Source of the DNA: Chitinophagaceae bacterium
GTDB lineage: Bacteria; Bacteroidota; Bacteroidia; Chitinophagales; Chitinophagaceae
Direction: 5' to 3'
Assembly: GCA_004173255.1 (NCBI GenBank)
Contig: SDZZ01000146.1
Location: 1-16,510 of the forward strand
Length of the DNA: 16,510 nucleotides
Below the pieces are notes generated by a model that saw only the letters and a list, made by a program, of their open reading frames with translations, made no database searches and had not been told where the DNA came from. Both the position numbers and the translations under genes were made by a program. Positions within the stretch are counted from its first letter, which is position 1. Each line of letters begins with the position of its first letter. Shown here piece by piece: positions 1 to 16,510 of this stretch.

Positions 1-697
1 CTTTGTGTTTGTAAAGGTCAGCGCCTTTGAGATGGGTGTATACCGGATAGGAAAAACGTCGTTTCAGGTATTCGTCCGGTTCCACTTCATGGATTCCCAT
101 CAGGTTCATTATTTCAAGTATGCCATGTCCCACCCTTCCGGATCCGGTGACTGCAATTTTTACATTGGGCAAACGAATACCGAAATAAGTATGGATCAGT
201 TCACGAAAACTTTTCTCTTTATAAACACGCCCGAGCTTATACAGCCCGGTCCGTTCCCCGTAGGCCATAATGCCATTATGCGCACCCACTACCCCGGCAA
301 AAAAACCAAATCCGATGATCCGCTGGCCATCTTCATGTTCCAGGCATTCATAATCGATCAGCCTGATTTTACGGTCGAGGATGGTTCGCAGTAAACGCTG
401 GTTATGCGGCTGTTCTTTCCTGGTGTGTGAAAAGAAAAGATAGGTTTTTCCCGGAACCAGTTCTTCGGGGGGCACTTCCTTAATGCCCATCAGGATATCG
501 CAATTGGCCAGGTCCTGCACCACTTCCACGCCGGCAGATACATACTCGCGGTCGGTAAAACAGCGGTCGGGCGATGACTGCGCAACAACGGTAACGTCAG
601 TGGAATTCTTATGGATCCATTTACATTGTGCAGGCGTCAGTGCCACCCTGTTGTCTGCCGGTATCTTGCCTTCCCTGATTAATCCGATCCTGGTCAT
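1..697 (-). CDS. Alanine dehydrogenase/PNT-domain (saccharopine dehydrogenase-like) protein, 3' end outside window
   Basis: Manual reverse-complement translation from ATG (complement of 695-697) runs stop-free to position 1. N-terminus MTRIGLIREGKIPADNRVALTPAQ, ...KTYLFFSHT... and a Rossmann motif VTGSGRVGHG are typical of the AlaDH/PNT / LKR-saccharopine dehydrogenase family. The ORF track missed it because there is no stop codon inside the window. Confidence 0.6.
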   Translation of the reverse strand, partial: MTRIGLIREGKIPADNRVALTPAQCKWIHKNSTDVTVVAQSSPDRCFTDREYVSAGVEVVQDLANCDILMGIKEVPPEELVPGKTYLFFSHTRKEQPHNQRLLRTILDRKIRLIDYECLEHEDGQRIIGFGFFAGVVGAHNGIMAYGERTGLYKLGRVYKEKSFRELIHTYFGIRLPNVKIAVTGSGRVGHGILEIMNLMGIHEVEPDEYLKRRFSYPVYTHLKGADLYKHK

Positions 698-758
698 TCC
701 GTACTTTTTTATCCCCGGCAGTTTACCTGCCGGGGATGGTAAAGTTAACCGGAATCAA

Positions 759-1193
759 CTACACCGGCTGCATGCCGGTACTGATGGCGATACGGTTCCA
801 CGCATTGATGATCACAATGGCCATGATAATTTCCGCAGTGCCTTTCTCGCCAAAGTGCGCGACTGCCGCCTTAAAGGTTTCATCCTTTACATGACCCTGG
901 ATCAGGGTTACTTCTTCGGTCAGTGCCAGCAAAGCCCGTTCGCGGTCGGAAAAGAAACCCGTGTCCCGCCATGCATTCAGCGTATAAATCCGTTGTTCGG
1001 TTTCCCCTTTTTTCCGGGCATCTTTTGTATGCATATCGATACAGAATGCGCAGCCATTTACCTGCGATGCCCGGATTTTGACCAGTTCGGTTTCAATAGG
1101 GTTCAGCGAGGTTCCGGTTGTAAGTTTTGACAATTCCATCATTGCCGACCATGCGGCCGGATGAACTGCTGGTAAGGTGAATCTTTTTTCCAT
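759..1193 (-). CDS. Carboxymuconolactone decarboxylase (CMD)/AhpD-like family protein
   Basis: 144-aa ORF with the CxxC...H motif (GCAFCIDMH) characteristic of the AhpD/alkylhydroperoxidase core domain. The overlapping + strand ORF 483..1130 has no protein-like composition. Confidence 0.8.
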   Translation of the reverse strand: MEKRFTLPAVHPAAWSAMMELSKLTTGTSLNPIETELVKIRASQVNGCAFCIDMHTKDARKKGETEQRIYTLNAWRDTGFFSDRERALLALTEEVTLIQGHVKDETFKAAVAHFGEKGTAEIIMAIVIINAWNRIAISTGMQPV

Positions 1194-1198
1194 GATTT

Positions 1199-1214
1199 TG
1201 TGTTTTGTTACACA
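1199..1214. promoter_or_regulatory. Candidate Crp/Fnr-type operator TGTGT-N6-ACACA
   Basis: Perfect 5-bp inverted arms TGTGT/ACACA with a 6-bp spacer (TGTGTTTTGTTACACA). It lies 5 bp upstream of the CMD-family start and just downstream of the Crp-family gene. This resembles the CRP consensus TGTGA-N6-TCACA. Confidence 0.3.
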
Positions 1215-1253
1215 AATCTCGGTCGCGGGAGAGGGGGCTCAACTTAATCCAGT

Positions 1254-1856
1254 TTAAGAAATCTTCGGCTTGCCGCCGGGAGTACTTCCCTTTTTACCCC
1301 TGATCTTGCTCAGGAATTCGGGGGTCATGCCAAGGAAGGAAGCAAGCATGTATTGCGGTACGCTATGGGCAAACTCCGGATACAGCCGCACAAACTGCAG
1401 GTACATTTCTTCCCTTGAGCCGGTCAGGAAATAACTGACCCGCTTGATACCCGCCGCGTAGCCGCGCTGCATCAGCAGGCGGAAGTAGCGTTCAAACATG
1501 GGGATGCGGTCGAACAACTCGTTGCGCGTGCGAAGATCAAGCACCAGTACTTCCGCGTCATCCACTGCATCGATATAATAACCGGATACCGTTCCGTTTT
1601 CGAGGCTTTGGTAGTCGCAGATCCACCAATCGGCCAGCCCGAACTGCAGGATTTGTTCCGCCCCGTTGCTTTTCATGGAATATAACCGCAGCGAACCCGA
1701 AACAACAAAATAAAGCGAGGTGCAAACCTGTGAAGGCTTCAGCAAGATCTTCCTTTTGGGGATTGCCCGGTATTCCATGGATGCGGCCAGCAGCTGTTGC
1801 TCCCCGTGGGTGAGGTCAACAAACCTGGAGATATGCGCCAGCAGTTTCTCGTGCAT
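1254..1856 (-). CDS. Crp/Fnr family transcriptional regulator
   Basis: 200 aa. N-terminal cNMP-binding beta-roll-like segment (FVVSGSLRLY...GAEQILQF...GLADWW). C-terminal HTH (PQYMLASFLGMTPEFLSKIRGK) typical of the Crp/Fnr family. Confidence 0.8.
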   Translation of the reverse strand: MHEKLLAHISRFVDLTHGEQQLLAASMEYRAIPKRKILLKPSQVCTSLYFVVSGSLRLYSMKSNGAEQILQFGLADWWICDYQSLENGTVSGYYIDAVDDAEVLVLDLRTRNELFDRIPMFERYFRLLMQRGYAAGIKRVSYFLTGSREEMYLQFVRLYPEFAHSVPQYMLASFLGMTPEFLSKIRGKKGSTPGGKPKIS

Positions 1857-2127
1857 AATGGAGCAGATGGGGTAATTTCGCGGAAGGGCTTGTCCACCCG
1901 CGATTTGAAGGAAACGGGATAAAGTTAAAATAAATCCACCTCAAACAATAGGCTGGCTGCCTTGTTGAATTCGTATAATAATTTCCCCGGTATGGAAGTA
2001 GTGAAAAAGATCCTGAAGGTGTTCAGGAAAATATTTCTCCCGAAGAAAAGCTGTTGCCGCTAAAAAGCTGTAATATTGCCACCCCATTTCCCGTATCGCA
2101 AAAGGCTTGCGTACGGCGATGTAAAAG

Positions 2128-2209
2128 GCCCAGGTGGCGGAATTGGTAGACGCAGCAGACTCAAAATCTGCCGCCGCAAGGTGTATCGGTTCGATTCCGA
2201 TCCTGGGCA
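2128..2209 (+). tRNA. tRNA-Leu(CAA): tRNA-Leu (anticodon CAA), type II with long variable arm
   Basis: Acceptor stem GCCCAGG/CCTGGGC. Three-bp D-stem with AATTGGTAGA loop. Anticodon stem GCAGA/TCTGC with loop CTCAAAA (anticodon CAA). Long variable arm CGCCGCAAGGTGT. T-arm ATCGG-TTCGATT-CCGAT, discriminator A. CCA is not encoded. The minus-strand ORF 1941..2210 overlaps it and is spurious. Confidence 0.9.
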
Positions 2210-2261
2210 CTGAATGGACAAGTTGAAATCATTTCGGCTTGTCCATTTTTCGTTTCAGCCC

Positions 2262-2942
2262 TCACCCCTTCTCATGCGCGTACACCGCAAACAGCTTCCA
2301 GAAGTGTCCCGGCTTTGCAAAATCAAACCGGTGTTTCTTGAAATTATTCAGCACCAGGTCGATTGTTGTCCCACTCAGGTGAAACTGCCCGATCATAATC
2401 TCGGATCCGGCCACATACAACCCGGTCTTTCCATCGCACAGGTGCACATTCTCCCGGGTTAATTCTTCAAACACCAGCACGTCGTTCATGCGGTAATCCG
2501 GGAGCGCCTGATGATGGGCTATATTGCTGTTAAATGAGACGGCAACCAGTTTGTTGTTGCTGGTCTCCGGTAAAACAAGCTTCGGAAATTCAGCCGCACT
2601 ATCAAACGCCAGTTCATTCCTCACCCCCCTCATGTAAACCGTATCACTGATAAAAGGAACGTCCCGCATCTGAAGGTTGATAATCCGGCCTTCGTCTTCC
2701 AGCAACTTGTCACCATTGTATTGCAGGATCTCGTTTACGGACAATACCTCCTGTACAAATTTGCTTAGCGGTATGCAAAAATAATTGGCAATTTTGATTG
2801 CGGTCTCCAGTTTGGGCTCCGCACGGTTCTCCTCGTACGAAGAAATATTTCCACGGGTGAGCTCAAATAAATCGGCAAAAGCTTGCTGACTGAGGTTCTT
2901 AGCCGTCCTGATTTTTTTTATATTGGTACCCGTCTTCAGCAT
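2262..2942 (-). CDS. XRE-family (Cro/CI-type HTH) transcriptional regulator with an uncharacterised C-terminal domain
   Basis: 226 aa. N-terminus IKKIRTAKNLSQQAFADLFELTRGNISSYENRAEPKLETAIKIANYF is a classic HTH_XRE. The C-terminal ~130 aa lack the GDSM Ser/Lys dyad of LexA/S24 peptidases, so peptidase activity is not supported. It is transcribed divergently from the pspA operon. Confidence 0.75.
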   Translation of the reverse strand: MLKTGTNIKKIRTAKNLSQQAFADLFELTRGNISSYEENRAEPKLETAIKIANYFCIPLSKFVQEVLSVNEILQYNGDKLLEDEGRIINLQMRDVPFISDTVYMRGVRNELAFDSAAEFPKLVLPETSNNKLVAVSFNSNIAHHQALPDYRMNDVLVFEELTRENVHLCDGKTGLYVAGSEIMIGQFHLSGTTIDLVLNNFKKHRFDFAKPGHFWKLFAVYAHEKG

Positions 2943-3065
2943 GGTGAAATATCGTTTGCAAATATTTTTATCCTAATGCAAATATTATTTGCAAATATAA
3001 GTGAAGTTCTCTAGATTTGTTCTACAAAATTTAACCATCGATGGATTTTATGTCCACCATACAGG
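2943..3065. promoter_or_regulatory. Divergent promoter region with three TTTGCAAA-core palindromic operator-like sites
   Basis: TTTGCAAA at 2955-2962, half-site ATGCAAATAT at 2976-2985, and a perfect 12-bp palindrome TATTTGCAAATA at 2986-2997. All lie within an AT-rich intergenic region between the XRE regulator start (2942, minus) and the small ORF/pspA operon (3066, plus). Confidence 0.45.
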
Positions 3066-3266
3066 ATGTTTAAACAGCTGCTGCAGAAAAACCGGGATAT
3101 GATCCATGGTGCCTTTGTGATCAATGAAGAAGGCAACAAGGTCCTGTTCCGGTACACGATGCAGCTGGAAAATATCAATTTCAATGAATTTGAAGGCGCC
3201 ATCAATTCATTGGGTTTGCTGCTGAGCGAGTATTACCAACAAATTATTAATTTTTCAAAATTGTAG
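3066..3266 (+). CDS. Small hypothetical protein (66 aa), probably the first gene of the pspA operon
   Basis: The ORF ends at TAG 3264-3266, 4 bp before the pspA ATG. It is on the same strand and sits right after the operator-bearing promoter. I recognise no family. It overlaps an antisense ORF 3011..3205 that is less plausible. Confidence 0.4.
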   Translation: MFKQLLQKNRDMIHGAFVINEEGNKVLFRYTMQLENINFNEFEGAINSLGLLLSEYYQQIINFSKL

Positions 3267-3270
3267 TATT

Positions 3271-3969
3271 ATGAATCTGTTTAAAAGAATCTTCAGGATC
3301 GGACAGGCTGAAATCCATGCTGCTGTTGAAAAAATGGAAGATCCGGTAAAAATGACCGAGCAGGGGCTGCGCGAACTGAGGGAAGACCTGGCACAGGCGA
3401 CCGAAGCCTATGCCCGCGTGAAGGCCCTGGCCATCCGGACCGAAAATGAAAAAGAAGTTTGCCAGAAAGAGTCGCTGAACTACGCCGAAAAAGCTATATT
3501 GATCATGCAAAAAGCACAGCATGGCGAAGTGGAAATCGTGAAAGCCGAACAACTGGCCCGTGAAGCACTCTCACTGCGCCGGCAATACTACACGGACTCC
3601 GAAAATCTTGCCGTGCAGGTAGTTGCTCACCAGCAAAGCTCCCAGGAAATGCTGAATAATATCGGCATCCTAAAAGAGAACCTGGCGAAATGGGAAAAAG
3701 AACTGAAAACACTGAAGGCACGGGTGAAAGTGAGCAAGGCCACGCAGCAGGTAAACAAACAACTGGCCCAGCTGGATACGAACGGCACCATTGCCATGCT
3801 GGAACGGATGAAAGAAAAAGTGGAAGACCAGGAAGCCCTGTCGAAAGCCTATGGTGAAATAGCAAGGGATAAACACACCATGAAGGACGAACTGGACAAG
3901 ATCCTGAAAGATGATACCACGTCGATAGAAAAAGACCTGGCTGCGATAAAGACCAAGCTTGGGATGTAG
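3271..3969 (+). CDS. pspA: PspA/IM30 family protein (phage-shock protein A / Vipp1 / LiaH; bacterial ESCRT-III superfamily)
   Basis: 232 aa. The N-terminus MNLFKRIFRIGQAEIHAAVEKMEDPVKMTEQGLRELREDL matches the PspA signature (F-R-x-x-I-x-A-x-x-x-K-x-EDP-x-K-M...). The rest is long heptad-rich helical sequence of typical PspA length. Confidence 0.85.
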   Translation: MNLFKRIFRIGQAEIHAAVEKMEDPVKMTEQGLRELREDLAQATEAYARVKALAIRTENEKEVCQKESLNYAEKAILIMQKAQHGEVEIVKAEQLAREALSLRRQYYTDSENLAVQVVAHQQSSQEMLNNIGILKENLAKWEKELKTLKARVKVSKATQQVNKQLAQLDTNGTIAMLERMKEKVEDQEALSKAYGEIARDKHTMKDELDKILKDDTTSIEKDLAAIKTKLGM

Positions 3970-4003
3970 GGTTGTCGATACCGAAGTGGACATGACCATA
4001 ATA

Positions 4004-4192
4004 TCCCTCCGGGATGACAAAAGCTTGTGAGGTCCCTCCGGGATGACAAACCTCGGGATGTCCCTCCGGAATGACAAAAGCTTGGGAGGTCCCTCCGGGA
4101 TGACAAAAGCTTCAAAGGTCCCTCCGGGATGACAAACCTCGGGATGTCCCTCCGGAATGACAAAAGCTTGTGAGGTCCCTCCGGGATGACAA
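4004..4192. repeat. Tandem repeat array 1: 7 units of about 29 bp (consensus GTCCCTCCGG[G/A]ATGACAAA plus about 10 variable nt)
   Basis: Units begin at about 4004, 4033, 4061, 4090, 4119, 4148 and 4175. The conserved 19-nt core is followed by short variable segments (AGCTTGTGAG, CCTCGGGAT, AGCTTGGGAG, AGCTTCAAAG), several used more than once. A higher-order duplication of about 86 bp is visible. The array lies between the pspA stop (3969) and the nfeD start (4254). Confidence 0.9.
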
Positions 4193-4253
4193 GTCCCATC
4201 GGGGTTACAAACGCGCTGTGAAAGACGAACCGAACACGAACCAAACAACCAAC

Positions 4254-4934
4254 ATGCTCTCCACCTTATCCGAACTACTGTTCCATCCGCTATCCAACGC
4301 TATCATGACTATCCTGTCAGGCATTACGGCGTTGTACTGGATTTTCTCCTTCCTGGCAGGCGACTTCCTGGGTGATATGGATTTTGCACCCGAGGTGGAT
4401 GGCGGAATTGGCGTGGATACAGATGCTGATATCGATGCAGGGGAAGCGGGGGGTGAACAATCATTCTTTTCGAAAGCGCTGGAGTTTGTCAACGTGGGCA
4501 AAGTGCCGTTCATGATCGTATACAGCGTGTTTAAATTCATAGCATGGATCATTACACTGCTTAGTTCGGTCGTTTTTAAAATCGCAGACTGGGGCTGGAA
4601 GTCCGCGTTGATCCTGATCCCCGTCTTTATCATCGCATTCCTCATTACCAGGTATGCAACAAAACCATTAGTGAAGATGTACAATGCCATGGGCTATAAC
4701 GGCGAAGAAGCACACGACCTCATTGGCCGGATCGCCAGGATGCGCTCAGCCGTAACCGGCGACAAGATCGGTGCGGCAGAACTGGTGATCAATAACGATG
4801 TGATCCGCATCAATGTCAAAAGCAAATCGGGCGACCCTATCAACTACAACTCCGAAGTCATGATCGCTGACGAATCGACCGATAAACGATACTATTACGT
4901 AGTACCCGAAATAACATTAAACAATATCCTTTAA
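4254..4934 (+). CDS. NfeD/YqiJ-like membrane protein (partner of SPFH/flotillin proteins)
   Basis: About 226 aa from ATG 4254 (the track ORF begins at 4170, inside the repeat). It has hydrophobic TM segments (ILSGITALYWIFSFLAG; FMIVYSVFKFIAWIITLLSSVVF; ALILIPVFIIAFLI) and a C-terminal soluble beta-rich region (VTGDKIGAAELVINNDVIRINVKS...) consistent with an NfeD-type OB-fold. It sits immediately upstream of a flotillin gene, as in yqiJ-yqiK and nfeD-floT pairs. Confidence 0.7.
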   Translation: MLSTLSELLFHPLSNAIMTILSGITALYWIFSFLAGDFLGDMDFAPEVDGGIGVDTDADIDAGEAGGEQSFFSKALEFVNVGKVPFMIVYSVFKFIAWIITLLSSVVFKIADWGWKSALILIPVFIIAFLITRYATKPLVKMYNAMGYNGEEAHDLIGRIARMRSAVTGDKIGAAELVINNDVIRINVKSKSGDPINYNSEVMIADESTDKRYYYVVPEITLNNIL

Positions 4935-5016
4935 TAAAAGGGGGATTAACACTCCCGCCTGCCACCGGAACATTCATTCATCAAAACTGATTACTTAACC
5001 ATCAACCTACCTTACC

Positions 5017-7050
5017 ATGTTTGACGCACTAGGCGGAATTACCCTCGTTATTATCGGAAGCGTCGCCTTCCTTGTTTTCATCATCCTCGCTGCATTCGCC
5101 AGCTTCTATAAAAAAATCCCACAGGGAAAGGCAATTGTACGAACCGGTGTGGGCGGCGGTAAAGTCGCTTTCAACCAGGGTATGTATGTGATCCCCATCC
5201 TGCATAAAATGGAGATCATGGACATCTCCGTCAAAAAACTGCAGATCGACCGGATGGAAGGTGAAGGACTGATCTGTAAAGACAATATCCGGGCAGACAT
5301 TAAGGTAGCCTTCTTCGTCCGCGTCAATAAAAGTGTTGAAGACGTCCTGAACGTAGCACAGATCATCGGCACGGAACGAGCCAGCGACACGGAAACACTC
5401 ACCAACCTGTTCGAAGCCAAATTTTCGGAAGCACTGAAAACCGTGGGTAAAAAATTTGACTTCATTTCCCTGTATGAAGCACGCCGGGAATTCAGGAATG
5501 AAATCCTTGATATCATCGGGACCGACCTGAACGGCTACATCCTGGATGATTGTGCCATCGACTACCTGGAACAAACCGAAATGAAATTCCTGAGTCCGGG
5601 TAATATCCTCGATTCGGAAGGCATCCGCAAAATCACCGAACTGACTGCGGCGCAGAATATCAACGCCAACCTGATCCGCCGGGAAGAAGAAAAAGTGATC
5701 AAGAAACAAAACGTGGAAGCACGCGAAGCGATTCTTGAACTGGACCGCCAGCTGGCCGAAAAAGAAGAGAAACAAAAACGCGAGATCGATAACGTTAAGT
5801 CACGCGAGTACGCCGAAACGCTCAAGGTACGGGAAGAAGAACGACTGAAATCGGAAACCGTCCGCATCAAGACTGATGAGAGCCTTGCTGTACAGGAAGA
5901 AAATAAACTACGCCAGGTGATCATCGCTGCAAAAAACAAGGAACGTACCAATGCAGTGGAAACGGAACGTGTGGAAAAAGACCGCGCACTCGAAGCGAAC
6001 GAGCGGGAAAAGATTGTTACCCTGGCACAGATTGAAAAGGAACGCAATATCGAGGTGGAAAAGAAAAATATCCAGGATGTGATCCGCGAAAGGGTTAAAC
6101 TGGAAAAAGGGGTAGCAGAAGAACAGCAAAACATGAAGGACATCGAATCTTTCCGTACCGTAGAGCGTGCGAAAACAGTGGGCATCACCGACGCAAGCAG
6201 GCTGGCCGAAGAAAAACTGATCTACACCGTGAAAGCCGCAGAAGCGGATAAAAAAGCAGCGGGTGAAAAAGCACAACAGATGATCATCGATGCAGAAGCG
6301 AAAAAAGAAGCTTCTGTAAAAGAAGCAGAAGCACGTAAGATACTGGCTGACGCTATGGCGCGCGAAGAAGCCACACTTGGCTTATCTGAAGCAGAAGTAA
6401 TGATTGCCAAAGCCGAAGCGCTCGAACGCCAGGGTATGGTCGATGCAGGCGTAGTAGAAAAAATGGCTGAAGCAAGACGAAAAGAAGGACTCGCCGAAGC
6501 GGAAATAACCCGCGAAAAAGCATTCGCCGAAGCCGCAGGTATATCCGAAAAAGCGGAAGCCATGAAAAAAATGGATGGCGTGGGTAAGGAACACGAAGAA
6601 TTCAAACTGGTACTGCAAAAGGACAAGGAAATTGCACTGGCACATATCAGTATCAACAAGGATATTGCTGTTGCGCAGGCCGACGTACTGGGCACCGCAC
6701 TTAAGACCGCGAAGATCGACATCGTGGGTGGCGAAACCATGTTCTTTCAGAACATCGTGAACCAGATCTCCAACGCCAAAGGGTTCGACCGATTGATCAA
6801 TGAAAGTGAAAATGCAACCGCAATAAAAAATGCCCTGCTGGGCGATAGCGAAGGTGGCAACCCGCTGGAACGCATCCGGAATTTTGCAGAGAAATACAAG
6901 ATCTCTTCAAATGATTTAAAGAACCTGACCATCTCGGGCCTGATCCTGAAGATGCAGTCCAACAGCTCCGATGACGACCGCAATTCGCTGCTCGACCTGA
7001 GCCGGATCGCCAATAGCCTCGGCCTGGCAAACAAGAAGCTGAACGCCTAA
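5017..7050 (+). CDS. Flotillin-like SPFH/band-7 family protein (YqiK/FloT-like)
   Basis: 677 aa. N-terminal TM helix (ITLVIIGSVAFLVFIILAAFA), an SPFH domain (GKAIVRTGVGGGKVAFNQGMYVIPILHKMEIMDISVKKLQI...), then a very long Glu/Ala/Lys-rich coiled-coil flotillin domain (EAEAKKEASVKEAEARKILADAMAREEA...). The antisense ORFs in this span (5562..6188, 6222..6740) are low-complexity artefacts. Confidence 0.9.
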   Translation: MFDALGGITLVIIGSVAFLVFIILAAFASFYKKIPQGKAIVRTGVGGGKVAFNQGMYVIPILHKMEIMDISVKKLQIDRMEGEGLICKDNIRADIKVAFFVRVNKSVEDVLNVAQIIGTERASDTETLTNLFEAKFSEALKTVGKKFDFISLYEARREFRNEILDIIGTDLNGYILDDCAIDYLEQTEMKFLSPGNILDSEGIRKITELTAAQNINANLIRREEEKVIKKQNVEAREAILELDRQLAEKEEKQKREIDNVKSREYAETLKVREEERLKSETVRIKTDESLAVQEENKLRQVIIAAKNKERTNAVETERVEKDRALEANEREKIVTLAQIEKERNIEVEKKNIQDVIRERVKLEKGVAEEQQNMKDIESFRTVERAKTVGITDASRLAEEKLIYTVKAAEADKKAAGEKAQQMIIDAEAKKEASVKEAEARKILADAMAREEATLGLSEAEVMIAKAEALERQGMVDAGVVEKMAEARRKEGLAEAEITREKAFAEAAGISEKAEAMKKMDGVGKEHEEFKLVLQKDKEIALAHISINKDIAVAQADVLGTALKTAKIDIVGGETMFFQNIVNQISNAKGFDRLINESENATAIKNALLGDSEGGNPLERIRNFAEKYKISSNDLKNLTISGLILKMQSNSSDDDRNSLLDLSRIANSLGLANKKLNA

Positions 7051-7067
7051 TACTCCCGGTAAAACGG

Positions 7068-7101
7068 ACAGTAACCGCACCCGCATGGATGCGGTTACTG
7101 T
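7068..7101 (+). terminator. Stem-loop (12-bp perfect stem, 10-nt loop) between flotillin and the giant ATPase gene
   Basis: ACAGTAACCGCA (7068-7079), loop CCCGCATGGA, TGCGGTTACTGT (7090-7101). It begins 18 nt after the flotillin stop and has no clear U-tract. It could be an intrinsic terminator/attenuator or an RNA-processing or stability element. Confidence 0.4.
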
Positions 7102-7131
7102 TACTTACTGACCATACCCCGCGTGATCATC

Positions 7132-10100
7132 ATGGATGTAAAAGATAAAAACCAGGGATCGGCACTCGATTCCGGCACATACGAAATAATCAGGAACAGG
7201 CTCGATGCACAACGGGTCGACCTGGGTGCACGACTGGCGAAGCTGAATGCCGCGCGGCACGAGATCTTCAGCGCAACCGGTTTTGAACTGATCGCCAACC
7301 AGCGGATCACGACTGAAAACCATGGCGAAGCCCGTGGGCTGATTGCCCTGGGTGACCTCTGCATTTTTGGATACAACGTGCATTTTGGCCTCAGGGAAAA
7401 CATAAAACTGAGCGACGTATTCAGCGTTTACCGGTTTGCCAGCGACCATTTTGAACCGCAGCCGTTAACACTCATCGATGACCCGGGATTTATAACCGAC
7501 TTCACTAACCTGTACAAGTACTACCGGGATTCCCTTTTTGCCAAATTCCACCTGGCCGGAAATTACCTGTTCATGATCTTCCAGACCAGCAAAAACCCGG
7601 AAGACAAAAAGGCCTTCAAATGGATGATCAGGGGCAATACGCTGCAGTATGTCGATGATCGCAGCCTGCAGGAAGTGCAGAAAGCCCCGCAACACGACTT
7701 CCACTGGAACCGTACCAGCCTGGAAGACCGCCGGCTCGGTGTTCACCCGCATATCTCCATCCTCGATAAGGTGTTTATCGAAGCCATTGGTGGCGATATC
7801 ACTTTTAAAATTGAAAACAATACAGCCACCGGCCGCGGTATTTATTCCGAACCTGTGATGAACCGGGATCAGCAGCTCGATGATGCAGAATACTATTACG
7901 CCGATCTCGGTAACCTGATCGCCATAAAAATCCGCCCCTACCAGGAGGAAGCACGGTCGTTTATATTCAACATCCGTACCCGCGAAGTCAAACCAATCCG
8001 GATGCTCCTCGATGCGGGCATCCTGCTGCCCGACAATCAGGGTGTCATTTTCCCGAACGGCTACTACCTGCAGAACGGGGAGTATAAAATATTTGAGTCT
8101 GACCTTTCCAATCTCGAATTCATCAGGTCCATCGCGTCGCCCAACGGGGAAGACCTGCTTTACGTCTTTTACCAGGTGCGGCTCAACACATACGTGCTGA
8201 TGTCGTACAATATCATTTCACACCAGGTGGAAACGCCCATCATCTGCAACGGCTTCACCGTTTTTAACGATGGTAAACTGATCTACTTCCGATCCGAACA
8301 GGAGGCAGTACGCCACCACCAGGTGCAGATCTGGCAAACCCCCTACACAGCAGTGCTGCAGGAAAATGAAGCCATGCAGGATAATGTGCTGTTCAAGATC
8401 GGCAACAAGGATATCGTGAGCGCCATGTCGGAAAGCCACGAAATCATGCAGCTGCTGGGCAAGGAAGATTCATTCGAACGTCTCTACGAAGACATCAATA
8501 AAAAAGCCAATGACCTGGTCGACTCCTACTTCTGGATCAGGGATGAAGCAGCATTCAATCTTGCTGCACCACTCGAACAGATCCGGGATATAGCCGCTAC
8601 TGCCATTGACGAATTTGCCCGGGTACAGGCCCAGCGCCAGCATGCCCGCGACACCATGGCCGCCATGCAGAAAAAAGTGGAACAACTGGTGATCGATGTT
8701 AAAAACAGCGTGGTCACTTCCCTCGACCAGCTGGTAAAAATACTGGCGGGCGTTCGTGATATGCAGGGAGCGGTGATCGACCTGTCCAATGTAAAATATA
8801 TCCAGCCCGAACAGGTGGCTAAACTGAAAGAACTACTCGACCATTATAACGGCAGCCTTTCACAGGATACAATCAACTTCCTGCTGAAGGACCAGGCATT
8901 ACAGCCATACGAACAGAAAGTAACCGACCAGAAAGCCGCAGTGGCGAAAGTGACTAAAGTGGTCGAGGCCCAGGAAATTGAAAAAGCAATTACCGGTATT
9001 GCGGGCGAACTCGAAATGCTGATCGATATCCTCAACAGTTTGAAAATCGACGACAGCACCCAAAGCACCCGCATCATCGAGAAAATCTCCCTGATCTTTT
9101 CTTCACTGAATGAAGTGAAAGCCGACCTGGTGCGCAACATCCGCTCACTCCGCAACAAAGAAGCCACCGGTGAATTTTATGCACAGCTTACACTGCTGGA
9201 ACAGGGCATCGTAAGTTTCCTTGACCTGTCCACTACACCCGATAAGGCTGAGAACTATTTTACCAAGGTGAGCGTGCAGATCGAGGAACTGGAATCGCGC
9301 TTCGCTGACTTCCCCGACTTTGTGTTGAAGATCGCCGATAAACGGGACGAGGTTATCAAGGCATTCAACGTTAAAAAAGAAATGCTGGTGGCGGCCATTA
9401 ACAAACGGACCGCTTCGCTTGAACAGATCGGTCTGCGCGTACTGAAAAACATCAGCAACAAGGCCGCGTCTTTTGACAGCAAGGAAAAGATCTATGCCTT
9501 CTTCTCGGCCGACCTGATGATCGGGAAAGTGCGCAGCCTGGCCGAAGAACTGGCTGCACTCGGCGATGTGGCCAAAGCAGAGAATCTCGAAAACCAGTTG
9601 AAGCTGGCGCAGGAAGAGGCATTGCGCAACCTGAAAGATAAAACGGACCTGTTCGTCGACGGGCAGAATATTATTTCACTGGGTGACCACAAATTCGTGG
9701 TGAATAAACAGGTGCTTGACCTCAGTATCATCCGGAAAGACGAAAAATTATTCTATCACCTTACCGGCACCAGTTTTTATAAGGAGGTCAGCGCGGAAAA
9801 CCTGTATCAATACCGCAACATCTGGGAGCAGGAGATCATTTCGGAAAATGCAGCTGTGTACCGCGGCGAATACCTGGCCTACGAAACTTACCTGGCAAGC
9901 CTTTCAGCCGATACAGGATGGGATGCTGTCACATTTATCAATGAACGGGTAGAACGGGATTATACAGCTGCATATCTCAAAGGCGTGCACAATACCGATG
10001 CGCTGGCCATTTACCAGCAGCTGAAAACAATTTTCGATGCACTGGGTATTCTCCGTTTTGCCCCATCGGTGAGGGCTGCGGCACAATTATTCTGGTTCCG

Positions 10101-11976
10101 GCTCGATGTGGCATCACAGGAAAAACTGCAGCATTTAATTACAGCTGCCGCTTCTATCGAAGATAGTTTCCCGGGCAGCCGCCAGTACTCTTTTGTCATT
10201 GATCGTATCAGCAACCAATACAATACCCTGGCGGTTCCAGCCATCGCTTTAGCCGACGCGTCCGATGTTGCCGGATACCTTTACCGCGAATTTGCCACCG
10301 GCCGCAACTTCACTGCCAGCCAGCAGGCGGTTAAAATCAGGAAGGGGTTCAATGATTTTTTACTGTCAAATAAAAAACTCGAACTCTTCAGGCAGGACTC
10401 GGAAAACGGTTCGTTCAGCCTGGAAGAAAAGTTTTTTGTGATCCAGAACTGGCTGCAGGCATTTTTAGCAAAAGATGGTGGCGACCAGTTGTACATTACC
10501 GAGGCTGTATGCCTGCTGCTGTTCCGCGATCATGCCTACCGTGAACGACCGGCCAACGACCACGCAGTGGTGGGCAATCTTAAAGGCAGCCACGGGGTCA
10601 TTGTTGAACAGCAATACCAGCTCCACTTTCATCGCTTCCTGGAAAAAATGTCCGGCTATACCTCTGCTATTGTGCCCGCATTTACGGCGTTCAATCAACT
10701 GAAGACGGAGCTGGCCGCTGCTTATCGCCAGCAACTGCGGATCAACGAATTTGAGCCGCGTGTGCTGAGTTCGTTTGTACGAAACCGGCTTATCAATGAA
10801 ATATATTTCCCGCTCATCGGTGGCAATCTTGCCAAACAGATCGGCAGTGCGGGCGATGATAAACGCACAGCCCGGATGGGCATGTTGCTGCTGGTATCCC
10901 CTCCCGGCTATGGTAAGACCACCTTGATGGAATATCTGTCCCGTACTATGGGATTACATTTTGTAAAAATCAACGGGCCGACTATCGGTCACAGCATTAC
11001 ATCGATCGACCCCGTGGAAGCCACCACCTCCGGTGCCAGGGAAGAACTGAAAAAGATCAACCTGGCCATGGAGATGGCAGACAACGTGATGTTGTATCTC
11101 GACGATATCCAGCACTGCAGTGCCGAGTTCCTGCAGAAGTTTATTTCGCTGGCCGATGGCCAGCGCAAGATGGATGGCATTTTTGAAGGCAACAGCCGCA
11201 CCTACGATCTTCGCGGCAAAAGATTCTGCATTGTGATGGCCGGTAATCCATACACGGAAAGCGGCGAACAATTCAAAATCCCGGACATGCTGGCCAACCG
11301 GGCGGATGTGTACAACCTCGGCGATGTGATCGGTTCATCAGACCAGTTATTTAACCTGAGCCTGGTTGAAAATGCAGTAGCGGAGAACCGTTACCTGCAA
11401 AGGATTACCAACCGGAGTTTTGATGACCTCTATAAACTGGTTGATTACCTGGAAACCGGTGCAGAAATGATGCCGGTGCTGGAAGGCAATTACGTGGGCC
11501 AGGAAGTGGACGATGCGCTGGCTGTATTGAAAAATGTACTGGAAGTACGCAAAGTGGTGATCCAGGTGAACCAGCATTATATCGCCAGCGCTGCCATGAA
11601 AGATAGTTACCGTACAGAACCCGCATTCAAACTGCAGGGCTCTTATCGCAATATGAATAAGATGGTTGGTAAAATTGTACCAATGATGAACCGGCAGGAA
11701 GTGGATACATTAATGCTGTCCCACTATGAAAGCGAATCACAGACGCTCACCTCCGATGCCGAGGCAAACCTGCTGAAGTTAAAAGAGCTGATGGGTAACC
11801 AGTCGGACCAGGAACGCCAGCGCTGGGAACAGATCAAAACCATTTTTCGAAAGAATAATAAGTTCGGCGGACTGGATAGCAGCGACACATCAGGTCAGAT
11901 GCTGATGCAGCTCAGTAGTTTTAATGAACACCTGGAAGCAATTGCGAGTGCAATGCAGAATGGCAAAACAAAATAA
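7132..11976 (+). CDS. Giant (about 1615 aa) uncharacterised protein with a C-terminal MoxR/AAA_5 (dynein-related) type ATPase domain
   Basis: The ORF is 4.85 kb and uninterrupted. The track starts it at GTG 7123, but ATG 7132 is more likely. Walker A is LLLVSPPGYGKTTL (G-Y-G-K-T at nt 10906-10920). Walker B is VMLYLDDIQ (nt about 11091-11111). IVMAGNPYTESGEQFKIPDMLANRADVYNL resembles the MoxR/AAA_5 ATxNP...LPxAxLDRF sensor/arginine region. Before the ATPase there is a roughly 430-aa beta-rich N-terminal region and roughly 800 aa of mostly helical/coiled-coil sequence. After it there is a roughly 200-aa C-terminal tail. Confidence 0.9.
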   Translation: MDVKDKNQGSALDSGTYEIIRNRLDAQRVDLGARLAKLNAARHEIFSATGFELIANQRITTENHGEARGLIALGDLCIFGYNVHFGLRENIKLSDVFSVYRFASDHFEPQPLTLIDDPGFITDFTNLYKYYRDSLFAKFHLAGNYLFMIFQTSKNPEDKKAFKWMIRGNTLQYVDDRSLQEVQKAPQHDFHWNRTSLEDRRLGVHPHISILDKVFIEAIGGDITFKIENNTATGRGIYSEPVMNRDQQLDDAEYYYADLGNLIAIKIRPYQEEARSFIFNIRTREVKPIRMLLDAGILLPDNQGVIFPNGYYLQNGEYKIFESDLSNLEFIRSIASPNGEDLLYVFYQVRLNTYVLMSYNIISHQVETPIICNGFTVFNDGKLIYFRSEQEAVRHHQVQIWQTPYTAVLQENEAMQDNVLFKIGNKDIVSAMSESHEIMQLLGKEDSFERLYEDINKKANDLVDSYFWIRDEAAFNLAAPLEQIRDIAATAIDEFARVQAQRQHARDTMAAMQKKVEQLVIDVKNSVVTSLDQLVKILAGVRDMQGAVIDLSNVKYIQPEQVAKLKELLDHYNGSLSQDTINFLLKDQALQPYEQKVTDQKAAVAKVTKVVEAQEIEKAITGIAGELEMLIDILNSLKIDDSTQSTRIIEKISLIFSSLNEVKADLVRNIRSLRNKEATGEFYAQLTLLEQGIVSFLDLSTTPDKAENYFTKVSVQIEELESRFADFPDFVLKIADKRDEVIKAFNVKKEMLVAAINKRTASLEQIGLRVLKNISNKAASFDSKEKIYAFFSADLMIGKVRSLAEELAALGDVAKAENLENQLKLAQEEALRNLKDKTDLFVDGQNIISLGDHKFVVNKQVLDLSIIRKDEKLFYHLTGTSFYKEVSAENLYQYRNIWEQEIISENAAVYRGEYLAYETYLASLSADTGWDAVTFINERVERDYTAAYLKGVHNTDALAIYQQLKTIFDALGILRFAPSVRAAAQLFWFRLDVASQEKLQHLITAAASIEDSFPGSRQYSFVIDRISNQYNTLAVPAIALADASDVAGYLYREFATGRNFTASQQAVKIRKGFNDFLLSNKKLELFRQDSENGSFSLEEKFFVIQNWLQAFLAKDGGDQLYITEAVCLLLFRDHAYRERPANDHAVVGNLKGSHGVIVEQQYQLHFHRFLEKMSGYTSAIVPAFTAFNQLKTELAAAYRQQLRINEFEPRVLSSFVRNRLINEIYFPLIGGNLAKQIGSAGDDKRTARMGMLLLVSPPGYGKTTLMEYLSRTMGLHFVKINGPTIGHSITSIDPVEATTSGAREELKKINLAMEMADNVMLYLDDIQHCSAEFLQKFISLADGQRKMDGIFEGNSRTYDLRGKRFCIVMAGNPYTESGEQFKIPDMLANRADVYNLGDVIGSSDQLFNLSLVENAVAENRYLQRITNRSFDDLYKLVDYLETGAEMMPVLEGNYVGQEVDDALAVLKNVLEVRKVVIQVNQHYIASAAMKDSYRTEPAFKLQGSYRNMNKMVGKIVPMMNRQEVDTLMLSHYESESQTLTSDAEANLLKLKELMGNQSDQERQRWEQIKTIFRKNNKFGGLDSSDTSGQMLMQLSSFNEHLEAIASAMQNGKTK

Positions 11977-11978
11977 TG

Positions 11979-12225
11979 GTCATCCTGTAAGGATCAGGTT
12001 GTCATCCTGCAAGGATCAGGTGGCGATTGTCATCCTTTAGGGATCAGGTTGTCATCCTGTAAGGATCAGGTTGTCATCCTGAAAGGATCAGGTTGTCATC
12101 CTGTAAGGATCAGGATGCATCCTGTAAGGATCAGGTTGTCATCCTGTAAGGATAAGATTGTCATCCTGCAGGGATCACGTTGTCATCCTGTAAGGATTAG
12201 GTTGTCATCCTGTAAGGATCACTCG
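11979..12225. repeat. Tandem repeat array 2: 11 units of 22 bp (consensus GTCATCCTGTAAGGATCAGGTT)
   Basis: The array is head-to-tail with no spacers. It begins 3 nt after the giant gene's TAA stop. One unit carries a 6-nt insertion (GCGATT), one is 21 nt long, and scattered point variants occur. Each unit contains the small hairpin ATCCT-GTA-AGGAT. The ORF 12049..12273 (+) is a translation artefact of the array. Confidence 0.9.
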
Positions 12226-12232
12226 GCGGTTG

Positions 12233-12718
12233 TCAGATCTTCAGGTTCTTTATGGGCGGACCAACACGCGTAAACCCATGTTCCTGCCGTAATGCTTCCC
12301 GCTGTTCTTCGGTCATATCTTTCAGCACGCCTTGCGCACTTAATTTAAAAAATGCTTCCATCTTGCCTGCGGGCTGGAATCCCATCATCAACTTGGCTTC
12401 GCCTTCACCCACTTTGCAGAATGCATGGGGTACACCGCGCGGGCCAAATACAAAGTCGCCCGGTTTAGCAGTAAAATCCTTGCCGCCTACGCGGAATAAA
12501 AATTCACCGGTCATTACATACCACCATTCGTCCTGCGTGGCATGCACATGATAGGATTCCATCAGCGAAAGCGGCTGGTCCAACCGGTCCTTCCCCGCAT
12601 CCACCTTATACCCTTTTGCATCGCGGTTGAACCGGAACCCGTTCGCCAGGGTTCGCATCGGGACTAACGCAACTGAACCTGCGGCCAGCAGGAGTTTCAT
12701 AAAGCTGTTTCTTTTCAT
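12233..12718 (-). CDS. Secreted cupin-domain protein
   Basis: 161 aa. Signal-peptide-like N-terminus MKRNSFMKLLLAAGSVALVP. Cupin motif 1 is HVHATQDEWWYVMTGE and motif 2 is PGDFVFGPRGVPHAF. Confidence 0.8.
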   Translation of the reverse strand: MKRNSFMKLLLAAGSVALVPMRTLANGFRFNRDAKGYKVDAGKDRLDQPLSLMESYHVHATQDEWWYVMTGEFLFRVGGKDFTAKPGDFVFGPRGVPHAFCKVGEGEAKLMMGFQPAGKMEAFFKLSAQGVLKDMTEEQREALRQEHGFTRVGPPIKNLKI

Positions 12719-12812
12719 TGTCTGTAATTGTGAGGAAAAGCTACGTAATTCCCCGATACAGAAGTATCCCCTCTTCGTGGTAGGATTTCGCGGTTAACCA
12801 ATCCTGAAGAAA

Positions 12813-13724
12813 TTAAAGCACGGCGCCGTCTTGCTGTAAAGAACTCATTGTATACTCCGGCCATGCCCCCTTTTTGGTCGCCACGAACGATCCGAGCTGA
12901 CACGCAAAAGCAAGTGCATCCTGCACTCCCTTCCCATTAATCACCGAATATAGAAACCCCGCCAGGAAAGAATCACCGCTGCCGACCGTATCGGCTACCT
13001 GCACTTTAAAACCCGAATGTGAAGCCCATTCGTCTTTATAACAAACCATTGCACCATTCGCGCCGCGTGTAACCAGCACCGACCTGATCCCGAACTTTTC
13101 CCGTACAAGATTTACCTGGCCTTGCATATCGCCTGCTTGTCCATACCAGCTGCTGATCAGCTCCAGTTCCTCTTCATTCATTTTGAGCAGATCTGCCTGT
13201 TCCATCAGTGTCTCGAGTGTATCGCGCGTATAATGCGGTGCCCGCAGGTTGATGTCCAGGATTTTTTCTTTAGCATGCCCGAGTAACTCGATCAGGGCGG
13301 CACGCGAATCTTCGCGGCGGGCAACCAGGCTTCCGTAAATAAAGTAGGCAGACTCTTCCACCAGTTTCAGCAGCGAGGGAATCACGGTGATATGGTCCCA
13401 TGCTGCTAAATCGGCAAATTCATACTTCATATCGCCGTTTGCATCCGGTGTTGCATTGACCACACCAGTCGGAATGGCCAGATCGACCTGTACATGGGAA
13501 GTATCTACCTGCAGTCCGTGAAGTATCGACATCAGTTCATCGCCCCGTTCATCGGACCCAAGGCGGGTAATGAGTTGCGGATTCAACCCGAGCGTATGCA
13601 GGTGATAGGCTACATTCATGGGTGCACCACCTGGCAAAGCGCCCGTTGGCAGCAGGTCCCAGAGGATCTCACCGAAGCAGACGATGGTCGGTGTATTTTC
13701 AATATGGCTTGTCATGGTGTCCAA
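12813..13724 (-). CDS. PfkB-family carbohydrate kinase (fructokinase/ribokinase-like)
   Basis: 303 aa. The N-terminus has a PfkB-type GG motif context (IVCFGEILWDLLP). The C-terminus has PfkB signature 2 (DTVGSGDSFLAGFL). Confidence 0.85.
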   Translation of the reverse strand: MDTMTSHIENTPTIVCFGEILWDLLPTGALPGGAPMNVAYHLHTLGLNPQLITRLGSDERGDELMSILHGLQVDTSHVQVDLAIPTGVVNATPDANGDMKYEFADLAAWDHITVIPSLLKLVEESAYFIYGSLVARREDSRAALIELLGHAKEKILDINLRAPHYTRDTLETLMEQADLLKMNEEELELISSWYGQAGDMQGQVNLVREKFGIRSVLVTRGANGAMVCYKDEWASHSGFKVQVADTVGSGDSFLAGFLYSVINGKGVQDALAFACQLGSFVATKKGAWPEYTMSSLQQDGAVL

Positions 13725-13733
13725 ATGTAATGA

Positions 13734-14579
13734 TTAATGGGTAACAGGATTGGGCAACTCACGGCCCTCGAGACCTGCCAGCATGTTGCTGGCCGCGATC
13801 CTGGCCATGGCGGTCCTGGCCTCCACCGTTGCAGAACCGATATGCGGAAGTACCGCCACATTGGGCAGGTCGAGCAGTGGGTTGGATGCCAGCATGGGCT
13901 CCGGATTGGTAACATCCAGTCCCGCCCCCCAGATCAATCCCTGCTGCAGGGCATGCAGCAGGTCGGTTTCATTGTGTAACCCGCCCCGGCCGGCATTAAT
14001 AAAAATGGCGGAAGTTTTCATCTGCGCAAATACCTTTTTATCAAACAACCCTTTGGTCTGCGGCGTTAAAGAGGCATGCACGCTGAGCACATCACTTTGT
14101 CGCAGCAATTCTTCAAACGAAACATAGCTGGCACCAAGTACCTGTTCTGCTTCCGCGTTGACGGACCTGTTGTGGTAAATGATCTTCATACCGTATGCGC
14201 CCTGGCACCGTTTCGCCATTTCGAGACCTATTTTACCAAGGCCGAACACGCCAAGGGTTTTACCCGAAAGCTCCACTCCCAGGTTGGCGGTCGGATCATA
14301 AAATCCCCAGTTGCCTGCAGCGATCTGTTTATGCAGGAAGAACGCTTTTCGTGAAACGGCCAGCATGAGCAGGAAGGCAGTATCGGCGGTGGCCGCGCTG
14401 AGTACAGCCGGGGTATTACTAACCGGAACATTGGCACGTCCATCCTGGTCCTGGCAGGTCCGGATCAGTTCTTCCTGGGTGAGTTCCCTTTTTTCAGTAT
14501 GGATCGTAAGGGTGTGACCGGCATTGCGCAGCATAGCCAGGCCTTCATCCGGTAATACACGGGTAACGAAAATTTTCAT
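13734..14579 (-). CDS. D-isomer-specific 2-hydroxyacid dehydrogenase (glyoxylate/hydroxypyruvate reductase-like)
   Basis: NAD-binding G-x-G-x-x-G (GVFGLGKIGLEMAKR). The catalytic-region motif (LLHALQQG.IWGAGLDVTNPEP...LPHIGSAT) is typical of D-2-HADH. The start is probably at MKIFVTR (14579) rather than the track's 14609. Confidence 0.85.
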   Translation of the reverse strand: MKIFVTRVLPDEGLAMLRNAGHTLTIHTEKRELTQEELIRTCQDQDGRANVPVSNTPAVLSAATADTAFLLMLAVSRKAFFLHKQIAAGNWGFYDPTANLGVELSGKTLGVFGLGKIGLEMAKRCQGAYGMKIIYHNRSVNAEAEQVLGASYVSFEELLRQSDVLSVHASLTPQTKGLFDKKVFAQMKTSAIFINAGRGGLHNETDLLHALQQGLIWGAGLDVTNPEPMLASNPLLDLPNVAVLPHIGSATVEARTAMARIAASNMLAGLEGRELPNPVTH

Positions 14580-14614
14580 CCTGCAATTTACCAAAAGCGC
14601 AGGCGGCAAAAAAA

Positions 14615-15535
14615 TCAGGCCATCGAGTCCTGATTCTCGGACTGATAGCTATTGGAATCCTGGAAAATGCGCATCTTACTGTACAGGGTCTTTCGGCTGA
14701 TCTTCAGGATTTCAGCGGCTTTGCGTTTGTTATTACGTGTTTCGTACAATGTTTTGCAGATAAGATCATACTCGGCTTTAAGCACTGCTTTTTTAAGGAA
14801 CAACGGGTCGTGCGACTGGTAGGAGCGCACAGCCGCAGGCAGCAGCCGGGGCGCAACAGGTACCCCGTTTTCACCAAGGAACACAGCATCACGCACCAGC
14901 TCCCTCAACTCGTACAGGTTACCTGGCCACGCATAATTGCCCAGTATCTCCATCGCCTCCTCACTGAAACCAGGCACTTCCCGATTCCATTCCAGGTTTG
15001 TTTTTGCAAGGAAGTAGTTCAGGAAAAACTGGATGGTCTTTTTATTATGCCGAAGGGGAGGTATAGCGAGTGTGTTTTTTTCCGGTATGACAGCCAGCTG
15101 CTCGTGGGGGCTACGTGTGCCCCCGGTTTTACTGAGGCCGGTTATTATGCGGCACTGCAGGACATCAGAGATTCGGGGCAGGAACTGTTCCTGTTCCTCG
15201 AAGGGCAACTCGCTAAAATTATTCAGCCACACCGTACCGCCCCGGATGGATTCCAGGAGTCCCTCATCGGCCAGTTTCTGTAACTCCGCAAATTCCCTGC
15301 GAATAGGCTGCGAAAGCTCTACCAGCGCAGGATACGCAGCCGAGGTGATGCAGTTGATTATAAGGAATGGCCGCTCGTTGCGCTCACTCAGGTCATGGAT
15401 AAGTTCAGCAATCCATTCCCTTCCTGAATCTTTGGGCCCGGCCAGTATCACCGGCAGGTCATTAGCAGCAATCGTGTTGACCTGTTCCACAAAACCCGGT
15501 ATCATTACCTGGGTATTATTCATTTCTGTTTCCAT
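14615..15535 (-). CDS. Sigma54-activator (NtrC/EBP)-like regulator with degenerate ATPase motifs and C-terminal Fis-type HTH. It has no receiver domain
   Basis: 306 aa. YAWPGNLYELRELV matches the EBP Y-x-WPGN-x-REL motif. The C-terminal AEILKISRKTLYSKMR is a Fis-type HTH. Walker A is GPKDSGRE (versus GESGTGKE) and Walker B is WLNNF (versus FLDEI). There is no GAFTGA motif, so it probably cannot hydrolyse ATP or contact sigma54. Confidence 0.75.
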   Translation of the reverse strand: METEMNNTQVMIPGFVEQVNTIAANDLPVILAGPKDSGREWIAELIHDLSERNERPFLIINCITSAAYPALVELSQPIRREFAELQKLADEGLLESIRGGTVWLNNFSELPFEEQEQFLPRISDVLQCRIITGLSKTGGTRSPHEQLAVIPEKNTLAIPPLRHNKKTIQFFLNYFLAKTNLEWNREVPGFSEEAMEILGNYAWPGNLYELRELVRDAVFLGENGVPVAPRLLPAAVRSYQSHDPLFLKKAVLKAEYDLICKTLYETRNNKRKAAEILKISRKTLYSKMRIFQDSNSYQSENQDSMA

Positions 15536-15943
15536 AACATTTGTTGAAGTACCATATCAAACATAGCTTCCCCACAGCGGGATAAGCACGTTGTTATACC
15601 GGCAGTCGATTCACCGGATGTCCGAACGATAAATTTTGTTTTAAAGCTGGATGCGAAATGCATCCATTCAATATGTATACGCGGCCAGATTGGGTTTCAG
15701 GGGCTGGCTGGCCTTGCCCGCATTGCTCTAAAGATATTGCAATTCAACGGGAGTTTTGAAAAATCAGGGGAAATCCGGATAAAATCCCGGCAGGGGAAAT
15801 CAGTCCTCAAAACACCATTCCATGCACCTGGTTGCAAGCAGGCAACGCTACAAACCAGTACCAACAAGCCTTTCGTACACACGGCAGGATTCTTGTTTAA
15901 CCATCGGTAGTCTATCTCTTCCTACATTGCTTAAAAATCCCGC

Positions 15944-16345
15944 ATGACCTCTTTACTTGGCGCACAGCTATTCCAGTTAATCATCCTTGCCATACCGGTG
16001 GCCTGTATCGCCTGGACGGTAACCCACGAAGAGGTATTCAGGGAACCACGTGAATATTGCGCGGGCCAGTCGAAGAGCGGCAGCCTTGCCAAACGGAAAT
16101 TTTTCTATCTCTTCACCTGTGAATACTGCTTCAGCCACTACGTCACATTGGGGATGCTTGCCATCACAAAATTCCAACTGCTTTACACAGATTGGAGGGG
16201 TTATCTGATCAGCTTTTTTGCCCTGGTATGGGTAGCAAATATCTACATGGGCTTTTATGCCCGCATAAGAATTGATATAAAAAAAGACCGCGTCATCATT
16301 GCAGAGAAAGAACAAAGCCTGCGTGACGGGAACGATAGCGAATAA
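15944..16345 (+). CDS. Hypothetical small membrane protein
   Basis: 133 aa with about three hydrophobic segments (LFQLIILAIPVACIAW; YVTLGMLAI; YLISFFALVWVANIYMGF). I am not confident of any family assignment. The overlapping minus ORF 15977..16489 is less protein-like. Confidence 0.45.
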   Translation: MTSLLGAQLFQLIILAIPVACIAWTVTHEEVFREPREYCAGQSKSGSLAKRKFFYLFTCEYCFSHYVTLGMLAITKFQLLYTDWRGYLISFFALVWVANIYMGFYARIRIDIKKDRVIIAEKEQSLRDGNDSE

Positions 16346-16413
16346 ATCCAAAATGCCGTGGCAGGAATTTTGCCGATTAAGATTACCTTCCCGGCTCATT
16401 AATACTTTATCGG

Positions 16414-16510
16414 ATGAGTGATCAACTTGCAAATGAACAGCGTGACTACCGGACCTGGGAGGATTTCCTGGTAGTGGGCGTTGGGGCATCGGCTGGTGGA
16501 GTGGAGGCGC
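16414..16510 (+). CDS. N-terminus of a CheB-methylesterase-domain protein (CheB/CheR-type chemotaxis or sensor fusion). The 3' end lies outside the window
   Basis: MSDQLANEQRDYRTWEDFLVVGVGASAGGVEA. The VVGVGASAGGVEA motif is the characteristic start of the CheB methylesterase catalytic domain. Confidence 0.5.
   Translation, partial: MSDQLANEQRDYRTWEDFLVVGVGASAGGVEA

Follow-up and report, generated by a model that had tools for sequence, protein, structure and literature searches.

A CesT/Tir-PspA-YqiJ-flotillin-AAA+ operon in a Chitinophagaceae bacterium, and its giant ATPase as a candidate remodeller of flotillin/NfeD assemblies

An operon type composed of genes for CesT/Tir-PspA, band-7/flotillin, YqiJ/YuaF and an AAA+ ATPase has been described by comparative genomics (Ravi et al., 2024, mSystems; PMC11237479), and that paper also draws the comparison with ESCRT-III and Vps4. 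Simpler relatives are the yqiJK pair of Escherichia coli and the yuaFG(floT) pair of Bacillus subtilis, in which a membrane NfeD/YqiJ-type gene lies directly upstream of a gene for a flotillin with a TM-SPFH-coiled-coil layout, an order that the locus reported here appears to share. To our knowledge, no giant ATPase gene follows either pair. Compared with these pairs, the flotillin-like protein studied here is longer (677 aa), and its match to the Pfam Flot model is not significant. SPFH proteins are established as large membrane-bound oligomers, and in B. subtilis the recruitment of PspA to the membrane depends on one of them, YdjI, according to work cited in two articles (PMC7619361, PMC9239133). 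A 2025 review states that bacteria have no known Vps4-like regulator (PMC7619361).

The locus was analysed in a window of 16,510 nucleotides, the whole stretch of DNA under study, from a Chitinophagaceae bacterium; the contig is part of a metagenome-assembled genome. An E. coli origin was rejected, since megablast gave no match in 5,426 E. coli genomes. The components and domain architectures of the locus are those given by Ravi et al. (PMC11237479) and it belongs to their operon class, with the CesT member truncated; the gene combination, which the earlier note had called unusual, was therefore already described there. The locus differs from that operon, as set out in the available text, in a 167-nt deletion in the CesT-like gene and a 29-nt tandem array after pspA, and that text mentions neither a divergent XRE regulator nor the clade of the AAA+ ATPase nor partner frequencies (PMC11237479). 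New here are the partner frequencies over 63 loci and the junction, on plasmid pQBR103, of the YqiJ-flotillin-ATPase trio with a yjfIJKLMC-type PspA cluster.

Layout and control region of the locus

The features of the locus are, in window coordinates:

2128..2210, + strand: tRNA-Leu(CAA) (ARAGORN, Rfam), a neighbour outside the module
2262..2942, - strand: divergent XRE-family (HTH_3) regulator, 226 aa (Pfam HTH_3, 1.7e-11)
2955..2997, no strand: operator-like palindromes, TTTGCAAATA three times, with the perfect 12-mer TATTTGCAAATA among them
2988..3019, + strand: Bacteroidota-type promoter, -33 TTTG and -7 TAGATTTG, the sole TTTG-N18-22-TAnnTTTG match in the window
3041..3073, + strand: remnant 5' end of a CesT/Tir-like gene; ancestral ATG and first codons kept, then a frameshift leading to TAA
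3066..3266, + strand: 3' half of the CesT/Tir-like gene, a 66-aa ORF from an internal ATG (Pfam CesT_Tir_1, 1.5e-26)
3271..3969, + strand: PspA/IM30, YjfJ-like (Pfam PspA_IM30, 1e-37)
4004..4192, no strand: 29-nt tandem array, 6.6 copies (TRF), inserted in the pspA-yqiJ spacer
4254..4934, + strand: YqiJ/YuaF-type (NfeD-like) membrane protein, 226 aa (YqiJ_N, 5e-4)
5017..7050, + strand: flotillin-like protein, 677 aa (Band_7, 4.4e-12 on residues 33-187)
7067..7102, + strand: stable stem-loop between the flotillin-like and ATPase genes (RNAfold, -32 kcal/mol, z = -3.8)
7132..11976, + strand: giant AAA+ ATPase, 1614 aa (Pfam DUF3686, 4.5e-163, with DUF7902 and a single AAA/AAA_5 module)
11979..12221, no strand: 22-nt tandem array, 10.8 copies (TRF), directly after the ATPase stop codon

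All five operon ORFs were confirmed on the + strand and lie at, or close to, the positions given for them earlier, and together with the palindromes and the promoter match they bear out the arrangement of five co-directional genes behind an operator-bearing promoter. The opposite strand had been described as free of genes, and the nine antisense ORFs found there (105-248 aa) have no Pfam matches. An Rfam scan of the window matched the tRNA alone. The pattern TTTG-N18-22-TAnnTTTG is the Bacteroides promoter consensus; over the whole window one match is found against 0.34 expected, and its -33 element falls within the palindrome, while a sigma-70 promoter scan is uninformative in a Bacteroidota genome. 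The palindromic operators thus overlap a Bacteroidota-type promoter in the spacer of a divergent XRE-type regulator, which is probably the repressor of the operon. The same palindromic motif is carried by the regulator/CesT spacer of locus L001 and of L003, a relative with 79% identity in the ATPase. TTTGCA/TGCAAA hexamers lie near the regulator start codon in most, not all, of the scanned Bacteroidota loci, a frequency that comes without a background rate. A divergent homologue of the regulator occurs in 31 of 63 related loci, in every case with CesT and PspA. The view of the locus as a module with its own regulator is upheld by its conserved, co-directional and membrane-associated genes and by the divergent HTH_3 gene.

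The ORF at 3066..3266, previously counted as a small gene, is a remnant of a CesT/Tir-like chaperone gene. Its assignment to the CesT_Tir_1 family is secure (93 bits); it covers profile positions 66-130 of 131 only, so that the complete domain of ~130 residues is not encoded, and the homologues in relatives have 130 aa. The domain is half-length because of a 167-nt internal deletion relative to L003, where the alignment shows GGAT at both junctions. The protein encoded by the following gene is a member of the PspA/IM30 family, and thereby of the bacterial ESCRT-III superfamily, with a PspA_IM30 score of 130 bits (cut-off 33.9) and a full-length PDB match to Vipp1/PspA structures (residues 1-229, 4e-18). 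Orthology to E. coli PspA was rejected, since the protein scores 52.7 bits on the NCBIfam equivalog TIGR02977, whose cut-off is 242.95. Neither pspF nor pspB nor pspC was found adjoining the operon; a sigma-54-activator-like gene, which may be a PspF candidate, lies at 14615-15535.

Flanking repeats had also been reported, and two tandem arrays do exist, but one of them sits inside the operon. Both arrays are lineage-specific: the pspA-yqiJ spacer of L001 measures 6 nt, no tandem repeats were found in L003, and the 22-nt array is missing from L003 and L004. The 22-nt and 29-nt arrays have the core TTGTCATCC / GGATGACAA in common, in opposite orientations. With a broken chaperone gene, and with repeats lying between pspA and the trio, this genome may have an impaired PspA arm. 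A tRNA-linked island was considered and rejected, because a cNMP-binding gene, tRNA-Leu(CAA) and a downstream cupin gene also flank the operon in L003, in which the tRNA lies upstream of the operon with two extra genes between it and the regulator. Adjacency to a tRNA, which had been given among the signs of an accessory locus, is in view of this shared context no evidence of an island; metabolic and regulatory genes of an ordinary kind flank the locus in the window and in its close relatives.

The flotillin pair and the giant ATPase

The protein encoded at 4254..4934 scores 20.7 bits on YqiJ_N, under the Pfam cut-off of 23, and does not match the Pfam NfeD model. YqiJ_N is matched by 13 of its 28 homologues (best 9.6e-7), and a profile built from these 28 sequences finds the NfeD-type C-domain of YuaF (2K14) with E = 0.0099. 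The flotillin-like protein consists of an N-terminal TM segment (hydrophobic residues ~8-29, as judged by eye), an SPFH/band-7 domain, a long helical region rich in Glu and Ala and, at the C-terminus, a conserved domain. In the isolated N-terminal segment (first 245 residues) Band_7 reaches 46.8 bits (cut-off 23.6), which places an SPFH/band-7 domain after the membrane anchor. Searches of Pfam, NCBIfam and the PDB with the whole 677-aa protein matched nothing, probably because its coiled-coil composition is biased. No PDB chain was found by sequence for the isolated SPFH segment, Pfam Flot gives E = 4.2, and a profile of the family retrieves QmcA alone from the PDB (0.0075). The layout and the RefSeq names of homologues ('flotillin family protein' or 'SPFH domain-containing protein') agree with a flotillin, and the protein is 48-81% identical across phyla. 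The spacer between the flotillin-like gene and the ATPase gene, which holds the stem-loop, also holds one, of different sequence, in L001, L003, L004, L005, L009 and L018.

The ATPase, which the earlier note could not place in a characterised family, is assigned by profile search to named but uncharacterised Pfam families (DUF3686 and DUF7902). Its structure, as predicted by AlphaFold, is divided into four parts:

7285..8337, + strand: beta-propeller domain (= DUF3686), residues ~52-402, pLDDT mostly 85-93
8386..9642, + strand: long helical-bundle / coiled-coil arm, residues ~419-837, including DUF7902
9673..10731, + strand: small beta domain and helical domain, residues ~848-1200, lacking an informative structural neighbour
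10759..11973, + strand: AAA+ module and C-terminal helical domains, residues ~1210-1614

A single MoxR/midasin/dynein-like AAA+ module is thus located at the C-terminus, behind the propeller and a helical arm of ~400 residues. The nearest folds of the module are those of MoxR, midasin and dynein, not Vps4, and the protein falls outside the Vps4/classic clade of AAA proteins; its designation as a MoxR-type ATPase holds in the sense that the AAA_5-type module is structurally closest to MoxR proteins. It does not have the typical MoxR layout of ~300 residues and a VWA-domain partner, being 1614 aa long, and none of the window ORFs scanned has a VWA domain. The ATPase motifs comprise Walker A (SPPGYGKTT), Walker B (LDDIQH), sensor-1 N1372 and R1390; the family is invariant in Walker A, Walker B, sensor 1 and an arginine. 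Walker B reads DD, not DE, in every family member, which makes the rate of hydrolysis uncertain. Fold searches with the N-terminal 1100 residues returned generic propellers and helical bundles only, and Foldseek on the propeller gave generic propellers only, with a TM of about 0.1 over the whole query. The top Foldseek matches (IFT-A, dynein heavy chain, nucleoporin, clathrin) likewise have a TM of about 0.1 and were not counted in favour of a relationship to coat proteins. Because propeller and arm are without informative structural relatives, their fold gives no indication of the binding partner.

Conservation of the neighbouring genes

At least 4058 homologues of the ATPase were found at E <= 1e-10 among 8000 candidates scored; the family comprises 1138 clusters at 50% identity (E <= 0.001) and at least 587 confirmed stretches in a one-genome-per-species collection. 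Gene neighbourhoods were surveyed for the best 80 matches to a Bacteroidota query, of which 63 had enough upstream DNA. In 60 of the 63 loci the ATPase gene is preceded on its own strand by a flotillin-like gene, usually as its direct neighbour, and 59 loci have a YqiJ-like gene; PspA is found in 32, CesT in 31 and the regulator in 31. The survey, proposed earlier as a check on whether these genes are conserved neighbours, confirms this for the SPFH and YqiJ-like genes, but for PspA in only about half of the loci. Within this sample PspA, CesT and the regulator are confined to Bacteroidota, as detected with a PspA profile trained on Bacteroidota sequences, which would miss a divergent PspA or one more than 10 kb away. 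In L052, L055 and L066 the ATPase gene has no partner genes nearby. Genes inserted between flotillin and ATPase in 17 loci encode transposase-like proteins, lipoproteins and small membrane proteins, and as they are heterogeneous they are not regarded as extra components of the system.

The trio occurs in Bacteroidota, Planctomycetota, Verrucomicrobiota, Clostridia, Desulfobacterota, Gammaproteobacteria and Actinomycetota, and apparently in Deinococcota, where the ATPase gene alone was checked; further carriers of the trio are Proteus mirabilis, Vibrio campbellii and a plasmid from Streptomyces. On the Pseudomonas megaplasmid pQBR103 the genes are ordered, on one strand, YjfI-PspA-rhomboid-DUF2491-DUF350-DUF1190-GSP-synthase-like-YqiJ-like-SPFH-ATPase, so that the trio is joined to a yjfIJKLMC-type PspA cluster and YjfI, from a different CesT-like family, fills the CesT role. 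The constant partner of the ATPase is the flotillin pair (flotillin-like and YqiJ-like), not PspA, and CesT-PspA and the regulator are an add-on to the trio, seen in Bacteroidota. The description of the locus as accessory rather than core is fair, because its distribution is patchy and it is sometimes located on megaplasmids.

Possible functions and comparison with known systems

We consider it probable, with moderate confidence, that within the CesT/Tir-PspA-YqiJ-flotillin-AAA+ operon class, to which the locus belongs, the ATPase is an ATP-driven remodeller of the flotillin/NfeD assembly, with PspA as an add-on. The regulator would sense a signal, upon which the operon would be derepressed, and the flotillin-like protein, together with the NfeD-like one, would assemble into an SPFH oligomer on the cytoplasmic membrane. 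Via its AAA+ module the ATPase would form a ring, its propeller-tipped arms would reach the SPFH assembly, and ATP would be used to assemble, open or dismantle this assembly or to extract clients from it. The CesT-like chaperone may keep PspA soluble or deliver it, and co-expressed PspA may seal the stressed membrane. In this model ATPase-flotillin contact, hexamer formation and ATPase activity are putative. As the ATPase family is large, strongly conserved and almost always encoded directly after the flotillin-NfeD pair, it represents a concrete candidate remodeller. More tentatively, the DUF3686 ATPase might be a functional counterpart of Vps4 from another AAA+ clade, a ring-forming, midasin/MoxR-like mechanoenzyme whose propeller-tipped arms grip, and which opens or recycles, flotillin/NfeD cages as well as co-encoded PspA polymers; it would then supply the energy for the dynamics of membrane scaffolds in bacteria.

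It is unlikely that the PspA/ESCRT-III polymer is the main substrate of the ATPase, to be disassembled or recycled, with flotillin and NfeD serving only as a membrane platform. Such a role would agree with the presence of PspA in the same operon at 32 of 63 loci, with its independent joining to the trio on pQBR103, with the absence of any known Vps4-like regulator of bacterial PspA (PMC7619361) and with the comparison raised by Ravi et al. (PMC11237479). However, PspA is missing near every surveyed locus outside Bacteroidota and near several within, the AAA+ fold is nearest to MoxR, midasin and dynein rather than Vps4, a Pfam scan detected no MIT domain, and in the window it is the PspA arm that is degraded, its chaperone gene broken and repeats inserted, while the trio is intact. 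The earlier proposal that the ATPase acts on PspA/flotillin assemblies like Vps4 is therefore favoured on its flotillin side, and the PspA-dedicated reading is the weaker one because flotillin-like and YqiJ-like genes accompany the ATPase in 60 and 59 loci and PspA in 32.

The earlier note had also raised a defence module. A repressor-controlled anti-phage or conflict system that senses infection-induced membrane damage, possibly leading to abortive infection, appears quite improbable: the system is patchy across phyla yet highly conserved in sequence, is found on megaplasmids, has a regulator whose HTH resembles those of PADLOC models and adjoins a Fic/RhuM gene in Terrimonas, but PADLOC v2 has no matches for the five operon proteins and only generic HTH models match the regulator, 50,697 phage records contain no homologues, no nuclease, toxin or other effector domains were found, and the flanking genes of the window locus and its close relatives are of the ordinary kind described above. 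A DNA repair ATPase, as in the RefSeq name and the Pfam description of DUF3686, is hardly credible, since only the database name speaks for it, no DNA-binding or nuclease domain was detected (Pfam, NCBIfam), the conserved neighbours are membrane proteins, the weak RuvB matches span the P-loop alone (45 residues) and no literature was found that backs the name, which appears unfounded and misleading. Literature searches found nothing on DUF3686 / PF12458 or on 'DNA repair ATPase' with flotillin, and a search for work linking MoxR with flotillin/NfeD returned no paper containing MoxR.

The flotillin-directed remodeller remains the preferred reading. The ATPase is carried by Proteus mirabilis, Vibrio campbellii, plasmid pQBR103 of Pseudomonas fluorescens SBW25, Flavobacterium and Sphingobacterium. 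These organisms are expected to be culturable and genetically workable, which makes the remodeller hypothesis directly testable.

Comparison with the known systems shows which features are shared and which are not. As in E. coli yjfIJKLMC (YjfI CesT-like, YjfJ PspA-like, and polyamine-linked genes), a dyad of CesT-like and PspA-like genes heads the operon, but the window has no DUF2491, DUF350, DUF1190 or ATP-grasp genes, and the chaperone belongs to CesT_Tir_1, not to YjfI/DUF2170. The ATPase differs from the MoxR-family proteins (CbbQ, NorQ, RavA) and midasin/dynein in having no VWA-domain partner in the window, one AAA+ module instead of six fused, about 1200 extra N-terminal residues and a DD Walker B motif. 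With respect to Vps4 it belongs to another AAA+ clade, lacks a MIT domain, is about four times larger with its propeller and helical arm, and has PspA as an optional neighbour. The likeness to archaeal and eukaryotic ESCRT-III and Vps4 lies in an ESCRT-III superfamily protein, PspA, being encoded with an AAA+ ATPase, and ATP could plausibly drive the remodelling of a polymer bound to the membrane.

Gene content and control region

The five same-strand genes described in the earlier note are all recovered in the ORF list, with the same boundaries and on the + strand. For two of them the ORF finder gives earlier starts, at 4170 (YqiJ-like gene) and 7123 (ATPase), but homologue lengths and the invariant Met1 favour 4254 and 7132. 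Nine antisense ORFs yield no family match.

Features of the operon and its spacers (positions in the window; strand; feature)
2262-2942; -; XRE regulator (HTH_3), 226 aa, divergent to the operon (domain search)
2988-3019; +; Bacteroidota-type promoter, TTTG-N18-22-TAnnTTTG, sole match in the window
3066-3266; +; CesT_Tir_1 remnant ORF, 66 aa (domain search)
3271-3969; +; PspA_IM30 (domain search, 1e-37)
4004-4192; no strand; tandem array, 29-nt unit x 6.6 (TRF), between pspA and the YqiJ-like gene
4254-4934; +; YqiJ-like gene, weak YqiJ_N match
5017-7050; +; flotillin-like gene, 677 aa, Band_7/SPFH in residues 33-187
7067-7102; +; stable stem-loop in the flotillin-ATPase spacer, recurring in relatives
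7132-11976; +; giant ATPase gene, DUF3686, DUF7902, AAA/AAA_5
11979-12221; no strand; tandem array, 22-nt unit x 10.8 (TRF), directly after the ATPase stop codon

Over its whole length the PspA protein aligns with Vipp1/PspA chains of solved structure, and it scores far under the E. coli PspA equivalog threshold. The 677-aa protein as a whole gives no domain-search match; its Band_7/SPFH domain is detected (4.4e-12) after the coiled-coil region is taken out. A profile built from 28 YqiJ-like homologues, 13 of which contain YqiJ_N, matches B. subtilis YuaF in its C-terminal, NfeD-type domain (E = 0.0099). Cupin, PfkB kinase, 2-hydroxyacid dehydrogenase and sigma-54-activator-like (AAA lid + HTH_8) genes occupy the opposite strand at 12233-15535; the cupin gene beside the operon is kept in close relatives.

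The small ORF listed first in the earlier note exists, but it is a gene remnant: it is the 3' half of a CesT/Tir-like gene and spans just positions 66-130 of the 131 in the CesT_Tir_1 profile. The intact proteins of Terrimonas ferruginea and of the metagenome-assembled genome (MAG) with a 79% identical ATPase are 130 aa long. Alignment with the latter indicates that the ancestral ATG (3041) and first codons are kept in the window, and that an internal loss of 167 nt brings a TAA at 3071-3073 into frame. In the intact MAG gene GGAT is present at both deletion junctions. Either this lineage has lost a working chaperone gene, or the contig is misassembled here.

The 123-bp spacer between regulator and operon contains TTTGCAAATA in three exact copies, within which lies the perfect palindrome TATTTGCAAATA. 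The pattern TTTG-N18-22-TAnnTTTG is that of Bacteroidota promoters, and the -33 element of the match is situated inside the palindrome. Since the spacer combines palindromes and a promoter match, and the same palindromic motif also occurs in the corresponding spacer of relatives, its earlier description as an operator-bearing promoter is reasonable. We infer that the XRE regulator represses the operon. Its approximately 150 C-terminal residues, for which no Pfam match is found, could be the sensor of the repressor. By eye, this part looks like a LexA/CI-type beta domain that lacks the catalytic Ser and Lys.

The repeats said to flank the locus are real, but they bracket only its last three genes. 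The two tandem arrays share a common core (GGATGACAA / TTGTCATCC) in opposite orientation and frame exactly the YqiJ-flotillin-ATPase trio. Both are missing in two close relatives (L003, the 79% MAG, and L004), and the pspA-yqiJ spacer of Terrimonas measures 6 nt; the arrays are regarded as a short hairpin-forming repeat that has expanded specifically in this lineage. The stem-loop is present in the flotillin-ATPase spacer of every relative checked (loci L001, L003, L004, L005, L009 and L018), but its sequence differs from one to the next. It may reduce expression of the ATPase relative to flotillin, and may serve as an attenuator, a terminator or an RNA-stabilising element setting the ratio of the two proteins.

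The giant ATPase

The ATPase contains DUF3686 (residues 30-467, 4.5e-163), DUF7902 (residues 588-669) and a single AAA/AAA_5 module (residues 1252-1376). In an alignment of the window protein with 24 representatives, at identities down to 30%, all 25 sequences share, without variation, the Walker A (SPPGYGKTT) and Walker B (LDDIQH, with DD) motifs, N1372, R1390 and the motif EPxFKLQGSYRxM near the C-terminus. AlphaFold modelling based on a 30-sequence alignment yields pLDDT values of 81.8 (residues 1-1100) and 88.4 (residues 850-1614).

Predicted architecture of the ATPase (AlphaFold)
Residues 14-45; helix
Residues ~52-402; beta-propeller
About 400 residues after the propeller; long helical bundles
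Residues ~848-885; small beta domain, followed by a helical domain
AAA+ module; beta-hairpin before sensor 1, then helical C-terminal domains

For the N-terminal part, structural neighbours are limited to generic propellers and spectrin-like/three-helix bundles, none of them informative. Fold comparison of the modelled AAA+ module gives 17.7 with CbbQ and 16.4 with NorQ (both MoxR family), 15.1 with midasin and up to 14.8 with dynein, against 10.9-11.5 with Vps4; the module is therefore MoxR/midasin/dynein-like and not of the classic clade. The RefSeq name 'DNA repair ATPase', which follows the Pfam description of DUF3686, finds no support in domains, neighbours or searchable literature.

Conservation of the gene neighbourhood

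With one genome per species, relatives of the ATPase occur in at least 587 stretches, the best 80 loci of which were surveyed by calling ORFs and searching these with profiles made from the proteins of the window plus their initial matches. Partners were counted in the 63 loci whose upstream DNA was long enough, within flanks of 10 kb to either side; the 80 loci are those that best match a Bacteroidota query, and the PspA profile is Bacteroidota-trained. A flotillin-like gene lies upstream of the ATPase on the same strand, usually adjacent, in 60 of 63 loci, and a YqiJ-like gene is near it in 59. PspA is found in 32, and the CesT-like gene and the divergent regulator in 31 each. Of the neighbours proposed earlier, SPFH and the NfeD-type protein are thus retained, but PspA is present in only half of the loci: the obligate partnership of the ATPase is with the flotillin pair. 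Genes sometimes inserted between flotillin and ATPase are mutually unrelated. Three loci (L052, L055 and L066) have the ATPase gene and several kb of upstream DNA in which flotillin-like and YqiJ-like genes are undetected; they could be rearranged, or the partners could be encoded elsewhere.

With this profile and these flanks, all PspA-positive loci are from Bacteroidota, and the trio stands alone in the surveyed Planctomycetota, Verrucomicrobiota, Clostridia and Desulfobacterota loci. In protein searches of plasmid records, Proteus mirabilis and Vibrio campbellii show just the trio; a Streptomyces plasmid encodes a small YqiJ-like protein (weak profile match), then flotillin, then the ATPase. 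In pQBR103, the megaplasmid of Pseudomonas fluorescens SBW25 (NC_009444.1, 84437-97641; L085/L089), one co-directional run of genes encodes YjfI, PspA, rhomboid, DUF2491, DUF350, DUF1190, glutathionylspermidine-synthase-like, YqiJ-like, SPFH and ATPase proteins. The union of PspA and a CesT-like partner with the trio has thus arisen at least twice, with different chaperone families, which supports a functional link.

The earlier note considered the locus accessory, in part from its adjacency to a tRNA. In the 79% relative, too, the operon is framed by tRNA-Leu(CAA), the cNMP-binding gene and, downstream, the cupin gene, which speaks against a recent insertion targeted to the tRNA. The patchy, cross-phylum distribution of the family with high identity (about 70% between Chitinophagaceae and Cytophagales proteins) is consistent with horizontal spread and an accessory function. 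No PADLOC model matches the five operon proteins, and no phage record encodes a relative.

Proposed mechanism and relation to known systems

This analysis shows the gene order and how it is conserved, assigns domains and folds, and identifies motifs of a promoter and an operator. The feature noted earlier is real, and the observation is confirmed with corrections. In the proposed mechanism, the flotillin-like and NfeD-like proteins would build an SPFH assembly bound to the membrane. The ATPase would oligomerize via its AAA+ module, touch this assembly with its propeller and arm, and use ATP to remodel it. A co-regulated add-on, PspA with its chaperone, would seal the membrane, and the XRE regulator would hold the operon off until some signal arrives. 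This overall picture appears somewhat probable; the specific role of the ATPase as remodeller is tentative and rather doubtful.

The central observation of the earlier note and its ESCRT-III/Vps4 analogy have already been published. Section 19 of Ravi et al. 2024 (PMC11237479) describes larger operons of CesT/Tir-PspA with three more genes, among them one for a 3TM protein of the kind represented by YqiJ and YuaF, reports a wider distribution of shortened operons without the CesT-PspA dyad, and likens PspA-AAA+ associations to Snf7-Vps4. Popp et al. 2022 (PMC9239133) independently noted PspA with band-7/FloT, NfeD and HTH regulators. The literature search turned up no experimental work on the ATPase family, and the locus is a member of a published, experimentally untouched operon class. 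New here are the counts of partner genes, the placement of the ATPase in an AAA+ clade, the conservation of regulator and operator, and the lesions peculiar to the window genome.

The pQBR103 run corresponds to a yjfIJKLMC-like cluster with an extra rhomboid protease gene, placed directly ahead of the trio, and connects two operon classes, the polyamine-associated one with PspA and the one with flotillin and the ATPase. The conserved co-directional module supports the earlier interpretation in part, but its PspA-centred Vps4 reading is weakened by the flotillin pair being the obligate partners. Compared with Vps4, the giant ATPase has no MIT domain detectable by domain search, and its modelled AAA+ module places it in another AAA+ clade.

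What the first reader, a model, noticed from the sequence alone, without database searches (positions are those of the whole stretch)
4004..12225. Two different tandem-repeat arrays bracket the nfeD-flotillin-ATPase genes and share an inverted core GGATGACAA / TTGTCATCC
Array 1 (4004..4192) units read ...CCGGGATGACAAA... Array 2 (11979..12225) units read ...GGTTGTCATCCTG... The 9-10-nt core GGATGACAA is reverse-complemented between them (GGATGACAAACCT versus its complement AGGTTGTCATCC, a 12-13-nt match for some units). Two independent arrays sharing a core in inverted orientation on either side of a 7.8-kb three-gene block is unlikely by chance. It suggests (a) multimeric binding sites for one DNA-binding protein that loops or insulates the segment, (b) recombination or inversion sites for a recombinase encoded elsewhere, or (c) remnants of terminal inverted repeats of a non-autonomous mobile cassette. 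No recombinase or transposase is present in the window.
Basis: seen in the sequence. Interest (0 to 1): 0.7.

Follow-up and report, generated by a model that had tools for sequence, protein, structure and literature searches.

The report
Two arrays of REP-like hairpin repeats
The two repeat arrays are real and related, but their shared core is the signature of a hairpin-repeat family found across bacteria (TGTC/CGTC-tagged REPs, the recognition motifs of Ssn single-strand DNA nucleases) that expanded recently in two gene spacers, so they are not the ends of a mobile or invertible three-gene cassette.

Summary
Both arrays exist as described. A1 is at 4004-4192, with 28/29-nt units. A2 is at 11978-12221, with 22-nt units. 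GGATGACAA occurs 5 times on the + strand in A1, 9 times on the - strand in A2, and nowhere else in the window.

The units align gap-free over 19 nt (RTCCYTMCRGGATGACAAM). Each is a TGTC tag followed by a 4-5-bp hairpin with a G-N-A triloop, and the stems differ by a compensatory change.

Five orthologous Chitinophagaceae loci keep the same HTH / YbjN-like / pspA / nfeD-like / flotillin / DUF3686-ATPase order without either array or the core. The arrays are therefore late, lineage-specific additions to intergenic spacers.

A genome-collection scan found the same anatomy in at least 120 loci from almost every phylum: GATCC-stem-loop-stem-GGATGACA, with tandem reiteration on the tag side. Eight stand-alone GIY-YIG nuclease genes were flanked by such hairpins.

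This matches two published descriptions: the CGTC/TGTC-tagged REP superfamily (Di Nocera 2013) and the Ssn-related motifs of GIY-YIG single-strand DNA nucleases (Chenal 2025).

The window units are a miniature, tandem variant that fails the published motif regex. No nuclease gene lies on this 16.5-kb contig. Looping, inversion and cassette-end readings are not supported.

The parts
4004..4192 (-). Array 1. Seven head-to-tail units of 28/29 nt. On the minus strand each reads TGTC-AT(C/T)CC-GGA-GGGA(C/T) plus an 11-12-nt linker. A 3-unit block of 86 nt is duplicated at 96% identity. The leftmost unit (4004-4023) has the canonical full 5-bp stem ATCCC/GGGAT.
4193..4211 (-). Degenerate eighth unit of array 1. 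On the + strand it reads GTCCCATCGGGGTTACAAA, so the tag is TGTA instead of TGTC.
11978..12221 (+). Array 2. Eleven head-to-tail units of 22 nt. On the plus strand each reads TGTC-ATCCT-GNA-AGGAT-C-AGGT. Nine units carry TGTC, one carries GGTC and one is a deletion variant with ATGC. Ten of 11 loops are G-N-A, and two stems carry a G-T wobble on this strand. The array starts 2 nt after the ATPase stop codon and ends 11 nt before the stop codon of the convergent cupin gene.
3271..3969 (+). Context: pspA (PspA/IM30). It lies upstream of array 1 and belongs to the same conserved gene string, yet sits outside the 'bracket'.
4254..4934 (+). Context: nfeD/YqiJ-like membrane protein. The mechanical ORF (4170-4934, GTG start) runs into array 1. 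The in-frame ATG at 4254 matches where the conserved coding sequence of relatives begins.
5017..7050 (+). Context: flotillin/YqiK-like protein. It is 100% identical to NCBI RYY60476.1 from a Chitinophagaceae MAG whose contig is 16,510 bp, the same length as the window.
7123..11976 (+). Context: DUF3686 + DUF7902 + AAA+ ATPase of 1,617 aa.
12233..12718 (-). Context: convergent cupin gene. It is syntenic with the closest relative L001, where only about 27 nt separate it from the ATPase gene.

Best explanation
Both arrays are tandemly amplified miniature members of one pan-bacterial family of tagged hairpin repeats. This family is the CGTC/TGTC-tagged REP superfamily, whose characterised members (Neisseria NTS/dRS3 and 'Ssn-related motifs') are the single-strand DNA recognition sites of small GIY-YIG nucleases called Ssn.

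The shared GGATGACAA / TTGTCATCC is the family signature: the unpaired (T)GTC tag plus the A-T-C-C foot of the stem.

Shown here:
- The two unit types are homologous hairpins.
- They are absent from orthologous loci.
- The same anatomy occurs in many phyla and flanks GIY-YIG genes.

Inferred:
- Each array arose when one hairpin landed or formed in a spacer of this lineage.
- It was then multiplied head-to-tail by replication slippage or unequal exchange. The 86-nt, 3-unit duplication in array 1 is a trace of this.
- The opposite orientation of the two arrays is a coin-flip outcome of two independent events.
- The structure that matters is a single-stranded DNA mini-hairpin on the TGTC strand. 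That is the minus strand for array 1 and the plus strand for array 2.
- If the genome encodes a cognate Ssn, that enzyme would bind these hairpins and nick a few nucleotides 5' of the tag.

Any effect on the pspA / nfeD / flotillin / ATPase transcript, such as hairpins just after two stop codons, would be a side effect.
For: Homology of the two unit types:
- Gap-free 19-nt alignment with a compensatory stem change.
- 17 of 18 loops are G-N-A on the TGTC strand.

Lineage-specific origin:
- Five related loci (L001, L002, L003, L142, L143; flotillin 83-90% identical) have the same gene order, no arrays and no core.
- Flanks align across both junctions.

Family:
My own estimate is about 18 chance hits in random sequence.
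- Nearly all hits read GATCC-stem-loop-stem-GGATGACA plus tandem repeats.
- In 113 unique hairpins, the TGTC strand folds more stably than its complement in 86 and less stably in 18 (p = 1.5e-13).

Link to the nuclease:
- Four of the 120 loci carry 92-105-aa GIY-YIG genes (Pfam E 1e-16 to 1e-18) with a TGTC hairpin 15-60 nt upstream, plus a clear inverted copy at the stop in two of the four and a degenerate one in a third.
- Four further GIY-YIG families, fetched independently of any DNA motif, are flanked the same way.

Literature:
- Di Nocera et al. 2013 (PMC3733652) describe the CGTC tag, often TGTC, with stems starting A-T, in Bacteroidetes, Wolbachia, Rickettsia and Neisseria dRS3.
- Chenal et al. 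2025 (PMC11893778) show that Ssn binds NTS CGTCATTCCC...GGGAATC only as ssDNA and only on the sense strand. It cuts 5' of the motif. The GTC is needed for cleavage, the C after the palindrome for binding, and the loop is dispensable.
- The window units keep GTC in 16 of 18 units. The C right after the 5-nt 3' arm is kept in 9 of 11 A2 units and 4 of 7 A1 units.
Against: - The window units fail the published SRM search pattern. They have 4-5-bp stems and 3-nt loops, against 8-9-bp stems and 4-5-nt loops.
- Only 20 of 159 TGTCATCC hairpins from the scan fit that pattern, so most of what I call the family is wider than what was tested biochemically.
- Published Ssn activity depends on the palindrome sequence as well as its shape.
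- No GIY-YIG gene lies on this contig, and the rest of the genome could not be reached.
- Compact double units are rare elsewhere. Only 6 JGI metagenome contigs carry them, and no predicted protein resembles a translation of array 1.
- Head-to-tail dimers were called negligible for CGTC repeats.
- Six of seven array-1 units have an A-C mismatch at the first stem position on the TGTC strand, which would be a G-T wobble on the other strand.
Confidence: 0.7

Rival explanations
1. The arrays act mainly in RNA. As runs of hairpins directly after the pspA and ATPase stop codons, they would protect upstream mRNA from 3' exonucleases or attenuate and terminate transcription. This would set different expression levels for pspA and the downstream genes, as REP/BIME elements do in E. 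coli operons (my own knowledge of that literature).
For: - The arrays lie 34 nt after the pspA stop and 2 nt after the ATPase stop, and array 2 sits between convergent genes.
- Array 2 folds far better than shuffles on both strands, with z -4.5 and -6.5 using RNA parameters.
- Relatives L003 and L142 carry other, unrelated tandem repeats in the same operon spacers. These spacers therefore tolerate or favour such inserts.
Against: - The more stable TGTC strand is sense for array 2 but antisense for array 1.
- No terminator-like site (G+C-rich hairpin followed by a T run) falls in either array.
- Array 1 is barely more structured than shuffles (z -2.1 and -0.4).
- No Rfam family matches.
- The closest relatives manage without any such element.
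- Characterised Ssn does not touch RNA.
Confidence: 0.15
2. The arrays are paired duplex-DNA sites for a regulator or recombinase that loops, insulates or inverts the nfeD-flotillin-ATPase segment. These are the first reader's options (a) and (b).
For: The arrays hold multiple copies of one core in inverted orientation 7.8 kb apart. An XRE-type HTH regulator gene lies next to the operon.
Against: - The core is absent from the operon's promoter region and from all five orthologous loci.
- All relatives are collinear.
- The window holds no recombinase.
- Inversion would cut three genes out of a conserved co-directional string.
- The core is fully explained as a family signature seen in unrelated contexts in many phyla.
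Confidence: 0.05
3. The arrays are remnants of terminal inverted repeats of a non-autonomous mobile cassette carrying the three genes.
For: The repeats are in inverted orientation on both sides of a gene block. The repeat family does flank small GIY-YIG genes in an IS-like way.
Against: - Relatives without arrays still have the three genes at the same place, between pspA and (in L001) the same cupin gene. There is therefore no empty site.
- pspA, YbjN-like and HTH genes outside the bracket belong to the same conserved string.
- Around GIY-YIG genes the tags face outward, whereas here they face inward.
- No target-site duplication is visible at the junctions.
Confidence: 0.03

Closest known systems
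Ssn-related motifs (SRM), including the Neisseria Transformation Sequence NTS/dRS3. These are the recognition sites of Ssn GIY-YIG single-strand DNA nucleases (Chenal et al. 2025, Nat Commun 16:2388, PMC11893778).
   Same: - An unpaired (C/T)GTC immediately 5' of a palindrome that starts A-T.
- A C right after the palindrome in most units.
- A directional motif.
- Location in intergenic DNA next to genes for membrane-associated proteins.
- In loci fetched here, family members flank ~95-aa GIY-YIG genes as motif-gene-motif.
   Different: - Stems are 4-5 bp with a 3-nt loop, against about 8-9 bp and 4-5 nt, so the published degenerate pattern does not match.
- Units sit in pure head-to-tail arrays of 7-8 and 11 copies.
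- No ssn gene lies on the contig.
- Binding and cleavage are untested.
- The host is a Chitinophagaceae bacterium whose competence is unknown.
CGTC-tagged REP superfamily (Di Nocera, De Gregorio and Rocco 2013, BMC Genomics 14:522, PMC3733652). It includes Rickettsia RPE-4/RPE-6 and the Wolbachia clusters.
   Same: - A terminal tetranucleotide tag, with TGTC an accepted variant.
- A-T and T-A as the first stem pairs.
- Presence in Bacteroidetes.
- Extragenic location between co-directional or convergent genes.
   Different: - Described stems are 8-9 bp, loops 4-5 nt and tails CCA.
- Described elements are mostly head-to-head dimers, with head-to-tail dimers negligible and clusters rare.
- Here the hairpins are mini-hairpins with CAG/CCT tails, in head-to-tail arrays.
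GTAG-tagged REP / REPIN / BIME elements with RAYT (TnpA-REP) tyrosine transposases.
   Same: A short tagged extragenic palindrome. The structure sits on one strand. The associated nuclease gene is flanked by inverted copies. Elements cluster in arrays.
   Different: The tag is TGTC, not GTAG. The associated enzyme family is GIY-YIG, not HUH/Y1. BIME arrays alternate in orientation, whereas these arrays are strictly direct.

Membership tests
Ssn-related motif (SRM; Chenal 2025) | Matches the degenerate search pattern HGTCWYN(0-2)YYVSBRHN(0-5)WNVSBRGN(0-2)RNCYNB. | tested here: not met
   The pattern gives no match anywhere in the window on either strand. All nine representative unit variants fail it, while the NTS control matches. 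The stems are too short.
Ssn-related motif (SRM; Chenal 2025) | GTC in the three positions 5' of the palindrome (needed for cleavage). | tested here: met
   7 of 7 array-1 units and 9 of 11 array-2 units read TGTC. One further unit reads GGTC.
Ssn-related motif (SRM; Chenal 2025) | A cytosine immediately 3' of the palindrome (most critical base for binding). | tested here: inconclusive
   C follows AGGAT/GGGAT in 9 of 11 array-2 units. In array 1 the answer depends on where the stem is taken to end. The units read GGGA-C-C, so C follows the 5-nt arm in 4 of 7 units.
Ssn-related motif (SRM; Chenal 2025) | A cognate ssn gene (cd10448 GIY-YIG, about 94 aa) in the genome, typically flanked by the motif. 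| not testable with these tools
   The window has no GIY-YIG gene. The window is the whole 16.5-kb contig.
Ssn-related motif (SRM; Chenal 2025) | Bound and cut as single-stranded DNA, on the sense strand only. | not testable with these tools
   This needs biochemistry. Indirect support comes from G-N-A triloops in 17 of 18 units and the greater stability of the TGTC strand across the family.
CGTC-tagged REP superfamily (Di Nocera 2013) | An unpaired terminal CGTC (or TGTC/CCTC) tag next to a stem whose first two pairs are A-T and T-A. | tested here: met
   All array-2 units and the first array-1 unit read TGTC-AT...AT. The other array-1 units have A-C at the first pair.
CGTC-tagged REP superfamily (Di Nocera 2013) | Stem of 8-9 bp, loop of 4-5 nt, 3-nt tail close to CCA. 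| tested here: not met
   Stems are 4-5 bp, loops are 3 nt, and tails are CAG (array 2) or CCT/CAT (array 1).
CGTC-tagged REP superfamily (Di Nocera 2013) | Many dispersed copies per genome, mostly as head-to-head dimers. | not testable with these tools
   The genome is not available. Within the window there are only the two head-to-tail arrays. Five relatives' loci of 18-22 kb hold none.
GTAG REP / REPIN with RAYT | A GTAG tag and an associated Y1 (IS200-like) transposase. | tested here: not met
   The tag is TGTC. The window has no Y1_Tnp domain.
Terminal inverted repeats of a mobile cassette / MITE | Related genomes show an empty site lacking the cargo; target-site duplication is present; the ends face outward. 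| tested here: not met
   Relatives lack the arrays but keep the cargo in place. No duplication is seen at the junctions. The tags face inward.
CRISPR array | Repeats separated by unique spacers of similar length. | tested here: not met
   Units abut directly with no spacers.

The most novel reading that the evidence does not exclude
The tandem reiteration itself may be a product of Ssn action. Across phyla, the repeats extend from one complete hairpin toward the tag side, which is exactly where Ssn nicks. Cleavage followed by slipped re-priming could therefore spin out arrays.

In this window the two arrays, with tags facing inward, would make whichever strand of the segment becomes single-stranded cleavable right at one border of the nfeD-flotillin-ATPase block. 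That would amount to a strand-symmetric 'fence' limiting recombinational replacement or transfer of the block. It would be a Bacteroidota counterpart of the NTS-gene-NTS restriction seen in Neisseria.
Probability: 0.1. Interest if true: 0.6.

Novelty: new variant of a known kind. Interest (0 to 1): 0.3.

Why it matters
For this locus, the practical result is that the arrays should not be read as cassette ends or inversion sites.

More widely, the Ssn nuclease family and its motifs were described only in 2025, mostly from Proteobacteria. The data here suggest three things:
- The motif family is broader than the published search pattern. Most TGTCATCC hairpins, including ones next to GIY-YIG genes, escape it.
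- The family reaches Chitinophagaceae in a miniature 5-bp-stem, G-N-A-triloop form.
- The family characteristically grows tandem arrays on the side where the nuclease cuts.

If the miniature units are real substrates, they would define a minimal recognition element for a site-specific single-strand DNA nuclease. That is of interest for the ssDNA tools proposed for this enzyme family.

Tried and rejected
- **Rfam.** At gathering score on the whole window and at E <= 10 on each array, it gave nothing but a tRNA and noise.
- **Literature search for the raw sequence strings.** It returned only primer lists.
- **Genome-collection scan.** It was meant to find other copies in the same MAG. Genome-wide abundance in this organism is therefore unknown.
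- **Metagenome scan for two adjacent compact units.** It found only 6 contigs, none with long arrays.
- **Protein search with a stop-free translation of array 1,** to catch spurious ORFs over similar arrays. It found nothing.
- **Exact look-up of the window's flotillin** in the contig index. It failed.
- **Permissive scan for GTCAT-tagged hairpins** in the window and relatives. It was too noisy to use.
- **Terminator scan.** It placed no site in either array.
- **G-T wobble positions as a strand indicator inside the window.** The events are too few and point both ways.
- **NCBIfam.** It has no specific model for the small GIY-YIG proteins.
- **Supplementary tables of the Ssn paper.** They are not held.
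- **Considered and dropped:** CRISPR (no spacers), hammerhead-like ribozyme core (sequence does not fit), iterons or operators of the neighbouring HTH regulator (the core is absent from the promoter region).

Full report
**What is in the window.**

The window is a complete 16,510-bp contig of a Chitinophagaceae metagenome-assembled genome. Its flotillin protein is 100% identical to NCBI RYY60476.1, whose only contig has that length.

The genes around the finding are:
- an XRE-type HTH regulator (2262-2942, -)
- a remnant of a YbjN/CesT-like gene (3066-3266, +)
- pspA (3271-3969, +)
- array 1
- a nfeD/YqiJ-like gene (ATG at 4254, ending at 4934)
- a flotillin/YqiK-like gene (5017-7050)
- a 1,617-aa DUF3686 + AAA ATPase (7123-11976)
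- array 2
- a convergent cupin gene (12233-12718, -)

**The observation.**

Tandem Repeats Finder reports array 1 at 4004-4192. Its period is 29 with 6.6 copies, and there is a higher-order 86-nt period at 96% identity. Array 2 is at 11979-12221, with period 22 and 10.8 copies.

GGATGACAA occurs five times on the + strand, all in array 1. It occurs nine times on the - strand, all in array 2. It occurs nowhere else, against 0.2 expected.

The longest exact shared word is 9 nt.

Written on the same strand, the consensus units align without gaps over 19 nt with 14 identities: GTCCCTCCGGGATGACAAA against ATCCTTACAGGATGACAAC.

Read on the TTGTCATCC strand, every unit has the same anatomy:
- an unpaired TGTC
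- a 4-5-bp stem beginning A-T (ATCCC/GGGA(C/T) in array 1, ATCCT/AGGAT in array 2, a compensatory difference)
- a 3-nt loop that is G-N-A in 17 of 18 units
- usually a C after the stem

Random 29-nt and 22-nt units would share a 9-mer in either orientation about 0.4% of the time.

**Comparison with relatives.**

I fetched the orthologous locus from five relatives whose flotillin is 83-90% identical:
- L001, a sister MAG
- L002
- L003, Flavitalea antarctica
- L142
- L143, Candidatus Pseudobacter hemicellulosilyticus

All five have the string HTH / YbjN-like / pspA / nfeD-like / flotillin / DUF3686-ATPase in the same orientation. L001 also has the same convergent cupin gene.

None has either array, the 9-mer, or any TGTC-tagged hairpin in these spacers. 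In L001 the pspA-nfeD spacer is about 120 nt and the ATPase-cupin spacer about 27 nt. The coding flanks align across both junctions.

The arrays are therefore recent additions to spacers of a pre-existing conserved gene string. It also removes the cassette idea, because the 'empty sites' still contain the cargo.

**What the core is.**

The hits came from Acidobacteriota, Gemmatimonadota, Firmicutes, Chloroflexota, Nitrospinota, Proteobacteria including Wolbachia and Coxiellaceae, CPR, Bacteroidota and others. I estimate about 18 hits for random sequence.

Almost all hits share one anatomy: (A)GATCC-stem-loop-stem-GGATGACA followed by tandem repeats. The 8-mer occurs 634 times in the 966 kb fetched, against 29 expected. 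That figure is inflated by how the loci were chosen, although many loci hold several separate sites.

Among 113 unique hairpins, the TGTCATCC strand is predicted to fold more stably than its complement in 86 and less stably in 18 (p = 1.5e-13). This comes from tandem G-A mismatches and GAA/GNRA-type loops on that strand. It points to a structure that matters on one single strand.

The window's two unit types correspond to the two common 'feet' of this family, ATCCC...GGGAT and ATCCT...AGGAT, with the interior of the hairpin reduced to a triloop.

**Associated enzyme.**

I clustered ORFs near the hairpins in the 120 loci. The only recurrent family not explained by shared ancestry of the loci was a 92-105-aa stand-alone GIY-YIG nuclease, found in four loci from different phyla.

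In all four, a TGTC-tagged hairpin lies 15-60 nt upstream of the start codon on the coding strand. A clear inverted copy overlaps or follows the stop in two of the four, and a degenerate one follows it in a third, so the tags face outward.

I then took homologues of these proteins without regard to DNA motifs and fetched their loci. All four independent families were flanked the same way: Formosa, candidate division KSB1, and two others. The KSB1 example reads TGTC-ATGCCTGC-GAAA-GCAGGCAT-CCA about 20 nt before the ATG.

**Literature.**

This turned out to be published.

Di Nocera et al. 2013 (PMC3733652) defined a CGTC-tagged REP superfamily:
- The tag is often TGTC.
- Stems of 8-9 bp begin with A-T pairs, loops are 4-5 nt and tails are CCA.
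- The family is found in Proteobacteria, Bacteroidetes and others.
- It includes Neisseria dRS3, Rickettsia RPE-4/6 and the Wolbachia clusters.
- No transposase was known for it.

Chenal et al. 2025 (PMC11893778) reported the following:
- The ~94-aa GIY-YIG proteins of family cd10448 (Ssn) are site-specific single-strand DNA nucleases.
- They bind the NTS (CGTCATTCCCGCGMAVGCGGGAATCYRG) only as ssDNA and only in the sense orientation, and cut a few nucleotides upstream.
- The three bases before the palindrome are needed for cleavage. The C after the palindrome is most important for binding. The loop is dispensable.
- ssn genes are typically flanked motif-gene-motif.
- In Neisseria the system restricts incoming transforming ssDNA, and the motifs cluster around genes.

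**Membership.**

The window units keep the GTC tag, the A-T start of the stem and mostly the 3' C. They fail the published degenerate SRM pattern because the stems are too short.

Only 20 of 159 unique TGTCATCC hairpins from my scan fit that pattern. The rest, including one directly upstream of a GIY-YIG gene (L016), have a G-A/G-A internal loop. The biochemically defined family is thus narrower than the sequence family.

The window arrays are also unusual within the sequence family. In 154 arrays from the scan, the first core has its complementary arm in 69% of cases. Only 2% of later cores have their own arm, so the usual form is one full hairpin plus tandem half-units on the tag side. The median copy number is 2 and the maximum is 9. 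Here every unit is a complete mini-hairpin and the copy numbers are 7-8 and 11.

Compact double units are rare in JGI metagenomes, occurring on only six contigs. One of these (L128) has array-1-like units in both orientations next to unrelated genes.

I therefore file the arrays as a new variant of a known kind, not as proven Ssn substrates.

**Mechanism, with shown and inferred steps.**

Shown:
- common descent of the two unit types
- late origin in this lineage
- membership of a pan-bacterial tagged-hairpin family that flanks GIY-YIG genes

Inferred:
- Two independent seeding events occurred in two spacers.
- Each was followed by head-to-tail amplification through slippage or unequal exchange. 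The 86-nt three-unit duplication in array 1 fits this.
- The opposite orientation of the arrays is then a 50% outcome with no special meaning.
- The tags face inward, toward the three genes. This is the reverse of the arrangement around ssn genes and argues further against a cassette.

If a cognate Ssn exists, plus-strand ssDNA would be cut at the inner edge of array 2 and minus-strand ssDNA at the inner edge of array 1. Whether that has any consequence is unknown.

**Rivals.**

- An RNA-level role (mRNA stabilisation or attenuation after two stop codons) is possible as a side effect. It is not favoured, because the orientation is inconsistent, the arrays contain no terminator-like sites, array 1 has weak structure, and close relatives lack the elements.
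- Duplex looping or inversion sites, and cassette ends, are disfavoured by the orthologue comparison and by the generic nature of the core.

**Limits.**

- The rest of the MAG could not be searched, so copy number in this genome and the presence of ssn are unknown.
- Array copy numbers come from a metagenome assembly.

Noticed in passing
window 2943-3270: The YbjN/CesT_Tir_1-like gene between the HTH regulator and pspA carries a 167-nt internal deletion relative to L001 and L002, where the gene is 127-131 aa. The deletion is out of frame and leaves only ORF 3066-3266 (66 aa), which matches Pfam profile positions 66-130 of 131. It is either a pseudogene or an assembly error.
   Followed up: partly
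L003 9026-9121 and 9927-9969; L142 7023-7113, 7945-7987 and 10158-10464: Flavitalea-like relatives carry other, unrelated A+T-rich tandem repeats in spacers of the same operon. The repeats are 26-nt, 23/46-nt, 7-nt, and a 295-bp array of 38/76-nt units. They lie in the pspA-nfeD, nfeD-flotillin and flotillin-ATPase spacers. These spacers seem prone to, or tolerant of, repeat expansion whatever the sequence.
   Followed up: partly
loci L004-L123 (for example L066 5585-5830, L105 about 2370-2600, L082 15-160): Across phyla the tagged hairpins grow tandem arrays of half-units (tag plus 5' arm plus linker). The arrays extend from one complete hairpin toward the tag side, which is where Ssn is reported to cut. 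Of 154 arrays, 69% have a complete first hairpin, but only 2% of later cores have their own arm. The main text of the 2025 Ssn paper never uses the word 'tandem', and the passages I read of the 2013 paper describe clusters as rare and head-to-tail dimers as negligible for CGTC repeats; the half-unit form is not mentioned in either.
   Followed up: partly
L016 about 7480-7530; loci generally: Most TGTCATCC hairpins (139 of 159 unique) do not fit the published SRM search pattern. Typically they have a G-A/G-A internal loop around a GCGAAGC-type mini-hairpin. One such hairpin lies directly upstream of a GIY-YIG gene. The published pattern probably under-counts the family.
   Followed up: partly
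L033 892-1024: The Rfam family WsnRNA46 (Wolbachia small RNA 46; 75 bits against a gathering score of 65) overlaps one of the tagged hairpins in a Wolbachia repeat cluster. At least one such cluster may therefore be transcribed.
   Followed up: no
P0122 (Syntrophomonadaceae), P0124, P0170: Identical small GIY-YIG proteins are recorded on 13, 200 and 113 contigs respectively. This fits multi-copy or widely shared genes. The four places shown for P0170 were all the same chromosomal site.
   Followed up: no
window 2128-2210 versus L001 5102-7228: A tRNA-Leu(CAA) gene lies between the cNMP-binding protein gene and the HTH regulator gene in the window. At that position the closest relative L001 has two protein genes instead (a 348-aa protein and an EamA transporter). 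This is a synteny break next to a tRNA gene.
   Followed up: no
window 4170-4253: The mechanical ORF for the nfeD-like gene (GTG at 4170) runs back into array 1. The in-frame ATG at 4254 is the likely true start, judged by alignment with relatives. Automated gene calls here may be too long.
   Followed up: partly

Follow-up and report, generated by a model that had tools for sequence, protein, structure and literature searches.

A tandem array downstream of pspA in a Chitinophagaceae contig is probably a recent local accumulation of a miniature CGTC/TGTC-tagged, Ssn-type repeat

Background

The CGTC-tagged REPs were described in 2013 as a superfamily of intergenic repeats that occurs in many phyla and in either orientation, takes in dRS3 of Neisseria and RPE-4 and RPE-6 of Rickettsia, and had no known transposase at that time (Di Nocera 2013, PMC3733652). 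Their tag, which is unpaired and lies 5' of the hairpin, reads CGTC or often TGTC, with CCTC as a further variant; it is followed by a stem of 8–9 bp that starts with complementary A and T, a loop of 4–5 nt and an unpaired tail of approximately CCA (PMC3733652). Head-to-head dimers are the predominant arrangement, head-to-tail arrangements were found to be negligible and clusters rare (PMC3733652; BMC Genomics 14:522). For REPs more generally, tandem reiteration is recorded in Pseudomonas, and in Thauera arrays of the GTAG-1 repeat, with a 5-bp stem, flank EPS genes (PMC3733652).

The Ssn family combines a repeat consisting of a (C/T)GTC tag, an AT-initial hairpin and a following C with a GIY-YIG protein of ~95 aa that binds single-stranded DNA and nicks it 5' of the tag (PMC11893778). 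SsnA, a GIY-YIG protein of 94 aa, binds the Neisseria sequence NTS, CGTCATTCCCGCGMAVGCGGGAATCYRG, as single-stranded DNA only (Chenal 2025, PMC11893778), and does not bind double-stranded DNA, RNA or the reverse strand of NTS (PMC11893778). The nick falls a few nucleotides 5' of the motif (PMC11893778; Nat Commun 16:2388); for cutting, the three nucleotides that precede the palindrome matter most, and for binding the C that immediately follows it (PMC11893778). SsnA activity in Neisseria was abolished when the stem was altered in sequence but not in structure (PMC11893778). Binding of an Ssn protein to the miniature units described below cannot be assumed. An Ssn-related motif (SRM) lies near 71% of ssn homologues, and on both sides of 42%; the paper does not treat tandem arrays, the words "tandem" and "head-to-tail" being absent from it and "array" occurring once, in its everyday meaning (PMC11893778). 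Taken together, the two studies portray CGTC/TGTC repeats as elements that accumulate in intergenic DNA and typically flank an ssn gene (PMC3733652, PMC11893778). The family to which we assign the arrays analysed here is already described (Di Nocera 2013; Chenal 2025), and their miniature units, by comparison of sequences, fall outside its published patterns.

Two head-to-tail arrays with a common core

The window, by which we mean the whole stretch of DNA that was analysed, is an entire contig of 16,510 bp from a metagenome-assembled genome (MAG) of Chitinophagaceae. In the local gene order, an HTH_3 regulator on the minus strand, a truncated CesT_Tir_1 gene and pspA are followed by array 1, a YqiJ_N-like gene and a 677-aa ORF without a Pfam family; next come the gene for a DUF3686/DUF7902/AAA protein of 1617 aa, array 2 and a cupin gene in convergent orientation. 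The features that matter for the comparison are as follows.

3271..3969, plus strand: pspA (PspA/IM30, 232 aa; Pfam PF04012, E = 9.9e-38)
4002..4192, minus strand: array 1, seven head-to-tail units of 28–29 bp, a putative miniature TGTC-tagged hairpin repeat
4254..4934, plus strand: gene for a 226-aa membrane protein resembling YqiJ_N, whose Pfam match falls short of the cut-off (E = 4.9e-4)
11977..12221, plus strand: array 2, ~11 head-to-tail units of 22 bp, TTGTCATCCTGTAAGGATCAGG, assigned to the same family as array 1

An earlier note on this DNA had placed seven units of ~29 bp at 4004–4192, between two co-directional genes, and both the repeat and its setting are borne out. Tandem Repeats Finder reports the interval 4004–4192 with a period of 29 (6.6 copies, 82% matches, score 273), and a repeat search gives start-to-start spacings of 29, 28, 29, 29 and 28. 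The program also reports a period of 86 (2.2 copies, 96% matches, score 350), which agrees with the higher-order period proposed in that note: units 1–3 and units 4–6 are 95% identical and form an 86-bp higher-order duplicate. The gene downstream is indeed co-directional, with a start at the ATG at 4254 that agrees with the L002 orthologue (MLSTLSELLF). It is the gene that had been named nfeD, and its only match, to YqiJ_N, is weak and lies below the Pfam cut-off. The conserved part of array 1 is resolved into the following elements.

4002–4020, 4031–4049, 4059–4077 and 4088–4106: conserved 19-mer cores of units 1–4
4117–4135, 4145–4163 and 4174–4192: conserved 19-mer cores of units 5–7
4193..4211, minus strand: decayed eighth unit, GTCCCATCGGGGTTACAAA on the plus strand, adjoining unit 7 without a tail

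On the minus strand, a unit of array 1 reads TTGTCATCC-CGGAG-GGAC followed by a tail of 9–10 nt. These tails are the variable parts, and they recur as had been claimed, AAGCTTGTGA twice and ACCTCGGGA twice. The minimum-free-energy fold of a unit is a hairpin with the stem TCCC/GGGA and a 3-nt loop, in which the first stem position is an A/C mismatch, so that the unit reads GTC-A-TCCC-GGA-GGGA-C. The decayed eighth unit agrees with the unit consensus at 16 of 21 positions when it is aligned with the cores and counted by hand.

Array 2, which occupies the gap from the stop codon of the DUF3686/AAA ATPase gene to the convergent cupin gene, has a period of 22 and 10.8 copies according to Tandem Repeats Finder and contains ten core matches; its unit reads GTC-ATCCT-GTA-AGGAT-C. 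The core TTGTCATCCYGKARGGAYC, with at most two mismatches, has 17 matches in the window against 0.01 expected from shuffles. The two arrays share the core TTGTCATCC-YGKAR-GGAYC, which lies on the minus strand in array 1 and on the plus strand in array 2. TGTC precedes the stem in all seven cores of array 1 (minus strand) and in nine of the ten matched cores of array 2; the tenth, which is the first core of that array, has GGTC. The three genes downstream of array 1 (yqiJ-like, 677-aa ORF and DUF3686 ATPase) are exactly what the two arrays flank.

Orthologous loci and the origin of the unit tail

Three orthologous pspA loci were compared, one with a PspA that is 95% identical (L002) and two at 91% (L001 and L003). 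The synteny of pspA, the yqiJ-like gene, an ORF of about 675–677 aa, the DUF3686 ATPase gene and the cupin gene is kept in all three, within the extents of their contigs. Neither array was found at the three loci. The gap between pspA and the next gene measures about 5–6 bp in L002 and about 42–43 bp in L003, and in L001 it is ~60–120 bp of unrelated sequence. In a blastn comparison, homology to L002 ends at window position 3966 (L002 2413) and restarts at 4240 (L002 2426), which gives the indel clean boundaries. Array 2 is likewise absent from L001, where window positions 11946–12234 correspond to 63 bp. Because they are missing from orthologous loci, arrays 1 and 2 are, on this sequence comparison, lineage-specific gains. 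A transposon with the two inverted arrays as its ends was considered and rejected, given that L001 has the same gene order without arrays, and inversion of the segment between them is unlikely, the arrays sharing just the ~13-nt core. The insert and its borders comprise the following.

3955..3966, plus strand: last four sense codons of pspA, AAGCTTGGGATG, apparent source of the 12-nt tail repeated in the units of array 1
3967..4239, no strand assigned: putative lineage-specific insert, 273 bp in place of 12 bp of the closest orthologue (L002)
3967..4003, plus strand: non-repeated segment of 37 nt from the end of pspA to the first core, which supplies the TAG stop at 3967–3969

The insert holds, in order, the stop codon, 37 nt of unique sequence, array 1, the decayed unit and a low-complexity tail. 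The PspA of the window ends in KLGM-stop, and its orthologues run 2–6 codons longer. KLGM or KLGI is retained by the orthologues, from which it follows that the last codons of pspA in the window are native pspA sequence. The 13-mer AAGCTTGGGATGT has six matches with at most two mismatches against 0.41 expected, and all five of the non-self matches lie within array 1; the cores are preceded on the plus strand by 12 nt that read AAGCTTGGGAGG, AAGCTTGTGAGG, (A)ACCTCGGGATG and AAGCTTCAAAGG. As the tails copy native codons of pspA, array 1 must have grown in place, and to judge from these matches its unit must consist of a 17-nt element and 12 nt of flanking sequence that were amplified together. 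The 37-nt segment, which has no alignment to the units of array 1, now parts the true end of pspA from the first core; it is not accounted for by the origin proposed below and counts against it.

Relatives of the core in genomes and metagenomes

The core of the window matches the motif TGTCATCCYGARC, which is present in tandem arrays across many phyla. When 185,579 species-representative genomes were scanned for TGTCATCC in three tandem copies, at least 120 loci were recovered from many phyla; among the matches listed are Eremiobacterota, Acidobacteriota, Chloroflexota, Gemmatimonadales, Patescibacteria/CPR lineages and Fibrobacter, and further Bacteroidales, Treponema, Lachnospiraceae, Rickettsia, Wolbachia, Coxiellaceae and others. 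The five positions that follow TGTCATCC were not part of the search, and among the loci listed they are biased to Y (92%), G (77%), A (61%), R (80%) and C (64%), a bias that argues against chance tandem repeats. Among the same loci the arrays are mostly intergenic and lie in either orientation relative to the neighbouring genes. The SRM search pattern of Chenal 2025, HGTCWYN(0-2)YYVSBRHN(0-5)WNVSBRGN(0-2)RNCYNB (PMC11893778), has 48 matches in the 120 genome array loci listed against 6–9 in shuffles; a regex scan of the window with this pattern gave no match.

Some of these loci carry a candidate partner gene. In L094 and L039 an ORF of ~95 aa with a GIY-YIG domain is flanked by arrays, and inverted (T)GTCA[T/C]-hairpin-ATCCAG elements lie on the flanks of the small GIY-YIG genes both there and in the independent homologues L134, L124 and L144. 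The flanking of GIY-YIG genes by arrays was noticed before the published Ssn work was consulted and is a rediscovery, which as an independent observation of the association supports the assignment to the family.

The 19-mer pattern of the window has at least 131 matches on at least 120 metagenome contigs. Covariation is seen at the fifth pair of the stem, which is either C-G or T-A; 127 of the 131 matches listed are paired there, many copies being related to each other. Three relatives among the matches listed (L248, L264, L272) carry the canonical ATCCAGG. Inverted pairs of miniature hairpins were seen as well: those in L250 and L189 have the core of array 1, except that T replaces C at position 18, and those in L225 and L195 have related cores. 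On L184, an ORF whose only family is the GIY-YIG domain PF01541 lies between terminal inverted repeats of ~75 bp, each of which contains TTGTCATCCTGTAAGGACC, the core of array 2 with one mismatch. L191 has an Ssn-like gene that belongs to a Flavobacteriales clade and has miniature elements around it, and named homologues of this gene are found in Chryseobacterium, Epilithonimonas and Elizabethkingia; an Ssn system therefore exists in Bacteroidota. Ssn homologues present on many contigs mostly represent the same place from many samples and amount to ~3 independent loci. A tblastn search of the 16.5-kb contig detected no ssn gene, no ssn homologue named in Chitinophagaceae was found, and a literature search with the DNA core returned primer coincidences only. 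On the strength of these sequence relationships the miniature form appears as a genuine sub-type of the family.

Comparison with described repeat families

The units of the window resemble CGTC-tagged REPs in their unpaired TGTC tag 5' of the stem and their intergenic site in either orientation, and in array 2 also in the AT-initial stem. They differ in the length of the stem, 5 bp in array 2 (ATCCT/AGGAT) and 4 bp in array 1 (TCCC/GGGA) against 8–9 bp, and in the loop, where 3 nt stand against 4–5 nt and the sequence is GGA in array 1 and for the most part GTA in array 2. The short stretch after the stem, CCT in array 1 and CAG in array 2, may correspond to the published tail of approximately CCA. 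Further differences are that the window arrays are purely head-to-tail and long, and that the host belongs to Bacteroidota. With NTS and the SRM the units share the sequences that immediately bracket the palindrome, GTC on its 5' side and C on its 3' side, and the 19-mer of array 2, with one mismatch, stands on L184 in a motif-gene-motif layout around a single-domain GIY-YIG gene; they differ in lying outside the SRM search pattern and on a contig without an ssn gene. The unit hairpins reach −2.1 kcal/mol with z between ~0 and −1; the canonical NTS, by contrast, reaches −9.0 kcal/mol at a z of −5.5.

GTAG REPs, BIMEs and REPINs with their RAYT genes present a similar picture of short, tagged, intergenic hairpins linked to, and lying on the flanks of, a gene for a nuclease or transposase that is present in a single copy, but the tag of the window is TGTC and not GTAG, and the enzyme is a GIY-YIG protein and not an HUH (Y1) tyrosine transposase. 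With CRISPR the arrays share regularly spaced direct repeats that contain a short palindrome, whereas the spacers of the window are only 9–12 nt long, recur and are copied from the flank; in agreement with the earlier dismissal of a CRISPR, a Pfam search found no Cas family in the ten main ORFs. The MIRU of mycobacterial operons are intergenic tandem repeats inside operons that vary in copy number, and unlike the window arrays they have units of 46–101 bp, no tagged hairpin and no associated nuclease.

Proposed origin of array 1

On the basis of these comparisons, array 1 is probably a recent local pile-up of a miniature CGTC/TGTC-tagged repeat of the Ssn type and not a conserved device of the psp operon. 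One copy of the miniature hairpin would have come to sit just after the last sense codons of pspA and would then have been amplified in place together with 12 nt of the 3' end of pspA, giving rise to the 29-bp unit; duplication of a three-unit block of 86 bp would be the latest step. Array 2 would represent an independent expansion of the same family downstream of the DUF3686 ATPase gene, in the gap before the convergent cupin gene. Family membership and local amplification together point to selfish or neutral repeat DNA, and we infer both the neutrality of array 1 and the mechanism of its amplification. The genome would also possess an Ssn that acts on the miniature units. Likely consequences are that the spacer between pspA and the next gene grew from 6–43 bp to 284 bp, that the variable C-terminal tail of PspA was lost and that the minus strand acquired seven potential Ssn sites. 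Counting against this reading are the position of the units outside the SRM pattern, their short stems and loops, the marginal hairpins, the head-to-tail layout and the lack of an ssn gene in the window.

Alternative explanations

An array derived from such repeats might have been co-opted, so that as RNA or DNA of the operon it tunes expression of the yqiJ-like, 677-aa and DUF3686 ATPase genes, with uncoupling of translation, altered mRNA decay or pausing of transcription, as reported for some E. coli REPs, as possible routes. We regard this as rather unlikely, although it accommodates several features of the locus. The genes on either side of array 1 are co-directional and the array has no predicted terminator-like site, which makes read-through transcription across the array plausible at the level of prediction, and the two arrays bracket exactly three downstream genes. 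In addition, REPs are reported as 3'UTR regulators in a 2026 preprint. As sense-strand RNA, the whole insert has a somewhat better fold than shuffled sequence (−100.7 kcal/mol, z −2.24, with 5 of 200 shuffles as good; z −0.99 for the antisense strand), but the predicted fold is, as modelled, the generic zipper to be expected from any array of small palindromes, the hairpins of single units are no better than those of shuffles, and the array is missing from all three orthologous loci.

The repeat could also be an ordinary minisatellite produced by replication slippage, unrelated to REP or Ssn, with a shared core of 9–13 nt that is coincidental. The weak hairpin, the failure of the SRM pattern, the local origin of part of the unit and the 86-bp higher-order duplication, which is typical of slippage or unequal exchange, would all fit, yet the recurrence of the core makes this very unlikely: two arrays with the same core share one contig of 16.5 kb (the 17 matches set against 0.01 expected), near-exact 18–19-mers stand on unrelated metagenome contigs, in inverted pairs and beside a GIY-YIG gene, and a stem pair covaries, with 127 of 131 listed matches paired.

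The earlier note had favoured an operon-specific regulatory array, in the form of reiterated sites for protein binding or processing in the RNA, a DNA iteron or an internal promoter, and the regular spacing of 28–29 bp with a conserved 19-nt core and a variable tail does suggest a dedicated element. We consider it highly improbable. The core is a pan-bacterial motif that stands beside unrelated genes in either orientation, and the "variable" tail is a copy of the end of pspA. Absence at orthologous loci, one half of what that note had itself named as evidence against its proposal, is what was found at all three. As RNA sites the units have little structure to offer, their individual hairpins (−2.1 kcal/mol, z ~0) being no better than those of shuffles, and the tag of the family lies on the strand antisense to the operon, Ssn, its sole characterised partner, not binding RNA (PMC11893778). 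Rfam 15 at gathering thresholds matches only a tRNA in the window, and in E-value mode the interval 3900–4300 yields only noise (Guanidine-I at 17.3 bits against a cut-off of 63 bits, E = 0.8). No sigma-70-like promoter was found inside array 1, a single weak promoter-like match lying upstream of it at 3975–4002, and no TAnnTTTG of the Bacteroidota type was seen by eye on its plus strand. These tests and the absence from orthologues lend no positive support to an operon-specific RNA or DNA regulatory array. Two particular candidates were also set aside: a sponge RNA of the CsrA type, suggested by a complement that reads CAGGAUGA, because the GGA lies in the stem of the units and the motif occurs in phyla that are not known to have CsrA, and a type III toxin-antitoxin repeat RNA, because the gene downstream encodes a YqiJ-like membrane protein and not a ToxN-type nuclease.

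That the array is an artefact of a short-read MAG contig, with collapsed, expanded or chimeric copies, is hardly credible: the metagenomic source, the error-prone nature of repeats and the very short contigs that carry many Ssn-like genes invite caution, but the substitutions that distinguish the units are specific and follow an ordered pattern, both flanks join orthologous sequence cleanly, and comparable arrays exist in isolate and long-read genomes.

How head-to-tail arrays of the family may be built

The explanation that we prefer for array 1, local amplification of a miniature Ssn-type repeat, can be set beside the structure of the arrays found in other genomes, of which 135 in head-to-tail arrangement were surveyed from the 120 genome loci listed. 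Among these loci, the internal units lack the hairpin in 127 of the 135 arrays, and 80 of these 127 close, in tag orientation, with a unit that is a complete hairpin, compared with 11.6% at random positions. An internal unit typically corresponds to the first part of the complete element, the GTC tag and the 5' arm as far as the loop (modally 12–13 nt counted from the G of GTC), joined to a junction of ~9 nt. The junction is 44% identical to the flank just upstream of the first unit; permuted flanks give 27 ± 2%, the highest value among 1000 permutations being 33.5%. This structure points to amplification breakpoints at two places, one in the loop of the hairpin and one ahead of the tag, the latter apparently ~7–11 nt upstream of GTC, which is roughly where the SsnA cut has been reported. 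We tentatively raise the possibility, doubtful as it is, that head-to-tail arrays are footprints of local re-copying from a nuclease nick and not of transposition. The window arrays differ from this pattern, as each unit keeps the whole miniature hairpin and the flank copied in array 1 is on the tail side; they would be a rarer outcome of the re-copying process, in which the whole hairpin and tail-side flank were copied.

Significance

For the window itself, a proposed regulatory device of the psp operon is replaced by a more mundane explanation, and the minus-strand ORFs at 3670..4248 and 3849..4244, which the earlier note had already taken for artefacts, are flagged as spurious: they have no Pfam family and are readings through the repeat, antisense to pspA. 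For the family, the published definitions, with stems of 8–9 bp and the SRM pattern, overlook miniature repeats whose stem has 5 bp and whose loop has 3 nt. Soil metagenomes contain such repeats in abundance (at least 131 matches on at least 120 contigs), and on at least two contigs they are linked to a GIY-YIG gene. Head-to-tail arrays, negligible in the 2013 report, are now seen to be widespread, at no fewer than 120 loci. The unit boundaries of such arrays may tell how the repeats of this family, whose enzyme was identified only in 2025, are made. If the re-copying scheme is true, genome sequence alone would report the cut sites of Ssn proteins across bacteria, and the scheme would explain how a nuclease without strand-transfer chemistry spreads its own repeats.

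A second array and the layout of the pair

The window holds a second array of the same repeat family as array 1, the CGTC/TGTC-tagged mini hairpins, and the features discussed here and below are as follows.

3066-3266: ORF upstream of pspA that corresponds only to the C-terminal half of CesT_Tir_1 (its match covers profile positions 66-130 of 131)
4221-4247: low-complexity 11-bp repeat (AAACACGAACC), 2.5 copies, just 5' of the yqiJ-like start
5017-7050: 677-aa ORF that follows the yqiJ-like gene and precedes the DUF3686 ATPase gene
11977-12221, plus strand: array 2, about 11 head-to-tail units of 22 bp (TTGTCATCCTGTAAGGATCAGG)
L003 5795-5815, plus strand: AGTCATCCTGAAAAGAGGACC, a solitary element in the spacer between the orthologous pspA and yqiJ genes, on a contig whose PspA is 91% identical

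Array 2 begins 1 nt past the stop codon of the 1617-aa DUF3686/AAA gene and occupies the gap between this gene and the convergent cupin gene; the corresponding gap of L001, a contig with an orthologous pspA locus, is without an array. In two of the array 2 units an A of the 3' arm is replaced by G, a change that would keep a G-U or G-T wobble pair on the tagged strand.

Array 1 (4002-4192) and array 2 lie in opposite orientations and bracket exactly the block formed by the yqiJ-like gene, the 677-aa ORF and the DUF3686 ATPase gene, with the tagged ends of both arrays facing inward, towards the enclosed genes. This is the reverse of the layout around ssn genes, where the tags face outward. Since there are only two arrays, their inward-facing arrangement around the three genes could be due to chance.

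Surroundings of pspA in the window and its relatives

The single element of L003 lies on the strand opposite to that of array 1, which suggests an independent insertion into the same pspA-to-yqiJ spacer. A leader similar to the 11-bp repeat at 4221-4247, rich in AACCAAAC, is present in the orthologous locus of L002. Upstream of pspA, approximately 165 bp of L001 and L002, including the 5' half of the CesT_Tir_1 gene, are absent from the window; the copy there has probably been truncated into a pseudogene. The 677-aa ORF, for which a Pfam match at E <= 0.01 was not found, has a positionally conserved counterpart of 675 aa in L001; the 677-aa product looks like a protein with a membrane-anchored N-terminus, the remainder being rich in charged residues and coiled-coil-like.

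Arrays and GIY-YIG genes elsewhere

Across phyla, the TGTC/CGTC-tagged family commonly occurs in head-to-tail arrays (at least 120 loci, L004-L123), which are usually built of hairpin-less units followed by one complete hairpin at the end. Each hairpin-less unit combines a copy of the upstream flank with the tag and the 5' arm, with unit breakpoints approximately 7-11 nt 5' of the GTC and in the loop.

Among the metagenome matches listed (L155-L273), the commonest mini hairpin is TTGTCATCCCGTAGGGATCTGC, usually set in long low-complexity spacers rich in GTTGC/CTTTTG on soil and peat contigs. Many Ssn-like GIY-YIG proteins recovered as protein homology matches are encoded on contigs of just 0.5-3 kb, and several exceed the 95-aa core by 10-40 aa, which is consistent with assemblies that break at flanking repeats and ORF calls that extend into them. 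The 1.5-kb metagenome contig L184 looks like an IS-like unit at 936-1470, where a GIY-YIG ORF of 108 aa is bounded on both sides by terminal inverted repeats, each about 75 bp long and carrying the mini hairpin TTGTCATCCTGTAAGGACC at its centre.

Follow-up and report, generated by a model that had tools for sequence, protein, structure and literature searches.

Two hairpin arrays at a PspA-ATPase locus

The window, i.e., the whole stretch of DNA analyzed here, is a complete 16,510-nt contig of a Chitinophagaceae MAG. It carries an operon with the gene order PspA/IM30, YqiJ_N-like membrane protein, 677-aa protein and 1615-aa ATPase. The PspA/IM30 gene (3271..3969, + strand; assigned via Pfam and via synteny in the homologous loci L120, L139 and L140) is the first conserved gene of the operon and is followed by a tandem array (array 1). 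On the 3' side of array 1 lies the YqiJ_N-like membrane-protein gene (4305..4934, + strand; Pfam and tblastn), the start of which was set by homology to L120 (79% identity by tblastn from position 4305). Next in order are the gene of the 677-aa protein (5017..7050, + strand), which has no Pfam match and was recognized via synteny as a conserved operon member, and the DUF3686/DUF7902/AAA ATPase gene (7129..11976, + strand; Pfam), which encodes 1615 aa as deposited: the deposited protein (P0001) is 100% identical to the ATPase of the window, and its homologues number in the thousands in Bacteroidota. Downstream of and convergent to the ATPase gene is a cupin gene (12233..12718, - strand; Pfam and translation), then genes for PfkB, a 2-hydroxyacid dehydrogenase and a sigma-54 activator-like protein (14615-15535), as assigned by Pfam; an HTH_3 gene (Pfam) is found at 2262-2942. 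On this contig a CesT-like gene is truncated and a cupin gene has an internal deletion. Searching the window with Rfam 15 at the gathering score returned tRNA-Leu as the sole match, and the arrays matched no family.

A second array (array 2; 11979..12231, + strand) consists of 11 head-to-tail units with the consensus GTCATCCTGTAAGGATCAGGTT and occupies the whole gap between the convergent ATPase and cupin stop codons: the array begins at 11979, 2 nt past the ATPase stop codon (TAA, 11974-11976), while the cupin stop codon (TCA on the + strand, 12233-12235) directly abuts the 3' end of the last unit. The initial annotation had described 11 tandem 22-bp hairpin units just after the ATPase stop codon, and two approaches agree with this count: TRF reported a single array at 11979-12221 (period 22, 10.8 copies, 84% matches, score 348), and direct reading gave 11 units at 11979-12231, eight of which are 22 nt long. 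The degenerate units it had listed are also present: unit 2 is 28 nt long via a 6-nt insertion, unit 7 is 21 nt long with the T of GTCAT missing, and the sequence variants GGATAAGATT and GGATTAGG correspond to units 8 and 10 respectively. Unit 11 is likewise of odd length (28 nt, with a longer tail). Mean pairwise identity of the units is 89%; in the 22-nt units positions 1-8 and 13-16 are invariant and the tails vary. As for CRISPR features, the units abut without spacers and no cas-like domain was detected among the window proteins.

Each unit is composed of a TGTCAT flank, a 5-bp stem (ATCCT/AGGAT), a GNA triloop, a C and a 5-nt tail. The hairpin of unit 1 (ATCCT-GTA-AGGAT at 11982..11994, + strand; sequence reading, hairpin scan and folding) is repeated at the equivalent offset in every unit, and the 5-bp/3-nt hairpin ATCCT-GNA-AGGAT is perfect in nine of the 11; in units 3 and 9 an A-to-G change leaves a T.G pair in the stem. 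The loops are GTA (seven units), GCA (two), GAA (one) and TTA (one), all but one being of the GNA type. A single hairpin is weak in ViennaRNA (folded as DNA: -2.2 kcal/mol; z = -1.6) and has a competitor in a CCTG/CAGG pairing within the unit. The 9-mer core TTGTCATCC was strongly enriched, with 14 copies in the window versus 0.20 expected and a maximum of two in 200 shuffles; it is present in 9/11 units of array 2 and 5/7 units of array 1.

Array 1 (4004..4192, - strand; TRF and the core shared with array 2) consists of seven units of 28-29 nt, each being TTGTCATCCCGGAGGGACC plus a tail. It lies within the operon, with the PspA gene on one side and the membrane-protein gene on the other, and its orientation is opposite to that of array 2. 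Around the common core TTGTCATCC the stem TCCC/GGGA replaces TCCT/AGGA, a compensating change, and the triloop is GGA. TRF found a period of 29 at 82% matches and a period of 86 at 96% in array 1, which is made of two 86-nt blocks identical at 82 of 86 positions; such a higher-order repeat of near-identical blocks suggests block duplication. Array 1 would be a second, independent cluster of a sister variant.

A lineage-specific insertion from a widespread hairpin family

The loci of five ATPase homologues (L119, L120, L138, L139 and L140; 89 kb in total) were compared with the window. L119 and L120 have the same operon gene order as the window. The convergent ATPase and cupin stop codons are 3 nt apart in L119 (ATPase 88% identical) and 27 nt apart in L120 (ATPase 79% identical), with no repeat in either gap; the PspA-to-membrane-gene gap of L120 (122 nt) is free of repeats as well. 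Over all five loci (89 kb) the number of TGTCAT-hairpins was zero, versus 15 hairpin-forming units in the 16.5-kb window. Thus the relatives keep the gene order without the repeat, and the array is a lineage-specific insertion rather than a part of the operon. Moreover, the C-terminus of the cupin is intact (tblastn against the L120 cupin), and therefore the insertion site is exactly the gap between the two stop codons. Counting units in related strains had been proposed as a check in the initial annotation, and the outcome at this locus was no array at all in L119 and L120. The repeat of array 2 is a widespread REP-like hairpin that was inserted recently; the array is not a conserved operon terminator and has no conserved function in this operon.

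Both window arrays match a very widespread family, defined by TGTCAT, a hairpin and ATC, the commonest form of which is GTCATCCTGAGCGAAGCGAAGGATC / TGTCATCCTGAGCGAAGCGAAGGATC. Its members are found as singles, inverted doublets and hypervariable tandem arrays in Bacteroidota, Bacillota, Patescibacteria and Pseudomonadota and on phage contigs. The 5' flank of the family, (T)TGTCAY, which precedes and overlaps the stem, is present in both window arrays; in the family, the AT of TGTCAT opens the stem and an AT with a C after it closes it, which is also the case for ATCCT/AGGAT+C and (A)TCCC/GGGA+C in the window. Stems covary between lineages: for example, ATCCT/AGGAT, ATTCT/AGAAT and ATGCT/AGCAT, and in further lineages ATGCCTGA/TCAGGCAT and ACCCCAGC/GCTGGGGT. 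Tandem G.A pairs and a GAA loop characterize the canonical stem, ATCCTGAGC/GCGAAGGAT, which contains GCGAAGC, an unusually stable DNA mini-hairpin. The window units have GNA-type loops but lack the long inner stem of the canonical GCGAAGC form.

Three spaced TTGTCATCC cores were found in 17 IMG/VR contigs, the matches including several non-coding arrays of TTGTCATCCTGAGC plus a tail that end in a longer hairpin, and the 23-mer GTCATCCTGAGCGAAGCGAAGGA was found in 32 viral contigs, often with an inverted copy as in a REPIN doublet. Three spaced TTGTCATCCTG cores were found in at least 120 metagenome contigs. Of the 138 arrays among the metagenome matches listed, 109 terminate in an AGGAy-closed hairpin and 45 have an inverted partner within 200 nt; copy numbers were 3 to 10, and periods took every value from 21 to 30 nt, the only range that the pattern was able to detect, with a peak at 21-22, at the lower bound of this range. 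Together with the ~48-nt units of Ca. Faecousia, these values indicate that the period is not fixed at 22, although most sampled arrays are at 21-22; the proposal that a 22-bp period places successive sites on the same face of the DNA is weakened by this spread. Most family arrays repeat just the 5' arm and the tail, not the whole hairpin; whole-hairpin arrays were found in Ca. Faecousia and at loci L106, L038 and L317. Homologous contigs differ in unit number (L123 versus L137, and L279 versus L289). Slipped-strand evolution, as initially suggested from the degenerate units, or recombinational evolution fits both the 86-nt higher-order repeat of array 1 and the copy-number differences of related arrays between strains.

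Mini-hairpins resembling the window unit were found in other Bacteroidota. The genome-contig scan with the degenerate pattern GTCATCCTKNARGGATHA gave matches which, among those listed, were mostly chance singles in coding DNA, with a few true mini-hairpins. Exact TTGTCATCCTGTAAGGATCA occurred, among the matches listed, in two Pontibacter genomes, a Saprospiraceae MAG and two further Bacteroidota MAGs. At the Saprospiraceae locus L038, six mixed-type elements fill a convergent intergenic gap and one of them overlaps a stop codon, which is the same setting as that of array 2. A Chryseobacterium genome carries an inverted doublet of mini-hairpins (L071), and a Bacteroidales MAG carries an array with a period of 21 (L106; at least nine units of GTCATCCTyAAAGGATCAAAC). 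Minis with the GTA loop stand beside canonical elements with the same flanks in L199, and in L317 they form a tandem pair near canonical elements, again with the same flanks. The window unit thus reads as TGTCATCCTG-[TA]-AGGATC, versus TGTCATCCTG-[AGCGAAGCGA]-AGGATC for the canonical element; the window units are loop-shortened versions of the widespread element.

On the other hand, the unit array itself had no exact copy in JGI metagenomes, IMG/VR, plasmids or phages. The metagenome scan for a pair of adjacent window-type units found no match and the viral scan for TTGTCATCCTGNAAGGATC found none, blastn of the array against plasmids and phages yielded chance fragments only, and megablast of the region against E. 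coli genomes yielded no match. Ten loci with canonical elements matched nothing in Rfam, and no description of the element was found in the searchable full-text literature by sequence, derived peptide or concept.

Small GIY-YIG nuclease genes bracketed by the hairpins

Clustering of the ORFs of array-bearing loci led to a ~95-aa GIY-YIG protein (Pfam PF01541): the recurrent element-flanked neighbour in these loci is a GIY-YIG gene and not a transposase gene. In a profile search over all ORFs of at least 60 aa in all loci, 6/6 small GIY-YIG ORFs fell in array-bearing metagenome loci (0.67 Mb), and the remaining loci (1.33 Mb) had none. Elements bracket five of the six, and these have a common architecture: on the 5' side, an outward "stutter" array and a hairpin ending 15-60 nt before the ATG, and on the 3' side, an inverted hairpin or doublet and then an inverted stutter array. 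In the opposite direction, loci chosen by the protein alone (three independent lineages) are all bracketed by reiterated TGTCAT-hairpins, the stems of which differ yet are complementary. One of these proteins, P0188 of Ca. Faecousia, is encoded in a cassette within a CODH/ACS gene cluster, with ~48-nt units that contain the complete hairpin; Ca. Faecousia strains differ at this same locus, with 3 versus 5 copies upstream and 3 versus 6 downstream. The gene of P0121 lies between gyrA and a decarboxylase gene, P0309 comes from a Sphingobacteriaceae MAG, and P0306 and P0307 are two copies in a Cyclobacteriaceae MAG. TGTCAT hexamers are concentrated at the GIY-YIG genes: 10/10 of those in L312 lie within 21% of the sequence, and 15/26 of those in L313 within 15%.

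The GIY-YIG protein family has at least 8000 matches at E < 1e-5, many of them on contigs shorter than 2 kb, and it matches the UPF0213 proteins BH0048 and EF2693, the structures of which are solved (PDB). UPF0213, YhbQ and YazA belong to the Slx1 family of structure-selective nucleases (PMC7017083). A search of viral contigs with the GIY-YIG alignment gave pattern matches, none of which was confirmed by tblastn. In the 16.5-kb window no GIY-YIG ORF was found; thus for the window array the nuclease link is one that we infer. A UPF0213-type nuclease would act on the hairpins, and the source genome presumably encodes such a nuclease.

Origin of array 2 and comparison with known systems

We consider it probable that array 2 is an orphan REP/BIME-like tandem cluster of the hairpin family tied to small GIY-YIG nuclease genes. 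According to this model, a hairpin element would have entered the 3-nt gap between the convergent ATPase and cupin stop codons in this Chitinophagaceae lineage, and would then have multiplied into head-to-tail copies via replication slippage, unequal recombination or break repair. The hairpin, or a cruciform, is likely the substrate of a structure-selective GIY-YIG nuclease, and through cutting and subsequent repair the element would spread and vary in copy number, much as RAYT transposases maintain REP/REPIN. Repair of nuclease cuts may therefore be what makes and resizes the arrays. A broader reading, to which we give somewhat less than even credence, is that the array is the footprint of an undescribed class of selfish DNA, i.e., genes of the ~95-aa UPF0213/Slx1 type with reiterated TGTCAT-hairpin ends, along with gene-less hairpins and arrays, which would form a GIY-YIG counterpart of REP/RAYT with hairpin cutting and repair resizing the arrays.

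The initial annotation had offered another role, that of a reiterated transcription terminator or mRNA stabilizer. A dedicated 3' element of the PspA-ATPase operon, whether as reiterated terminator or as selected mRNA stabilizer, is in our view unlikely, despite several features that suit it. The array starts 2 nt past the stop codon and fills the convergent gap; the 291-nt region folds better as RNA than its shuffles do (-99.2 versus -80.4 kcal/mol, z = -3.8); the A-to-G changes of units 3 and 9 retain a G.U pair on the + strand; and in E. coli, REP sequences can shield upstream mRNA from 3' exonucleases. However, the operon of close relatives works with gaps of 3 and 27 nt and no repeat, the array lacks a GC-rich stem followed by a T run, single hairpins are worth about -2 kcal/mol and the centroid structure of the array 2 RNA is almost unpaired, the sister array is inverted in the operon interior, and members of this element family are spread over unrelated loci in many phyla. 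A scan for terminator-like sites gave 23 in 3000-13000, none of them within 11979-12232. Furthermore, the strand carrying TGTCAT and the GNA-type triloops is the mRNA strand for array 2 and the antisense strand for array 1, which suggests a feature at the level of DNA rather than mRNA. By analogy with the REP sequences of E. coli, array 2 may have some effect at the 3' end of the ATPase mRNA, and nothing indicates selection for this: REP-like protection, or interference with ribosomes at the stop codon, would be incidental.

Still less likely is a local minisatellite which arose by slippage of native sequence and resembles the TGTCAT-hairpin family by coincidence. The native right flank, GTCAGATCTTCAGGTT, is loosely unit-like, and the collections searched held no exact copy of the unit array; yet a second array with the same 9-mer core and a compensated stem lies 8 kb away, an identical 20-mer with the TT flank is found in at least five other Bacteroidota genomes (in the part of the collection that was scanned), and L199, L038 and L317 each contain mini-hairpins with the flanks of canonical elements. 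Very improbable, in turn, are two further readings. One takes the units as iterated transcription-factor sites, for the HTH_3 protein or a sigma-54 activator, that regulate the psp-like operon or the cupin gene. The invariant core with variable tails and the nearby sigma-54 activator-like and HTH_3 genes would suit such sites, but the arrays are missing in relatives in which both the operon and the HTH gene are retained, array 2 lies 3' of the genes on either side of it, and the motif is also seen in unrelated phyla, at loci unrelated to this one. A role as sigma-54 enhancer or iteron was rejected, there being no sigma-54 promoter consensus near the operon and no arrays in the relatives. The other reading, that the array or its copy number is a short-read assembly artefact, has in its favour that tandem repeats are hard to assemble, that the window is a 16.5-kb MAG contig, and that a truncated and an internally deleted gene lie on it; against it, the contig has not one array but two different ones, many independent assemblies, complete genomes among them, contain comparable arrays, and the units differ from one another, which anchors the assembly. 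The idea that arrays 1 and 2 delimit a composite mobile element was also rejected, since the enclosed genes are syntenic in array-free relatives and the arrays point outward, unlike those at GIY-YIG genes, which point inward.

The reading as an orphan, REP/BIME-like cluster changes what is to be made of the locus: a tempting regulatory story is removed, and the repeat is not part of the design of the PspA-ATPase operon. The initial annotation had named a dispersed repeat without locus specificity as part of what would speak against its functional proposals; a second array in the same 16.5 kb and the family at many unrelated loci and phyla show such dispersal to be largely the case. Its other proposal, multimeric binding sites, may be right in a different sense, i.e., as recognition sites of a structure-selective nuclease. 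Beyond this locus, few short repeats are as common as this hairpin motif in assemblies of environmental bacteria and phages; it was in none of the RNA or repeat libraries queried. Contigs break at the motif, as suggested by the many GIY-YIG homologues on contigs shorter than 2 kb, and it probably seeds spurious ORFs. If small UPF0213 nucleases do maintain the hairpins, this would provide: i) a function for an orphan family that includes YhbQ and YazA; ii) a second, mechanistically distinct case in which a domesticated or selfish nuclease coexists with a population of extragenic palindromes of its own; iii) a source of fast-evolving tandem arrays usable in strain typing.

Several known systems share part of these traits. 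Bacterial VNTRs or minisatellites likewise consist of 10-100-nt units arranged head-to-tail, some of them degenerate, with higher-order repeats and a copy number that differs from strain to strain; however, they are arbitrary local sequence, whereas the window unit derives from a dispersed structured family with a conserved flank and a covarying stem. Intrinsic (Rho-independent) terminators are stem-loops just 3' of a stop codon as well, but they consist of one strong GC-rich stem and a T/U tract, while the array has eleven weak hairpins with neither and is absent in relatives. Free-standing GIY-YIG homing endonucleases (I-TevI and the T4-like Seg enzymes) are also selfish nuclease genes with possible spread via cleavage and repair; yet these enzymes have extra DNA-binding domains and long asymmetric sites in specific genes and, unlike the TGTCAT family, their genes have neither flanking reiterated hairpins nor dispersed gene-less repeats. 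The d(GCGAAGC) mini-hairpin is contained exactly in the canonical element and the window units carry GNA triloops. This extra-stable mini-hairpin is a structural motif and not a genetic element, and its relevance here would lie in structure at the DNA level.

There is also a likeness with the REP/BIME and REPIN-RAYT systems of Enterobacteria and Pseudomonas. These also consist of short extragenic hairpins with a conserved 5' flank and stems that covary with lineage, occur singly, as inverted doublets or in clusters, typically 3' of stop codons and between convergent genes (the extragenic position between convergent genes being that of array 2 and of the L038 cluster), and combine a dedicated nuclease gene bracketed by hairpins with many gene-less copies. 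On the other hand, the REP flank is GTAG, while that of the family is TGTCAT and no GTAG stands at the foot of any window unit; RAYT is a Y1 HUH transposase, while the nuclease of the TGTCAT family is a ~95-aa GIY-YIG protein of the UPF0213/Slx1 type; and BIMEs alternate in orientation, while TGTCAT clusters are head-to-tail, hypervariable and often made of the 5' arm only. Finally, the window hairpin, with 5 bp and a 3-nt loop, is much shorter than REP hairpins.

Hairpin arrays in the window and in other Bacteroidota

Array 1, a minus-strand tandem array of seven units of 28-29 nt (window positions 4004-4192), occupies the intergenic gap that separates the PspA gene from the membrane-protein gene; this gap may be either a repeat hot spot or a place where spacer is tolerated. 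The core TTGTCATCC is common to this array and to array 2, the run of 22-bp hairpin units between the ATPase and cupin genes; relative to array 2, the stem of array 1 (TCCC/GGGA) is compensated. Array 1 also carries an 86-nt higher-order repeat (82/86 identical). In a JGI relative (locus L140, 3424-3606), the same PspA-to-membrane-gene gap is occupied by an AT-rich array unrelated to array 1, with a ~24-nt period, about seven copies and the consensus CAAATATTTGCCTAATCACTTAAA.

The closest architectural match to array 2 is an independent array at the contig end of a Bacteroidales MAG (L106, 1-290): at least nine units of GTCATCCTyAAAGGATCAAAC with a period of 21. In a Saprospiraceae MAG (L038, 6218-6420), two convergent ORFs are separated by a BIME-like cluster that fills the space between them. 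It consists of six TGTCAT-hairpins, some with mini and some with long loops, which occur in both orientations; one of them overlaps a TGA stop codon.

GIY-YIG genes bracketed by TGTCAT-hairpins

TGTCAT-hairpins were also found on both sides of genes for small (~95 aa) UPF0213-type GIY-YIG nucleases, direct upstream and inverted downstream, with tandem "stutter" arrays pointing outward. Such genes were located at L266 (735-1076), L273 (1409-1768), L275 (4120-4482), L283 (1278-1547) and L285 (4515-4829), and also in L292-L313, in sequences of Ca. Roizmanbacteria, Ca. Faecousia, Porticoccaceae-like, Sphingobacteriaceae and Cyclobacteriaceae origin. The Ca. Faecousia cassette occupies one locus in L302, L303 and L307, between the Pterin_bind and DUF3786 genes, and the number of its hairpin units differs there: three, five and three upstream respectively, and three versus six downstream. 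The copy number of the hairpin units in this cassette therefore varies at strain level.

Gene content around the PspA operon

The cupin gene (12233-12718, minus strand) encodes 161 aa, versus 189-191 aa in the relatives L120 and L119: both ends are intact, while ~30 residues are missing inside the barrel, which may reflect gene decay or an assembly deletion. Several close JGI homologues of the ATPase (P0004-P0009; 1697-1830 aa) are 80-200 aa longer than the window protein, and their best BLASTP local alignments span only 57-64% of it, which suggests that one clade carries internal insertions in this protein.

Of the CesT_Tir_1-like gene (3066-3266), which in relatives encodes 130 aa and sits ahead of pspA, only the C-terminal 67 codons remain. 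Their identity to L120 is 97%, much higher than that of the ATPase (79%). Upstream of the window pspA, a search for the sigma-54 promoter consensus found none. The minus-strand gene at 14615-15535, close to the PspA operon, encodes a 306-aa sigma-54 activator-like protein (AAA plus HTH_8, without a receiver domain) that is reminiscent of PspF.
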